In this document: positions 1 through 64,000 of the stretch, piece by piece
How positions within the stretch are numbered: position 1 is the first letter of the stretch
Layout of the letters: each line of letters begins with the position of its first letter
Assembly: GCA_042565955.1 (NCBI GenBank)
Contig: JBHORG010000004.1
Location: 31,677-95,676 of the forward strand
Origin: Thermoproteota archaeon
GTDB taxonomy: Archaea > Thermoproteota > Bathyarchaeia > Bathyarchaeales > Bathyarchaeaceae
DNA length: 64,000 nucleotides
Direction of reading: 5' to 3'
Notes under the pieces: model-generated
What the model was told of the DNA's origin: nothing
The model's database searches: none
The model's input: only the letters and a program-made list of their open reading frames with translations
Program-made: the position numbers and the translations under genes

Positions 1-582
1 TTCTGCTTTTTCTTCGAGTTTATCTGTCTCTTTGAATACGGTTTTAAGCTGTCGTTTCATGATTCGTATTTCGTGGCTTAAACCAAAGAAATCAGCAAAA
101 AACTGTGTTGTTTTTATAACCCTTTTTCTTCCAACACCTTCACGAACGATCAACTCCATTTCTTCCAGTTGTTTAAGGTGTCCATATGAATGATGACCTC
201 TAACGTCGATGATTTGGGTCTGAAGAATTGGTTGCCTAAATGCAATATACGATAATGTTTTTAGTGGACCTGCAGACAGGAGTGGTCTAGTGGCTAATTT
301 TCTAACTTTTCCCGCAGTGTATTCAGTTTTTAGTTGCATGACGAACCGATCTCCTTCGAGTTCAAGAATTTCAAGGGCAGTATCACGGTTTTTGTAATTT
401 TCAACTAAAATTTTTGCGAGTTTTCTCATCTTTTTTTTAGATCGTGTTCCTGTTACATTACCCAATGTTTTTAAATCAAGTGGACGCCCTGCCACGTAGA
501 GCCCTGCTTCAAGTAATGCCAACTGCCTAATTTGCTTCTCCAGTTTGATTTCTTCAGATACTTTCTGTTCGTTTTCCGTCAA
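1..582 (-). CDS. scpB: Segregation and condensation protein B, 3' end outside window
   Basis: Not in ORF track. Read manually from TTG at 582 (AGGAG upstream): ...LALLEAGLYVAGRPLD...LSAGPLKTLSYIAFRQPI...IIDVRG...TTQFFADFFGL. Overlaps the scpA stop. Confidence 0.93.
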   Translation of the reverse strand, partial: MTENEQKVSEEIKLEKQIRQLALLEAGLYVAGRPLDLKTLGNVTGTRSKKKMRKLAKILVENYKNRDTALEILELEGDRFVMQLKTEYTAGKVRKLATRPLLSAGPLKTLSYIAFRQPILQTQIIDVRGHHSYGHLKQLEEMELIVREGVGRKRVIKTTQFFADFFGLSHEIRIMKRQLKTVFKETDKLEEKAE

Positions 583-1246
583 GGACAGGATCTCCTACGA
601 CTGTGATGTACAATTCTTCTATCTCTTCTTCTTGCCATAAACCTATTTTTCCTCTTTGGGCAAGGAAAAGAAGAATAATAAATGTTTTAATTGCTTCTAG
701 CTTTTCTAATCCTGCAACAAGTTTGGAGAATGCTATCAGTTCTCCGGTGCCTACAAGTTGGTGGAGCTGAGAATAAAGGGTCTTCATATGATCTTCGATT
801 TCGAGCAAATAGAGATCGACTGGCGCAAAAATTTCTGGAACTGGTAATATTGGTTGGGGCATTTTTGGGGGACGTATACTCTCACCTTTTAGCACATCAT
901 CTAGTACATTTAGTAAGTTGTCTAGGGTTGTTGAGGATAATTCGTACCGAAGTGGTAGAAACATTGGTGGTGGAATGAAATCTGGTAGCGTTTTAGGTGG
1001 TAGAGGTGGCTCCTCTAGTTTTAGTAATAACTTGGTTTTTCTGAGGTATATTGTACTGGAGGATTCTAGTGCTACGCCTGAGGCTCTAAAGTCTACTTCT
1101 CCTTGCTGTTCCATCTCATCCAAGAACATGTTTAGCAGATAGGAAATGTTGACTTCCCATGGCAGTACTTTTTCTAGTCTATGAATCTCAAAGAGTACAC
1201 TCAATGGAGGTTGGAAATAAAACGGTTTTTTCATTGTTTGAGGCAT
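554..1246 (-). CDS. scpA: Segregation and condensation protein A (kleisin)
   Basis: PWEVNI/DFRASGVAL N-terminal motif and C-terminal FIILLFLAQRGKIGLWQEE winged helix. Lies between smc and scpB. Confidence 0.92.
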   Translation of the reverse strand: MPQTMKKPFYFQPPLSVLFEIHRLEKVLPWEVNISYLLNMFLDEMEQQGEVDFRASGVALESSSTIYLRKTKLLLKLEEPPLPPKTLPDFIPPPMFLPLRYELSSTTLDNLLNVLDDVLKGESIRPPKMPQPILPVPEIFAPVDLYLLEIEDHMKTLYSQLHQLVGTGELIAFSKLVAGLEKLEAIKTFIILLFLAQRGKIGLWQEEEIEELYITVVGDPVLDGKRTESI

Positions 1247-4200
1247 CAGGCAGTTACCTCCTTTATTTTAGTTGATACCACATGAGAATGCCCATTGCGT
1301 TCATAGATTCCCCAAACTTTCTTAGCTTTACTAACCATCTCTGGCTTCAAACTAATAACTACGAACTGGGACTTCATGGACTCTTCAGAAAATAGGTCTC
1401 CTAATCTAGATACGTGTAGAGGGTCAAGGTGAGCATCAATTTCATCAAATACGTAAAATGCGGTGGGCATAAAGTCTTGAAGCGCAAAAATGAATGCAAC
1501 AGCAGATACGGATCTTTCTCCACTACTGGCTCCGCTTACAATGATAGATGCTTTATTTCGAAATTGAACATTCATATCCATTCCTCCTGCAAATGGATCT
1601 TCAGGATTATCAAGTATCAGAGTAGCTTCTCCACCACCTGTAAGTTTTGAAAAGTATCTTCTGAAACTATTATCGATTTTTTTGAAAGCTTCCATGAAGA
1701 CTTTTCGCTTTTTCTTTTCAATCTCCTCCATGAACGCTAGGATTGATTGTTTTTCTTTCTCAAGTTCGTTCATTCGCATTGATAATTCTTTGTACCGTGA
1801 CGCTTGCTCGGAGTAATGGTCTAGAGACAATTGATTTACTGCTCCGAGGCGATTCATCTCAAGCCGTAACAGTCTAAGGGATTTTTCTGCTGTAAATAGT
1901 TGTCCTGAAGAAATAGGCAGAGGTTCATCATAACCTAGTTCAGACAATCGCTGAGAGTGATGTTCCAGTTTCATTTGGTTTGATTGGAGGTTAAATTGGA
2001 GTTCGTTATACAACCTATCTGAACGTTCATACATGGAATCCAATTGGTGTAGCTTTTTGTCAATGTCATCAATTTGAACAATATATTTTTTAGATTCTTG
2101 TTTGGAATTGAGAACCGTTCGAGTCAATTCTTCTTTCGTGATTTCTAGTTCTAGAAGCTTCTTTTCAAGAACTTCTTTTTCTTTACTGGCAGATTCCACT
2201 TCGTTTTCTACAGTTACGCTTTGCGTTTTTAGTTTTCGCATCTGGATTCTAATGTTGTCTGAGCCTATTTTGAGAACGTTCCCAAATTTAGATTCGAGAG
2301 TGGCAAGATTTGTTTCTATGCTACCCATATTTTGTCGTAATCCTATAATTTCTTCTCCAAACTTTTCTCTTTGAATCTCAATCTCTTGAATTCTGGTGGT
2401 GTCTGTTTTCTGACGTAACTCATTTAATTCCTCGCGGAGTTTTTCCATCTCTTTTTTTTGCTCGTTACGTTGTATTCTTAGAACCCCTAGTTTCGTCTTT
2501 TCTTCTTCTCTTTTTTCATTTATTCTTGATAGATGCTTCTCGATACGTTTGACGTTTTGTCGTGTATGTTTAACATTTTGACGTATTCTTCTAATTTCCC
2601 CACCAAGAGTCACAATTGTTTCAGCCAAGCTGGTGATTTCCAATCTAATTGTTTCAACTTCTTCTTGGAAACCACTGATATCGTTCTCCCTTTTTGACAA
2701 ATGCCTCCGAAGAGCTCCCACGGCTTCGTCAAGACTTTTTACTGCTGACTCACTGGGAATGATGGAAGAATAGTCAACTGGTGCTCGATAATATCCACTT
2801 TCGAAACCGCCCTGTGCCTCGTAAAGGTCTCCACCAACAGTGACAGTTCGGTGACCGTTTCGCGAAGCAGCAAATGCAGTTTTTGCATCTTTTGTTACAA
2901 ATGTGTCTCCGAAGACAAATCTTATAGCCGGTTCAAATTTCTTGGAACACCTTACGAAATTGGAGGTAGTACCATTAATTCCCCTAATCATAGGGGTGCT
3001 GATGGCATTAATTTCGGACATTTCTTCAAGAGGAATAATTTTGATTCTACCCAATTTCATTCGTTTCAGAGTTTCAGCACACATGAATGCCGCATCAAAG
3101 TTCTGAACAACCATGGCATTAAGCCATCCTGCAGCAGTCGCTTCTACGGCTCGTTTGTATCCCACTTCTATTTTGATCAGCTTCTTGAGGCGCCCATGTA
3201 CACCTTTTATTACACCCAAATCCGCTAGCTCTTCAATATTTCTCAGTGCCGATTCTTCGGTTGCAACTTTTTCAACAATTTCCCTTTGAGTTGCAAACTC
3301 TATTACTGCTTCTCGTGCCGATTCAGCGATCTTCTCAGCTTGATCAATCTCTAACTTCGCAGATTCTTCTTGGGAGAGTCTTCTTTCTATTGTCCTTTCA
3401 AGATTTTTGGAACTATTTAACTGGTCTCTTTGCACCATCTTAAGGTCTGCGTATGATTTCTTGAGAGCAGTAAGGTTGGTTTCGAAGCTCTGCTTTCGTT
3501 TTACTAATTCATTTAGTTGACGTGTAAGAACCTTCAAGGAGATCCGACTCTGGATGACCTCACTGCGACGATTAAAAAGTTCTTGTGTGTGCTTTTCTAG
3601 CTTCTCCTCAATTTCCCTGATTTTTCTGCTGTTTTCTCCCAAACTACCTCGTAGTTGGGATGCTTCGTTTGAAACTGTATCATACTGAGATTGCTTATTG
3701 GCAATTTCCACTAGGAAACGTTGCCGCTCTCGTCTTAATCTTCGAATTTCCTTTCGGTTATCAGTAACCTCATGTTTCATAGATTCTAGTCTTTGGGTGT
3801 TATTTTCCATTACTTTTCTAAGTCCATCAACACTTGCTGTTCCAGATCCAATCTTAGTTGACAATTCGCTTATCTTCGATCGAACTTCCCCTATATCATA
3901 TTGAACTTCAAGAAGCCGCGTTCCACGCTCTTCAATCATTTCTGAACCAAGTTTTCGCCATTCTGCTTCAACTTCGTACCTCTGAGACCTAAGCTCTTCC
4001 CTTGATTGTCTTGAATTCTCAACTTTGTTCCGAACCGTATCTATTTTAGAAGTCACATCTTTTATCTTTCCCTGAACTTCTAAAATTTCACCGAAAATCT
4101 TCATAGCCTCAAATCGCTTGATTTCTTTTTGCAAAAACATATAACGAAGCAGTTCGTTTCTTTCTCTTTCCAAATCATCTACTCTTTGCTGTACCTCATC

Positions 4201-4797
4201 TATTCTACCCATTGCCGTTCGAATAGAAATATCGGCAGCCTGAAGTTTTTCCTCCGCGTCAGCTTTCTCGTCATCGTATTGTGCTATACCAACCAGATCA
4301 GATATCATTTTTCTTCGATCTTTTGGGGAAATTTCGGCAATACGTGAAATAATGCCTTGGTAAACTACATTGTGCCCTGTCGGGCTAATTCCTGCCATTG
4401 CAAGAATGTTAATAATATGTGCTCTTGAAATCCGTCTTCCATTGAGGCGATAAGTGCTTTGACCAGTCCTATTGAGTTCACGTGATATAGTTACTGTCTT
4501 TGTATCCACGGGTAAAAGATTATCAGAGTTGTCAAATTGGAGAACAACCTTGGCGATCTTTGCTTTTTTAACTTGTAAATCAGGATAACCGTGATAAACT
4601 AGTTTGGATAGGCTTGCAGCCCGCATTCTTCTAGCGCTGAGTTCGCCCAAACCAAAAAGAACCGCGTCTGCAATATTTGTTTTTCCGCTTCCGTTCGGTC
4701 CAGTTATGGCTGTGAATCGCTTATCTAAAGTAACGGTGGCGGTTTTTGATCCGAAGGACTTGAAGCCTTTAAGCTCAATTTTCTTAATGTAAGGCAT
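1246..4797 (-). CDS. smc: Chromosome segregation ATPase SMC
   Basis: GFKSF, Walker A GPNGSGKT, long coiled coils, hinge (GVHGRL...GRIKIIPL), Walker B FDEIDAHLD; 1183 aa. Confidence 0.98.
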   Translation of the reverse strand: MPYIKKIELKGFKSFGSKTATVTLDKRFTAITGPNGSGKTNIADAVLFGLGELSARRMRAASLSKLVYHGYPDLQVKKAKIAKVVLQFDNSDNLLPVDTKTVTISRELNRTGQSTYRLNGRRISRAHIINILAMAGISPTGHNVVYQGIISRIAEISPKDRRKMISDLVGIAQYDDEKADAEEKLQAADISIRTAMGRIDEVQQRVDDLERERNELLRYMFLQKEIKRFEAMKIFGEILEVQGKIKDVTSKIDTVRNKVENSRQSREELRSQRYEVEAEWRKLGSEMIEERGTRLLEVQYDIGEVRSKISELSTKIGSGTASVDGLRKVMENNTQRLESMKHEVTDNRKEIRRLRRERQRFLVEIANKQSQYDTVSNEASQLRGSLGENSRKIREIEEKLEKHTQELFNRRSEVIQSRISLKVLTRQLNELVKRKQSFETNLTALKKSYADLKMVQRDQLNSSKNLERTIERRLSQEESAKLEIDQAEKIAESAREAVIEFATQREIVEKVATEESALRNIEELADLGVIKGVHGRLKKLIKIEVGYKRAVEATAAGWLNAMVVQNFDAAFMCAETLKRMKLGRIKIIPLEEMSEINAISTPMIRGINGTTSNFVRCSKKFEPAIRFVFGDTFVTKDAKTAFAASRNGHRTVTVGGDLYEAQGGFESGYYRAPVDYSSIIPSESAVKSLDEAVGALRRHLSKRENDISGFQEEVETIRLEITSLAETIVTLGGEIRRIRQNVKHTRQNVKRIEKHLSRINEKREEEKTKLGVLRIQRNEQKKEMEKLREELNELRQKTDTTRIQEIEIQREKFGEEIIGLRQNMGSIETNLATLESKFGNVLKIGSDNIRIQMRKLKTQSVTVENEVESASKEKEVLEKKLLELEITKEELTRTVLNSKQESKKYIVQIDDIDKKLHQLDSMYERSDRLYNELQFNLQSNQMKLEHHSQRLSELGYDEPLPISSGQLFTAEKSLRLLRLEMNRLGAVNQLSLDHYSEQASRYKELSMRMNELEKEKQSILAFMEEIEKKKRKVFMEAFKKIDNSFRRYFSKLTGGGEATLILDNPEDPFAGGMDMNVQFRNKASIIVSGASSGERSVSAVAFIFALQDFMPTAFYVFDEIDAHLDPLHVSRLGDLFSEESMKSQFVVISLKPEMVSKAKKVWGIYERNGHSHVVSTKIKEVTA

Positions 4798-4940
4798 CTT
4801 TCTCTAATTCGCCCTCGGTTTTTTACATAGGCGGGAATTACCCTAATGTATGTCACAACTTTTCTGTAATATCTTCTATAAATAAGCTGTGTTTACAAAA
4901 GATGTTTAAACTAACTAATACAAAAGTTTAGACACTCTCT

Positions 4941-5459
4941 TTATCTGTTTTTAGAGCCACTAAACTGTTCTGCCATCCTTTTGATAAAGGATTTAATGTT
5001 CTCTTTGTTGCCATAAGCAATCATATGGCCGTTTTCTTGAATTTTGCAAGTAAGTTTACTGATTTTCACAAGTTTTTCTACTGCTTCTAAGGGTGTATCT
5101 TCTGATATTTGGATTCGCACCCAATTCTTATCTCTGGGAATGCCAAGAATTATTCTGGAAGCAGTTTCCATTTTTTCTTTCCGTTTGATTCTTTTTGGAT
5201 CTTTGAGTTTTTTCAGCCATTTTTCCACAGTTTTTATTCCTAGATTTTCCGCCGCAAAGATAGCGTAGGATTCGACGCTTCTCATGTACGTATCAATTCT
5301 AGAGATACTTTCTATGTGTGTTGGGTCGGCTTTTAGAACTTGGATTATTGTTTTGGCTGATCGTAAGTCGTTCATGATTTCTGTTGGTATCTTTTTGCCC
5401 CTTTTTTGAAGTTCTATGAGAAGGTCAGCCAATATTTTCCACTTCTTTTCGTAACTCAT
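4941..5459 (-). CDS. DUF2096-like archaeal protein
   Basis: W..LADLLIEL...IP.EIMNDLRSAK pattern and C-terminal GIPRDKNWVRI. Confidence 0.7.
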   Translation of the reverse strand: MSYEKKWKILADLLIELQKRGKKIPTEIMNDLRSAKTIIQVLKADPTHIESISRIDTYMRSVESYAIFAAENLGIKTVEKWLKKLKDPKRIKRKEKMETASRIILGIPRDKNWVRIQISEDTPLEAVEKLVKISKLTCKIQENGHMIAYGNKENIKSFIKRMAEQFSGSKNR

Positions 5460-5747
5460 CTTGATTTTCCTCTCACATTCGGGGCTTTTAATGCCTACTG
5501 CTAACTAAAAAGTCGTTAAGTCTCGGATAAAATAAAAGGTTATTCCCAGCTTCAGGAAATACCTTGGTCCTGTTAATAAGCTCTAAACTGATACGGGTTT
5601 GTTTAAGTGTGTCTCTGTAATGCTAGCCCAAGCTGCGTGCCAAAATATCACTCCAAACCATTTTTATCACTTACTCCCTGTAGCAAAAAAACAATAAAAA
5701 GTAAATACCCCCTTACCTCTTCGTATTCACCATTAGAGGAAACTAAT

Positions 5748-6671
5748 TTGCATATTACCCAAATAGGAACCGGAAGGGTCGGACGACCAACTGCTTATAC
5801 AATAATGTCCGCCAAATTTGCAGACACAATAACCGTCTGTGACACAAAACCTGGTCTAGCAAAAGCCTTCGCCGAAGAACTAAGACACGTAACTGTAAGC
5901 CTAAAACTAGATATCGAAATCATTGCTTGCGAAAGGGATGAAGATGTTGTTGGTGCCGACATAATCTTGATCTCAGCTGGAAAACCAAGAATTCCCGGAG
6001 TAAGGATGGGTAGACGAGACCTAGCAGTCCAAAACGGACAAATAGTAAAAAATATCACGAAATCAACGGCACCAAACAACCCAAACGCAAAATATGTTGT
6101 GATCACCAATCCTGTTGATGCCATGGCAATGGTCTGTAAGAAATATTCTGGAGCAAAATTCGTGATCAGCACAGGGACCAACCTTGAATCGTTACGATTC
6201 CGATCCAGATTAGCCCAATCCCTCAAAGTCCCAGTGTCTGCCGTGAAAGGCTGGGTTGGAGGAGAACATGGAAAAGACGCGATGATTCTATGGTCCACTG
6301 TTAAAGTTAACGACCTTTCCCTGAAAGAATATTTGAAAGAAAATGAAAAGGCGCTAAAAAAATCCGAAATTGATTTCTATATGAAGGAAATCTCAAAAAC
6401 GATTGTAGACGACATTGGAGGAACCGAGTATGGACCAGCAGCATCCTTCAGGGATATCACTAGAGCCATAGTCAAAAACACAAATGAAATCCTACCCATC
6501 GCTGCACCACAAAAATTTGAAGATTTACCTGAACCCATATTCGTCAGCATCCCCCGCCACCTCGGAAAAACAATTGGAGAAACCATATACGACGCTCTCC
6601 TAGCCAAAGAAAAAACTGGAATAAGAGAAGCAGCTGAGGCGATATATCAAACTTTTAAAACAACTATTTAA
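5748..6671 (+). CDS. Malate/lactate dehydrogenase family protein
   Basis: GTGRVG Rossmann motif, SAGKPR..G...R.DL, TNPVD, GEHG. Start moved to TTG at 5748, which has GAGG upstream. Confidence 0.9.
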   Translation: MHITQIGTGRVGRPTAYTIMSAKFADTITVCDTKPGLAKAFAEELRHVTVSLKLDIEIIACERDEDVVGADIILISAGKPRIPGVRMGRRDLAVQNGQIVKNITKSTAPNNPNAKYVVITNPVDAMAMVCKKYSGAKFVISTGTNLESLRFRSRLAQSLKVPVSAVKGWVGGEHGKDAMILWSTVKVNDLSLKEYLKENEKALKKSEIDFYMKEISKTIVDDIGGTEYGPAASFRDITRAIVKNTNEILPIAAPQKFEDLPEPIFVSIPRHLGKTIGETIYDALLAKEKTGIREAAEAIYQTFKTTI

Positions 6672-6742
6672 TAAACAATTTTTATTAGAGCAAACACCAT
6701 CTTTACCTTCTATCATTGTTAATGGGCGAGAGATGACTCACT

Positions 6743-8218
6743 ATGAGCGGCAAAAGTGAAGTATTAGTAATAGGGGCTGGTGTGGTTGGCTGTGCCATCG
6801 CAAGGGAACTAGCAAAGTTCAAAATTGAAACTGTACTGTTGGAGAAGGAGAACGATGTGTGTTGTGGTGTTAGTAAAGGAAACAGCGGAGTACTTCACAC
6901 CGGTCTCTACTACCCGAAGGGGAGTTTAAAGGCCAAGTTGTGTGTTGAGGGGCGGTTGATGTTTCCAAAGCTTGCGAAGCAACTTAATGTGCCCTATAAA
7001 CTATGTGGAAAACATGTAATTGCTAGAACCGAAGAGGAACTCAAAGACTTACAGGGCTTAAAAGCTGTGGGTGAAGGCAATGGAGCTCAGGGATTAACAA
7101 TAATCTCCGGAAAAGAACTGAAGAAGCGAGAACCCAACATAGACGCTCTCTCAGCTTTATATTCTCCTGTGGCTGGAATCGTTCTTCCCTATCTCTTTAC
7201 TATTGCCTTGGCAGAGAATGCTTTAAACAACGGCGTGAAAATTCACTTCAACACCGAAGTATTAACCATAAAGCAAGTAAACAGCGGTTATAAAGTAGCG
7301 ACAAATCAAAGAGTCTTCTACACAGACATTATCGTGAATAGTGCCGGTCTCTACGCAGATAGAGTCTCTGCCCTGATAGGTTTAGATAAGTACAAGCTCT
7401 ATCCATGTCGGGGTGAATATCTTATCCTCGACAAGAAGTGTCGTAATCTAATCAACAGCATGATCTACCCAGTACCGCCAAAAGTTGCAGGGGTTCTAGG
7501 GGTACACCTCACACCCACAATAGAAGGGAACATACTGATTGGACCTAGTGCCGAATTCATCAACGGGCAAGAAGACCTAAGAACAACCAAAGAGAAGATC
7601 GAACAGCTAATGAAGGGGGCGAAAAAGTTACTCCCATCCATCCCCCTAAACGAGATCATATACGGCTTCTCGGCAGTGCGATCTAAGATCACTCCACCAG
7701 AAGAGAAGGAGTCTCGTGACTTCATCATCCGAGAAGACCTTAGAAACTTCATCAATCTGATTGGAATCGAATCGCCTGGTCTCACGGCCTCTCCAGCCAT
7801 CGCAAAAATGGTCGTTCAAATGATTAAAATAAGAAAGGACATGAAAGAAAAAATAGACTTCAACCCAATAAGAAAAAGAACAACACCATTTCGCGAATCA
7901 TCAAGAATAGAACAAGCCTCCCTAATTAAAGGAGACCCAGCATATGGCGAAATAGTGTGTAGATGTGAACATGTATCTAAACGAGAAGTCCTAAACGCGT
8001 TAAACAATCCCTTTTTAGCAAGAACCGTATCCGCCGTAAAGTACCGCACCAGAGCCGGTATGGGTCGATGTCACGGAGGTTTCTGCCTACCCAAAATTGT
8101 AGAAATCCTAAAAGAGGAATATGAGATGCTCTCTGAAGAAATTAATCTGAAGAACTTGGACTCGTCTCTATTTATCGGAACAACCAAAGATCTGAGGGAG
8201 AAGGAAAAAAGTGAATGA
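6743..8218 (+). CDS. FAD-dependent oxidoreductase with C-terminal BFD-like [2Fe-2S] domain (GlpA-like glycerol-3-phosphate dehydrogenase subunit)
   Basis: GAGVVG, SKGNSGVLHTG, IESPGLTASPA; CRCE...GMGRCHGGFC. Confidence 0.88.
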   Translation: MSGKSEVLVIGAGVVGCAIARELAKFKIETVLLEKENDVCCGVSKGNSGVLHTGLYYPKGSLKAKLCVEGRLMFPKLAKQLNVPYKLCGKHVIARTEEELKDLQGLKAVGEGNGAQGLTIISGKELKKREPNIDALSALYSPVAGIVLPYLFTIALAENALNNGVKIHFNTEVLTIKQVNSGYKVATNQRVFYTDIIVNSAGLYADRVSALIGLDKYKLYPCRGEYLILDKKCRNLINSMIYPVPPKVAGVLGVHLTPTIEGNILIGPSAEFINGQEDLRTTKEKIEQLMKGAKKLLPSIPLNEIIYGFSAVRSKITPPEEKESRDFIIREDLRNFINLIGIESPGLTASPAIAKMVVQMIKIRKDMKEKIDFNPIRKRTTPFRESSRIEQASLIKGDPAYGEIVCRCEHVSKREVLNALNNPFLARTVSAVKYRTRAGMGRCHGGFCLPKIVEILKEEYEMLSEEINLKNLDSSLFIGTTKDLREKEKSE

Positions 8219-9464
8219 CTTCCCATCTAGAGATGTGGATCTAGTTATAATCGGTGGCGGTCCAGCAGGGCTCGCTGCAGCCATCAGCGCAAAAAAGAAT
8301 GGTGTTCAAGATCTGATTATTATAGAAAGGAACAACTGGCTCGGCGGCATCCTCCCCCAATGTATACACGACGGCTTCGGTCTTGAACTCTTCCAAGAAC
8401 CATTAACCGGGCCAGAATACGCTCAAAGATACATAGATGAGCTGAAGAAATTAAAAATTCCATACATGCTTAATGGCATGGTGCTTGAGATTACACCTGA
8501 AAAGAATGTATTTGTAGCTAACCCGAAGGATCTGTTTTGTTTCCACGCCAAAGTAATAATCCTCGCCATGGGATGTCGTGAACGAACTCGAGGACAGATT
8601 TGCATTCCAGGAACCCGACCTGCGGGGGTGTATACCGCAGGCGTCGCCCAGAACCTCATTAACTTAAAGAACATGATGGTTGGCAAAGACGTAGTCATCC
8701 TCGGCTCCGGTGACGTAGGCATGATCATGGCTCGCCGACTTACCTTGGAAGGCGCTAAAGTCCATGCTGTAATAGAGATCCTTCCTCACACCAATGGTCT
8801 ACCCCGAAACATTCAACAATGCCTCATCGACTACGAAATCCCCCTCCTTCTCTCTCACACCGTTACTGAAATCCAAGGGCTAAATCGAGTAAAATCAATC
8901 ACAATCTCCCCAGTAAACGACAATTTGAAACCAATCAGAGGAAAAGAAAAGAGGATCACCTGTGACACTCTCCTCCTCTCGATAGGCTTGATTCCAGAAA
9001 ATGACCTTGCAAAAACTTGTGGTGTTAAACTCAGCTCAGCTACTGGAGGAGCCATCGTCGATGAGAACCTTGAAACATCTGTACCAGGCGTTTTTGCATG
9101 TGGAAACGTTCTTCACGTCCACGATGTAGTGGACTTCGTTACTCTCGAAGCGGAAAGAGCAGGGAAAAGCGCAGCAGAATACATCCTCGGAAGGCCACGA
9201 AAGATGGAAAGAATCCAAGCAGTGGCAGGTAGCGGAATACGATACGTTCTACCTCAATTCATTCCTCGTGACACTGACCTTGAACTGTCGATTCGTGTGG
9301 CACGTCCTGGAGAAAGTATGTCCATCGGATTCTTCGATGGGGAAAAACTGGTGAAGACGGTAAAGTTTCGAAAGGTACATCCAGCTCAAATGATAAAGAT
9401 AAAACTAAAAAGAAGTGAAACCAGAGCTATTAACACATTAAGAGCTGAGGTATTACAGAAATGA
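8211..9464 (+). CDS. NAD(P)/FAD-dependent oxidoreductase, partner subunit
   Basis: GGGPAG, GGILPQCIHDGFG, AMGCRERTRG, FACGNVLHVHD. Overlaps the upstream gene. Confidence 0.88.
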   Translation: MNDFPSRDVDLVIIGGGPAGLAAAISAKKNGVQDLIIIERNNWLGGILPQCIHDGFGLELFQEPLTGPEYAQRYIDELKKLKIPYMLNGMVLEITPEKNVFVANPKDLFCFHAKVIILAMGCRERTRGQICIPGTRPAGVYTAGVAQNLINLKNMMVGKDVVILGSGDVGMIMARRLTLEGAKVHAVIEILPHTNGLPRNIQQCLIDYEIPLLLSHTVTEIQGLNRVKSITISPVNDNLKPIRGKEKRITCDTLLLSIGLIPENDLAKTCGVKLSSATGGAIVDENLETSVPGVFACGNVLHVHDVVDFVTLEAERAGKSAAEYILGRPRKMERIQAVAGSGIRYVLPQFIPRDTDLELSIRVARPGESMSIGFFDGEKLVKTVKFRKVHPAQMIKIKLKRSETRAINTLRAEVLQK

Positions 9465-9823
9465 AGAAAGAGATGATCTGTATCGGCTGTCCTCTGGGCT
9501 GCCCCCTCACCGTTGACTTCACCAAAAAAACAGTTAAAAGCATTAGTGGAAATCGATGTAACATCGGTTTAGATTATGCAGAAAAAGAGAGTTTCAATCC
9601 TGAGAGAACACTGACAACCACCGTGAGGATTAAAAACGGCCATCTCCCTCTAGTGAGCGTGAGAACCAGCAAGCCAATACCAAAAAACCGAATCTTCGAC
9701 GCTATGATCTTACTGGCAAAAGTTGAGATAGAGGCACCCATCAGAATCGGTGAGAAAATCATAGAAAATCTATTCGATACAAACACGAGTATAGTAGCTA
9801 CAAAGAACATCTCGAAAAAATAG
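9461..9823 (+). CDS. DUF1667-family Cys-containing small subunit
   Basis: CIGCPLGC...GNRC..G..YA..E...PERTLTTTV. Third gene of the overlapping trio. Confidence 0.85.
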   Translation: MKKEMICIGCPLGCPLTVDFTKKTVKSISGNRCNIGLDYAEKESFNPERTLTTTVRIKNGHLPLVSVRTSKPIPKNRIFDAMILLAKVEIEAPIRIGEKIIENLFDTNTSIVATKNISKK

Positions 9824-10236
9824 AGGTAACAACATGGTATGCGCGTCTCACTTATGTATAAGCAGATGTTTAATTTTATAGCTTAAAAGAAACAAGTCAA
9901 AGATCATTGGAGGTTTGATTGAACTACCTGAAGTAGCTGAGAACTTCAGAAAAGATTTTCAGTACTTTGTGAAATTATTACTAATGGCAGATGATTCAAT
10001 CAAATTTCATATATCCCTCATAAGTTATTTCGACCAAATGATTATTCTTTTATTTTCTGTGGTAAGCCCTCAGAACAAGAGTAAGTGTATAATCTAAAGA
10101 AATGATGGAGGAAGCAGAAGCAACTTACACTTATCCACCATGGGAAGAACCATGGAACAATATTCCATAAATAAAAAGATAATTTCGGAGGTAATTGATT
10201 TTAGGTTTTTCAAAAGTTTGAAATAGAAGAAGTGAT

Positions 10237-10314
10237 TGGTAGCGGGGAGTTGATTTGAACAACCGATCTCTGGGTTATGAGCCCAGCGGGTTCACCTGGC
10301 TACCCCACCCCGCT
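10237..10314 (-). tRNA. tRNA-Met(CAT), initiator type, CCA encoded, no intron
   Basis: Reverse complement reads AGCGGGG...CTGGG-CTCATAA-CCCAG...TTCAAAT...CCCCGCT-A-CCA. A1:U72 pair and three G-C pairs at the base of the anticodon stem. Confidence 0.96.
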
Positions 10315-10510
10315 ACATTTGGACTAAAAGCTCTTGCCAGACTGACTTTCTAGCCCGATGGGATACCTTTGTCGCACTCTTTCTTAAGCTTTGCTTTGTT
10401 CAAAGTTTCCTTTGGAGTTAAACATGGTTCTAGACTTGATTGCGTTTTTCAAGTGGAGAGAGATAATCATGTAACAATCCCTAAATCCAATAACTCTTCA
10501 ACCAAAATAT

Positions 10511-11867
10511 ATGCCCAAAAAATTAACCATCGATGAACTTCTTGAAAAAGCGAAGAAACCAGCCAAACTGGCGTTAGCTTATCATCCGTTCTATGGCGGT
10601 AAAGTCCAAGTAATGCCAAAATGTGTTATTCGGGGTTCACAAGACTTTGCTATATGGTACACTCCGGGCGTAGCTGCTTCATGTAAAGCCATAAAAATGA
10701 TCCAGAACAAGTTTTCACTCATACGAGCCGATGGAACTACGTGGCAATTGTTAGCGATGGAACACGGGTCCTAGGTTTGGGAGACATAGGGCCAGAAGCT
10801 GCAATGCCAGTAATGGAGGGAAAAGCTTTACTCTTTAAGTATCTGGGTGGAGTAGACGCTTTTCCAATTTGTTTGACGATTAAGAAAACGGAAGATCTAG
10901 TCACATCATGTAAGTGGTTGGAGCCCACATTTGGAGGAATAAATTTAGAAGACATAACCAAACCCAAATGGTTCCATGTTTTGAAGGATACTCGTCAAGA
11001 ACTAAACATTCCTGTGTGGCATGATGACCAGCAAGGGACGGCTACAGTCATTTTAGCTGGACTCATTAATTCTTTGAAGCTTGTGGGAAAAAGTATGAAC
11101 GAAGAAAAAATTGCTATGCTTGGCGTGGGAGCAGCCAACATGCGAACTGCATTGGTTCTTATGCGGGTAGGCGTTAAGGCTAGTAATATTATAATGGTTG
11201 ATCGGAAGGGGATTCTTCATCCAAATAGAACTGATTTGGAAGCTAGGACAGAAGAGAATCCGTGGAAGTGGTGTTTCTGTCTTGAAACTAATACTGAAGG
11301 ACTTACTGGTAGTGCTGCTGAAGCGTTGAATGGTGCAGATGTTGCAATAGCTGCTTCTAAACCAAACTCTGACACGATCAAGAAGTCTTGGATCAGTAGT
11401 ATGGTGACTGATTCGATTGTTTTTGCATGTGCGAATCCTATTCCCGAGATATGGCCTTGGGACGCAAAAGAGGCGGGAGCAAAGATTGTAGCCACCGGGA
11501 GGTCTGATTTCGCCAATCAGATAAATAATTCATTGGGTTTTCCAGCTATCTTTAGGGGGGTTTTGGATGATAAGGCAACGACTGTTACCGATGATGTGTG
11601 TATAGCTGCGGCGAATGAATTGGAATGTTTTGCAGAGGAGCGAGGAATCAATGAGGAGAACATAGTGCCGAAGATGGATGAGTGGGAGGTTTTCCCCAGA
11701 GAGGCTGTGGCTTGTACTTTGGAGTCAATTAAAGAGGGGGTGCTAGAGTTAAACCGAGTAGACAAGAACTATGGGAGCGTGAAAATAGTATCATAAAGAA
11801 TGCTCGAGAATCAACGAAGCTACTGAAGAAGAAAGGGCTTATTGTGTCTCCTCCTGAGGATATTTGA
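10511..11867 (+). pseudogene. NAD(P)-dependent malic enzyme with two 1-nt deletion frameshifts
   Basis: YTPGVA, SDGTRVLGLGDIG, GGINLED, HDDQQGTA, ATGRSDFANQINN. Frame breaks at A5 (10693-10697) and near G5 (11736-11740). Adding one base at each gives AIKNDPEQVF...WNYVAIV and EGVARVKPSRQELWE...PPEDI*. Confidence 0.85.
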
Positions 11868-12011
11868 TGAAAGGATGTTTGTTGGGTGTTGGCCCCTATC
11901 CTTTTATTATAGTTTTATTCACCTTAATATATAACAGAGTTATAATATAATTAAATAGATGATAACTATTTATTTTATGTGTAAGAATTCTTGCCTCTTG
12001 GAGGTTAATGC

Positions 12012-12254
12012 TTGAGTAACCAAACAAAACCTGACAGAAACCTTGATTGCGTTGGTCTATATTGTCCTGAACCAGTGTTTAGAACCCGTCAAGAGATTGA
12101 CAAATTGGGCGTTGGCGAAATTCTTGAGGTAATCGCAGATGATCCAGCTGCTGAGGAAGATATACCACGTCTGGTCAAGAGGCTTGGTCTTGAACTTCTT
12201 GAATTACATGAAGAAAATGGGGAGTTTCATTTCATCATTAAAAAAGTAAAGTAG
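12012..12254 (+). CDS. tusA: Sulfur carrier TusA/SirA family
   Basis: LDCVGLYCPEP, DDPAAEEDIP. Confidence 0.92.
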   Translation: MSNQTKPDRNLDCVGLYCPEPVFRTRQEIDKLGVGEILEVIADDPAAEEDIPRLVKRLGLELLELHEENGEFHFIIKKVK

Positions 12255-12269
12255 GAAGTATATTGGCTA

Positions 12270-13445
12270 TTGCAGAAAGTCTATATGGATAATGGGGCTG
12301 GGATGCCTTTAGATTATAGGGTATTTGAAGTCATGAAACCGTATTTCCTAGAGAACTACGGAAATCCTTCATCTTCACATTCTTTTGGGAACAACGCTAA
12401 AGTTGCTCTAGCTACTTCAAGAGAAAGAATTGCCCAATTGGTAGGTGCTGAAAAATCTCGAGATATCATTTTTACTTCAGGTGGTACAGAATCCAATAAT
12501 ATGGCGATTAAGGGTGTTGCTTTCCGGAACAAAGGAAAAGGAAACCACATAATCACCACAGCAATCGAACACATATCTGTGATAAACATCTGTAAATATC
12601 TTCAAAAGCAAGGTTTCGAAATAACCTATATTCCCGTAGACAAACAAGGATTAGTTGACCTCGGAAAAATTAAGGAAGCAATAAACGACAAAACATTTCT
12701 CATTTCAGTTATGTACGCAAACGGCGCGATTGGAACAATTCAGCCGATAAGCGAGATAGGAAAGTTAGCTCAAGATAACAATGTCCTGTTTCATGTTGAT
12801 GCTGTAGCTGCGATCGGAAAGGTACCAATCAACGTTAAAGAAGAAAACATAGACCTTCTATCTCTTTCTTCTAATGATATGAATGGACCTAAAGGTGTAG
12901 GAGCTCTGTACATTAAAAAGGGAACAAAAACTCAGCCAATCATTCAGGGTGGCGGTCAAGAGAATGGATTACGTTCAGGATCAGAAAACATTCCTGGCAT
13001 AGTTGGCATGGGCAAGTCAGCTGAAATAGCACAAACAGAGATGGAATCAGAAAGCAAACGGCTGATAGGTTTACGGGACAAGCTGATTACGGGTGTTTTG
13101 GATAATATCAGTCACTCTTTCTTGAATGGTCACCCAAAAAAGAGACTTCCCAACAACGCAAATCTAAGGTTTAGTTATATAGAAGGTGAGTCTCTCATTT
13201 TAGGTCTGGATATGCATGGAATTCAAGTATCCTCTGGCTCTGCGTGTACTTCAAAAACCTTGCAGCCCTCTCATGAGCTATTGGCTATTGGTTTAGCTCA
13301 CGAAGAAGCTCATGGGTCTCTTGTCTTTACGATGGGCAAACAGAACACACAAGAGGATGTGAATTACATACTAGAAGTAATACCCGATGTAGTGAAAAGA
13401 TTGCGGGCACTTTCACCCCTAACCCCAAAAGAAATCTTAAGGTGA
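12270..13445 (+). CDS. iscS: Cysteine desulfurase-like IscS/NifS with PLP lysine replaced by Asp
   Basis: YGNPSS, FTSGGTESNN, HVDAV, SSGSACTS. SSNDMNGPKG stands where S(A/G)HK..GPKG is expected. Confidence 0.93.
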   Translation: MQKVYMDNGAGMPLDYRVFEVMKPYFLENYGNPSSSHSFGNNAKVALATSRERIAQLVGAEKSRDIIFTSGGTESNNMAIKGVAFRNKGKGNHIITTAIEHISVINICKYLQKQGFEITYIPVDKQGLVDLGKIKEAINDKTFLISVMYANGAIGTIQPISEIGKLAQDNNVLFHVDAVAAIGKVPINVKEENIDLLSLSSNDMNGPKGVGALYIKKGTKTQPIIQGGGQENGLRSGSENIPGIVGMGKSAEIAQTEMESESKRLIGLRDKLITGVLDNISHSFLNGHPKKRLPNNANLRFSYIEGESLILGLDMHGIQVSSGSACTSKTLQPSHELLAIGLAHEEAHGSLVFTMGKQNTQEDVNYILEVIPDVVKRLRALSPLTPKEILR

Positions 13446-13451
13446 ATATGA

Positions 13452-13826
13452 GTGTATAGCGAGAAAGTAATGGATCATTTTATGAAACCCCGAAATGTAG
13501 GCGAGATTCCAGACGCGGACGGAGTTGGAACAGTGGGCAATCCAGTTTGTGGAGACTTAATGAATATGTACATCAAAGTGAAAGACAACAAACTAGTTGA
13601 TGTCAAGTTCAAGACATTTGGTTGTGGAGCAGCCATAGCCACGAGTAGCATGACCACAGAACTTGCAATAGGGAAAACTATTGAAGAAGCAATGAAAATT
13701 ACACGGGCTGACGTAGCCAAAAACCTTGGAGGGCTTCCTCCCATCAAGATGCATTGCTCAAACCTAGCTGCAGACGCATTACATGAAGCCATCAAAGACT
13801 ACCAGAAAAAGAAAGAAGGTAAGTAA
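13452..13826 (+). CDS. iscU: Fe-S cluster scaffold IscU/NifU
   Basis: YSEKVMDHF, GNPVCGD, FGCGAAIA, LPPIKMHCS. Confidence 0.96.
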   Translation: MYSEKVMDHFMKPRNVGEIPDADGVGTVGNPVCGDLMNMYIKVKDNKLVDVKFKTFGCGAAIATSSMTTELAIGKTIEEAMKITRADVAKNLGGLPPIKMHCSNLAADALHEAIKDYQKKKEGK

Positions 13827-13961
13827 TGGCGTCACTTACACGGTAAATGTCTATTCGTATTAAAATCCTAACAATCCTTTATTGATAAAAACTTCCTTTC
13901 TTCTGGAAAACTTGGAAACGAAAAGATTCACTATTTGCTTGCCTCTTTGGCTGTTTATTTT

Positions 13962-14624
13962 TTATACTTTAAATGCTGACGGACAAATCTTGTTCAAATT
14001 ACATACGTTGCATTTTGGTTTTCGTGCCATGCAAATGTTCCGTCCATGGAATATCAGCAGGTTGTTTATTCTTTTCCAATAAACCTTTGGAACAATCTCC
14101 ATAAGATCGACTTCAATCTTGTTTGGATTTGTGTTCTCTGTTAATCCCAATCTAATAGAGAGCCTACGAACATGGGTATCAACAGCTATTCCAACTATAA
14201 TTCCGAAAGCATTAGACAATACAATGTTAGCCGTTTTTCGAGCAACACCTGGTAACTCAATTAGCTCTTCCATTGTGCTAGGAACTTTTGAGTCATGTTT
14301 ATTAACCAATACTTGGCTGCTTTTCTTGATGTTTTTGGCCTTGTTTCGATAAAAACCCGTAGACCTGATATCCTTTTCAAGCTCATCTAAATCTGAGTTG
14401 GCGTAATCTTCAGTTGTTTTGTATTTTTTGAAGAGAGATTTCGTGACAATGTTAACTCTTCTGTCTGTGCATTGAGCAGAAAGGATAGTTGCTACTAGAA
14501 TCTCTAGAGGATTCGTATATTTGAGGACAGTCTTTGCTTTTGGGTAATCCTTTTCGAGCAACTCGATAATTTTCATAACTTGCATCTTGGACTCAAGTTC
14601 TGGTTTGTTTGCGATTATTTCCAC
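13962..14624 (-). CDS. nth: Endonuclease III
   Basis: LSAQCTD, HhH LPGVARKTAN, VDTHV, C-X6-C-X2-C-X5-C. Start set to GTG at 14624, which has GAGG upstream. Confidence 0.95.
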   Translation of the reverse strand: MEIIANKPELESKMQVMKIIELLEKDYPKAKTVLKYTNPLEILVATILSAQCTDRRVNIVTKSLFKKYKTTEDYANSDLDELEKDIRSTGFYRNKAKNIKKSSQVLVNKHDSKVPSTMEELIELPGVARKTANIVLSNAFGIIVGIAVDTHVRRLSIRLGLTENTNPNKIEVDLMEIVPKVYWKRINNLLIFHGRNICMARKPKCNVCNLNKICPSAFKV

Positions 14625-14628
14625 TATG

Positions 14629-16356
14629 TTAGCCTCTAATCTTTTTTTCAAGCTCATTTGGATTCTCAACAGATGTACATTTACCCTCAAAGCAAACATA
14701 GGCAGTCGGTACATCTGCAACCGGATATCCGAGAACTTTCAATCGGTCACTGTTTAAAATAGGGTCTAATGTTTCCACGACTTTTAGTGGATTGTATGAT
14801 TTCAGGCTCTCAACTCGCAATTTATTTGTCATAGAGTCTTTTCTTGAACCCACTATATGCACCTGCATCGGATGAAGAAGCAACTCAACAGCTAAGCCAT
14901 AAACGGAGGCAATAATACCGTATCGTTGATAGGTTGTTGCTAAATGTTCCAGGGTTTTCTCTGCGACTTTAAAATACTTCTGCTTACCAGTTAAATGAGA
15001 AAGCCTCAAGAACACATCAGCAGCTACGCTGTTTTCGTTAAAGGGCTTGTCTAGGAGCTTCAAAGCCCCAAAAGCATCAGCCTCTTTTATTTTATCGTAG
15101 AAACCTCTATCGTTGTCCCCCAGTTTGGTTATCATGAAATCTGCAAGACTTTCTGCATTACCCAGGAATTTTCGATCAGAAGTGACTTGATAACAATCTA
15201 TCAAACATTTAGCCATGTAAACTTGGTCTGTGAGAAGACCGGAAAAATGGCTCTTTCCTTCAACAATATAGTAGTTCATTCCATTTTTTTGACTAAAAGC
15301 TGTCTCCAAAAGACGGTCAACAGTCCGCAAAGCAAAATCTTGATAGGTCTGGTCCTCGAGAACCATCGAAGCCATCAGATAACTTGAAATCATCATGGCA
15401 TTCCAGTTCACAAATAAAGTATTGTTTATTCTAGGAGGCGTTCTATTCTGCCTTTCAGGTAGACTTAGTTTGTAGTAAACTTCGTCAGCATCTTGACTCC
15501 CATAAAATCCGCCCTTTTCTCGATCACTAAACTTAACGTTGACATACGTCAAGATTCCCTTGGCTGTGTTTTTGAATGTTTTCTCTTCTGTAACCTGATA
15601 TGCTTCCAAGTAATTGATTAAAAGTTTGGCGTTATCTTCACACATCTTCTCGTAATGGGGTACACTCCAATCACGGGTAGTCGAGTAACGAAAAAAGCCT
15701 CCCTCCACGTTATCATAAATTCCACTATCCCCCATCGCAGTCAAGGTCTTCTTCACAATGTTCAATGCTGCGTTATGCCCCTGAAGATGGTACTGCAGAA
15801 GCGAAAAACTCAATGTCTCACTATGAGGAAACTTAGGAGCATCACCAAAACCCCCATGCACAGAGTCAAACCGTGAGGCAATCCCTAATGTCAAACCATC
15901 AATAACTGACAAAAAACCCTCATGACCCAGATCATATGTTGCAGAAGGTTCTTGTATCTCTTCTTCCAGATCTTTTATTCTAGATTTTATGGTATCTTTG
16001 TTTTTCTGATATAATTCACTTACACGTTCAAGCAAAGCTACCATCTGATGCGGTGGAATATATGTACCTCCAGTTAGAACCTCACCATCTGGAGTCAAGA
16101 AGGCGGTGCTGGGCCAACCTCCCATATTGTATCGTTTATCTATGTCAGGCCGTTGGTCTCTATCCACTCGTATTGGCACAAAGCTATCTTCGATGAGTTT
16201 TGTAACTTCTTTATCAGAATAGCTGGTCTGATCCATGACATGGCACCAATGGCACCAAACTGCACTGATGCCCAAAAGAATTGGTTTATCTTGATCTCTT
16301 GCCTTCTGGAAGGATTCTTCACTCCATGGTAACCATGAAACTTTGGTTTTTGTCAT
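14629..16356 (-). CDS. Thioredoxin-domain protein, YyaL/DUF255 family
   Basis: WCHWCHVM, VDRDQRPDID, GGWP, GGFGDAPKFP, GGFFRYS, PHYEKM. Confidence 0.92.
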   Translation of the reverse strand: MTKTKVSWLPWSEESFQKARDQDKPILLGISAVWCHWCHVMDQTSYSDKEVTKLIEDSFVPIRVDRDQRPDIDKRYNMGGWPSTAFLTPDGEVLTGGTYIPPHQMVALLERVSELYQKNKDTIKSRIKDLEEEIQEPSATYDLGHEGFLSVIDGLTLGIASRFDSVHGGFGDAPKFPHSETLSFSLLQYHLQGHNAALNIVKKTLTAMGDSGIYDNVEGGFFRYSTTRDWSVPHYEKMCEDNAKLLINYLEAYQVTEEKTFKNTAKGILTYVNVKFSDREKGGFYGSQDADEVYYKLSLPERQNRTPPRINNTLFVNWNAMMISSYLMASMVLEDQTYQDFALRTVDRLLETAFSQKNGMNYYIVEGKSHFSGLLTDQVYMAKCLIDCYQVTSDRKFLGNAESLADFMITKLGDNDRGFYDKIKEADAFGALKLLDKPFNENSVAADVFLRLSHLTGKQKYFKVAEKTLEHLATTYQRYGIIASVYGLAVELLLHPMQVHIVGSRKDSMTNKLRVESLKSYNPLKVVETLDPILNSDRLKVLGYPVADVPTAYVCFEGKCTSVENPNELEKKIRG

Positions 16357-16556
16357 GAAATTTGCCTCATTGACATATATGCACCAGAATATTCTATTAC
16401 ATATAGAGCATCTTTGTGGCTAATTAGTTTAAGTTTTTTTCAATTGTTTTCTTTTGGTTGGTTTTCCACAATGCTTATAAAATACGCATGAATATATATT
16501 CATATGAAGTTTGTCTCAAATGATATGGGTTGAAACAATAAAAGGAGAAGAACCTG

Positions 16557-16757
16557 ATGATAAGAAACATTACAAAGAACAACGAAACCCAGAGCAATAC
16601 AGTCAATGAAGTCGAGGAAGTAAACTTTGAAAAAATAAATAACCACCTCAAAAGAGAAGAATCAATAATTATTACCAATGAACCCGAACATAAACCAAAT
16701 ATGAGCTTCATTACATATGACCTAACAACAGAACAGTGGCATTTTATTCATAATTAA
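16557..16757 (+). CDS. Small hypothetical protein
   Basis: AGGAG upstream; ends 2 nt before the next gene. Confidence 0.4.
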   Translation: MIRNITKNNETQSNTVNEVEEVNFEKINNHLKREESIIITNEPEHKPNMSFITYDLTTEQWHFIHN

Positions 16758-16759
16758 AA

Positions 16760-17503
16760 ATGGAAGGAAAAATGATGGTACAACGAAACATCGTTAAAAT
16801 TGATGAAAAGAAATGCAACGGCTGCGGAATATGCATACCAGCCTGTGCAGAAGGAGCAATCCAAATAATTGACGGAAAAGCCAGACTAATCAAAGACATA
16901 TACTGCGACGGCTTAGGTGCGTGCTTGGGAAAATGCCCCCAAGACGCAATAACTATCATACAAAGAGAAGCAAAAGAATTCGACGAAAAAGCAGCAGAAG
17001 AACATGTGAAAAGGGACCAATCAGTTCTAAAAGCTTCTCCTGCTCATCAAGCACCCATGGTATGTCCATCAGTAAGAGAGATGCAATTCAAAAATGAACC
17101 TGAAGAAGATCCCTCCTCAACAATTACAGAACGGAAGAAATCTAGTCTTTCTACCTGGCCTGTCCAGCTAAAGTTGATGCCACCTAATGCGTCCTTCCTA
17201 AAGAATGCAGATCTGCTAATAGCTGCTGATTGTGTGCCCTTTGTCTATGCAAACTTTCATGAAGACATGTTAAAGAACAGAACTCTTGCTATTGGGTGCC
17301 CCAAGCTTGATGATGTAACCCTCTACAGGAACAAATTGGTTGAGATATTTCGAACAGCAGATATTAGAAGTGTCACCGTTGTGAATATGGAGGTACCATG
17401 CTGCTTCGGTTTGAATCGTTTGGTCCAGGAAGCCATAGAGCTTTCAGGAAAAAGTGTTCCTATGAGGCAAGAAACCATTAGCATTAAAGGAGAAAAAATG
17501 TAA
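16760..17503 (+). CDS. 4Fe-4S ferredoxin-domain protein with Cys-rich C-terminal domain
   Basis: CNGCGICIPAC, CDGLGACLGKCP, WPVQL, AADC, GCPKLDD, MEVPCC. Confidence 0.88.
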   Translation: MEGKMMVQRNIVKIDEKKCNGCGICIPACAEGAIQIIDGKARLIKDIYCDGLGACLGKCPQDAITIIQREAKEFDEKAAEEHVKRDQSVLKASPAHQAPMVCPSVREMQFKNEPEEDPSSTITERKKSSLSTWPVQLKLMPPNASFLKNADLLIAADCVPFVYANFHEDMLKNRTLAIGCPKLDDVTLYRNKLVEIFRTADIRSVTVVNMEVPCCFGLNRLVQEAIELSGKSVPMRQETISIKGEKM

Positions 17504-17524
17504 AAATAAGGAGATGAAGAGATA

Positions 17525-17761
17525 ATGGCAAATTCCAATTCAGAATCGTGTCCAGGCATCAAAAAGTTTCTTCGCCCTAAACCAGAATTCATTCAGTGTC
17601 CAAACTGTGCTGGAAGTGTGGAGATTTGGAGCGACGAGGACATAGCAATTTGCGACATATGTAATAAAGAAGTTGGAAGACCAGAAAAAGAAGCGTCTTG
17701 TCTCGAATGGTGTGAATTCGCAGACAAGTGTAGAGCTATAATCAAAAGCAAGACGCATTGA
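17525..17761 (+). CDS. Small 8-Cys metal-binding protein
   Basis: CPG, CPNC..VEIWSDE...CDIC, CLEWC...KC; AGGAG upstream. Confidence 0.75.
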   Translation: MANSNSESCPGIKKFLRPKPEFIQCPNCAGSVEIWSDEDIAICDICNKEVGRPEKEASCLEWCEFADKCRAIIKSKTH

Positions 17762-17861
17762 GGGAGTTTTCCAATATTTGTTTCTTAATTTTTTAGGAAA
17801 AAGGTATTTTCGATAATGCTCTACTAATAGTCTCCTAATGTTAACTTCACTTTTGAGAAGT

Positions 17862-18173
17862 AGCGGGTCGCCTTGGTTCGTCGCCCAGTTTTCGACAGTT
17901 TCCTCAATCTCTGAACTCATATCCGCAATCCCCTAAGCGCTGAACGTCCAAGCTTAGGTTGCTCCCTCCCGGGCCTGGCCAAGTTCGCCTGGTAGACGCG
18001 GTTGACAGCCTCCCTACGAAGGCTGCTCCATGACCGCCAGCCTAAAGGGACGGATAGTCACAGTTAGAGGACTGAGGATGTCTGACGATCTTTAACGCCT
18101 CGCCAAAGCATTCAGCCCGTCGTGTAGAGGGTTTACGGTTCAGGGGACCCCTAGCCCCCCGCCTAGACCCGCC
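17862..18173 (-). ncRNA. ffs: Archaeal SRP RNA (7S)
   Basis: GC-rich, about 312 nt. 5' GGCGGGTC pairs with 3' GACCCGCT, Alu-like 5' domain, helix 8 CCAGGCCC-GGGA-GGGAGCAA, AT-rich TATA-like box upstream. Confidence 0.95.
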
Positions 18174-18490
18174 AACAAAAACAGATACAATAGAAGAATT
18201 AAAAGTTTATCGCAAAAAAAGCGTGTGAGAATAATTTTGGAGTTAATCTAGTATATTATCTTTGGATTGATCCAATGGAATCCTTTTGGGCTTTTTAATT
18301 GTTGATGTTCTAGTAATAGAACAAAAGTGTACTATAATCAGAGCTAATAATGACTTTTTAACAATGAGATAGTAGTGAATAATATTGAAGATCAAAACAA
18401 ACTTTCTCTGGTTTGAGCTTATTTCATTGCTTGTTGGATCTGCTTTTGCTTCGCCTCTTCTAATTTCAGAAAATTGAAAGCACAGGTCTG

Positions 18491-18781
18491 TTGGAAAAAA
18501 ATGGAGCTGGCGAATACATAATAAAAGAGAATATAAGCATCAGCGGTCACATTTGGATTGGCAAAAACCTAGTGCCAAGACTGATATGCTACTCCCTCTT
18601 TTTTCTAGAAATTATGATCATAGAAACAGTTATCATTTCTATTCAATTCTTCTCAATTGGTCAAGTGCCAAATATTGCTCTATTCTATCTAATAGCAACT
18701 AAAGGTATTGCTTTTGTATTATTCCTCAGAGAAGGTCTATTGTTGCGAAAAAAAGGTAGACCCGAAAAAAATGTTAATTGA
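18491..18781 (+). CDS. Small hypothetical membrane protein
   Basis: Two hydrophobic segments and a basic tail; start uncertain. Confidence 0.45.
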   Translation: MEKNGAGEYIIKENISISGHIWIGKNLVPRLICYSLFFLEIMIIETVIISIQFFSIGQVPNIALFYLIATKGIAFVLFLREGLLLRKKGRPEKNVN

Positions 18782-18831
18782 CATACAACGAACTGTCTTT
18801 TAATTGGGTTAAGTTTGCGTTGCTAGTTTGG

Positions 18832-19701
18832 TTATATTGCTCGGGCGTATGCCTCAATCAAATCACGTGCAGAAAGCATGCCCACTAGCTTTCCATTTTT
18901 AGCAATCGGAAGCCTCTTTATATGTTTTGAAGTCATGATCGTAGCGGCATCATGAACACTAATCCCTAAAGGAGCAATAATAAGCGGAGATGAGCAAGCT
19001 TTACCAACTTCTATCTTCAAAGATCTATCTTCTGCCAAAAACTTGGTGAGCAAATCTCTTTCAGTAAATATTCCTATAGGCTCTCCGTGACCTGTGATTA
19101 TTACACTACCGATGCTTCTCTTTCCCATCATCTTTGCTACATTTTCTACGGATATTTCCTCATCAGCTGTTATGATGCCTTTAGTCATGAAATAATCAAC
19201 TTCAGACCATACCTGCATTTTTTCTGGGAACTCAGGAAGACTTCGAATAAGGTCCGTGGCTGTTATTATTCCAACAACTTTTCCAGATTCACGGACTGCA
19301 AGTCGCCGAATTCTCTTCTCAATCATCATTTGGGCTGCCTCTTTGATGCTTGATTTTGGAGATATTGTAATGAGAGGATATGTCATGATTTTCTCAACTT
19401 TTTCTTCTTTTATGGTTGCTCCACCAACTAACCAATCTTTCTCCAAAGCGATTTCTTTGTCCGCAACTTCACGTAAAAGATCCCTTTCGGTGATTATACC
19501 CACTGATGTTTCATACTTTATTACAATCAAACTTCCAATGTGTTTTTCACCCATTAATCTGGCAGCTTCATATAATGTACTTTCTGGAGTTATTGTGGTA
19601 ACATGTCTCATAATTTCCCTTATTTTTTGGTACTGTGCGATAGTCTTTTTCTGTTTTGGGTGCGAGATTTCCTTGGAATCCGAATCTTTGGGCGACTTCA
19701 T
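18832..19701 (-). CDS. Four-CBS-domain protein
   Basis: Two CBS pairs (GIITERDL, IRRLAV, GIFTERDL, IKRLPI). Confidence 0.92.
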   Translation of the reverse strand: MKSPKDSDSKEISHPKQKKTIAQYQKIREIMRHVTTITPESTLYEAARLMGEKHIGSLIVIKYETSVGIITERDLLREVADKEIALEKDWLVGGATIKEEKVEKIMTYPLITISPKSSIKEAAQMMIEKRIRRLAVRESGKVVGIITATDLIRSLPEFPEKMQVWSEVDYFMTKGIITADEEISVENVAKMMGKRSIGSVIITGHGEPIGIFTERDLLTKFLAEDRSLKIEVGKACSSPLIIAPLGISVHDAATIMTSKHIKRLPIAKNGKLVGMLSARDLIEAYARAI

Positions 19702-19784
19702 CTCCTCATCATTAATACTAATTGCTGATTGAGTATATACAATTGTTCATAAACACTTTCAACAATGTTACATTAGTAACTGGT

Positions 19785-20779
19785 TTAATCCAAGTACCAT
19801 TCTCCAATGAAAAAGATTTTTTGTCATCTTTTGAAAAAATGGGATGATGGCATAGAAAATCTGTTGGAAAATATTCAGGAGTTATATTTTTGTTTTCTGA
19901 ACCAATAGAATTCATGATGTACATGTCATATTTTCCTTCATTTCCGATAGCACCAACCGCAAATACAATTTGTTCTCCTGAATGAGACCAGATTGGTAGC
20001 CCTTGTGAGTATCCCGTATCAGTCACAGCTATTTCTTCAGTATCCTCAACATTGATTATGTAAATGTTATAGTTTCCATGAGTGGTTTTGTCATTAATCA
20101 GTCGCTCAAAAACAATTCTGTTTCTATTTGGATCAAGGTTGGGATCGTAATCCCCAAAAGGCAAAACAGAATCACCCCACTCTCCCGCTCTAGGAGGATC
20201 CGTAACCTGAATTAGCTCTGTTTTATCTTCGTTCATAATCCAGATTTGGCTGTTTCTTGTAAAAACTAGTTTGCCACCTGAACAATGCAGGTCGTTGTCA
20301 TGATAACCCGAATCGTAAACTTCAATTTTGTCACCATTAGCATCCATTCTGAATATATCTAAGGTTTCGACAAAAGAGAGGAAAAATATGCTAGAATCGT
20401 CAGCAGACCAGTTAGGAATCAAATCCCAGAGATTATTATTCGTGATTCGTTTAAAATCCTCGCCGTCAATACGGATACTACAGATCTCTTCGTAAATTTT
20501 CTCGGGCGAACCTTCTATTAAAAATTCAGTACTGTTGTCAAAATCTTGAGAAAAAACCAGTCTATCTCCAGCATTATTAAGCCGAATCCGAGAAATCATG
20601 TTTGCCGAAGAGTAAATCAATTCGATTTCTCGGTTTTCTAAATCCAAAACGTATATTCCCCATTTCTGTTCATGAACTAATTCATTGTTCTCGATACTTT
20701 TGGGTTTATTATTTGATATCAATGTGCCAAAAACTAAAGCAACAACAAGAAACGCAACCACCGAAATGACAATTTTCAT
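19785..20779 (-). CDS. Membrane-anchored TolB/PD40-repeat beta-propeller protein with a frameshift near the C-terminus
   Basis: N-terminal TM segment; repeats PNWSADDSSIFF and PIWSHSGEQIVF. One extra A in the A6 run (19817-19822) gives PIFSKDDKKIFFIGEWYLD*. Confidence 0.8.
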
Positions 20780-20968
20780 GTTTATCGACAATTTGCCATT
20801 ACCAACACCATGCAAAGAAATATCCTAAATGGAATTAGAGTATCTATTTTAGTCAAAAGAATATGTAACTTTTACTCAAAAATACAATCCCTCAGATAGT
20901 TAGGCTATTCAGAATATAGAGATAGATAAATAAAAACCGCAAGTGTAAAACCTACAGGAGGATATCAT

Positions 20969-23098
20969 GTGTCCTTTTTCTTAGGTAAACAGCAAGGAAC
21001 CGGAACTTCAGTTGAATTGCCGGTGGACGCTCTCCATCGACATTTGATGGCACTTGGAGCCAGCGGTTCAGGCAAAACCGTGCTCTGTAAATGTATAATT
21101 GAAGAAGCAATACGTCATAATATTCCTGTGGTTATAGTTGATCCGCAAGGTGATATCTCTTCGCTCGCCCTGAAAGGAGATCCTGAAACGATGGAAAGCC
21201 ATGGAATACCTCTTACCATGCAGGAGGAGTATTTCGAAAAGGCTCGAATCGCAATATTTACACCCGCTAGCAGCAAAGGTATTCCCATCAGTGTTAATCC
21301 ACTTTCGTTTCCCTCAGAGGACACTCCTCATGAAGAGGCAATTCTAGCCATCGATTTGACTGCTACTTCTCTCTCAAGCTTCCTCGGATACGACTTGGAC
21401 TCAGATGCTGGAAAAGGAGCTAAAGTCTATTTGTTCACCATTCTGGAGCATCTATGGAGAAAAGGAGAAACTATCAAAGACATGGCACACATGGCCGAAA
21501 TCGTACTTAATCCTCCTTCAGAAATTGAAACATTATTACAAAGTTTTGTTACAAAGAGGGAACCTCAAGAAATCGCCCGTAAATTACGATTTCTTACTGT
21601 GGGGACTCCATCTCTAATGTTTCAAAAGGGTGTCAAAATCGACATGGACATGTTCATGGATAAAACCGACGGAAAAGTACCCCTTAACATAATCTATATG
21701 AACACTCTTAGCTCCACAAATGACAAACAGTTCTTCCTTGCCACTCTTCTTCGAGAGCTTTATTGTTGGATGCTAAAAAATCCCTCAGAAGACATCCAAT
21801 TGCTCTTTTACGTCGACGAAATAGCACCTTATATTCCACCATATCCTCGAAATCCTCCACCAAAAGAGGCCTATGCATTGCTCTTCAAACAAGCAAGAAA
21901 ATATGGTGTTGGACTCTTGGCTGCAACTCAAAATATAACCGACATCGACTACAAGGCACTTTCACAAGTTAACACTTGGTGTTTAGGTCGCATGATGACC
22001 CGTCAAGACATTGGAAGAGTAAAACAGATTATTCAATCGATTGATCCAACCCACGCTGAAAATGTTCTTCAGAAACTTCCAAAACTCCGAACAGGAGAAT
22101 TCCTCATGCTATCTCCTGATGTCTACGACGACGTAATGAATTTTCAAGTTCGGTGGCTAGTAACAGATCACCTGACAATGAATGAGCAAGATATCACAGG
22201 GTCAATATTGCCTGAAACAAATCAGTTCTTCCTGAAATTTCAGACTCTACAAGAACAAAAAGAAAAAAAACCGAAACCTGTTTTGCTACCTGTGCTGGAA
22301 AAATCGCTTGGTGAACGAATAAAATTACTACTCAACTCTGTAAGACGAAGCGTTTCCGTAGAATATGTTGCAGAAAACCTAAACGTTCTTGCCAAAGATA
22401 CAGAAAAGGTGCTTAACTCACTTGTCAGATCTAAAATTGTAAAGAAAAGTAAAGTAAGAGGCACCGAAGAATACCTGTATTGGCTATCTAAATTCGGTTT
22501 TGAGCCCTCCAAGAATGTTTTGGGAGAAGTTTTAGCTATTCCTATAAGAATAACTCAAGTTGAGGCCTTCAAGAGAGTAAAATCCTGTCTCGAAGGTGGG
22601 CTATTCATAAAAAATGAGGAAGTCTATGAAGTAAATTTTTCTCATATGTCAATTTGGAAGGTTTCAGCAACTCGCAAGGCCATGCGATTATTCTTCTTTA
22701 AAAAAGAAGAAGTAGACACCTACTACTTGAGCGCAACAACCGGAGCAATGATCTCTCTTGAAAAAGGTGTGATGCTGTTTCACAAGTTGATGACAAAGAG
22801 TGCTGGAAAATTAAAAGACTTGGACGATGACGATGACATTGCCTTTATTCCCCGTCTTCCCAAGGAAATTCCTCGAATTCCTAAAATAAAGATCGGAAAA
22901 GACGAAATATACTCAAAATTAAGGTTAACGTTTGGAGTCACACCTGTCTTCTCTGAAATTGTTCTATTGCCTATCTGGACCATTAAAATAAGACACAAAA
23001 AGAAAAAGAAAAAGCGTTCAATCATAATTGATGCAGCAACGGGACGCAGGATAGTTGGGCATTTCAAACCGGAACGTAAATCTACCAGAAAACAGTGA
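20969..23098 (+). CDS. HerA/FtsK-family ATPase with winged HTH and duplicated C-terminal domain
   Basis: GASGSGKT, DPQGD, YVDE, QARKYG...ATQ; SVEYVAENL...LNSLVRSKIV helix-turn-helix. Confidence 0.85.
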   Translation: MSFFLGKQQGTGTSVELPVDALHRHLMALGASGSGKTVLCKCIIEEAIRHNIPVVIVDPQGDISSLALKGDPETMESHGIPLTMQEEYFEKARIAIFTPASSKGIPISVNPLSFPSEDTPHEEAILAIDLTATSLSSFLGYDLDSDAGKGAKVYLFTILEHLWRKGETIKDMAHMAEIVLNPPSEIETLLQSFVTKREPQEIARKLRFLTVGTPSLMFQKGVKIDMDMFMDKTDGKVPLNIIYMNTLSSTNDKQFFLATLLRELYCWMLKNPSEDIQLLFYVDEIAPYIPPYPRNPPPKEAYALLFKQARKYGVGLLAATQNITDIDYKALSQVNTWCLGRMMTRQDIGRVKQIIQSIDPTHAENVLQKLPKLRTGEFLMLSPDVYDDVMNFQVRWLVTDHLTMNEQDITGSILPETNQFFLKFQTLQEQKEKKPKPVLLPVLEKSLGERIKLLLNSVRRSVSVEYVAENLNVLAKDTEKVLNSLVRSKIVKKSKVRGTEEYLYWLSKFGFEPSKNVLGEVLAIPIRITQVEAFKRVKSCLEGGLFIKNEEVYEVNFSHMSIWKVSATRKAMRLFFFKKEEVDTYYLSATTGAMISLEKGVMLFHKLMTKSAGKLKDLDDDDDIAFIPRLPKEIPRIPKIKIGKDEIYSKLRLTFGVTPVFSEIVLLPIWTIKIRHKKKKKKRSIIIDAATGRRIVGHFKPERKSTRKQ

Positions 23099-23157
23099 TT
23101 TAATCAATTGACTTAAACGTTTTTAATTAAAAAAAATTTGATAAGAAGTGAGCGACT

Positions 23158-23325
23158 GTGAATGCAGAAGATGAATTGGTTTCCAAACTTAAACAAGAAA
23201 TAGGTAAGACTTTGCCTCCAATGTTCAGTGGAATGGCAGAGAACATGCTAGAAAACAACAAAGACGTAATTATTAACTGGCTAAAAGACAACAAAGACTT
23301 AGTAAATCAAGTAATCGAAAGCTAA
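23158..23325 (+). CDS. 55-aa hypothetical protein (not in ORF track)
   Basis: GTG start; MNAEDELVSKLKQEIGKTLPPMFSGMAENMLENNKDVIINWLKDNKDLVNQVIES; AT-rich promoter-like stretch upstream. Confidence 0.6.
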   Translation: MNAEDELVSKLKQEIGKTLPPMFSGMAENMLENNKDVIINWLKDNKDLVNQVIES

Positions 23326-23467
23326 ATTCCACAACTTATTACGTAAACCTAAGATTTATTTTAGTACCTTGGTGAAAAAGCACATTAGGGCAAAAAGGAA
23401 TGAATAATTAGTAAAATTTGAAGTTTTTCCAAGGTGCTCACAAGAAACCTCCAAACAAATTTGGTGG

Positions 23468-23911
23468 TTAAACCATCTCAATTTCTGTTTGGCTTAGCTC
23501 CAGTTTTGCTTTTACAAGTTTTTCATAGAGTGCCACAACTTTGGTGGCGTTCTTGTTAACTACAGCTTTAAATATATCGCCTTCGATTTCAGCCACTTCT
23601 AAACGTTGGTAATATTCTAGTGATTCCTTGAAGTGCGCCAGAACGATTTTTCCAGTTATTATCGGATGGTTATTTGTGACGTTGGCCTCTTGGAACCTAA
23701 TCCCATGTTCAAGTTCGACTTCTAGTCCCAGCGTAAAATCCTTAAGTTTGATATTCATTTCTCCGGTATCAAGTTCAGCCAATATTATTTTTGCTTCTTT
23801 GGGTAGTACTTGAGCCTTTTTCAGCAGGGTCCAGTCTCTAATATTAAGTTCAGCACAAATTCTCTGCACTTCTTTCACGGAAACATAATCAGGGAGCTTC
23901 ATACAATTCAC
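23468..23911 (-). CDS. DUF5661-like protein
   Basis: GLEVELEHG...VTN.....GKIVLAH..E...YYQRL. Confidence 0.7.
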   Translation of the reverse strand: MNCMKLPDYVSVKEVQRICAELNIRDWTLLKKAQVLPKEAKIILAELDTGEMNIKLKDFTLGLEVELEHGIRFQEANVTNNHPIITGKIVLAHFKESLEYYQRLEVAEIEGDIFKAVVNKNATKVVALYEKLVKAKLELSQTEIEMV

Positions 23912-24170
23912 TACCTAATACTTAGGTCATAATCCATTAAAGAGTTGCCGCTTAGATGCATATGTCCTCTTTTTCAAGAATATTGATCAAGAATTCTTTT
24001 CCCACTTTTTTGTAAATATGCGGTTTTTAAATTTGTTGGCCCAGAAACCTATATAGTAAAGTTAATAGGACAGCTCATCGTCACTCATGCTAGTTCACAT
24101 TATCAAAAGTACATGTAAATCCTCATAATGTGACAAAAACATGCTGACAGGACTTTAGGATCGTAAAAAT

Positions 24171-24440
24171 ATGGGAAGAATAATAATTGCATATAAGATT
24201 TTTCCATCAGAATCAACAGTTGACCTTGAATTGTTAAAAGAAAAAATTAAGACACAACTATCAGATATTGCTTCGATTCAAAAATTCGCTAAAGAACCTA
24301 TAGCTTTCGGTTTATGTGCCTTGATTGTTAACATGGTTTTACCCGAAGATGTAGAAGGAATTCTGGACAAAACAGAGAAAAGATTAACTGAAATGGAAGA
24401 AGTAGGTCAAATACAAACTCTAGGGGTCAATAGACTCTAG
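24171..24440 (+). CDS. ef1b: Translation elongation factor aEF-1beta
   Basis: KIFP.S..VDL, EPIAFGL; 89 aa. Confidence 0.93.
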   Translation: MGRIIIAYKIFPSESTVDLELLKEKIKTQLSDIASIQKFAKEPIAFGLCALIVNMVLPEDVEGILDKTEKRLTEMEEVGQIQTLGVNRL

Positions 24441-24520
24441 GTTTCATCAAAGTTTATATATTGATAGTCTCCTTCGAAAAATGTGGAGCTTCATGATTAT
24501 ACATAAAGGAAGGAAAACGA

Positions 24521-26692
24521 GTGAGCGAAATACAGCTTAAAGTAGAAGACGCTAGACAACGTGACGTTTATAGAGGAATCGCTAGAATCGACCAGCAGAC
24601 GATGAAAAAATTGGGCATCTCAGCGGGCGACGTAATAGAAATTGTGGGAAAAAGAAACACCGCTGCTATAGCCTGGCCAGCATACTCTGAAGACCAAAAC
24701 AGAAACATTATCCGAATCGACGGATTCACCCGCAAAAACGCGGGAGTTGCAATGCACGAACTAGTCATAATTCGTTCAGCTCAGGTAACTAACGCAACAA
24801 CTGTAGTTCTAGCTCCTATCGATATGAAACTAAACGTTGATGAAGACTTCACTAACTTTGTGAAAAACAGGCTTATGGAAAGAACCTTTGTGGAAGGTGA
24901 CACCACTCTAGTTATGATGTTAGGCCACGCCATTCCTTTTCGTGTAACCAAATCTCGTCCTAATGGAATCGTGAGAATCAGCCATGGTACAAACGTCCAG
25001 ATAATGGCTGAACCAGCTCCTGAAACAAAAGGTATGCCTCGTACCACATATGAGGACATAGGAGGACTCCACGAGGAGATTCAACGTATTCGAGAGATGG
25101 TTGAACTTCCGTTACGACACCCAGAACTGTTCCAAAGGCTTGGAATAGAGCCCCCAAAAGGAGTACTGCTGCATGGACCTCCGGGATGTGGAAAAACACT
25201 TCTAGCACGGGCTGTTGCAAACGAATCTGAAGCTAGTTTCTACTCAATAAATGGTCCAGAAATAATGAGTAAGTTTTACGGAGAATCTGAGGCTAGACTC
25301 CGTGAGATGTTTCAGCAGGCTCAGAAGAATGCTCCTAGCATCGTCTTTATTGATGAGCTTGACGCTATTGCGCCTAAAAGAGAAGAGGTTACTGGAGAAG
25401 TGGAGAGACGTGTTGTTGCTCAACTTCTGGCTTTGATGGATGGGCTTGCAGGAAGAGGATATCTTATTGTCATAGGCGCCACAAACAGACCTGAAGCCCT
25501 TGATCCAGCGTTAAGAAGACCTGGACGTTTTGATAGGGAAATCGAGATCGGCGTACCTGATAAAAAAGGGCGATATGAAATAATGCAGATTCACACTAGG
25601 GGTATGCCTCTAACAGATGATGTTGATTTAGATAAACTAGCAAAGATGTCTCATGGTTATACTGGGGCAGATTTATCGGCTTTAGGCCGTGAAACTGCGA
25701 TGAAAGCGTTACGTAGGTACCTGCCCGAAATTAATCTAGATGAAGAACGCGTTCCTCCTAGTGTTCTAGAGAAAATGGAAGTTAGAATGGAAGACTTCCT
25801 AAACGCGTACCGAGAAATTACACCGACTGCCATGAGAGAAGTCTATATAGAAGTGCCTACTGTTCGTTGGACAGACATCGGCGGTTTGGAAACCATTAAA
25901 TCGGATCTCAAGGAGGCTGTTGAGTGGCCACTCAAGAATCCAGACGTTTTCACTAGAATGGGAATACGACCACCAAAAGGCATAATGCTTTATGGGCCTC
26001 CGGGCTGTGGGAAAACTCTGCTTGCTAGGGCAGTAGCCACAGAAAGTGAAGCAAACTTCATAACAATAAAAGGACCAGAAGTCTTTTCAAAGTGGGTTGG
26101 CGAATCAGAAAAGGCTATTCGAGAGGTTTTCCGGAAGGCAAGAATGGCTTCACCAACTGTCATATTCTTTGACGAATTTGACTCCCTCGTTCCAGGAAGA
26201 GGCATGGGATATTCTGGCAGTGGAGTCACAGAACGGGTTATCAGCCAACTTCTAACAGAGTTGGATGGAGTCATAACGTTGGAGGATGTTGTTATTATCG
26301 CTGCAACAAACAGACCCGACATGGTGGACCCTGCAATTCTTCGACCTGGAAGGTTCGATCGATTAATATATGTACCAGAACCCGAAAAAGAGAGTCGGTT
26401 GGAGATCTTCAAAATCTTCACCAAGAAGATGCCATTGGCGAAGGATGTTGACATGTCCATTTTGGTTACTCAGACGAAGAAATATTCTGGAGCTGACATT
26501 GAAGCGGTTTGTAGAGAGGCTGGACTGAATGCCTTGCGAAGGGACATAAACGCTAAGCAAGTCAATGCTGATGATTTCAAGAAAGCAACCGAAAAAATAG
26601 GGCCCTCTATAATGCCGAATATGGAGGCTTGGTATAAAGGTTTCATGAAGAATGCTCGCAAGTTGAAGAAACCGACAACACCTGTAGCATAG
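24521..26692 (+). CDS. cdc48: CDC48/VCP-family AAA+ ATPase
   Basis: Two AAA modules (GPPGCGKT twice, DELD/DEFD, ATNRP...RPGRFDR). Confidence 0.98.
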
Positions 26693-26719
26693 TAAGATAT
26701 TTAGGAGCGAAAAATTGAC

Positions 26720-26950
26720 ATGATAAAAACTTGGAAACCTCATCCATTGCATACACAGATAAAGGAGTTTCTTGAGCGGAAGGGGCCAATGACTGATCTT
26801 GAGTTGTTTGATTTGTTGAAGGGGACTCACGAAGGTGTAGGATTTAGCGAACTGAACAAGACTCTGATGAAGATGGAAATTCAAGGGAGCTTGTTTGTTT
26901 CAACTCGTACAAAAGGGAAAAGAAGAGTTGAATTAGTCGAACGAGGCTAA
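26720..26950 (+). CDS. Small winged-helix protein
   Basis: MTDLELFDLL...ELNKTLMKMEIQG..V pattern; operon position between cdc48 and fen. Confidence 0.75.
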   Translation: MIKTWKPHPLHTQIKEFLERKGPMTDLELFDLLKGTHEGVGFSELNKTLMKMEIQGSLFVSTRTKGKRRVELVERG

Positions 26951-27010
26951 GAGACGCTCTCGGACCTCTTTGTGGGTCAGGCTTTAACCCGTATTTGGTG
27001 GCGTTGAACT

Positions 27011-28045
27011 TTGGGTGTAAATTTGAGGGTGTTGCTGCCTAAAACAAAGGTTGATTTCAAGAGCCTAAACGGGAAATCTGTGGCCATCGACGCATATAAT
27101 GCCCTTTATCAGTTTTTGGCAATCATTCGTCAGCCAGACGGCACACCTTTGAAGGATCGTTCTGGCAGAATAACAAGTCATCTAAGTGGTTTATTTTATC
27201 GAACTGCAAAACTAGTTGAGATGGGTGTCAAAGTTGCCTACGTTTTTGATGGCGTTCCACCAGCTCTTAAGGAGGCGGAGATTAAACGCAGAGCTAGAGT
27301 CAAAGCAGAGGCACTTGTCAAGTATGAACAAGCCATTCGAGAAGGAAAAATGGAGAAGGCACGAACCTATGCTCAAATGACTTCAAAACTCAAAAACTAT
27401 ATGCCTGATGACTCAAAACGGCTTCTCAGCGAAATGGGTGTTCCATGGATTCAAGCACCGTCTGAAGGAGAAGCCCAAGCTGCCTATCTAACAACAAAGG
27501 GTGATGCTGACTACTGTTCCAGCCAAGATTACGACAGTCTTCTTTTTGGAGCAAGTGCTCTTGTGAGAAACGTTACTATAAGTGGTAGACGAAAGATCCC
27601 CCGAAAACGTCTTTACGTTGAAGTAGTACCAGAGATTATGAAACTTGATCATGTTCTCAAAGAGTTAGATATCACTCGTGAACAGCTAATAGATGTGGCA
27701 ATTTTAGTGGGAACCGACTTCAATCCTGATGGCGTGAAAGGCATAGGACCAAAAACCGCTCTAAAACTTATCCAGAAACATGGAAGTATCGAAGAGGTTA
27801 TTCCTGAGTTGAAAGATGCCACGTTTCCGTCTGAACCAAAAAAAATACGTGAAATCTTTCTTTACCCAAAAGTTACGAATAACTATAATCTGGAATGGAA
27901 ACCACCCAATGTCGATGGGGTGGTGGATTTTCTTTGTCGCGAGAGAGACTTTTCTGAGGAACGTGTGTGTAGATCCCTCAAGAAAATGGCTGAGGGAATA
28001 AAGGAAGCAAAAAGTAAAACAACTCTTGAAACTTGGTTCGGCTAG
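27011..28045 (+). CDS. fen: Flap endonuclease 1
   Basis: MGV start, DAYNALYQFL, APSEGEAQAA, SQDYDSLLFG, GTDFN, C-terminal PIP-like TLETWF. Confidence 0.97.
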   Translation: MGVNLRVLLPKTKVDFKSLNGKSVAIDAYNALYQFLAIIRQPDGTPLKDRSGRITSHLSGLFYRTAKLVEMGVKVAYVFDGVPPALKEAEIKRRARVKAEALVKYEQAIREGKMEKARTYAQMTSKLKNYMPDDSKRLLSEMGVPWIQAPSEGEAQAAYLTTKGDADYCSSQDYDSLLFGASALVRNVTISGRRKIPRKRLYVEVVPEIMKLDHVLKELDITREQLIDVAILVGTDFNPDGVKGIGPKTALKLIQKHGSIEEVIPELKDATFPSEPKKIREIFLYPKVTNNYNLEWKPPNVDGVVDFLCRERDFSEERVCRSLKKMAEGIKEAKSKTTLETWFG

Positions 28046-28051
28046 TGGCAA

Positions 28052-28757
28052 TTACGGTTCAAATCCATGCTTCCCAATTAAAGGTACGAATGTAACTCCT
28101 CCCAAGTTCTCTTCAATGATTTTTCCATTCATTTTTTTGATTCTAACCAATGTTTGGTAGAACTGGACACCACCAACCGGAACAAGAAATATTCCTCTAT
28201 TATCTAATTGTTCAACCAATGGCTTTGGGACCGCCGGAGCAGCGGCCACAACTAAGATGCGATCATATGGAGCCTCTTCCTGATACCCCAGTGTTCCATC
28301 CTGATGGATTACTGTAATTCTGTTTTCATACCCTGCCTTCGCAATGTTTTTTTTGGCAAAGGTAGCTAATTCAGGGATTCTTTCCAGTGTATAGACGTGC
28401 CCCCACTCTTCTTTCGTTTCATTCGAGGGAGCCACTATCTCGGCAATTGTGGATGCGTGCCAGCCTGAACCTGTACCCACCTCTAGAACCTTATGTCCCA
28501 CTTCCAGTTCAAGAGCTTCATCCATTATGGATACCATGTTTCGCCCAGTTGACCGCACTGTGTCAACTGAGAGGCGCGGAAGCTGTTTGCCCTGAGCCTA
28601 TTGGAAGCGGGCAGTCCATGGCCGCATTTGCTTTCACGTTTTCAGGAAGAAACGGTTCTCTTGGAACATGACGCAACGCCCTAATAACATTTGGCGAGCA
28701 GAGAATGTTACGTCTAACCAATTTTTGGATCAGTCCTTCCCAATCCTGGTGATTCAT
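28052..28757 (-). CDS. pcm: Protein-L-isoaspartate O-methyltransferase, two exons: 28757..28571 and 28539..28052 (224 aa after splicing)
   Basis: VPREPF, PIGSGQTASAP|HMV, VLEVGTGSGW, DGTLG...APYDRI, VTFVPLIG. 187+488=675 nt, in frame only after removing 28540-28570. Confidence 0.92.
28540..28570 (-). other. 31-nt bulge-helix-bulge (BHB) intron in the pcm mRNA
   Basis: mRNA: G-CGCC-UC^U-CAGUUGAC-ACAGUGCG-GUCAACUG-GGCG-AA^A-C. 4-bp helix CGCC/GGCG, two 3-nt bulges, perfect 8-bp intron stem. Confidence 0.88.
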
Positions 28758-28938
28758 TTTTCACTCCTCCTTATAATATGTCAATCCGTGTGCATTAAGA
28801 GTTTACTTGGCATCTAGTTTAGAACGTAATGATATTTTTGAGAATCAACCTGAAGCTACTTTGGTCCAAAATTCAGTATGTTTTATAATGTGGTATCCTT
28901 TTTGAATAGGAGTTGTCGTCAACTTTCAGTGAGGTTTA

Positions 28939-29523
28939 TTGTTGTTCATAGAATGTTTCAAAGTTGGTTGGTTAGCCACCAACTGTTATGTTGTAGGATG
29001 CAGAGAAACCAAAGAAGCGGTTATTATTGATCCTGGACTAGAAACTGAAATTGAAACTAAAAAGATTTTGGATGTTATAAAACAAAACGATTTCCATGTA
29101 AAATACATCATAAACACTCATGGACACCATGACCACATATCCGGAAACAACATCATAAAAGAGGCAACAAACGCTCCCATACTCATACATGAAAGCCACT
29201 CTGGACATGTAAATGCAGACCAGAAGCTCCACGAGGGAGATGTAATACAAGTAGGCAATTACAAGTTGGCTGTTCTTCATACGCCTGGACACACACCAGA
29301 TGGTATAAGCCTCTTAGGAGACAATGTTGTTTTCACGGGAGACACCCTCTTCGCTGGGGCTATCGGCAGAACTGACTTTCCAGGAGGATCATTCCAAGAG
29401 ATAATACAGTCAATCAGAAGAAAGCTTTTGGTTCTGCCTGACCACTTCATAGTCTATCCTGGACATGAGTCCTCTTCTAATGTAGGTGACGAAAAAAAAT
29501 ACAATCCTTTCCTACAAATGTAA
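28939..29523 (+). CDS. MBL-fold metallo-hydrolase (glyoxalase II-like)
   Basis: THGHHDH, HTPGHT, FTGDTLF, GRTDFPGG, PGH. Confidence 0.92.
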   Translation: MLFIECFKVGWLATNCYVVGCRETKEAVIIDPGLETEIETKKILDVIKQNDFHVKYIINTHGHHDHISGNNIIKEATNAPILIHESHSGHVNADQKLHEGDVIQVGNYKLAVLHTPGHTPDGISLLGDNVVFTGDTLFAGAIGRTDFPGGSFQEIIQSIRRKLLVLPDHFIVYPGHESSSNVGDEKKYNPFLQM

Positions 29524-29547
29524 CCAATATGCCAAAGGAGGTAGACC

Positions 29548-30441
29548 ATGGAAATTGAGCTGACCAGATCAATGGGTCCATTTAGCTTAGAGCACACTTT
29601 AGATTGTGGTCAACTTTTTCGATGGAAAAAACTGGATGATTGGTGGTATGGCGTTGTTGCAGACAGTGTGATTAAGATGAAACAGTGTAACGAACGGCTG
29701 ATTTTTCATGTTATTCCAGAAATCCCAAATCGTGAGTTCATAATGAATTATTTGCGATTAGACGACGACCTATCAGCTATTTTCTCTGAAATAGACAAAG
29801 ACGAGCACATGAAAGAGGCGATCAGGCTTTTCAGTGGATTGAGATTATGTAGACAAACACCATGGGAATGCCTCATCTCTTACATTTGTGCAACATACAA
29901 AAGTATCCCAGCCATTAAAAGAATGATCAATGGTATCTCTCAACGGTTCGGAAAGGAATTGACTTTTGATGACTACACTTTTTACACGTTTCCAAAGCCG
30001 ACAGACCTAGCACACGTTAGCCAAAAAGAACTGCGAAGTTGTGGTTTAGGTTTCAGGGCTGAGCGGATTTTGGAGACCGCAAAAACTGTTGCCCATGGAA
30101 GATTTTCCCTTGAATCTTTGAAGAGCATGACCTATTTAGATGCTAAGCGAATGCTTTTGGATTTACCTGGAGTGGGACATAAAGTTGCTGACTGTGTTCT
30201 ATTATTTTCTTTAGAGAAGCTTGAGGCTTTTCCCATTGATGTGTGGATGAAACGGGCAATCACAAGCTTCTATGCAACCCATTTTGACTCTTCATTCATT
30301 AAGAGAATTACTAGGAAAGGCTCACCCACAACTAAGGAATATAAAACAATTGGTTCTTTCGGGAGGGAATATTTTGGAAGATACGCAGGATACGCACAGG
30401 AATACTTGTTTCACCTATTGCGTACTCAACAGAAATTCTAA
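29548..30441 (+). CDS. 8-oxoguanine DNA glycosylase, OGG1-like
   Basis: TLDCGQLFRW, PWECLISYIC, LGFRA, LPGVGHKVADC, FPIDVW, YAGYAQEYLF. Confidence 0.92.
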   Translation: MEIELTRSMGPFSLEHTLDCGQLFRWKKLDDWWYGVVADSVIKMKQCNERLIFHVIPEIPNREFIMNYLRLDDDLSAIFSEIDKDEHMKEAIRLFSGLRLCRQTPWECLISYICATYKSIPAIKRMINGISQRFGKELTFDDYTFYTFPKPTDLAHVSQKELRSCGLGFRAERILETAKTVAHGRFSLESLKSMTYLDAKRMLLDLPGVGHKVADCVLLFSLEKLEAFPIDVWMKRAITSFYATHFDSSFIKRITRKGSPTTKEYKTIGSFGREYFGRYAGYAQEYLFHLLRTQQKF

Positions 30442-30450
30442 TAACCTGTT

Positions 30451-31935
30451 TTATCCTTTTATTACTCCCATTGGAACCAAGCGCGCAACACGGGTTGCGA
30501 TTCCTATTTTATCACTCACATCAACTACTCTATTTACATCCTTGTATGCCAAATCTGCTTCTTCGGCTAAAACAATAGAACTGGCTGATCTGACAATAAT
30601 TCCTCGGCTTTCCAGAGCCTGTTTCACTTCTCCTCCCCAGAACCTTCGTTTCGCAGCTGATCTACTCATCATGCGACCGGCTCCATGAGCCGTGGACCCA
30701 AAAGAAACGTCCATAGCCTTAGTAGTTCCAGCCAGCAGCCACGAGCTTGTACCCATACTTCCTGGAATTATGACAGGTTGCCCCACAGAACGATAATCTG
30801 CAGGAATATCCATGTGTCCCGGTGGGAACGATCGTGTTGCTCCTTTTCTGTGCGTCCAAACCTTAATTCGTTTTCCATCTATAGTATGTTCTTCGCCTTT
30901 TGCGATGTTGTGGGCAACATCGTAAATCAGATTCAAACCCAAATTGTCGGCTGACCTCTTAAGAACCTCTTCGAAACTCTGACGAACCCAATGAGTAATA
31001 ACTTGGCGATTAACGAAAGCATAGTTGACAGCGCAAGCCATAGCTTGGTAATAGTCTTGTGCTTCATTGCTTGTGGCTGGTGCACAGGCCAGTTCCCTGT
31101 CTGGTATAGAAATGTTATATTTTTGGATTGCTCGTTCCATGACGCGAAGATAATCTGAGCAGACTTGATGTCCGAATCCGCGAGAGCCACAATGAATCAG
31201 AACAGTAACTTGCCCTTCATGAGTGACCCCAAATGTTTTAGCCACTTTTTTGTCGAATATTTTGTCAACCTTTCCAATTTCTAGGAAGTGGTTTCCTGAT
31301 CCAAGGGTACCGCTTTGAGGAAGACCCCTTTGTTTGGCTTTGGATGAAATTTTGTCAGGGTTTGCGCCCTCCATACACCCCTCTTCTTCACAGTGTTTGA
31401 TATCTTCAGGACGCCCAAACCCCTTCTCTACTGCCCACGTTACCCCCTCAGTGACCAGATGTTCAAGTTCATGTATGTTCAGTCGGAAGTCTTTACGGCA
31501 GCTACCTAGTCCGCTGGGAATATTCTTGAATATTGCGTTGGTGAGAGAAGCAAGGAATGGCCTGACATCGCTTTCAGAAAGATTTGTTGATAATAGGCGG
31601 ACCCCACAGTTGATGTCGTAGCCTACTCCCCCTGGGCTTAAAACTCCTTCATTAAAGTCTGTAGCGGCGACTCCACCTATCGGAAAACCGTATCCTTCGT
31701 GACCATCAGGCAACGTGATCGCATACTTGTAAATGCCTGGTAGGTGTGCAACATTCGCACATTGATTAAGTGTTCGGTCTTGTTTTATTTTTTCTATGAG
31801 TTGGTTGTCTGCAAAGACCATCCCAGGAACACGCATACCTGATTTGTAACTTTGGGGTATTCGCCAGGTGTAATTATCGATTTTTTCGATGGGAACCGAT
31901 GGTGCTCGCTCTCGAAATTTTCTTTGTCTGCTCAT
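30451..31935 (-). CDS. rtcB: RNA-splicing ligase RtcB
   Basis: PDGHEGYGFPIGG, GYDINCG, GSGNHFLE, HCGSRG, HRKGAT, PGSMG, STAHGAGR. Confidence 0.98.
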   Translation of the reverse strand: MSRQRKFRERAPSVPIEKIDNYTWRIPQSYKSGMRVPGMVFADNQLIEKIKQDRTLNQCANVAHLPGIYKYAITLPDGHEGYGFPIGGVAATDFNEGVLSPGGVGYDINCGVRLLSTNLSESDVRPFLASLTNAIFKNIPSGLGSCRKDFRLNIHELEHLVTEGVTWAVEKGFGRPEDIKHCEEEGCMEGANPDKISSKAKQRGLPQSGTLGSGNHFLEIGKVDKIFDKKVAKTFGVTHEGQVTVLIHCGSRGFGHQVCSDYLRVMERAIQKYNISIPDRELACAPATSNEAQDYYQAMACAVNYAFVNRQVITHWVRQSFEEVLKRSADNLGLNLIYDVAHNIAKGEEHTIDGKRIKVWTHRKGATRSFPPGHMDIPADYRSVGQPVIIPGSMGTSSWLLAGTTKAMDVSFGSTAHGAGRMMSRSAAKRRFWGGEVKQALESRGIIVRSASSIVLAEEADLAYKDVNRVVDVSDKIGIATRVARLVPMGVIKG

Positions 31936-32127
31936 AGAATCACCATTGAGTAAAGACTTGCAGTAGGGAACTTATAAATTGTAAGTGACCTGTTTTGTGT
32001 TAAACTCGTTTATTTTTCCATTTTTTTGTTGCTCAGCTCTATGTTTTAAGTTGCCGCTGTCAACATGTTGTCACCACAATCTTTAAGAATCGCTCTAATC
32101 AATGACCATTAAACGGATGTAGATGAA

Positions 32128-32646
32128 ATGTCAGGTGAAGAACCATCTGAAAATGAGCTAGTAAAAGTTGAAACGTTGACCCCCAATTCTAGAGGTGTCA
32201 ACACCATCGTGAAAGTAGTTTCTAAGGGTGAAATCAGGAGCGTTACTGGACGAGATTATTCTGTACGCCGTGTTGCAGATGCTTTGGTTGGCGACGAGAC
32301 TGGATCTTTATATATGACCCTTTGGGATGACAAAATAGACGCAATAAATGAAGACGCCACACTAAGTATCACTAATGGTTACATTAACCTATTTAGAGGA
32401 AACATGCGCCTAAATATAGGAAAATATGGCAGTTATGAATTAGTTGAAGATTCCCCAATAACTGAAGTGAATAAAGAAAACAACCTTTCTGACAAACGAT
32501 ACGAGCAAGAGAGACGCTTCAACAGAGGCGGCTATGGTGGCGGCCGAGGCGGCGGTAGAGGCGGCTATGGTGGCGGCCGAAGCGGCGGCGGATACGGCGG
32601 CGGTGGCGGCGGAAGAAGCGGCGGATATCAAAGAAGAAGGTACTAA
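32128..32646 (+). CDS. ssb: Crenarchaeal-type single-OB SSB with RGG/YGG tail
   Basis: VADALVGDETG...TLWD, NGYINLFRG.MRLNIGKYG; Gly/Arg/Tyr-rich C-terminus. Confidence 0.9.
   Translation: MSGEEPSENELVKVETLTPNSRGVNTIVKVVSKGEIRSVTGRDYSVRRVADALVGDETGSLYMTLWDDKIDAINEDATLSITNGYINLFRGNMRLNIGKYGSYELVEDSPITEVNKENNLSDKRYEQERRFNRGGYGGGRGGGRGGYGGGRSGGGYGGGGGGRSGGYQRRRY
32524..32580 (+). repeat. 24-bp direct repeat AGAGGCGGCTATGGTGGCGGCCGA, two copies, encoding RGGYGGGR
   Basis: Exact copies at 32524-32547 and 32557-32580. Confidence 0.9.
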
Positions 32647-32742
32647 CCCACTTCTTTTTCATTTCCTTTTTTTAGCTACCGTTTTAGTAGCTATAATTAG
32701 ATTTTTTTAGAGAAATATTATTGGAACCTAGAAGCTCTTTTA

Positions 32743-33071
32743 TTATTGTTTAGCATTTTTACAAAGCTTCTCATTGGCTAATCTGTTGATTTGGCATTTT
32801 CTACAGTCGTTTTTACAGTTTTCGCAAAATATTTTAGCGCTTTCGTTAATTTTGTGGTCCTTTTCTTCTGAGCCAAAAGAAATAATGCTTCCACAGTAAT
32901 TGCAATAAAGGGCTGTGAATTGCATGCCTTTGGAGTTCGGTCTGAATGAGTTCAGACGATTACATATCATGCATTTGGCTAACTGGATTTTTTGCTTTTT
33001 TCCTCAAATACAACATCAATTACAGCTTTGAATATGTTGTAAACATAGCCATCACTAGACTCGAAATCCAA
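32743..33071 (-). pseudogene. Multi-CxxC zinc-finger protein, apparently frameshifted
   Basis: TTG at 33071 with AGGAGAGG upstream. One extra A in A6-GC-A6 (32988-33001) joins MDFESS...VFEE to IQLAKCMIC...CNYC...CENC...CRKC. Confidence 0.55.
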
Positions 33072-33200
33072 AGGAAGTTTCCCTCTCCTTGTCTAACGTA
33101 AAAAGAGTGATTCAAGAAACTTAAGACAAGTTGCAGGATCAGATATGTTTTCAATTTAGAACTATGGTGGTTTGCTGATGTAATGTCTAAGTTCTGGGAG

Positions 33201-34232
33201 CTATTTCTCTGTTATTTTCGAGTTTTTTTTGGAGAGTTGATAAATTTGTCCAATACAGAAAGAAAGCGTTCTGAATAGGTCAATAAAAGGGTATATGACA
33301 ACTCTAGCGAATTTTTTGTTCTGAACTGCTCTATACATGTAGACTGACGCCAATATAATTAGGGGTAAGCCAGTAAATCCAAATAATAACAACGGGAAAA
33401 TGCTGGAACTTGACGTAAAAGTTAGAAAAGATAGTGATCCAACTATCATAAGCCAACTTATGAATCCGAGTACTCCCATGAATGACCATTTAGAAACAGA
33501 GTCCTTTAACCGATTTCTTCTTAGCACCAGTCCGCTTCCTTTACCATACTGAAAATTCTGCTTCAGAAAGTCTCCAAGTGTCGATCGATGCTTGTGCCAA
33601 ACAAAAACTTCAGGGTCCAGAACCATCTTGTAACCCGCGTTGCAAACTCTATCTGCAAACTCAACTTCATCAAAGCCATACTGAATATTCTCGTCAAAAT
33701 ATCCGACTTCCTCGGCTACTTTTCGTCTATAAGCCATGTTGCATCCTGCTGGGTGACGAAAGAAGGGTTTTACCTTTTCAAGTTCTTCACGTTTCGTGAA
33801 GCACGGCATCAACCTTACGATGCTGTTATCCGCATATTTCGATACAAAATCTCCATCCAGAGCTTTTGCACTTCCGCCAACGCAACCGACTTTGGGGTCT
33901 TTGAAGTTTTCAACTATTTTTGTTATCCAGTTGTTAGGAACTATACAATCGGAGTCTGTGAATGCAATGATTTCGCCGTTGCCACTCTTGATTCCAGTGT
34001 TTCTTGCTCTGTTCAATCCTTTTCTATTTTCAATAATTAATTTCACAGGATATTGTTCTACTATTGCCTGAGTTTTGTCTTTGGAGTTTCCATCAACTAC
34101 AATTACCTCTACCTTGTTTCTGTCGTAGTCCAGTTTTTGTAGAGACTCTAGCAGCTGCTGGATAGTCTCTTCACCATTCCAAACTGGTACAACAACAGTG
34201 ACTGAAGGAGGTATTTTGTAGTCTTCCATCAT
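33201..34232 (-). CDS. Glycosyltransferase family 2 with C-terminal TM segments
   Basis: VVVPVWN, VVDGNS.D, ARNTG, FTDSDC, GCNMAYRR. Confidence 0.92.
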   Translation of the reverse strand: MMEDYKIPPSVTVVVPVWNGEETIQQLLESLQKLDYDRNKVEVIVVDGNSKDKTQAIVEQYPVKLIIENRKGLNRARNTGIKSGNGEIIAFTDSDCIVPNNWITKIVENFKDPKVGCVGGSAKALDGDFVSKYADNSIVRLMPCFTKREELEKVKPFFRHPAGCNMAYRRKVAEEVGYFDENIQYGFDEVEFADRVCNAGYKMVLDPEVFVWHKHRSTLGDFLKQNFQYGKGSGLVLRRNRLKDSVSKWSFMGVLGFISWLMIVGSLSFLTFTSSSSIFPLLLFGFTGLPLIILASVYMYRAVQNKKFARVVIYPFIDLFRTLSFCIGQIYQLSKKNSKITEK

Positions 34233-34366
34233 AATCGCTTCATATACACTTTCGTAGAGTTCGCAGAAACCAATTTATTTTTTGTGCCAAAAAAGGCTTA
34301 AGTTAGCCTAATATTCTTATGAATCGAGAAAAGGTGCAGTAGCCAAAAATAAAATTTTGGTTCAAT

Positions 34367-35404
34367 TTGGTGGTAATTGTGTCCGAAAAGAATGGGAGTT
34401 ATCCTTCGATCTCGATTGTAGTTGTAAACTTTAACGGGAGAGACCTCTTGAGGCAGTGTTTATGCACTCTTTTGGATACCGATTATCCAAAATATGAAAT
34501 TGTTGTTGTTGATAACGCTTCTACAGATGGAAGTTTTGCTGAGATAAAGGAGTCTTTTGCATCAGATCCTCGTATAACGCTTGTTGAAAACAGTGAAAAT
34601 GTAGGGCATTCAGAGGGCTGTAACATCGGCGCAAGATTGACCACTGGTAAATACCTGGTTTTTTTGGATAGTGACATAGAATTCGAGGCTGAGAATTGGC
34701 TCTGGGAACTGGTTAATGTAATGGAGCATGATAGAACCGTTGGATTAGCTCAGGCTAAAATTGTGTTATCTGAAGACAAACGTTGTTTAGACTATGTTTG
34801 TATGGCTGTTGACGCTTTAGGAACATGGTCTGCGTACTATGGTTCAAAAGAAGAAATGCTTAAAGAGAATTTAGAGATTTTAGCGGCATCTGCAGGATGT
34901 TGTATTATTCGAAGAGAGGTTTTTAATCAAGTTGGAGGCTTTGATGCTGATTATTTCATATATGATGATGATACGGATCTTTCTCTTCGTGCAAGGTTGA
35001 TGGGTTATCGGATATTGTTTGTGCCTTCGGCTTTGGTGATTCATCGAGGCGGCGTTCTAAGGGGTGTAAGTGGAATGATGCTCTATTATTCTTCTAAGAA
35101 TCGATTGAAAACAGTACTTAAGAATTTTGAACTCAGGAACGTCTGGTGGAGATTTTCGGTTTTGATTTTTTTCACGCTAATTGTGTCTGCGGGTTTTTTT
35201 GCGGTAAAGAAACATGATGAAGCCAAGGCAACTCTGAAAGGGTTGTTGAATCCGATTGCAACTTTGCCCAATATATGGAAAAAGAGGCTTGTGGTTCAGT
35301 CCAAGAGGCGCACAAGAGATTCTGAACTTGTTAAAGGCGGTTTCATAAGAAACGACTTTCAGTCAACACTTCAGGATTTCAAAATAAAACTAAAACACAT
35401 GTAA
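34367..35404 (+). CDS. Glycosyltransferase family 2
   Basis: VVVNFNG, VVDNASTDGS, FLDSD, GGFDADYFIYDDDTDLSLR. Confidence 0.92.
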   Translation: MVVIVSEKNGSYPSISIVVVNFNGRDLLRQCLCTLLDTDYPKYEIVVVDNASTDGSFAEIKESFASDPRITLVENSENVGHSEGCNIGARLTTGKYLVFLDSDIEFEAENWLWELVNVMEHDRTVGLAQAKIVLSEDKRCLDYVCMAVDALGTWSAYYGSKEEMLKENLEILAASAGCCIIRREVFNQVGGFDADYFIYDDDTDLSLRARLMGYRILFVPSALVIHRGGVLRGVSGMMLYYSSKNRLKTVLKNFELRNVWWRFSVLIFFTLIVSAGFFAVKKHDEAKATLKGLLNPIATLPNIWKKRLVVQSKRRTRDSELVKGGFIRNDFQSTLQDFKIKLKHM

Positions 35405-35512
35405 ACAAAATTTGATTTATAAATAGGAACCGAAAATCTATAAGTCGTTAACAATTTTTTAGGATAGTTGTCATAAAAGTTGACGGAATGTTGGTGTCAG
35501 AACAAATGACAG

Positions 35513-35680
35513 ATGAACCGAAATTTGTTGCTTGAGGCTCTCTCCGAGACCGATCCCAGAGAAATCCTCATCTATGGTATGTATGTCAAAAAAGTCTTCA
35601 GTCCAATTATCTGGGCTAAACAGAAAGATCATATCGAAAAAACAATGGAAATGCTAACATCTGCTATCAGTAAAAAATAA
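35513..35680 (+). CDS. 55-aa hypothetical protein (not in ORF track)
   Basis: MNRNLLLEALSETDPREILIYGMYVKKVFSPIIWAKQKDHIEKTMEMLTSAISKK fills an otherwise empty gap. Confidence 0.4.
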   Translation: MNRNLLLEALSETDPREILIYGMYVKKVFSPIIWAKQKDHIEKTMEMLTSAISKK

Positions 35681-35844
35681 TCATTTATCCTACTTTCATG
35701 ATTTTTCAATCGCAAGACAACTTTTTTTGGGTCCAATTTTCTTATTTCTTATTCACAGAATCAAACAGAGATCTAGGCCTCGAAGTAGAGCGCAATTTAT
35801 TATGTACTCCTGATAATGAACTTTAAGAGAGGCTAAGTTTTAGG

Positions 35845-36435
35845 TTGCTTGACAGAAATACTCTTCGGAGAAACGCTCTAATCTTGGTCTGGATAGGCTT
35901 TCTTTGGAATTTCTTAGAGGCTGGGGTAGCTCTTTGGTCTGCCGTCGCTGCGAGCAGTGTGGCTCTTTTTGCTTTTGGATTAGATAGCATAATAGAGATT
36001 TTTACTGGAGCTGTTTTGATTTGGAGATTGAATCTAAGGAAAGAACAGGAGGAAGAGGAGGCTGAAAGCAGTGCTTTGAAAGTAGTTGGTGGGACCTTTT
36101 TTGTGTTAGCTGCTTTTGTGATTTTTCAGACCTTAGCTACTTTAATTGGTTTTTTATTTGAACCACAAGCAAGTCCAGCGGGAATAGTCCTTGTTATAGC
36201 CAGTGCACTAGTAATGACGGTTTTATATCGTGAGAAGTCGAGGCTGGCAAAACAATTGGATTCTCGTGCTCTTCGAGCTGAAGCGATAGAAAGTTTGATG
36301 TGTGATCTTCAAGACTTAACTATCCTCGTAGGTCTGGGACTAAATGCTCTATTTGGTTGGTGGTGGGTAGATCCTATAGCTGCCTTATTCTTAATTCCAT
36401 TCTTTTTGAAAGAAGGATTGGAATCATTCAGATAA
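35845..36435 (+). CDS. Cation diffusion facilitator, TM domain only
   Basis: SVALFAFGLDS.IE, SRALRAEA, WWVDP; no cytoplasmic C-terminal domain. Confidence 0.85.
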   Translation: MLDRNTLRRNALILVWIGFLWNFLEAGVALWSAVAASSVALFAFGLDSIIEIFTGAVLIWRLNLRKEQEEEEAESSALKVVGGTFFVLAAFVIFQTLATLIGFLFEPQASPAGIVLVIASALVMTVLYREKSRLAKQLDSRALRAEAIESLMCDLQDLTILVGLGLNALFGWWWVDPIAALFLIPFFLKEGLESFR

Positions 36436-36468
36436 GTTAGAACCGTCACAATTTCAAACAAAAGGGGA

Positions 36469-37710
36469 TTACGGTCTAATGTGTCCCCTGCCTAGTATGA
36501 AGAATTTTGTGGTCGTTAACTGCTGGGCGCTCATTGGTCCTCTTGCGTGAAGTTTCTGGGTGCTGATTCCGATTTCTGCTCCTAAACCAAACTGATTTCC
36601 ATCCGTGAAGCGTGTGGAAGCGTTCCAGTAGACTGCTGCAGCGTCTACTTCATTGATGAATTTTAGTGCCTTGTTAAAATCTGCTGTTAATATTGATTCT
36701 GAGTGTTTAGTGCCATACTTGTTGATATGAGCAATCGCCTCGTCTAAACCTTCTACTATTTTTATGGCGATAATCAGATCAAGATATTCTGTTCCCCAGT
36801 CCTCTTGAACGGCTGGCTTTAAGTTCGGAAGCAACTCCATGATCTTTTCGTCCGCTCTAACTTCAACTCCGTTTAGATTGAGCGCCGAAACAACCTTTGG
36901 TAAGAAATGTCTTGCAACATTCCTATGGACTAATAGTTTTTCTGCGGCGTTGCATGTTCCAGGTCTTTGGCATTTGGAGTTGATTACTATGTCTATTGCT
37001 CTGGTTAGGTCGGCGTCTTCTTCAATGTAGATATGGCAGTTCCCTGTTCCTGTTTCTATGACGGGGACTGTTGATTTTTCTACTACTGTTTTGATGAGGT
37101 TGGCTCCTCCACGAGGAATTAGCACGTCTATGTATTCTCTCATTTTCATGAGCTTCTCTGCGTAGCTTCTGTCTGTTACTGGAACAACCTGAATAATATC
37201 CTTAGTCAATCCTGTCTTTTCCAGTGCGGTTCGTAGGGCGTTTCCTATTGCCTTGTTAGAGTTTATGGCATCTGAGCCACCCCTCAGAATTATCGCATTT
37301 CCTGATTTGATGCATAGACCAGATGCTTCTGATGTTACATCAGGTCGGGACTCGTATATTATTCCGATTACACCTAAGGGTACACGAAGCTTACCAATGA
37401 TCAAGCCATTTGGGCGGGTCCATGTTTTCACAATTTCGCCTACAGACTCGGATAATTCTGATACTTCCCTCAAATTACATGCCATGCTTGTTACTCTTTT
37501 TTTATCTAGAATCAATCTGTCAATTAGTGCCTCTTTTACGCCTTTGGTTCTGGCAACTTCAACATCCTTTTGATTCGCCTCCAGAATTTCTGTACAACAT
37601 CTTTCGAGGGAGTCTGCCATGTTACATAATGCCTTGTTTCTCTGTTCAGCGGAAGCTTTGGCTAGCTGCGTCGAAGCAGTTTTTGCTCTTTTACAAATTT
37701 CTAAGATCAT
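36469..37710 (-). CDS. proA: Gamma-glutamyl phosphate reductase
   Basis: VPLGVIGIIYESRP, LIPRGG, GNCH, CNAAEKLL, NASTRFTDG, GISTQKLHARGP. Start set to ATG at 37710. Confidence 0.97.
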   Translation of the reverse strand: MILEICKRAKTASTQLAKASAEQRNKALCNMADSLERCCTEILEANQKDVEVARTKGVKEALIDRLILDKKRVTSMACNLREVSELSESVGEIVKTWTRPNGLIIGKLRVPLGVIGIIYESRPDVTSEASGLCIKSGNAIILRGGSDAINSNKAIGNALRTALEKTGLTKDIIQVVPVTDRSYAEKLMKMREYIDVLIPRGGANLIKTVVEKSTVPVIETGTGNCHIYIEEDADLTRAIDIVINSKCQRPGTCNAAEKLLVHRNVARHFLPKVVSALNLNGVEVRADEKIMELLPNLKPAVQEDWGTEYLDLIIAIKIVEGLDEAIAHINKYGTKHSESILTADFNKALKFINEVDAAAVYWNASTRFTDGNQFGLGAEIGISTQKLHARGPMSAQQLTTTKFFILGRGHIRP

Positions 37711-37717
37711 AATTTTT

Positions 37718-38839
37718 TCACTTCTTAATACATATATTTTTTCGGGCAACAACCTCTTTGCGGCGAAGATAACCAAGAACCTTTTTGATTTGATTTGTTT
37801 TTAATCCTTTAATAATACTGATTTCTCCGCTGTTATAATTGGGATTACCCTTTGCAAACTCGATACCATTCTGATCGACCAATCCAACAACATCGCCCTC
37901 ACTAAATGTTCCAGCTACCTTAACCACGCCCACCGGAAGAATGCTAGCTCCCCGCAAAATCGCCTTTTTGGCCCCCTCGTTCACGAAGATTTGTCCCTTA
38001 ACTGAAGCTCCATACGCTATCCATCGCTTTATTGACGGTAGTCGATCTTGTGGCTTGAATAAGGTTCCTATCTGCTTTCCTGCAATTATGTCAATGATTC
38101 CATTTTCCTTTTTACTGTTAGCTATTACTAAAGGTACACCGCTGGATGTGGCAATTTCAGCCGCTTTTAGTTTTGTTTTCATTCCGCCTTTGCCCAATCG
38201 GCTTTTTCCTTCCACTTCACATTTGATTTCTGGTGTTACCCGTTCAACCGTTTTGATTAGTTTTGCTCCACGTTTATTAGGATTCATTGTATACAAGCCG
38301 TCTACATTAGAGAGTATGATGACTAAGTCTGCTTCTAGGGCGTTAGCCAGTAGAACTGAAAGGATGTCATTGTCGCTAAAGTTTACTTCATAACCTTTTG
38401 TCACTGGAACTAGCTCATCGGTGGATGTTACGTCATTCTCATTGATGATGGGAACAATACCTAGTTGCAGAACCATTTCTAGAACATCACAAATATGCAG
38501 ATAAGAGGCTCTGTTAGACAGATCTTCTGCGGTGAGTAAGATTTGAGCAACCTTTAGGTTGTGCTTTCTGAAAAGTTCACGGTATTTGGACATAATTATG
38601 CTCTGTCCAGTAGCTGCTGAGACCTGCTGAAAGACTATATCGTTGGATTTGGGGGGTATGTCAAGCTCGGCTATGCCTGCGGCTACGGCTCCAGAAGTTA
38701 CAAAAACAATCTTGTTGCCATTCTTTATTGCTGTGGCAATTTGGTCAACTAACCTGCGCATTAATTCCAAGTCTAGACTACCGTTGCTCTTTGTTAAACT
38801 TCCAGTTCCAACTTTCACGACAATCAGTTTTGAAGACAT
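37718..38839 (-). CDS. proB: Glutamate 5-kinase with PUA domain
   Basis: VVKVGT, VTSGAV, PIINEND, FSDND, GGMKTK. Confidence 0.97.
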   Translation of the reverse strand: MSSKLIVVKVGTGSLTKSNGSLDLELMRRLVDQIATAIKNGNKIVFVTSGAVAAGIAELDIPPKSNDIVFQQVSAATGQSIIMSKYRELFRKHNLKVAQILLTAEDLSNRASYLHICDVLEMVLQLGIVPIINENDVTSTDELVPVTKGYEVNFSDNDILSVLLANALEADLVIILSNVDGLYTMNPNKRGAKLIKTVERVTPEIKCEVEGKSRLGKGGMKTKLKAAEIATSSGVPLVIANSKKENGIIDIIAGKQIGTLFKPQDRLPSIKRWIAYGASVKGQIFVNEGAKKAILRGASILPVGVVKVAGTFSEGDVVGLVDQNGIEFAKGNPNYNSGEISIIKGLKTNQIKKVLGYLRRKEVVARKNICIKK

Positions 38840-39060
38840 ACCAGCTCTTCTTTTCTTAAAGATGCATTTCTCCTATAAGCCTTGTTAAGATCTAGTATAC
38901 TGCTTTAAACATGAAATGGTTAAAATTTATTTACAAAAAATGGCAGCACGCTTATGCGATATTCTATCGTAGACTCTGGTTGAAAAAAAGTTTCTGGTAT
39001 TTTTTCATCGGTCGATTGAAATAATACATATTTCGTAGAAAAAAAGGGAGGTGTAACAAA

Positions 39061-39861
39061 TTGAATGTTAAAAAGCCTTCAAGGGAATTATCAGCCACCG
39101 AGATTATTTCGTTATCTTTCAATCTTTACCGTTCTAAATTCTTGCAGTTTTTCTTGCCTTTTCTGGTCCAAGGTCTAATAATAGGAACGTTCAGTTTTGT
39201 TCTAACATCAGCATTTCCCATGCCCGAAACTCCCACTTTGCCCAATTCTCCAAACACCTCATTTTATTATGAGGAATTGTTTCCATGGTTCTTTTCTTTT
39301 ATTTCAACTGTCATCGTGATAGGTGTTTTGTCTGGTCTTGTATCGTGTATTGTAGGAACAACGACCACTGGTATCGTTGTAAAAAATGCTTCGGACCAAA
39401 TAGAGAGTGGGACTTCAAATCTCAGAGTTAGTTTCAACTTTGCAGTATCTAAGCTTCCATCATTGCTTCCTGCACAGTTTGTTGCTGGATTATTGGTAGT
39501 AATTGGAATGCTTTTTTTCATAGTGCCTGGCGTAATTATCGCCATAATGTTTTCATTAATAATTCCCACAATAATTGTTGAGTAGAAAGGCTCCTTTGAA
39601 AGTTTGGGAAGAAGTAGAGTGCTTGTAAGCAATCGTTGGCAGGAGACCTTTATTGTGGGTCTATTTTTGGGCATAATTTCTATCATTGTCACCGGTGCTG
39701 CATTTGTGCTATCAATTCCTTTCAACACTACTAATCTAATGGTGAATCCATTTCTCACCAACATCATAATAGCATTTGTAGGTCCAATTTATCCAATTGC
39801 AGTAACTTTTCTATATTATTCAATGGTTATTCGAGAAAATCCACATCCACCAACACTCTAA
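39061..39861 (+). pseudogene. Multi-pass membrane protein interrupted by an in-frame TAG (39583-39585)
   Basis: ...IIPTIIVE*KGSFESLGRSRVLVSNRW... is a continuous E..G...SL.RS..LV...W membrane-protein pattern across the stop. Confidence 0.75.
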
Positions 39862-40020
39862 TCTAACATCAGTCAAAGAAACATGTAGTTCAAGGTTCTT
39901 TGAATTGAAAAACTTTAGTTGACCTTAAAATACAATCCTTAGCTGTAATATGGCTTTTATCTCAAAGAATCAAACCGTAGAAACTGAATATTGTTTCTTT
40001 TGAGGACAATCGCTTCAGTA

Positions 40021-40036
40021 GTCAAGGTTTCTTTAC
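40021..40036. promoter_or_regulatory. Palindromic site GTCAAG-N4-CTTGAC, copy 1 (GTCAAGGTTTCTTTAC)
   Basis: About 50 bp upstream of the 4Fe-4S membrane gene; motif recurs four more times in nearby intergenic regions. Confidence 0.65.
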
Positions 40037-40084
40037 AAAAACTCTTTTCTACTGATCGAAGTAGAAGTAATATCAGGGGCCCAT

Positions 40085-41707
40085 ATGTGGGGAATAAAGG
40101 GCAAGGAATCTAATACGTTCATTGGAATTATTCCCATAATTATTACAGCCTTACTTGTTGTAGGAATTTTTGTTTGTCAACCCGTTTCCAGCTGTTATGG
40201 TCCCCACATCACCGCCAGTCTTTCAGCTTCTGAAATATCTATAAACGAGAATATTACCGTAACCGGAACCGTTTGTCTTGGAACTGAAGAAGGTCCAACA
40301 AATCTTACAGTAAGAGTGACATTTGTAAAGCCCGACTACGGTTGGATAGAACATTTTGTTCAAGCTGACAACGAAACCGGAGAATTCACTGTAACTCAAA
40401 AACTAGAAATGGCTGGATACTGGAATGTATTTCCTATCCTGGGTCACATAACTGACAGGTTGGGAGTAACTGTCACTGATCCATTATATGACCCTTCAAA
40501 TCCCCCCCCAATAGTTGGATCACCATTTAAGCCTAACGCTCTGCTAATTACTGCAGCTGTTACCACTGTAAGCATCAGTGCAATAGTAGCAGTGACTGGA
40601 CGAAAGAAAAAGACACGAAAAATTAGCTCTTTAAGATTGTTTATCCAAGTAGGCTTGGTTTTCCTAATTTTCTTTGGTATGTTTATTGATCACGAAATTC
40701 TACCACAACCCGCTAGCAAAATACCTGTCCACGAATTTTTAATTGCAACAAATGTGTTTGGAGTCGAAATGTCTGATGGTTTTCCAGTTCCTTTCTTTGG
40801 GTGCTACTATCCCTGTGGAAAAACCGTAACCTGTGCACTTTGGGAAATTCAGACATACATTTATCCTTTCTGGCAAACCAACCGTGGTTGGGGTGTAGAT
40901 TACAATTCTTCTGGGTTAGTTAGATTGGCAATAGTTTTCGGATCAGTTATGTTGTTGTCTGTTCTTTTGGGAAAATTCTTTTGCGGATGGGTTTGCCCAT
41001 TCGGTTTGTACATGGATTTGCTTACATACATAAGAAAAGCAGTAAAAATACCGCATCGAGATCTCTCAGAAGACTTCAACAAAAAATTTCATCAACTCGG
41101 ATACGTAATATTAGCCCTTATTATAGTGCTAAGCGTCATTTTCGGCTCAGAAGCCATAGCAAACGCCCAATTGATTCCCGGAACCGAAGAAGGTGGATTT
41201 ATTTACCAGTACTTTTCTGCGCCTTTCTGTCAGGTATGTCCTATGAAGCCATTCTGTGTACTACTACAATCAAGTGTTGGATTGATACGCCCAGAATGGA
41301 TTGGTCAAGTAACGACAGGACAATTCTATGAATTAGGCTATTACATAACATCTCTGAATCTAATCGTTTTAGGCGTAGTTACAGTGTCAGCATTCCTGTA
41401 TAGGCGAGCATGGTGCAGAATTTGTCCACTGGGAGCATTAATTGCATTGTTTCATCGTTTTCCACCATTCAAGTGGGTTTCTGTTCTTCGTTTAGATAAG
41501 GTTGAGGAGAAGTGCACCAAATGTGGAATATGTAAAAGGATTTGTCCAACACAGGTTACGGAAGTATATGATGAGAAGGGTGGAGACGTTACAACATCAA
41601 GTTGTATACTGTGTCTGCGTTGTGTTGAAATGTGTCCATACGAAGATGCTTTACAACTAAAAGCTGCGGGAAAAACAGTCTTGAGGTCAAGAAACTGGCT
41701 AGATTAA
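40085..41707 (+). CDS. Membrane polyferredoxin (NapH/MauN/CcoG-like) with N-terminal exported domain
   Basis: FFCGWVCPFG, FCQVCP, WCRICPLG, CTKCGICKRICP, CILCLRCVEMCP. Confidence 0.88.
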   Translation: MWGIKGKESNTFIGIIPIIITALLVVGIFVCQPVSSCYGPHITASLSASEISINENITVTGTVCLGTEEGPTNLTVRVTFVKPDYGWIEHFVQADNETGEFTVTQKLEMAGYWNVFPILGHITDRLGVTVTDPLYDPSNPPPIVGSPFKPNALLITAAVTTVSISAIVAVTGRKKKTRKISSLRLFIQVGLVFLIFFGMFIDHEILPQPASKIPVHEFLIATNVFGVEMSDGFPVPFFGCYYPCGKTVTCALWEIQTYIYPFWQTNRGWGVDYNSSGLVRLAIVFGSVMLLSVLLGKFFCGWVCPFGLYMDLLTYIRKAVKIPHRDLSEDFNKKFHQLGYVILALIIVLSVIFGSEAIANAQLIPGTEEGGFIYQYFSAPFCQVCPMKPFCVLLQSSVGLIRPEWIGQVTTGQFYELGYYITSLNLIVLGVVTVSAFLYRRAWCRICPLGALIALFHRFPPFKWVSVLRLDKVEEKCTKCGICKRICPTQVTEVYDEKGGDVTTSSCILCLRCVEMCPYEDALQLKAAGKTVLRSRNWLD

Positions 41708-41726
41708 AAAAAAAGTGTGAGGTCTA

Positions 41727-42632
41727 TTGAAAAAGACAAAGGCTACTTTGGTTATTATATCCATCTTATTCAGTGTGTGTTCTATGTATATTCTGTCTGT
41801 TCAATCATCCGGGATGATTTTTATCAATGTCGATGGCACTATTGAAGGAACAGATAAGATTCAGCGTGATGGTAACTTGTATACTTTCACAGCTGACATC
41901 AAAGAATCTTATGGAATTATTGTTGAAAAAAAAGACATTATAATTGATGGAAAATGTCATACCATAGAAGGAACACCCAGAATTCTACCAATCGGTTCAT
42001 GGGACTATGGAATAGAACTATCAAATGGTACTGGTGGCAATGTGACCATCAAGAATCTGAAGATTGTAAACTTTAATATTGGCATCTATATCGGTACAGC
42101 AAACAATACAGTAACAGGAAATATGATAACGGGTGGCAATGTAGGCATTACCATGGCTGAATCTCCTAACACTATCGTCGGTAACATTTTAGGAGATAAC
42201 ATTGAAGGCGTCTTCTTGGGGCCAATCCTGTACAATCACACAAAGGTTTACAACGTATTCTATCTAAACAGTTTCTTGAACAACACAAGGCACATATATG
42301 ACTGTGAATGTACCAGCACACTCTGGATGCAGCACCTGAACATTTGGGATAACGGTACAAGTGGAAATTATTGGAGCGATTATGACGGCATTGATGAAGA
42401 TAAAGATGGAATTGGTGATACTGCCTACTCAGTTACTGATGATGATGTTGATATGTATCCACTTATGGAGCCTCTAACCCTATCCTTAACTGAAAACAAT
42501 GGCTTCCTAGGTATGGACTTATCGTTAGAAATTGGTTTTGCTATTACAGCCGGGATAGTTGTTGTAATGTTAACTATTGCATATGTTATTTTAAAACGTA
42601 GAAATAATCAAACATTGAAAAAGATCAACTAA
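41727..42632 (+). CDS. NosD-like right-handed beta-helix surface protein
   Basis: Signal peptide, N/G/I-rich repeats, WDNGTSGNYWSDY.G.D...DGIGD, C-terminal TM segment. Confidence 0.85.
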   Translation: MKKTKATLVIISILFSVCSMYILSVQSSGMIFINVDGTIEGTDKIQRDGNLYTFTADIKESYGIIVEKKDIIIDGKCHTIEGTPRILPIGSWDYGIELSNGTGGNVTIKNLKIVNFNIGIYIGTANNTVTGNMITGGNVGITMAESPNTIVGNILGDNIEGVFLGPILYNHTKVYNVFYLNSFLNNTRHIYDCECTSTLWMQHLNIWDNGTSGNYWSDYDGIDEDKDGIGDTAYSVTDDDVDMYPLMEPLTLSLTENNGFLGMDLSLEIGFAITAGIVVVMLTIAYVILKRRNNQTLKKIN

Positions 42633-42671
42633 ACGTCACTCATTTTAAGAACAATAGATCGGTGAATATCT

Positions 42672-43364
42672 TTATCCTAGCTTGAGATAATCTAATACTC
42701 CTAATGTCAAAACGGAAACTCCTAGCAGGACAAGGAATGTTCCCCCGAGTATTGATACCCATTTTCTGAAAAGTGGAGCTTTTTCAAGAAGCCAACCAAT
42801 TGCTCCTCCAAGAAACAGCACAGGCGATAATGCTGTTCCCAAACCAAAAAGAACTGCTAATAATGTTAAATTAACTTGCGAGAATGTAACGGCATATAAG
42901 AGGAGAGCCACAAGGGGGGGACATAACACAAAACCTCTAGTTATGCCCATAGAAAAGGCTCGAACATCAAATCTTTGCTTTACAGTTTTTAAGATTCCAT
43001 GAGGTTCAAGGTTGTTTGCTCCACAAGTGCCTCCGGAAGATTTCTTGTAGAATATACTTATTCCGATAACTATAACAACAATACCAAAAATTATTGAAAA
43101 AAATTCTTGGTATGAATTGAAGAAAGTGTCACTTACCACAGTTTTGAATAAACCGATTAGGGTTCCTATGATCCCGTATGCTATTATCCGACCTGAATTA
43201 AAGATGGCGGTGACTGTCACTCCTTTACGGAATCCTGCTTTGATTCCTGCAATGTAGCTTACTAGATATGGTAAGCATGCTGATGTGCAGAAGGTAAGTC
43301 CATATAAAAACCCTAATGCTAGGGATGCGAGGTAGGGATTTGAAATCTGCTCTAGTAACGTCAT
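42672..43364 (-). CDS. DsbD_2/CcdA-like membrane protein
   Basis: GLTFCTSAC, FNSGRIIAY..IG, GFVLCPP, FGLGT. Confidence 0.8.
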   Translation of the reverse strand: MTLLEQISNPYLASLALGFLYGLTFCTSACLPYLVSYIAGIKAGFRKGVTVTAIFNSGRIIAYGIIGTLIGLFKTVVSDTFFNSYQEFFSIIFGIVVIVIGISIFYKKSSGGTCGANNLEPHGILKTVKQRFDVRAFSMGITRGFVLCPPLVALLLYAVTFSQVNLTLLAVLFGLGTALSPVLFLGGAIGWLLEKAPLFRKWVSILGGTFLVLLGVSVLTLGVLDYLKLG

Positions 43365-43370
43365 CTATTC

Positions 43371-44072
43371 CTAAAGCTCCTCATGGGGTATCTGTGAAAA
43401 AAGTTTTCCATCGCTCATGAACAGCAAACTATCCGTATATTCCTTGATATAATCTGCGTGAGTGACAGCTACAACAGTTTGACCCTGGTCTTTGCTAACC
43501 TTATGGCATATCTTTAGAATCTCCTTTCCAGTATTAGTGTCCAAGTTTCCAGTAGGTTCATCCAAGAGAAGAATTCTAGGCTTGTTAGCAAATGCTCGAG
43601 CAATAGCTACTCTCTGCTGTTCTCCCGCACTCAATTCTCCCGGAAGATGATGAGCCCGCTGCTCTAGTCCCATCACCTCAAGAAGTCCTATAGAGCGTTT
43701 AAGGCGATCACTTCTCAACATATTTGTTGGAGCTAAGGCAGCTTCTACATTCTCGATGGCAGAAAAAGTGGGGATCAAATTGTATGCTTGAAAAACGAAA
43801 CCAACTTTCTCACGTCTAACATTAACCAACTCATTTTCATTAAGCTTTGACAGCTCTAAGCCATCTAGGATTACTTTGCCATTGGTAGGTTTGTCAAGTC
43901 CTCCTAACAGATTAAGAAGGCTGGTTTTACCGCTTCCAGATGGACCTAGAATCGTGAGGAATTCGCCTTCTGGAACATCTAAAAAGACGTTATCAACAGC
44001 TTTTACTTCATCGAAGCGTCCTTTATGATATGTTTTTGTTAGGTTTGAAGCCATAATCATGTTATTTTGCAT
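43371..44072 (-). CDS. ABC transporter ATP-binding protein, LolD/MacB type
   Basis: GPSGSGKT, GFVFQ, LSAGEQQRVAIAR, DEPTGNLD, VTH. Confidence 0.95.
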   Translation of the reverse strand: MQNNMIMASNLTKTYHKGRFDEVKAVDNVFLDVPEGEFLTILGPSGSGKTSLLNLLGGLDKPTNGKVILDGLELSKLNENELVNVRREKVGFVFQAYNLIPTFSAIENVEAALAPTNMLRSDRLKRSIGLLEVMGLEQRAHHLPGELSAGEQQRVAIARAFANKPRILLLDEPTGNLDTNTGKEILKICHKVSKDQGQTVVAVTHADYIKEYTDSLLFMSDGKLFSQIPHEEL

Positions 44073-44089
44073 CTTTCAATTTCTCCAAC

Positions 44090-45247
44090 CTATACTGTTC
44101 TAAGAGCCTCGATAGGGACTAACCTAGCCGCCCTCAAGGAAGAAAATAATCCTGTAATAATCGCACTTAGTATTGCTATTCCAAAACCTAAGCTGAGAAG
44201 TATTGGATCAATACTTACAAATTCTAGAGCTCCTCCAATTCCTCCCCCTATCGTAGAGAGAACATACGAAGCGAACACATAACCTAAAGAACAGCCTAGT
44301 GCGCCTCCTATGATTCCTTGTATGGTGGATTCGATTACAATCTGGGTTACGATATTACTGTTGCTCCAACCTATGGCTTTCAGTATTCCTATCTCTTTGG
44401 TGCGTTCTGCTACATTACCCAGCTGAGACCTGACTATGAAAAGAATAGTGATAATTGCTAAAGCAATCGAAATGTTCCACGCAGTATCTTCATTTATTTG
44501 GATAATCCCTGATGCCGTCTCAGCTAAATCCGAACCAGTTAATGTGCTTGAATTAGGCCACTTTTCTTCCAATACTGCAGCGATTTGTTCTACATCACCA
44601 GGGCTACTCACTCGAATAAGACCCATGTTCACTAATCCAATCGGTTTTTCAGGCAAGACTTCTTGGACAACTGGTAGATTCACGTAAATATGGGACTTCA
44701 TAATGTTTGATGCACTAACCTCAACTATTCCTATCACCTCAAAATCTGCTGCATAATTAACTGTTGAACCTAGTGTGAGGTTGTTCAGTTCCGCATATTC
44801 TTTATCAACAAGCGCCACAAATCCATCGTCAGGAGTAAGATACCTTCCCGCAATAACGGAACTCTGCAAAACGGCATTTGTTTCTATTTCGGAGGGATCG
44901 ATACCCGTAAACACCATAGCCCGTAACCTGTGCATTAGTATCGGTACTGCACATTCAACCTCAGGGACATCCCCTATTTCAGTTAGAAGCGTTTGGTTGA
45001 ACGGATATGAAAAAAGGTGATTAACGACATAACAGCCAGTGCTCGTTGGCTTGACAGGCGCATTGTATATGAAGATTATGTCTGTTCCTATGTTGTTAAG
45101 GGGAACTGAGGTGCATGTTTCCCAACCTCTAGCCGCCATAACCAAAGTTATTAAGGTACTGATAGCGATAACGAAGCCGGCAATGTTTACTGCGGTCCGA
45201 TATTTTCTTTTTCGTATTTCTCGGATAGCATACATAATAGATATCAA
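44090..45247 (-). CDS. ABC transporter permease, FtsX/MacB type
   Basis: N-terminal TM segment, extracytoplasmic domain, ERTKEIGILKAIG, RAARLVPIEALR. Confidence 0.93.
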   Translation of the reverse strand: MISIMYAIREIRKRKYRTAVNIAGFVIAISTLITLVMAARGWETCTSVPLNNIGTDIIFIYNAPVKPTSTGCYVVNHLFSYPFNQTLLTEIGDVPEVECAVPILMHRLRAMVFTGIDPSEIETNAVLQSSVIAGRYLTPDDGFVALVDKEYAELNNLTLGSTVNYAADFEVIGIVEVSASNIMKSHIYVNLPVVQEVLPEKPIGLVNMGLIRVSSPGDVEQIAAVLEEKWPNSSTLTGSDLAETASGIIQINEDTAWNISIALAIITILFIVRSQLGNVAERTKEIGILKAIGWSNSNIVTQIVIESTIQGIIGGALGCSLGYVFASYVLSTIGGGIGGALEFVSIDPILLSLGFGIAILSAIITGLFSSLRAARLVPIEALRTV

Positions 45248-45457
45248 ACAGTTAACCTCGTTTGATGTTCAAGAAGAAGATGAGTGAAGAGGATTGTCGG
45301 AGTTTATGTTTGTGGGAGATTGACATAACCGACGGGAAAGAAAATGTAGTTCCAGATTTGTGACCAGTCAATAAAATCGTAAAATTTGTTATTATTTTTC
45401 TTGTTCCATTAACCATAACAATTGATCGTGTATGGACTTTAACGTAAAAGTTTTTTT

Positions 45458-45473
45458 GTAAAGGTTTCTTGAC
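45458..45473. promoter_or_regulatory. Palindromic site copy 2 (GTAAAGGTTTCTTGAC)
   Basis: Upstream of the ABC operon, flanked by T and A tracts. Confidence 0.65.
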
Positions 45474-45647
45474 AAAAATCAATGTTCTGCTTGAGAACAT
45501 TTCTATACTTCTGGGAGGATTGAAAGGTTGACCTGAGAAGAAAATTTTCGGGTGATAGCATGAATACCGAGTTATCAAGGAACAAAAAAAGAGTAAAAGA
45601 AATTTGAGTAATCTATTTAATGTAAACGATAAAGAAAGACTTGATAT

Positions 45648-46883
45648 TTATCCAAAAATAGTGGTGTGAAGTAGCATACCATCCAAAACCCCCACCAGAT
45701 ATGACAGGACCCAGAAAATTGTTGTTAATTGTGCTATCCTTCTGCTCTTAGTTGCAAATGATGTTGACCCAGGACGCCAAAGTGTAACAAGCCACGTCCC
45801 AAAGACTAATGCTGGAATTGAAAAAACGGCATGCAAGACGTTCATAACCAAACGCAAAGTTGTCCCGACATACATCTCCAAGGAACTAAGGGGACCCATA
45901 AACAGTACCGCAGAAAATCCAACAAACCATGCACACATTACTACTAACATTGTAATCTCGTGCACAAAATAGTTGCCTTTTTTTCTGAACCACATGCTCA
46001 CTAAGACCAAACCTGTCCAAAAAGTTTGCATAATAAGATTGAACTCAGCGAAACTCATGCCAATCTCATAAAAGGGGAAGAAGAGTATAATTCCAATCTC
46101 CACCAAAACAACAATGATGATGGTAAGGACTGCGAGCTTTCCCTGCAAAGAGGGACACAAAGTAAGTTTTTCTGTTTTTTTTGTTCGTGTAACAATCATC
46201 AATGAAGCCAGTATCAAAACTGCCAACACTAAAATTACTGCAGCCAGCCCGTAAAACACCATCTGGTTTATTCCTAGAAATTTGTCAGGGTTCCACATGT
46301 TTGTAGCGATTGCGTGTATGGTAACAGTCAAGTCCTCAATGTACCAGCCATCCTTATTTGTCACGTTTCTAAAATGTTCCGAAGATCCAACAAACACGCC
46401 AGTAGCTTTATCCCATTCCTTGTGCCGAAATGAGTCGTCTCCATATGTTACAGTTCGGCTTGCGCCTAACACAGTCTTTTGCTCCTGACTTTGAACAGTT
46501 ACGTTAACGGGTTTTCCGGTGTGTTCTGAGGAATCATAAAACATGTCTCCCGGACTAAGATTTGAAGGAATAATTATCCACCCTCCAACATTCCCTTCAG
46601 TAACGTTAAACTTCCAAACGGCAGTGCCCATTGTCCCATTCGCATACCTGGTAGTAAGATTCACTGAGAACGCTGCACCTTGAACTGGCAAAATCTCTAT
46701 TCTCATCCACCTAACGTCATGTGTCGGAGGTGATGTACCAGTACCAGTTACGCTAATGTCGTACTCAATCCAATCCCCTTCTTTGACACCTACCGAGGGC
46801 TCGTCGTAAGCGAGGGTGGGTGAGGCAATGATTGAAACAGAAAATATTATGCTTGTCAGAATTAAAGCAGTGAAGGCTTTCAC
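45648..46883 (-). CDS. Exported beta-rich domain fused to a DUF420-like membrane domain
   Basis: GVKEGDWIEY...WDKATGV N-terminal domain; RKKGNYFVHEITML, LHAVFS, RRIAQLT..FW helices. Confidence 0.65.
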   Translation of the reverse strand: MKAFTALILTSIIFSVSIIASPTLAYDEPSVGVKEGDWIEYDISVTGTGTSPPTHDVRWMRIEILPVQGAAFSVNLTTRYANGTMGTAVWKFNVTEGNVGGWIIIPSNLSPGDMFYDSSEHTGKPVNVTVQSQEQKTVLGASRTVTYGDDSFRHKEWDKATGVFVGSSEHFRNVTNKDGWYIEDLTVTIHAIATNMWNPDKFLGINQMVFYGLAAVILVLAVLILASLMIVTRTKKTEKLTLCPSLQGKLAVLTIIIVVLVEIGIILFFPFYEIGMSFAEFNLIMQTFWTGLVLVSMWFRKKGNYFVHEITMLVVMCAWFVGFSAVLFMGPLSSLEMYVGTTLRLVMNVLHAVFSIPALVFGTWLVTLWRPGSTSFATKSRRIAQLTTIFWVLSYLVGVLDGMLLHTTIFG

Positions 46884-46928
46884 TTCTCATCGATTTATAT
46901 GAGTTTATCTGGCGATTAAAGCGTTTTT

Positions 46929-47023
46929 ATCAAGTTTTCTTGACCAAAGAAGCTAGCAATACGCTTTTTTGGTCAACGTTTCTTGACCAACTAATGATTC
47001 TTTTTTGGTCAAGGTTTCTTGAT
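46929..47023. promoter_or_regulatory. Palindromic site copies 3-5 (46929-46944, 46972-46987, 47008-47023)
   Basis: ATCAAGTTTTCTTGAC, GTCAACGTTTCTTGAC and GTCAAGGTTTCTTGAT between divergent genes. Confidence 0.75.
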
Positions 47024-47058
47024 AAAAATCTTTTTCCCCATTAATAACTAAGGTATTA

Positions 47059-48375
47059 GTGGTGCCTTTAGTGGGAGATAAAAGGGCAACTATCATGCTA
47101 GTATTGGTTCTATGTTTTGCAGTCTTTGCCATTCCACAAATTGGAGTAGTCAATGCACAAGCTAAAACAATAGTCGTTCCAAACGATTACACTACTATTC
47201 AAGAGGCCATCGATAATGCGTTTGATGAGGATATTGTTTTAGTAAAAAGTGGAACATATACTGGAAGTGTAGTGATTAACAAATCCATAACTCTTGTAGG
47301 GGAAGATAAAGAGGAAACGATAATCCTTGGAGATTGGAGTCTGAATGGTACTATAGTTTTAGTACAGCATAATGGAGTTGTTGTTAAGAATCTTACAATG
47401 AAAGCTGTTTATAATTCTGGTCCAAGTGGAAGAGGGATTCATTTTCTTCATGTTCAGAATTGTCAAGTATTAGACTGTATTTTTCAATGTGGTATTGGAG
47501 TTTGGCTTTATGGAGCTTTTGATAATGTAGTAATAAATAATCAGATTATTGGTAAAGGTGTTTCGATGCCTAATACTGCTGGGATTAAGCTTCAACATTC
47601 TCAGCGAAACACCATAAATGGAAATGATATAAGGGGATACACCCATGGTTATGGAATCATTTTTGACTCTTCTACTGATAACTATTTGGTTGGAAATCAG
47701 ATTTCAAACAATTATCATGAAATATTAATCAGAGATTCCAATAACAATAATATAGAAGACAACAATGTTTCAACCTCTCTAAGCATATTTATGAGTCCTA
47801 CAGACCAAGGTATGCTTGAAAGTTATGGTATCAGAATTCAAAACTCTTCCAGTAATAAAATAGTAGGTAACTCGGTTTTAGCTTGTCCTAAAGGAATACG
47901 AATCGTATCTTTCTCATCTCATAATCTCATTGAAAACAATACCATATCAGACAGTTGTTATAATGGACTTGAATTCGTTGAAAATGCAAATTACAATCAA
48001 GTAACAGCCAATACTATAATGGATAACTGGGCTGGAGTTAATTTTTGGAATTCTTCATACAATATTATTTACAATAACAATTTCATAAATAACGAAGTTT
48101 CAATTAGCATTTACTCGATAGATGATAGAAATTTTTTTGATAATGGAACTATTGGTAACTATTGGAATAAATATGCTGGTAGAGACAACGATGGTAATGG
48201 AATAGGTGAAACTCCATTTATTATAGATGTAAACAACCAAGACAATTTCCCATTAATCAACATAATTCCAGAATTATCCTCATGGATGATTGTACCATTA
48301 TTTGCAGCCGGAATGTTTGCTGCATTAATATCCAGAAAAAAACTAACAAAACTTAGAAAATACACAAAAAGCTGA
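47059..48375 (+). CDS. NosD/CASH beta-helix surface protein with PEF-CTERM-like anchor
   Basis: VPNDYTTIQEAID, Asn-rich repeats, GNYWNKY.G.D.DGNGIG, IPEL followed by TM segment and basic tail. Confidence 0.87.
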   Translation: MVPLVGDKRATIMLVLVLCFAVFAIPQIGVVNAQAKTIVVPNDYTTIQEAIDNAFDEDIVLVKSGTYTGSVVINKSITLVGEDKEETIILGDWSLNGTIVLVQHNGVVVKNLTMKAVYNSGPSGRGIHFLHVQNCQVLDCIFQCGIGVWLYGAFDNVVINNQIIGKGVSMPNTAGIKLQHSQRNTINGNDIRGYTHGYGIIFDSSTDNYLVGNQISNNYHEILIRDSNNNNIEDNNVSTSLSIFMSPTDQGMLESYGIRIQNSSSNKIVGNSVLACPKGIRIVSFSSHNLIENNTISDSCYNGLEFVENANYNQVTANTIMDNWAGVNFWNSSYNIIYNNNFINNEVSISIYSIDDRNFFDNGTIGNYWNKYAGRDNDGNGIGETPFIIDVNNQDNFPLINIIPELSSWMIVPLFAAGMFAALISRKKLTKLRKYTKS

Positions 48376-48615
48376 AGGACGACCGTTCTAGATTGGTTTA
48401 TAGTGGGCTACTCTATTACCGCTAATAGAAGAAATATATAAACAAAACAAGAATTATGTTTTAGTTTAACTTATTATCTAAAAATAAATATTGGGAACAA
48501 ATCGCTATCACTTTCTTATCATAAAACGATGTTGATACCTCTTAAGGTTAGATCCAAAAAGACTTCGTTGAACTTTGCATTTATAACACTTCTTTTAAAT
48601 CACAGGGGAGGTAAA

Positions 48616-48807
48616 GTGTCTGCTCTGCAAGAAATGCACCTAATAAGTTACAGTAGAATCGTCCTTCTAGCTTATCTATGTGTTTACATGTCTTGCATAT
48701 ACTTTCTGTTCCAGAGTATTTTCCAAGCACAGTTTGGTTAGTCATCGTTAGTTCTTCTGTTTTTCATCTACATTAAAATCCTTTCGGAGCATAAATACAC
48801 CTTCTAA
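48616..48807 (+). pseudogene. Small hydrophobic ORF interrupted by an in-frame TAG (48739-48741)
   Basis: GGGGAGGT before GTG; hydrophobic sequence continues after the stop (SSLVLLFFIYIKIL). Confidence 0.35.
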
Positions 48808-49101
48808 TGACCAGCTTCATTTCTATTTTTAACGTTGGTATTGAGTGTACTTTCGATTATATCTTCTTCTTTTGGTAAGCTCTTTTTTATCTCTCAATAA
48901 GTGAGTTTGCGGGTGGCTGTTTCAAGTTTAGTTAAGAGTGTTAATGATTGATGTTGTTCATGTTATGGTATCTATGCTTGTTTAAACTCGTTTCAGGGCT
49001 AATTATGGAAAAAGAACAGTTATTGACAGTTAAAGATATATCTACATGTTAACAACAGTTATTTCGGTCTTTTATACTATTTTTCGACTGGGTGTTAGAA
49101 T

Positions 49102-50340
49102 TTGATCTCATGGAAGTATTCTTTTGAGAAAATAGGTAAGGATTTGGAATTAGCTAGGAAAAAGAAGCAAGCTCTTGACAATCTTTTCAATTCAGGTAAA
49201 ATTTCGGCATGCACATATGATTCACTTGATAATCAACTTATTAATATGATTGCTGATATCGAAATGCGCCAGAAAATTCTCGTCGATAATTTAGCCTCTA
49301 AAGTAGAGGATCTAGAAAAACAGATCGGTACTTTGGAAGTATTTCTTGCACAGTCTGAAATTCAGTATGTTGCAGGAGAGATTGACGAAGAGTTGCATGC
49401 CAACGAAACGAGTGCTTTTTCAAATGGTCTCGGTTCGTTAAAAAAGCAGTTATGTTCTCTAAAGGAGGCGGTAGGTACCTTTACACCTGCAGTTATGGAA
49501 TCAATACCCATATCTGCACCTGTAGAAGCTGAACCTTTGGAATTCGTTGAAATGCCAGATGAAGCGCCAGTTGAAGAAACTGTTGAAATGCCTGTTGAGG
49601 CAACTCTTGAAGTTCTCGAAGCTCCTGTAGCTGAAGAAGTCGAAGAGACCTTCGTTGATGCTGTTGAGGTTCCTGAACTTGCAGTTGAGGCTCCTGTTGA
49701 GGCGTCAGTTGAGGAAACGCTAACTCCTTTTGTTGAGGTTCCTGTTGAAGAGGAAACAGTAGAAGTTCTTGTTGAAGCTCCTGAAATTGTGGTTGAGGAG
49801 GCTGCTGAAATTGCAGTGAATGTTCAAGTTGAATCTCCGATAGAAGAAACTATTGCTGCTCCAGTTTATGCTCCTGTTGAAATGCCTGTTGAGGCGCCAG
49901 TTGAAGTTCCAGTTGAAACTCCTGTGGAGGAATCAATTGAAGAACTAATAACTCCTTCCGAAGCTCCAGTTGAAGAAAAGATTCTAGAAACTCCTGTTGA
50001 AGATCCAATAAACGTTGACTCTATCTTTGACGAGTTAACAATCGAAGAATCCCAAGAAACGCAGACCACTGATATACCTGAGGAAATAGTTGACGTAAGT
50101 CCTGAAGAGACCGTTGAAATACCCTCCACTGAAGAAGTAATCGAGGTAGAAGTTATTTCTGAAGCACCAATGGAAGAGATTACAGGTGCAGAGGAATCTG
50201 AAGTCTTTGAAGAATCCGATATTGAAGAGAAAACGGCCGAAACAACTAGCACCGAAACTATCCCAGAAGAAGAAGCTGTTACCGAAGAAGCTGCAAACGA
50301 CGAAGAACTAACCATTGAAGAAGACTACGACAGCCTCTAG
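49102..50340 (+). CDS. CdvA-like coiled-coil protein with a long acidic E/V/P-rich tail
   Basis: LARKKKQALDNL...GKIS..TY, EIQYVAGEIDEE pattern, then about 280 aa of low-complexity sequence. Confidence 0.75.
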   Translation: MISWKYSFEKIGKDLELARKKKQALDNLFNSGKISACTYDSLDNQLINMIADIEMRQKILVDNLASKVEDLEKQIGTLEVFLAQSEIQYVAGEIDEELHANETSAFSNGLGSLKKQLCSLKEAVGTFTPAVMESIPISAPVEAEPLEFVEMPDEAPVEETVEMPVEATLEVLEAPVAEEVEETFVDAVEVPELAVEAPVEASVEETLTPFVEVPVEEETVEVLVEAPEIVVEEAAEIAVNVQVESPIEETIAAPVYAPVEMPVEAPVEVPVETPVEESIEELITPSEAPVEEKILETPVEDPINVDSIFDELTIEESQETQTTDIPEEIVDVSPEETVEIPSTEEVIEVEVISEAPMEEITGAEESEVFEESDIEEKTAETTSTETIPEEEAVTEEAANDEELTIEEDYDSL

Positions 50341-50604
50341 ACAAAAAAGAAGTAATCTTTTGTCTAGCTCCTAACCCTTTCTTTATCCTTTTTTTGTATA
50401 TGCAACAACAATATAATGGAAAATTACGGAGATTCTATGAGCCCTCCAGATCTGAAGCGAGTATGAAAGGTTATATTATTGTTGCTTCTATTGTTCAAAT
50501 TGTTTTTACTATTGTACTGTTAGCTATGTGCATACGTAACATTTATGAATGGTGCGTGAGGCTAGACATCAGCAGAGAAGCCAATTAGTATGGGAAGGAT
50601 ATGT

Positions 50605-51459
50605 GTGCCAATTCAGAAAAGTGACTTCATAATTGTTGATTACACAGCTAAAGTTAAAGAGACGGGAGATGTTTTCGACACAACCTCCGAGGAAATCGCC
50701 AAAGAGAGCAAACTCTACAAAGAGGGAGAACTCTACGAATCAAAACTCATAGTAGTTGGAGAAAATTGGGTACTTAAACCCCTAGACGAAGCTCTCCTAA
50801 CATTCAAAATCAAGAAGAAAGAATCAGTAGAAATTCCTCCAGAGAAAGCTTTCGGAAACCGAGATTCCGAAAAAGTAAAACTTGTACCAATCAGGCGACT
50901 TGCAGCCCGCGGAATAAACCCCCAAGTGGGAGCACAAATTGAGTATGACAAAAGACTCGCCACTGTACGAACCATTGGGTCTGGACGAGTAACACTTGAC
51001 TTCAATCCGCCGTTGGCGGGCAAGACTCTAGTTTACGAGGTTACAGTCAATAAGAAACTTAAAACTGCAGACGAAAAAATTTCTGCACTTGTTCACCGTC
51101 GAATACCCGCGGTAGAGGATAAAAAATTCATCTTTAACATTGGAAAAACAAACGTTACGATGGATATGCCTGATGAAGCCTTTTACGTTGAAGGTATACA
51201 GCTAGCAAAACGAGGAATAGCACTAGATATACAACGGTTTCTACCCGAACTAACAACTGTCAAGTTCGTTGAATCTTTCATAAATCCAGAAGCTGCTAAA
51301 AAGCCTAAAAAAGGAGCAAAAAAGAAAGCCGCCAAGAAACCTGCAAAGAAACCTAGAAAAGAAACAGCAAAGAAGACCCCTGAAAAGAAAACCAAAAACA
51401 CAGTCGCAAAGAAAACCGTAAAGAAACCAATAAAGAAAGCCACAAAGAAAACCAGCTAA
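50605..51459 (+). CDS. slyD: Long archaeal FKBP-type PPIase with Lys-rich tail
   Basis: VDYT..VKETG.VFDTT, IPPEKAFG.RD, DFNPPLAGKTL.Y. Start set to GTG at 50605. Confidence 0.92.
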   Translation: MPIQKSDFIIVDYTAKVKETGDVFDTTSEEIAKESKLYKEGELYESKLIVVGENWVLKPLDEALLTFKIKKKESVEIPPEKAFGNRDSEKVKLVPIRRLAARGINPQVGAQIEYDKRLATVRTIGSGRVTLDFNPPLAGKTLVYEVTVNKKLKTADEKISALVHRRIPAVEDKKFIFNIGKTNVTMDMPDEAFYVEGIQLAKRGIALDIQRFLPELTTVKFVESFINPEAAKKPKKGAKKKAAKKPAKKPRKETAKKTPEKKTKNTVAKKTVKKPIKKATKKTS

Positions 51460-51517
51460 ATACCAATTTCGCCGTTAAATTAGAGTAATCTATTAGTCTT
51501 TTTTTATGACTTTGACT

Positions 51518-51910
51518 TCAATGTTTGCTGCCGTTTGGGCAGCATACGATACAATGACTGTTGTCTATTGTTGGATCAGATAGTGAACATAATTCACACA
51601 TTACACCGTTTTTTCTAATTATTCCGCAGATGTAGCAAAGTTTTTCTGAAAGTTTATATTTATTCATTTGTCCATTAGCCAAAGAGGAAACTGTTTCTTT
51701 TAGAACAATATTCGCTTCTTCTATCCTTTGAACTTCAATAACTGTGCCTCTGTAGAATCTTGTGTATTTGCTCACTGCAGTTTGAGTTATTCCTAATAGT
51801 GCAGCTACATCTTTTTGTTTGAGTCCATAAAACTGTATAAGCTCTCTTGCTATGGCTGATCGGATGGCTGGAATTACCGATTTAACTGCAACTTCGCAGG
51901 GTAGAAGCAA
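51518..51910 (-). CDS. Predicted XRE-like transcription regulator with Cys-rich C-terminus
   Basis: PCE...IPAIR..IA, GLKQKDVAALLGITQTAVSKY, CYIC, CELC. Confidence 0.85.
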   Translation of the reverse strand: MLLPCEVAVKSVIPAIRSAIARELIQFYGLKQKDVAALLGITQTAVSKYTRFYRGTVIEVQRIEEANIVLKETVSSLANGQMNKYKLSEKLCYICGIIRKNGVMCELCSLSDPTIDNSHCIVCCPNGSKH

Positions 51911-52054
51911 ATTCTTTCACTGGTTATATTATTATTCTGGAATATATATAAGCATGACGTATGTCATATTTTTTTAAGTGTAACAACGAGAAAACAAACA
52001 GGAAACACGCAAAACTCAAAGACTCAAAATTAACTCAATACCTCATTTGTTGTT

Positions 52055-52726
52055 CTATTTACTACTGAAAATGAAACCCAATATCTTCTCTTTCTCAATA
52101 AGAGAATTAATTACCATATCAGGATGTTCTTCTTGAAGCTCCTTTTCACTATAGACTCCCGAAGAAACAGCTATGCACTTCATGTTTGCCTCCTTAGCGG
52201 CTTTAACACCAAAAACCGAATCTTCAACAACCACACATTCTATTGAGTCCACTCCCATCTTTCTTGCAGACATTAAGAAAACTTCAGGATCAGGCTTCGG
52301 ATTTACAACTTCATCTGCAGAAACCACAACATCAAAATACGTATCAATTCCTTTCTCAAAAAGTAACTTGTCAACAACTTTTCTATTACTCATAGTTGCT
52401 AACGCAATCCTCATTTTTCCATGTAGAGCCTCCAAAAGTTCAGTTACTCCATCAAAAAGGCTTACACTACCTGTGAGTCCTACCTGAATTCCAATTTTTT
52501 CTCCTGCAACCTTTTCTAGAATCAAAACATCAAATTGCATATGGCATTCTCTGAAGGCTTCAATAATGGTTTTTTTTGTTCCAATTCCAATTCGTCTTTC
52601 TATGAACTCATCATTAACAACGCAATCCGCTACTCTTAATGCATCCTGGAAAGACTGTACTACCACCCTCTTAGTATCCGCGAGTGTTCCATCTAAATCA
52701 AAGATAACTGCTTTAGCCATTAACAT
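52055..52726 (-). CDS. HAD-superfamily phosphatase (beta-PGM/CbbY-like)
   Basis: FDLDGTL.DT, KPDPEVF, VVVEDS..GVKAA. Confidence 0.9.
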   Translation of the reverse strand: MLMAKAVIFDLDGTLADTKRVVVQSFQDALRVADCVVNDEFIERRIGIGTKKTIIEAFRECHMQFDVLILEKVAGEKIGIQVGLTGSVSLFDGVTELLEALHGKMRIALATMSNRKVVDKLLFEKGIDTYFDVVVSADEVVNPKPDPEVFLMSARKMGVDSIECVVVEDSVFGVKAAKEANMKCIAVSSGVYSEKELQEEHPDMVINSLIEKEKILGFIFSSK

Positions 52727-52750
52727 CCCAATTCATAAATTCAATGTTGC

Positions 52751-54298
52751 TTATCGTTCTAGAATGAACGGTTTTTCATAGTATATCTTCTTAGTTGGAA
52801 TCCGGTCAATTAACATTTTCTCACCGAATTTCCCAGTTACACCAAATGGAATAAGTTTCTGGGCTAATAGAACTGCCGACTCAAGTTTCTGTGTACTTCC
52901 AGAATATACCTTGTATAGTACATCTCCTGTTGTAACCTTGTCTCCAAGTTTCTTTTTCAACAGAACTCCAGCTCCCTTAATTTTGGGAGCCCCTGCTTCT
53001 CTTGCTATATGCGCTATTGACCGGTTGTTTATCCATTGAACTCTCCCAGTCTCCTCTGAATAAATCTCCACAACTTCTTTTCCAATCTCTATGTCCTCCG
53101 GTTTTAAGTTAGGATTGCCGCCTTGAGCAGCAATAATCTCCCTGAGTTTGTCTTCAGCTTTACCTGACCTGAGAATCCTTTTTGCTTCTCGAATACCATC
53201 TTTGGCTCCCATCATTTCAAAGAGTAAACCCGCTAAACCAGTAGCTTTGTTTACTAAGTCTATTGGGCCTTCACCCATCAGCGTCGAAAGTGCTTCTCTT
53301 GCTTCAAGGGCTGGTCCAACGGTGTATCCGATTGGTTGTTCCCCAAAGGTGACTCCACATTGAACATGTATGTCCAATCTTTTGCCAAGTTCTATGAACT
53401 CTTGTGCAAGAGCTTGTGCTTCCCCGATGGTCTTGATCTTTGCACCTCTTCCGGTAGGTATGTCTACCACAATGTAATCTGCACCTATCGCCTTCTTCTT
53501 GCTCATAATTGAGGGCAAAAGAAGAGGATCAATGGAAAGAGGATACTCAACTTGGATCAGCAGATCGTCCGCCGGAGCAAGATCAAGGGCTCCACCCCAA
53601 GTTAGGCACGCATTAGTTTTTTTCACTACATTTCTCATCTCTTCAGCTGAAAGGTCAACAGGGCACAAGACCTCCACTCGGTCCGCTGTTCCCGCTGGAG
53701 AAGTTATTGCTCGAGAGGATGTTTTTGGAATCGTGAAACCCGCAGATGCTACTATTGGTATCACGAGGATTGTAGTTTTGTCTCCTGGTACTCCCCCAAT
53801 ACTATGTTTGTCTAAAATGCCTCTTTTCCCGAAATCTAAAGTTTTTCCTGTTTCCACCATTGCTTTTGTTAGTGCCTCAACTTCATCCATACTGGTTCCG
53901 TGAATTTGTAGACTTGTTACGAATGAGGCTAGTTCAACATCACTCAGGTGTCTTTCAACAACATCCAGAATTATCATTTTGATTTCTTTTGTTCCGAGTC
54001 TTCGTCCCATAATCTTATCACGGATATATCCGAGGGATTCTGGTCTTTCAGCAGGTCGGACAGTCACAATTTCTCCTTCTTGGGCTTTCAGTTCATCATA
54101 TACCTCTTCGTAAATCCCCAACTTTCTTTTAGGAAAGTCTGTGGCTACGTTAGCAATGGCTATTATGTTTCGTTTCTTATATGTAACCTGAACCCTATCA
54201 GAAGAGTGAATTCCCATCAGGCTCGCATTTTCATCATCTATTACTATTATCTGTTTTCCGCCCGATCTGATTCCTAAAAGCTTGACCTTGAACTCCAT
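52751..54298 (-). CDS. deoA: AMP phosphorylase
   Basis: N-terminal barrel extension, DKHSIGGVPG, PKTSSRAITSPAGTAD, SIMSKK, GPALEA. Confidence 0.96.
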   Translation of the reverse strand: MEFKVKLLGIRSGGKQIIVIDDENASLMGIHSSDRVQVTYKKRNIIAIANVATDFPKRKLGIYEEVYDELKAQEGEIVTVRPAERPESLGYIRDKIMGRRLGTKEIKMIILDVVERHLSDVELASFVTSLQIHGTSMDEVEALTKAMVETGKTLDFGKRGILDKHSIGGVPGDKTTILVIPIVASAGFTIPKTSSRAITSPAGTADRVEVLCPVDLSAEEMRNVVKKTNACLTWGGALDLAPADDLLIQVEYPLSIDPLLLPSIMSKKKAIGADYIVVDIPTGRGAKIKTIGEAQALAQEFIELGKRLDIHVQCGVTFGEQPIGYTVGPALEAREALSTLMGEGPIDLVNKATGLAGLLFEMMGAKDGIREAKRILRSGKAEDKLREIIAAQGGNPNLKPEDIEIGKEVVEIYSEETGRVQWINNRSIAHIAREAGAPKIKGAGVLLKKKLGDKVTTGDVLYKVYSGSTQKLESAVLLAQKLIPFGVTGKFGEKMLIDRIPTKKIYYEKPFILER

Positions 54299-54373
54299 AG
54301 CTTTCTACACCCGCTAATCTATAACCTTGTCACAATTATAATATTAGTTGAGTTATACTTAGAGAGTTGTTGA

Positions 54374-55600
54374 TTGACGTTGAAATACGTAGATTATGTT
54401 GACCAGTCTTATGAACCAAAAAAAACTGATGTAATCTGTGACTTCTATGTGGAACCAGAAGGCATCAGTCTGACAGAAGCGGCCGGAGGAGTTGCAGCCG
54501 AGAGTTCTGTGGGAACTTGGACAGAACTCACAACAATAAAGCCATATGTAGAACAGCTTGCGGCTTGTGTCTTCAGCGTTGATGGCAATAATATTCGTAT
54601 CGCTTATCCAATTGAACTATTTGAACACTCCAACATGCCTAACATCTTGAGTAGCGTGGCTGGAAACGTCTTTGGATTACGTACACTGAAGAATTTACGC
54701 CTGAACGACATTCATTTGCCTAGAAAATTGGTTCGAAGCTTCAAGGGACCCATGTATGGAATAAAAGGAATCCGTAACCTGCTTGGTGTTAAAGGCCGAC
54801 CCTTAGTCGGTACAATCATCAAGCCGAAACTGGGGTTGATGACAAAGGACCATGTAAAAATTGCATATGATGCTTGGGTTGGCGGATGCGATGTTGTAAA
54901 AGACGATGAGAACCTTAGCAGTCAACTTTTCAATCCTTTTGATGACCGTGTGGTGAAGACTCTTGAGATGCGGGATCGCGCTGAGAATGAAACTGGGGAA
55001 AAGAAAGTGTACATGGGTAACATTACTTCAGAAACAAAAGAGATGCTAAAACGAGCCCAGTTTATCAAAGATCATGGTGGAAGATACTTGATGGTTGACA
55101 TTTTGACTTGTGGATTCTCTGCGCTTCAAACACTACGAGAGCAAGATTTTGGTCTGGTGATTCATGCACACCGCGCAGGACATGCAGCTTTCACTAAGAA
55201 TCCAAAACATGGAATCTCAATGAAGGTTATCGCAAAGGTTGCTAGGATCATTGGTGTTGATCAGCTTCACGTAGGCACGGTTGTGGGGAAAATGTCTGAG
55301 ACAAAAGAAGAGGTTTCAGAGAACTGTGAGGCAATAGCATCCGAAATGGATGGTTTACTGAAAGTCTTACCTGTTGCATCTGGAGGTCTCTATCCAAGTC
55401 TAGTTCCAGCTTTGATGAATTTTTTTGGGAACGATTTTGTTATTCAGGCTGGAGGAGGAATTCATGGACATACAGGCGGGACAGTTTCGGGGGCCACTGC
55501 TATGAGGCAAGCAGTGAACGCAATCCTGAATGAAGTTTCCCTACAAGATTACGCGAAAACTCACAAGGAACTGCGTGTAGCACTAGACCTATGGAAGTGA
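54374..55600 (+). CDS. rbcL: Form III RuBisCO
   Basis: AESSVGTWT, GNVFG, IIKPKLG, DVVKDDE, HAHRA, HVGTVVGKM, SGG, QAGGG; divergent from AMP phosphorylase. Confidence 0.96.
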   Translation: MTLKYVDYVDQSYEPKKTDVICDFYVEPEGISLTEAAGGVAAESSVGTWTELTTIKPYVEQLAACVFSVDGNNIRIAYPIELFEHSNMPNILSSVAGNVFGLRTLKNLRLNDIHLPRKLVRSFKGPMYGIKGIRNLLGVKGRPLVGTIIKPKLGLMTKDHVKIAYDAWVGGCDVVKDDENLSSQLFNPFDDRVVKTLEMRDRAENETGEKKVYMGNITSETKEMLKRAQFIKDHGGRYLMVDILTCGFSALQTLREQDFGLVIHAHRAGHAAFTKNPKHGISMKVIAKVARIIGVDQLHVGTVVGKMSETKEEVSENCEAIASEMDGLLKVLPVASGGLYPSLVPALMNFFGNDFVIQAGGGIHGHTGGTVSGATAMRQAVNAILNEVSLQDYAKTHKELRVALDLWK

Positions 55601-55654
55601 CTGCTATCATTCCTACTTTTCTGTTTACACTTTGATCAAAAATCATGTATGCTA

Positions 55655-56287
55655 TTATTGCCTCTTTACTTTGAATGGAGTTCTATAACCTTTTGCTACT
55701 AGTTTTGTGTGGATGGCATTCTTCAATTCTCCTACTCCCTTTCCCGTCTTTAAACTCGTCGTGAAAACGTGGTCTCTAACAATAGATAGTTGACCGCTAC
55801 TTATTCGATTCAAAAACTCGTTTAGGTTAGCCGCAATTTCACTTTTCTTTTCCTTATCAATCTTGTTAGCCACCACTACTGGAAACTCGCCTAAAATATC
55901 CGCCAAAAACCTCACCATTTCTACATCCACCGACATGAATCCCTTCTTTTCTAAACGCCATGTTACCTCCAAGAACGTTGAAATGTCAAAAACTGCTATA
56001 GCAAGGATTATGTCTTGGGCGTTGAATTCCAAAAACTCAATTATCTCGTCATTAACCCTATCTTCAAAACGTTTAGAAACTCCAACCATTTTTCCCAGCC
56101 CTGGGAGGTCTACAAGGACTAAGCCGTCACTCAGGGGATACTTTGAAACCTTACGGGTAGTTCCTGCATGTTTACCAGTCGTTATATTCAAACCTGAGAG
56201 TTCCTTGATGAGACTGCTCTTTCCTGCGTTGGGTCTTCCGGCAAATACAACATATTTTTCTTGCATACTATGTAGTATGGTGTGCAT
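55655..56287 (-). CDS. engB: GTP-binding protein EngB/YihA family
   Basis: GRPNAGKS, GTT, DLPG, NKID. Confidence 0.88.
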   Translation of the reverse strand: MHTILHSMQEKYVVFAGRPNAGKSSLIKELSGLNITTGKHAGTTRKVSKYPLSDGLVLVDLPGLGKMVGVSKRFEDRVNDEIIEFLEFNAQDIILAIAVFDISTFLEVTWRLEKKGFMSVDVEMVRFLADILGEFPVVVANKIDKEKKSEIAANLNEFLNRISSGQLSIVRDHVFTTSLKTGKGVGELKNAIHTKLVAKGYRTPFKVKRQ

Positions 56288-56470
56288 TGCACTTGAACGT
56301 AACTCAAAGAAAGATTCAATTTAACCTTTGAATTAAAGCCTAATTGTGGTTCACCAAGTTGGTGGGTACTTATTAACCCAGGGGGTATTTGTAAGGGGTC
56401 TTTTTTCGCATGATTGGCTTTTTGCTATTGCTGGTTTTCGTGTTGATGATGACGTCTTTTCGATTTTTTG

Positions 56471-57895
56471 TTAACGTTCTCGTTTACGTTTATCAATTAG
56501 AGGCATTCGAATTCTAATAGTGGCCTTATTTCCATATATGCTGTACTTGTGGAGCTTTCTACCCTCCGGAATCCGCTCCACCAATCCACACCTTACCAGA
56601 GTCTCCAAATTTCTCCAAAGCCCCTTTTTAGCCCCCTTTTTCAGTTCCATCTTTTCGAACAACTCTGTCACCGTCATCGGCGAAGCATGTTTCTGATAAT
56701 GCGAAGCCAATTCAATGAGAATCTGTCTGTTCCGTTTCGAGCCTAAAGCATCAAACGTTTTTTCAGTCAATTCTTCTGGAACAAACAAACTCTCGTGAGT
56801 ACCCATAATCGTCTCCATCGCTTCATAATACGGTTTTATGAAATCCCAGTAACATCTCAAACAAAGCCGTTTAGTGTCACGGGATACTATCTCATTTTCC
56901 ACAAGTTTTTGTGTCACAAGTTTTTTCCAACATGGCTCCTCACCCTTCTTTCTAGTTACTGGAGCAAAAGGCTGAATAATGTTTCTTATCAAATAATCAA
57001 TAAAATTTGAAGAAACTTTTTCCTGTTCGTAAATCTTGCGGCTAACATCTCTATACGAATCGCTTATGAACAATGTCTCATCTGGATTAAGGTCTCTTGA
57101 TTGAAGATATCTCATTGGCTTTCCCGAGATCGTAACTGGATCAGGTAAAACAACAGTCGCGGGATATTCAATACCCTGATCTGTGCAGATCAACTTTTTT
57201 AAGATGGAGAGTCCTGCATTCGACTTGTCGAAGATGTTATAGGCTGTTCCTAAATAACTAAGAGACTCTAATCCCCAGCTGACATACGGGTACGTCTTGA
57301 TTTCTGTCCCAAGTTTGTTTCTGTCAAACAGATAAATCTTCAGAAGCTCTTTTTCGTAATCGGTGAGCGTATAGCTCTTTTCTTTGAGCTTAACTTTTGA
57401 TACTTCACGAAGCTTCTCCAATGTGTTTATTTGGCTAAGGACGTTCTGGAGACTCTTTTCAAAATCAAGAATTCTTAATATACTGTAAACGTCTCTTTGG
57501 ATTTCCACTCGGTCTTCGATAATTACTGCCTTTGTACTTGGAGAAAATACTCCCTGAAAAAACTTGTGTGCCTCTGCAACCCGTTCTCTGATGTCTCCGC
57601 GGTGATAACCTCTACCAATATCTCGTAAAGCTCCAATATACACAACTGGGCTGATTGAATAGCCACTGTCTATGAGCCCCTCAACAAGAAAGAGCGGAAG
57701 AAAATGTTTTAGTTGTGCAATTTCTAAGTCGGCATGGAACGCAACCACTATAATCGCATTTAGTTTCCGTCTTTTCCATTCTTCACCTACCCCGTCAACA
57801 ATTCGAATTCTTTCAATCTCAGGAAAACGTTGGCTGAACCATTCTTCAGTCAACAACGGTAGCGGAATACCATCTTGCCTGTCTTTTGTAGTCAT
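56471..57895 (-). CDS. Hypothetical protein: degenerate class Ic aminoacyl-tRNA-synthetase-like domain plus C-terminal winged HTH
   Basis: PDPVTISGKPM...LFISDSYRDVSRKI resembles the KMSKS region of TyrRS/TrpRS; FDALGSKRNRQILIEL...MTVTEL...WRNLETLVRCGLVE is ArsR-like. Confidence 0.6.
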   Translation of the reverse strand: MTTKDRQDGIPLPLLTEEWFSQRFPEIERIRIVDGVGEEWKRRKLNAIIVVAFHADLEIAQLKHFLPLFLVEGLIDSGYSISPVVYIGALRDIGRGYHRGDIRERVAEAHKFFQGVFSPSTKAVIIEDRVEIQRDVYSILRILDFEKSLQNVLSQINTLEKLREVSKVKLKEKSYTLTDYEKELLKIYLFDRNKLGTEIKTYPYVSWGLESLSYLGTAYNIFDKSNAGLSILKKLICTDQGIEYPATVVLPDPVTISGKPMRYLQSRDLNPDETLFISDSYRDVSRKIYEQEKVSSNFIDYLIRNIIQPFAPVTRKKGEEPCWKKLVTQKLVENEIVSRDTKRLCLRCYWDFIKPYYEAMETIMGTHESLFVPEELTEKTFDALGSKRNRQILIELASHYQKHASPMTVTELFEKMELKKGAKKGLWRNLETLVRCGLVERIPEGRKLHKYSIYGNKATIRIRMPLIDKRKRER

Positions 57896-57954
57896 CTCAT
57901 ATTATTCCCCTTTTTTGGCTTTGTTACATATTGCTTCATTTATGAAGAATAATG

Positions 57955-58033
57955 GTAACATTTACTGTAACTAACTAGTACTTATCATATTTTGCCTTTA
58001 TAATATATAAATTTAAGTTACAAATAATGTAAC
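57955..58033. promoter_or_regulatory. Two GT(T/A)ACA-N5-TGTAAC palindromes flanking a TATA-like box
   Basis: GTAACA-TTTAC-TGTAAC at 57955-57971 and GTTACA-AATAA-TGTAAC at 58017-58033, with TTTATAATATATAAA between them. Confidence 0.6.
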
Positions 58034-58464
58034 CAAAAATTCTAACCCCTTACTTTTTTCTCCTCAAAGAATTATTCGCCCCGTTAGACTATACTAATTC
58101 CGTGAAATGGAATGCAGAAACATCCTCGCAGTAGCCAAACGTTGGCTAAGATAATAACAAAACCACAAACAAACACAGAGAAACCAAAAAGACCCCTGTC
58201 CATGTGGTGCCGAGGAATCATGGGTAGCTGCATAAACTACGGTTGCTACGTCTAAACGATAACAACTGATAACTATTAACAAAAACTAATCTTTCCAAAT
58301 ATGATAACGGATTTCTCCATTTTCTGTTACAAAATCCACCAAAATCTCAAACGTTCAGACGATTGAATCCAAATCTTTCTTTTAATTATGCTGGTTCATC
58401 CGAGTTTATTTGTACATCTTAAAAAATGTTTACATTGTATACAATACTGAGGAACAACGAGCAT

Positions 58465-58695
58465 GACTGGAAGTCCTTTTCGAATATGGACTCAATAGAC
58501 TGGATACTGTAAACGGGCAATCCCTCACTGCGATATTTCACGTTCACTGACATCTTATATAAACCAGAAATATAATATGACGTAATAGCGGTAAAAAACG
58601 AGATAATTTACAATGGAGTAGTTCCCAAGATTTTAATGAGGTAGAATGACTACGGTTACTGGGATACTTTAGAAGAAATATTACACCTAACCTAA
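58465..58695 (+). pseudogene. Decayed N-terminal remnant of a prenyltransferase/squalene-cyclase-repeat-like protein
   Basis: DWKSFSNMDSIDWIL*TGNPSLRYFTFTDIL...*...GVVPKILMR*NDYGYW, with three in-frame stops. Confidence 0.55.
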
Positions 58696-58820
58696 TCTTC
58701 TTGTCTACGCAAAGTAGACTAATTTCGTATTTATATCATATTTATCTAAAGCCAGAGCACCATAATTATTTTACTCAGGATTAGACACCTTAAAATAATC
58801 TAATTTCCTATACATGAAAC

Positions 58821-59627
58821 TTGAGACTAAACTCCATGACTGATGATTTTTATTCCCTGAAAAAGGTTGCAGAAGGTAAAACCAAGATAATCTATGAAAA
58901 TCCGAAAGACCCAAAAACCGCGTTCATGGTCTTCAAAGATGACATAACAGCAGGAGACGGCGTAAAACATGACATTATCAAAGGCAAAGCTCTAATCGAC
59001 TGGAAAACCAACAGGGACATCTTCGAACTGTTAAATCGTAAAGGTGCTCGGACCCACTACATTTCTAGCCCAAAGGAAAAAGTCACAATCGTCAAGAAAC
59101 TTGACCGAAAAATAAACCTTGAAGTGGTGTCTCGAAGAATCGCAGCAGGTTCGATATTGAAGTGGGGAACCATATCAGAGGGAACAAGATTTGATCCAGT
59201 TATCACTCAATTCCATTACAAGGATGATCCTCTACATGATCCTATGTTGAATGACATGTACATCGACTATATTATCAAAGAAAAAAAGGGTACCGAATAT
59301 GCTGAAATGCGTAGACTAAATACTGAAATCTTTCTTCACCTAGAAAGAGCTTTTGCACAGTTTGATATCCAGTTGGTTGACATGAAGCTTGAATATGGAA
59401 TCATCGAAGGAATCGTCTATTTGATCGATGAAATTACAGGAGGCTCCTTCAGATTATGGCCTTATGCTCATCAAAATCCAGATTTCAATCAACCTAATGT
59501 GTTAATAGAACTGAATCCAAATGGAAGACTCGATAAGGACATCTACAGAATGGGCGAAAACGTCGAGAAGGTTCTAACAAAATTTGAGGAAATATCAAAA
59601 ATAACCGCGAAATTCAAAGACCTATAA
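58821..59627 (+). CDS. purC: SAICAR synthetase
   Basis: EGKTKIIY, FKDDITAGDG, LEVVSR..AAGS, YKDDPLHDP, LVDMKLEYG, DEI. Confidence 0.95.
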   Translation: MRLNSMTDDFYSLKKVAEGKTKIIYENPKDPKTAFMVFKDDITAGDGVKHDIIKGKALIDWKTNRDIFELLNRKGARTHYISSPKEKVTIVKKLDRKINLEVVSRRIAAGSILKWGTISEGTRFDPVITQFHYKDDPLHDPMLNDMYIDYIIKEKKGTEYAEMRRLNTEIFLHLERAFAQFDIQLVDMKLEYGIIEGIVYLIDEITGGSFRLWPYAHQNPDFNQPNVLIELNPNGRLDKDIYRMGENVEKVLTKFEEISKITAKFKDL

Positions 59628-59630
59628 ATT

Positions 59631-60914
59631 CTATTCTATGTTGTTCTGGTCCGGAGTTTTGAATTCTGGTACGGTGTTACCTCCATGGGGCATAACATAA
59701 ACTTTAGCATTATTACCTGCCACCTCGAAGGCGTCTCGGAGAGCATCATTAAGAGCGTTTGCTGTTCTCATCTTGAACGTGTTTACTGCGTAGGAATTAG
59801 GCATAACTGAGACCAAGATAATTGTAACTTTCTGTAAAGCTTTGATCAAGTAGTATGCTTTGTGTCCTCCGAGAACGAAGCGTTTTTTTACTTCTTTTTC
59901 TACTCGCCTCAAGTCTGTGAACTTTTCCATCCACTCGTTGAACACCTCATTACCATGACCTTCAGGGCACTCTGCAACAAGAACAATAACTCCTCTTCTT
60001 TTCACGGCTTCTAAAGCATTGTGCAGTCCTTTGGTCGCTTGATAAAGGTTAATGTCATGAGGATGTCCTCCAGAGCTAACAATTACAATGTTTGCTCTCT
60101 GTTCGATATGAATTTTGTACATTTCGTCTACGAGTTTTGTCCCCTCAAGGAAAGCTTGCTCTAGGTCTCCTGCAAAAGCTTGAACGAGCTCTTTTTTACT
60201 ATTTGTTACAATATTCAAGATGAAATCTACTTTGGCGAGCTTAGCGGCTTCCATCATATCTTCATGCACGGGATTTCCGTCCAGAACACCTGTTGTGGCT
60301 TTAGAATGCAAAAGTAATGCATGATTTTGTTGAATGGTTTCTGCGCTTGAAACTGCAGGAAGTACCCCCTTTCTTCCGCCACCATATCCCGCGTAATAAT
60401 GCAGGTTTATGTCTCCCGCTAATATTTTCACATTTGCTTCGGCGAATATCTTGTTCACGCTAACTTTTGTTCCATAAGAAGTTTCTCCAAGAAAAATTTG
60501 ATTTTCTGCCCTGTGGTCATGACTTATTGTTTTCACTCTTTCTATTGCCTCTTTTCCTAGGAGCTCTTCTTTCTCTTCTAGCGTAACGGAGCGATGTGAG
60601 CCGCATCCAAAGATTATTGTAACATCTTCATCTTTTACTCCTGCTTTGTTTAGTTGATCAAGTAATGGAAGAATCATTAAGTAACTTGGAGTTGCCCGGG
60701 TTGCATCATTAACAACTATGGCTACTTTGTCCCCTGCTTTTGCAACTTCGCTCAACCGTTGAGATCCAATCGGTTGACTTAGGGCTCTTTCAATCTCAGC
60801 TTTCGGATCTTTAACTCCCTTCTTTTCTTTGGGCTCTATATAGCCCAAAAAATTTCGTGTGGGTATTCTTGCACAAACTTCAGTTTTCCCGTACGGAATC
60901 CAAGCATCAACCAT
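59631..60914 (-). CDS. larA: Nickel-pincer lactate racemase LarA family (minus strand; ORF track says +)
   Basis: The translation is obtained only from the reverse complement (ATG at 60914, TAG at 59631-59633). D.TR.TP, GSHR, HYYAGYGGGRK, GGHPHDINLYQA.K. Confidence 0.93.
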   Translation of the reverse strand: MVDAWIPYGKTEVCARIPTRNFLGYIEPKEKKGVKDPKAEIERALSQPIGSQRLSEVAKAGDKVAIVVNDATRATPSYLMILPLLDQLNKAGVKDEDVTIIFGCGSHRSVTLEEKEELLGKEAIERVKTISHDHRAENQIFLGETSYGTKVSVNKIFAEANVKILAGDINLHYYAGYGGGRKGVLPAVSSAETIQQNHALLLHSKATTGVLDGNPVHEDMMEAAKLAKVDFILNIVTNSKKELVQAFAGDLEQAFLEGTKLVDEMYKIHIEQRANIVIVSSGGHPHDINLYQATKGLHNALEAVKRRGVIVLVAECPEGHGNEVFNEWMEKFTDLRRVEKEVKKRFVLGGHKAYYLIKALQKVTIILVSVMPNSYAVNTFKMRTANALNDALRDAFEVAGNNAKVYVMPHGGNTVPEFKTPDQNNIE

Positions 60915-61037
60915 AAAAGTCACTTCTGAGTGGCTAGAAGGTTTTCTTTTGTGCTTCTTTTAAAAGTAACGGCTAAACATAACGTAACGTCTTTAAAACT
61001 GTCTAAACATATTCATCAATAGAAAGGAGGTAAGTAC

Positions 61038-61661
61038 TTGGAAAAGGTAGAAATGAAGACTGAACTGGCCAAAATTCTTAGCAGGATTGGGGCTTTGAAA
61101 TTTGGTTCTTTCAAACTCACAAGCGGAGAGATGAGTCCCTACTACTTGGATTTGAGGATTGTTCCAAGCTTCCCTGACGCATTTCGACGAATAATTGATC
61201 TCTACATCGAGCTAATAAGAAACGACATCGGGGTCGACTGTTTTGATCGAATTGCAGGTATTCCTACCGCAGGTATATCTATTGCTTCCATTGTTGCGTA
61301 TCTCCTCAAAAAACCCTTTGTGTACGTTCGCACCGCGGAACGACAGCACGGGAGAGGAAAACGAGTGGAAGGTATTCTGTTGCCTGGGAACCGCGTATTA
61401 TTGATAGATGACCTCATAACTAAAGGAGGATCTATTTTGAAATCCGCTGAAGTAGTTAGAACTGAGGGTGGTGTGGTAACTGACGCCGTTGTTTTGATGG
61501 ACCGCGAAGAGAACGGAAAACAAAAATTGGCCAAAGACGGTATTAACCTTCATTATTTGCTCACAACAACTGAACTAGCACGCAAATTACATAATATGGT
61601 CACAATAACCGACCAGCAACTGGAAACCATAATGAAACGAGCTAAAAAAGAAATGACGTGA
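61038..61661 (+). CDS. pyrE: Orotate phosphoribosyltransferase
   Basis: FGSFKLTSG..SPYYLDLR, VLLIDDLITKGGS. Confidence 0.95.
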   Translation: MEKVEMKTELAKILSRIGALKFGSFKLTSGEMSPYYLDLRIVPSFPDAFRRIIDLYIELIRNDIGVDCFDRIAGIPTAGISIASIVAYLLKKPFVYVRTAERQHGRGKRVEGILLPGNRVLLIDDLITKGGSILKSAEVVRTEGGVVTDAVVLMDREENGKQKLAKDGINLHYLLTTTELARKLHNMVTITDQQLETIMKRAKKEMT

Positions 61662-62023
61662 AAATAATTTTCAGTTTCGTTTTTCTGTTTTGTTGAGTAT
61701 TTGTTCTATTATTGAATATTTATTCTGCTTTTATTGTTCACGAAAAAGGAATATGCTTAATCCTTCGTAATGGCTACACTAGTGGGGCTGTTGAAGATGC
61801 TAAGGCAGTCTTTTGAAAATACCCATTTTTATCATTGTTTAAGACGCAGATACAAACTACCTAACTGATAAGTAAAACTCTTAGAATGGGATTATCTGTA
61901 ATCTACGTCATTTTCACTGTCTAAAATGTGAAAAAAATGATAAAATATATTTCCAATCTTAATCTACTTGTTTAATAATTGAACTATTGTTAAACCAATT
62001 CTCAATGAGTTTCTTTTGTGTTT

Positions 62024-62587
62024 TCAATTCTCGTAGTATATGAGGTCTTCTAGTTCGAGGGTTTCGTGAAGTTTTGTTACTGCTTCGTAAACAGCTTCTT
62101 CCTGTTTTGCGCCTGTGCAAACCAGTTTTCCACTTGCAAAGAGAAGTATTACAACTTTTGGTATATCCATTCTGTAGATTAAACCTGGAAACTGTTCAGG
62201 TTCATACATTGTTCTACCCAGAGAATATGCAGATCGTTCAAGGTCTATCAAGCCACCCAAGTTTGCTGAAGCTACAATGTTCTGAATTTTCATTTCGGGT
62301 TTTCCAATAATAATTATTCCACTCTTCTTTAGTTCCCTGACAACCTTAATTACTGCTCTTTTCGATTCTTTCGCTGATTTTGCTCCGGTGCAAACCATCT
62401 TTCCAGAATTGAATATTAGCGTAGCCGTTTTTGGTCTCTTTAACCTGAAGACCAATCCTGGAAACTGTTCCGGACGATACTCAACTCCGGGATACCCTTT
62501 TACAATAGCGTTTAAGTCAAGCTTTTGATTTATTGATACGGATGTTACAACATTTTCTATGCGAATAGATGCTACAACTTCGGGTAT
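62024..62587 (-). CDS. tbp: TATA-box binding protein, 187 aa from an apparent ATA start
   Basis: Two repeats: IENVV...YRPEQFPGLVFR...IFNSGKMVCTGAK and IQNIV...YEPEQFPGLIYR...LFASGKLVCTGAK. The ORF track truncates the N-terminus. Confidence 0.95.
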   Translation of the reverse strand: MPEVVASIRIENVVTSVSINQKLDLNAIVKGYPGVEYRPEQFPGLVFRLKRPKTATLIFNSGKMVCTGAKSAKESKRAVIKVVRELKKSGIIIIGKPEMKIQNIVASANLGGLIDLERSAYSLGRTMYEPEQFPGLIYRMDIPKVVILLFASGKLVCTGAKQEEAVYEAVTKLHETLELEDLIYYEN

Positions 62588-62646
62588 CTCAAAGCCCTCC
62601 TAAGAAAACACCTTGAATTTGTTGGAGTTATTTATAAAGGATTGCT

Positions 62647-63270
62647 TCAGTTTTCGTTATTTTTCGTTTTCTTTCTAAGCGAGGGAGAAACTTCCATGAT
62701 TACAAGAACCGTTATCCATAACGCAACGAAAGCTATTTTCACCTCAAGGGGCACAAAAAACAGGGCAATGTTGCCTATCCACGGAATTTTAAAATCGAGA
62801 TACTTTCCAACGATAGAGCTCTCATCTACTTCCCACCAGTCCCTTGCGACGTTGTTATCGCCCCAAGTTTTAAAACTGTAAGTTCCATCTCCATTTTCTA
62901 TTTTCTGAACTGCTCTATGCACAATCAGATCGTCTGGATCATTTGGTTCGTGGAAGACGATTATATCTCCAGGATAATCAGAGTCTTTAGTCCCAACCTG
63001 AATTGAAGCAGCGTTCTTCATTCCTTCAATTAGAATAAGATCGCCTTTGTATAGTACCGGTTCCATGCTTTTCGAAGCAACAGCTAGGATCGGATTTCCA
63101 GTTCCATAGATGAAACTTAAGCCATACCAGAAAATTAAGACTGCAAGTATAGCAACAAGTATCATCATCAAAGTCTGTACATAATCACGCTTGAGTATCT
63201 CAGGTAAATTCATTATATGTCTTGGCTCCAGTAAACTTAGAATTTTTTTTAGGTTTCTTCTTCCTTCCAA
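62647..63270 (-). CDS. sec11: Signal peptidase I, Sec11 type
   Basis: VASKSMEP, GDIIVF, IVHR, TWGDNN; start uncertain. Confidence 0.92.
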   Translation of the reverse strand: MEGRRNLKKILSLLEPRHIMNLPEILKRDYVQTLMMILVAILAVLIFWYGLSFIYGTGNPILAVASKSMEPVLYKGDLILIEGMKNAASIQVGTKDSDYPGDIIVFHEPNDPDDLIVHRAVQKIENGDGTYSFKTWGDNNVARDWWEVDESSIVGKYLDFKIPWIGNIALFFVPLEVKIAFVALWITVLVIMEVSPSLRKKTKNNEN

Positions 63271-63421
63271 AACATAAAAACCTAACGCAAAAAAAATAGA
63301 AAAAGAGGGATAATGTGACCTAAGAGTTTACTAAAGTTCAGATTTCCCTACCTTTAGGTAATTGTCAACTGACATTTTTGATTGTACGTGATGAAACATG
63401 GGCCTCGGTTAGGTCCGGATA

Positions 63422-63592
63422 TCAGATCTTTTGTTTGTCTAAGACGACCTTGAATGATTTGCCGCAACTGGGGCAATCGAAAAGTCCTATTTTTAGTTCT
63501 GTTCTCTTTCCTGCTTTATTTGGGCGACCGGCCATCTTCCAGCTTTTTCTGGGATCGGCAACTTCTGCTCCACAGTGTTTACATTTAACCAT
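63422..63592 (-). CDS. Cren7-like small basic chromatin protein with zinc ribbon (56 aa, not in ORF track)
   Basis: MVKCKHCGAEVADPRKSWKMAGRPNKAGKRTELKIGLFDCPSCGKSFKVVLDKQKI; GGAGG upstream. Confidence 0.8.
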   Translation of the reverse strand: MVKCKHCGAEVADPRKSWKMAGRPNKAGKRTELKIGLFDCPSCGKSFKVVLDKQKI

Positions 63593-63775
63593 CCATCTTC
63601 CTCCATAATGTCGTATTCCTATTTTGAGTATGATGAATAAAAGATTTGCCTTCCATTGTAACCTATGATGAATGTGATAACCTACTGAAGTGTAAAATTT
63701 TTAATTTGAAACACCTCCATATGAGTCCAAAATGCTTTTTACAACGCTTTTGCTTTACCTCTAAAGCTTTGGGGC

Positions 63776-64000
63776 ATGTTGACTTTGTCAGAGATATCCA
63801 GAAACGTTTTTGAGGGATTCGTAAAACCTATCCGCAGGTTGGTAGAGGCCAAAGGCTTCAAAAAACCTACTGAAACGCAAGAAAAGGCTATCCCAACGAT
63901 TCTTGAGGGAAAAAATGTTCTACTCATATCTCCTACAGCCACTGGAAAGACCGAATCAGCGGTTCTTCCTGTTCTTGATATGCTTCTTAGAACTCCTGAA
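63776..64000 (+). CDS. lhr: Lhr-like DEAD/DEAH helicase, 5' part only
   Basis: GFKKPTETQEKAIP Q-motif and NVLLISPTATGKTE Walker A; runs off the window end. Confidence 0.85.
   Translation, partial: MLTLSEISRNVFEGFVKPIRRLVEAKGFKKPTETQEKAIPTILEGKNVLLISPTATGKTESAVLPVLDMLLRTPE

Follow-up and report, generated by a model that had tools for sequence, protein, structure and literature searches.

A candidate BHB intron within the pcm coding sequence, present at the same site in Bathyarchaeia and other Thermoproteota

The pcm gene of this archaeon lies on the minus strand of the window, by which we mean the whole 64,000-nt stretch of DNA that was analysed. It is broken at 28570..28540 by 31 nt that carry an in-frame TGA and shift the reading frame. 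We read these 31 nt as a BHB intron within the pcm coding sequence, at a probability of roughly 0.88. The initial annotation had proposed BHB-type splicing of the pcm mRNA, and every prediction of this proposal that sequence comparison could address was borne out: the insertion site, the covariation and lengths of the inserts, selection on the exons, the intronless alleles, the enzymes encoded in the genome and its cbf5 gene.

By family profile, the host gene is pcm, for protein-L-isoaspartate O-methyltransferase (PIMT; PF01135, PCMT). A putative Shine-Dalgarno-like GGAGG (28766..28770), read from the sequence, precedes its start. The first exon (28571..28757) runs from the ATG at 28757..28755 through 62 codons, up to a Pro codon ending at 28572, and adds the C at 28571 as the first base of a His codon. 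The second exon (28052..28539) supplies bases 2-3 of that codon and 161 codons from the Met at 28537, followed by the stop at 28054..28052. In the list of open reading frames, the gene appears as an upstream frame of 64 aa (28563..28757) and a downstream frame of 168 aa (28052..28558); the latter begins at a GTG inside the insert, and the true downstream exon begins at 28539. The upstream frame matches positions 4-60 of the PF01135 profile (E 1.4e-9), and the downstream part from Met 28537 matches positions 61-208 (E 5.5e-40). Jointly they cover positions 4-208 of 210, with 38.5 + 137.8 bits and a cut-off of 20.3. Because positions 4-60 and 61-208 abut without a gap, the break is a clean insertion into one gene. 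The sequence, the reading frames and the profile matches all bear out the split of pcm as it had been annotated. With the query used, this was the sole PIMT-like gene in the genome, and the second match was a 276-aa frame at E 1.2e-4. We also considered whether the insert might be a repeat or a mobile element and rejected this, since blastn-short of the intron against the genome returned no other copy.

The BHB anatomy first described by eye is indeed present at 28576..28539. The exon bases CGCC (28573..28576), which belong to an Ala and a Pro codon, form the 5' strand of the central 4-bp helix, and the intron bases GGCG (28542..28545) form its 3' strand. Bulge 1 is UCU (28570..28572) and bulge 2 is AAA (28539..28541). 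Within the intron, the 5' strand of the inner stem (28562..28569) pairs over 8 bp with the 3' strand (28546..28553), and the two enclose an 8-nt hairpin loop (28554..28561) that varies in sequence and length across relatives.

In the pre-mRNA, the four exon bases would pair with the GGCG of the intron, leaving a 3-nt bulge on either side of the central helix and the 8-bp intron hairpin inside. EndA would cut after the second base of each bulge; by the BHB rule, the predicted cuts fall between 28571 and 28570 on the 5' side and between 28540 and 28539 on the 3' side. RtcB would then join the exons and would probably circularise the intron. As the annotation had foreseen, uniting the C that follows the Pro codon with AC would recreate the CAC His codon of the motif SAPHM and a pcm frame of 224 codons. 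Cleavage, ligation and translation of the spliced pcm mRNA are what we infer from sequence comparison. Among the sequencing runs listed for this locus, none was an RNA run.

The exon-side helix is weak, which had also been recognised. Among 79 distinct introns, the number of contiguous pairs is 1 in 43, 2 in 35 and 3 in 1. Since this helix is mostly 1-2 bp long, the 3' bulge is expected to be poorly closed. The pcm motif fits a relaxed form and not the canonical hBHBh' form. A further pairing that had been suggested farther out, AGCUUC with GAAGCU, was rejected: its cells are 77% paired, but they show no covariation, and the pairing is dictated by conserved codons.

Thermodynamic folding was computed for the single sequence at two lengths. 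The 45 nt of the core adopt a helix, a 3-nt bulge and a stem at -17.1 kcal/mol (z -2.17), and 5/200 shuffles were as good. In an 81-nt context, the minimum free energy structure is a 10-bp hairpin that absorbs part of a bulge and the helix, in preference to the BHB (z -1.44; 17/200 shuffles as good). Single-sequence energy is therefore not decisive, and it is the comparative data that decide.

Same-site inserts of 23-57 nt were found in 94 distinct sequences, with the metagenome set excluded from this count. Their hosts belong to Bathyarchaeia and to four further families of the same phylum. Loci were picked in part by an open-frame proxy, so the proportions that follow are not representative: inserts were present in 21/30 loci of the genus, family and order, in 25/41 loci from named genome records (plus 2 among truncated loci), in 47 of the 60 loci chosen at class level, in 14 loci from four families labelled "same phylum" and in 65/80 metagenome contigs. 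McrA was not found in 5 genomes from families outside Bathyarchaeia.

All 94 distinct sequences share the arrangement helix(4)-bulge(3)...helix(4)-bulge(3) with an inner stem. The search pattern presupposed this spacing of helix and bulges, and a free MAFFT alignment (A1) gives the same columns. Bulge 1 has three unpaired bases in 94/94 sequences, of which the middle base is always C and the first is A or U; bulge 2 is A-N-A in every one. The inner stem forms 8/8 pairs in 60 of the 94 sequences and 7/8 in another 20. The intron of locus L054 has one stem mismatch.

Changes on both sides occur at 8/8 pairs of the inner stem, where 95.6% of cells are paired in A1 and 95.4% in a second, model-fitted alignment (A2). 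The covariation score of A1 was reached by 0/500 shuffles, and 87.6% of its cells were paired, compared with 18-36.5% in slid controls. In A2 (79 introns), 97.2% of cells were paired versus 20-36% when slid, and 200 cells were changed on both sides; because A2 was fitted to the model structure, its counts of pairs are biased in favour of it, whereas the MAFFT-made A1 is free of this bias. An alignment of pcm loci had been suggested as a check on the annotation, and it brought out same-site insertions with compensatory stem changes both in Bathyarchaeia and beyond.

In the central helix of the 79 intron-bearing sequences, every cell is paired (100%), and there is one pair with changes in both strands. 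The helix strands vary together with the synonymous Ala codon (n = 94). CGCC/GGCG, in which an Ala codon GCG goes with GGCG, was counted 77 times, and CACC/GGUG, in which GCA goes with GGUG, 14 times. The mixed combination CGCC/GGUG (GCG with GGUG) was seen 3 times and CACC/GGCG (GCA with GGCG) 0 times. Intron-bearing sequences use only GCG or GCA for this Ala, and intronless ones also use GCT and GCC. The Pro codon is CCA or CCU in 79/79 intron-bearing sequences; in intronless sequences it is CCC in 8, CCT in 6, CCG in 3 and CCA in 3. The His codon is likewise CAC in 79/79 where the intron is present, and CAC in 16 and CAT in 6 where it is absent. Synonymous codon choice at the splice motif is constrained only where the intron is present.

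These patterns bear on whether the two halves of pcm might function as a split enzyme, in which pieces of 64 aa and 161 aa are translated separately and assemble into an active methyltransferase, with the hairpin serving as a spacer or a terminator-like element. A Met codon does stand directly after the insert, and the helix 3' strand GG(C/U)GA, read by eye, loosely resembles part of the putative Shine-Dalgarno sequence that precedes the true pcm start. Gene callers, too, treat the downstream piece as a separate gene; of the 120 best database clusters, some 95 have a length of 157-171 aa. However, a break at this point removes the His of the conserved SAPHM motif. Nor would a spacer call for exact 3-nt bulges, for a covarying stem or for a 4-bp helix in step with a synonymous Ala codon. 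The end of the exon-1 frame is not fixed either, since the frame meets a stop inside the intron in 64/79 cases and runs on in the rest. We consider separate translation of the two pieces highly unlikely.

Intronless alleles argue against separate pieces as well, since they are uninterrupted genes nested among intron-bearing ones in the pcm gene tree. Within the same genus, such alleles have only the His codon at the intron site, and their sequence is the predicted splice product. The tree was built from all 44 full-length rows that were distinct, two of them long bacterial rows of unsure place. As it is rooted arbitrarily, it gives only an indication of how many intron changes took place and in which direction. 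In the metagenome set, 15/80 loci were intronless, and even the nearest of them reached no more than 93.5% exon 2 identity with an intron-bearing locus; when a spliced copy was sought among these 80 contigs, no intronless locus could be read as such. Judged by its distribution, which spans several bathyarchaeial orders as well as four families that do not belong to the class, the pcm intron is old and has apparently been lost precisely several times.

Another scenario accepts that EndA cuts the pcm mRNA but holds that the exons are mostly not rejoined. The message would then be switched off or degraded, and little or no full-length protein would be made. There is a precedent for cutting of this kind, as yeast TSEN cleaves mRNAs without splicing them (PMC10485636). 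For pcm we regard it as very improbable. The initial annotation had pointed out that relaxed selection on both halves, as in a dead gene, would speak against splicing. No such relaxation was seen. In intron-bearing genes, exon 1 has a median dN/dS of 0.20 and exon 2 one of 0.09, against 0.195 and 0.12 where the intron is absent; both exons are under purifying selection, which is no weaker in the genes with the intron. In row L058 of this analysis, a stop was found in the part of exon 1 that had been extrapolated three codons upstream of the match; the other rows were without stops. Joining after a BHB-rule cut always restores the frame and SAPHM with its His codon, in 79/79 distinct introns and in 12/12 introns from families outside the class. 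The gene is also the only pcm detected in the genome with the query used, and RtcB is present, both of which favour rejoining.

Translational recoding, in which ribosomes would hop over the hairpin or shift frame without any RNA splicing, is extremely unlikely. A stable hairpin does follow directly after the take-off site, and cbf5 cases were once mistaken for frameshifting (PMC2738675). However, the inserts range from 23 to 57 nt, their length is not a multiple of three in 70/94 and all three length classes occur. Recoding does not explain why two bulges of 3 nt should be spaced by exactly 4 bp or why helix and codon covary, and matching take-off and landing codons were not seen by eye in the window. 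A dead gene or an assembly artefact is barely credible: a single genome alone would resemble a frameshifted gene, and this assembly does contain two real-looking frameshifts elsewhere, but the insert recurs in dozens of independent assemblies, exon dN/dS is low with no stops outside row L058, and the intron is unchanged (0 differences) in a 682-nt contig independently built from run X1, which is possibly the genome's own sample.

The machinery expected for splicing of the pcm intron is encoded in the same genome. Two EndA paralogues of 185 and 188 aa both score above the TIGR00324 cut-off. Their genes are in the regions C4:27991-28248 and C11:129261-129515 of the genome. One is nearest to the PDB chains 2cv8_A, 3p1z_B, 3ajv_B and 2zyz_B, which are catalytic chains of crenarchaeal two-subunit enzymes. 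For the other, 5x89_A and 1a79_A are the nearest chains, and it matches beta-subunit models weakly. The gene count and these PDB similarities suggest that EndA is of the broad-specificity two-subunit form. A gene for the RNA ligase RtcB lies in the window on the minus strand, with a PF01139 match extending over 30454..31764 (G000:C44:62130-63440; E 1.2e-174). It is 1.7 kb from pcm. ARAGORN called an intron in 17/44 tRNAs.

The cbf5 gene of this genome carries a perfect BHB intron of 21 nt in its catalytic Asp codon (G000:C11:302500-302520), which matches the site described in PMC2738675. The same intron is present in 29/30 relatives' cbf5 loci. We considered whether the pcm intron might be a member of the cbf5 intron family. 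Its host gene is pcm and the cbf5 intron is a separate element, although the two are alike in mode.

To look for further introns, we combined a structural BHB scan of the genome with an ORF-fusion test, which gave 1212 raw candidates and a shortlist of 99. After 12 candidates had been read in detail and the junction peptides of 138 more had been skimmed, only cbf5 and pcm were convincing. The other candidates looked like ordinary gene boundaries, as judged from recognition of the proteins. A candidate in an M20-type peptidase gene (C25 ~10779-10840) and one in a radical-SAM gene, at a T7 run (C92 ~14550), were rejected as plain frameshifts. The codon-usage filter lost pcm itself, so this census is unreliable and incomplete. 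A search of the protein database for a full-length, near-identical PIMT gave as its best match a protein of 161 aa at 91% identity.

The closest known counterpart is the BHB intron in cbf5 pre-mRNA of Crenarchaeota (PMC2738675; the first report is cited there and in PMC7714728). As in pcm, that intron is short and lies within the coding sequence, after the first base of the codon for a key residue, which is Asp in the case of cbf5 and His in that of pcm. In both genes the central helix is built with exon bases, and presence is patchy with precise loss. The link of the cbf5 intron to a two-subunit EndA probably extends to the pcm host, to go by its gene count and PDB similarity. The hosts differ in function, since pcm encodes a protein-repair methyltransferase whereas cbf5 encodes an RNA pseudouridine synthase. 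On the exon side, the helix has 1-2 bp in pcm but 4 bp in the cbf5 of the same genome. The pcm intron occurs in Bathyarchaeia and four other Thermoproteota families, whereas the survey in PMC2738675 covers Desulfurococcales and Sulfolobales. For cbf5 there is RNA proof; the pcm intron is predicted from sequence comparison.

Other systems are more distant. In Haloferax volcanii, the archaeal splicing endonuclease likewise acts on an RNA that is neither tRNA nor rRNA, namely the HVO_1309 mRNA with a BHB intron in its 5' UTR (PMC7714728). In that case, however, the intron sits in an untranslated leader and interrupts no reading frame, and the host is a euryarchaeon with a homodimeric enzyme. BHB processing of pre-tRNA and pre-rRNA by EndA and RtcB shares the geometry, the cut rule and the expected enzymes with pcm. 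The pcm substrate differs in being a translated mRNA without a tRNA body to aid recognition, and its splicing would therefore compete with ribosomes. Eukaryotes splice HAC1 and XBP1 mRNA in an IRE1-dependent manner, and animals use an RtcB-type ligase for it. This system, which is mentioned in PMC13149111, resembles the one proposed for pcm in that protein enzymes remove a short mRNA intron without a spliceosome and the reading frame is changed. It differs in its endonuclease and its motif, and there splicing is a regulated stress switch.

To our knowledge, no archaeal gene other than cbf5 has come to be known, in over twenty years, for a BHB intron in its coding sequence. The annotation had been made with no described pcm case in mind, and our literature search likewise did not find a pcm intron; the additional files of PMC2738675 and the supplementary tables of PMC7714728, which lay outside its scope, might list other predicted mRNA introns. 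PMC7714728 states that only the cbf5 example had been reported besides its own 5'-UTR case, and a 2023 review counts two archaeal genes and expects more (PMC10485636). A book chapter (reference 50 of PMC2738675) is said there to predict introns in other protein genes. Taken together with the comparisons above, pcm looks like only the second gene, after cbf5, with a BHB intron in its coding sequence.

Because most such genes are annotated as a truncated protein of 157-171 aa, pcm is under-called in Bathyarchaeia genomes, and similar hidden introns elsewhere may be missed by automatic annotation. The 94 natural variants form a series for studying how a relaxed motif is recognised on a translated RNA. 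We also offer a speculation that is probably wrong, namely that protein genes once carried a whole set of EndA-spliced introns, older than the split of the Thermoproteota classes. The introns of pcm and cbf5 would be survivors of that set, and the pcm intron would have been kept because splicing gates PIMT production. If this were true, full-length PIMT would be produced only while EndA and RtcB have capacity to spare, and protein repair would be tied to RNA processing and repair. A second host gene, interrupted at one site in several orders and in more than one class, would mean that mRNA splicing by way of EndA is more than the peculiarity of a single gene.

The gene pcm, which encodes protein-L-isoaspartate O-methyltransferase (PIMT), lies on the minus strand of the window and starts at an ATG (28757..28755) that we read from the sequence and that has GGAGG ahead of it. 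From this ATG the frame runs for 62 codons and ends at a Pro codon, where a 31-nt insert follows (28570..28540, minus strand) that carries an in-frame TGA and shifts the frame. The ORF list holds an upstream ORF of 64 aa (28563..28757) and a downstream ORF of 168 aa (28052..28558), both on the minus strand, with the GTG start of the latter falling within the insert. In a Pfam search, the upstream ORF matched positions 4-60 of profile PF01135 and the part from Met 28537 matched positions 61-208; this is therefore a single gene, cleanly interrupted. Re-reading the window bore out the bulge-helix-bulge (BHB) anatomy proposed in the initial annotation: on the minus strand, CGCC (28576..28573) pairs with GGCG (28545..28542) as the central helix, the bulges UCU and AAA flank its strands, and an 8-bp inner stem joins 28569..28562 with 28553..28546. 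A 45-nt core folds into this layout (z -2.17; 5 of 200 shuffles equally stable), whereas an 81-nt context favours a longer hairpin (z -1.44), so the single-sequence fold is suggestive and not decisive.

The source genome, G000 (2.04 Mb in 92 contigs, with the window on contig C44), has Candidatus Bathyarchaeota, Bathyarchaeia and Bathyarchaeum MAGs as its nearest named genome records. Among 30 pcm loci obtained from 60 relatives of the same genus, family or order, 21 had an insert of 29-33 nt at the same site, and the remaining nine were intronless, with just a CAC or CAT His codon there. Loci from the named genome records had the insert in 25 of 41 cases and lacked it in 11; five were cut or partial, and two of those five show it. 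A class-wide search found pcm in 340 of 401 genomes. Upstream regions taken after that search had the insert in 47 of 60 cases and not in 13, proportions that are not representative because the regions were picked partly for a short open frame. In metagenome contigs the insert was present in 65/80 and absent from 15/80. Within the 60 regions, it occurred in the same-order families f1, f2, f3, f5, f6 (2/4), f9 (13/16), f10, f11 and f12, and also in f20 (5/5) and f26 (1/1), which share the class and fall outside the order; the loci sampled from f13, f14, f18, f22, f25 and f36 had no insert. The introns of f20, a GC-rich family (loci L121-L125), are longer, at 31-57 nt, and their inner stems are extended or branched. 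From 34 introns a covariance model was made and applied to 151 genomes of the phylum; its scores were 60-73 bits in 13 genomes of three families related only at phylum level (f47, 8/8; f58, 3/3; f62, 2/2) and 38 bits in one f45 genome. On inspection, all 14 loci proved to have this intron, identically placed, with lengths of 23-34 nt.

With the metagenome set left out, 94 distinct intron sequences were available. All 94 have a 4-bp helix between exon C(G/A)CC and intron GG(C/U)G, a 3-nt first bulge after the exon strand with C as its middle base, and, preceding C and ATG, a second bulge of A-N-A. The inner stem is paired at 8/8 positions in 60 sequences, at 7/8 in 20 and at fewer in 14. If each bulge is cut behind its second base, the joined exons encode the conserved SAPHM motif in 79/79 distinct introns and in 12/12 further ones from the f47/f58/f62/f45 set. 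The initial annotation had suggested aligning pcm across Bathyarchaeia, and this did reveal same-site inserts with compensatory stem changes. In a free MAFFT alignment of 34 sequences, all eight inner-stem pairs showed changes on both sides, 95.6% of cells were paired, and none of 500 shuffles reached the covariation score; pairing fell from 87.6% to 18-36.5% once the partner was slid. A model-fitted alignment of 79 introns, which leans towards the modelled structure, gave 97.2% of cells paired (20-36% when slid) and both-side changes in 200 cells. Covariation also links the central helix to a synonymous position in the exon, the Ala codon: GCG accompanies intron GGCG in 77/94 and GGUG, through a G-U pair, in 3/94, while GCA accompanies GGUG in 14/94 and GGCG in 0/94. 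The exon-side helix is as weak as first described, at 1-2 bp in the 79 distinct introns, which makes this a relaxed motif at the 3' site. Pairing further out, also proposed initially, is seen in 77% but does not covary. These comparisons strongly suggest that the pcm insert is a BHB intron, which would be spliced by the cbf5 mechanism.

A dead gene would be expected to show relaxed selection in both halves, and this is contradicted by median pairwise dN/dS values of 0.20 for exon 1 (298 pairs) and 0.09 for exon 2 (132 pairs) in 33 distinct intron-bearing genes. Intronless pcm (11 rows, two bacterial) gave 0.195 and 0.12. One row of this analysis (L058) had a stop in exon 1 where that exon was extrapolated upstream. 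A pcm query of G000 found no second PIMT, the other match being a 276-aa frame (E 1.2e-4). Intron lengths span 23-57 nt, with 70 of 94 not divisible by three, and the exon-1 frame runs into a stop within the intron in 64/79, so the insert does not serve as coding sequence. Synonymous choice near the junction is restricted solely in intron-bearing genes, where Pro is CCA or CCU in 79/79 and His is CAC in 79/79. Intronless genes use CCC (8), CCT (6), CCG (3) and CCA (3) for Pro, and CAC (16) and CAT (6) for His. Across loci L001-L136, the third base of the Pro codon (the first of the bulge) was C or G in 0/79 intron-bearing versus 11/20 intronless genes, a hint of selection against a pairing-capable base at this position.

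The cbf5 intron served as an internal control. G000 carries a 21-nt intron with an in-frame TAA at C11:302500-302520 (L075/L137), outside the window, which forms a perfect canonical BHB (outer and central helices of 4 bp each; bulges UGA and AAA). Removing it restores GTLDPKV, and the cut separates the first base of the catalytic Asp codon from the second, the position at which the available text of PMC2738675 places the crenarchaeal intron. The intron is present in 29/30 relatives' loci (L138-L166; only L162 is intronless), including genomes with an intronless pcm. Its presence in G000 and these relatives thus points to mRNA splicing of a known kind in this lineage. Bathyarchaeia are not listed among cbf5-intron lineages in the portions of the literature covered. 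In two same-order genomes, G044 (C11:292014-294371) and G043 (C66:1837-4203), the cbf5 match is split by ~1.4 kb within one open frame (797 and 873 aa, respectively); such a split resembles a sizeable in-frame insert, which may be an intein.

The gene for RtcB, the expected RNA ligase, lies at 30454..31764 on the minus strand, like pcm, at a distance of 1.7 kb, with two plus-strand ORFs between. ARAGORN called 17 of 44 G000 tRNA genes intron-bearing. Two paralogues of the splicing endonuclease EndA (185 and 188 aa) both score above the endA model cut-off. The nearest chains are 2cv8_A, 3p1z_B, 3ajv_B and 2zyz_B for one, which we take to be catalytic subunits of crenarchaeal two-subunit EndA, and 5x89_A and 1a79_A for the other. 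In the parts available, PMC5829648 and PMC2724299 say that relaxed motifs are cut solely by two-subunit and epsilon-type enzymes. We infer that the G000 enzyme is probably of the type cutting relaxed motifs.

On the pcm gene tree, whose root is arbitrary, intron presence needs seven changes, and well-supported branches require at least four of these; L010, without the intron, groups as sister to L012, which has it, and L072 and L060 are likewise sisters. As most of the deep branches carry the intron, its repeated and precise loss is the simpler reading.

A structural and ORF-fusion scan of G000 recovered cbf5 and pcm, and the candidates read included no further convincing BHB intron; the scan was crude, its coding filter dropped pcm, and it sets no upper bound. 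Two candidates look like frameshifts rather than introns, an M20-type peptidase gene (C25, ~10779-10840, minus strand; break just after a GRG motif) and a radical-SAM gene (C92, ~14550, plus strand; break at a run of seven T), and may be sequencing errors or real. We found no report of a pcm intron in the full-text literature, with subscription journals and supplementary files outside the search. As far as the available text goes, one source states that, its own 5'-UTR case aside, the cbf5 intron was the sole one reported (PMC7714728, 2020), another puts the number of archaeal genes at two and anticipates further ones (PMC10485636, 2023), and a third mentions unconfirmed predictions in other genes, citing a book chapter (PMC2738675). 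The pcm intron would work by the mechanism already known from cbf5; its host gene, lineages and breadth of conservation are what is new here.

Among the best 120 clusters similar to exon 2 in the public protein collection, ~95 are of 157-171 aa, 24 of 215-224 aa and one of 194 aa. The ~95 short clusters are exon 2 called alone, starting at the Met after the intron, and the source records of several give the name protein-L-isoaspartate O-methyltransferase. The pcm gene is systematically mis-annotated, and current gene callers miss its intron.
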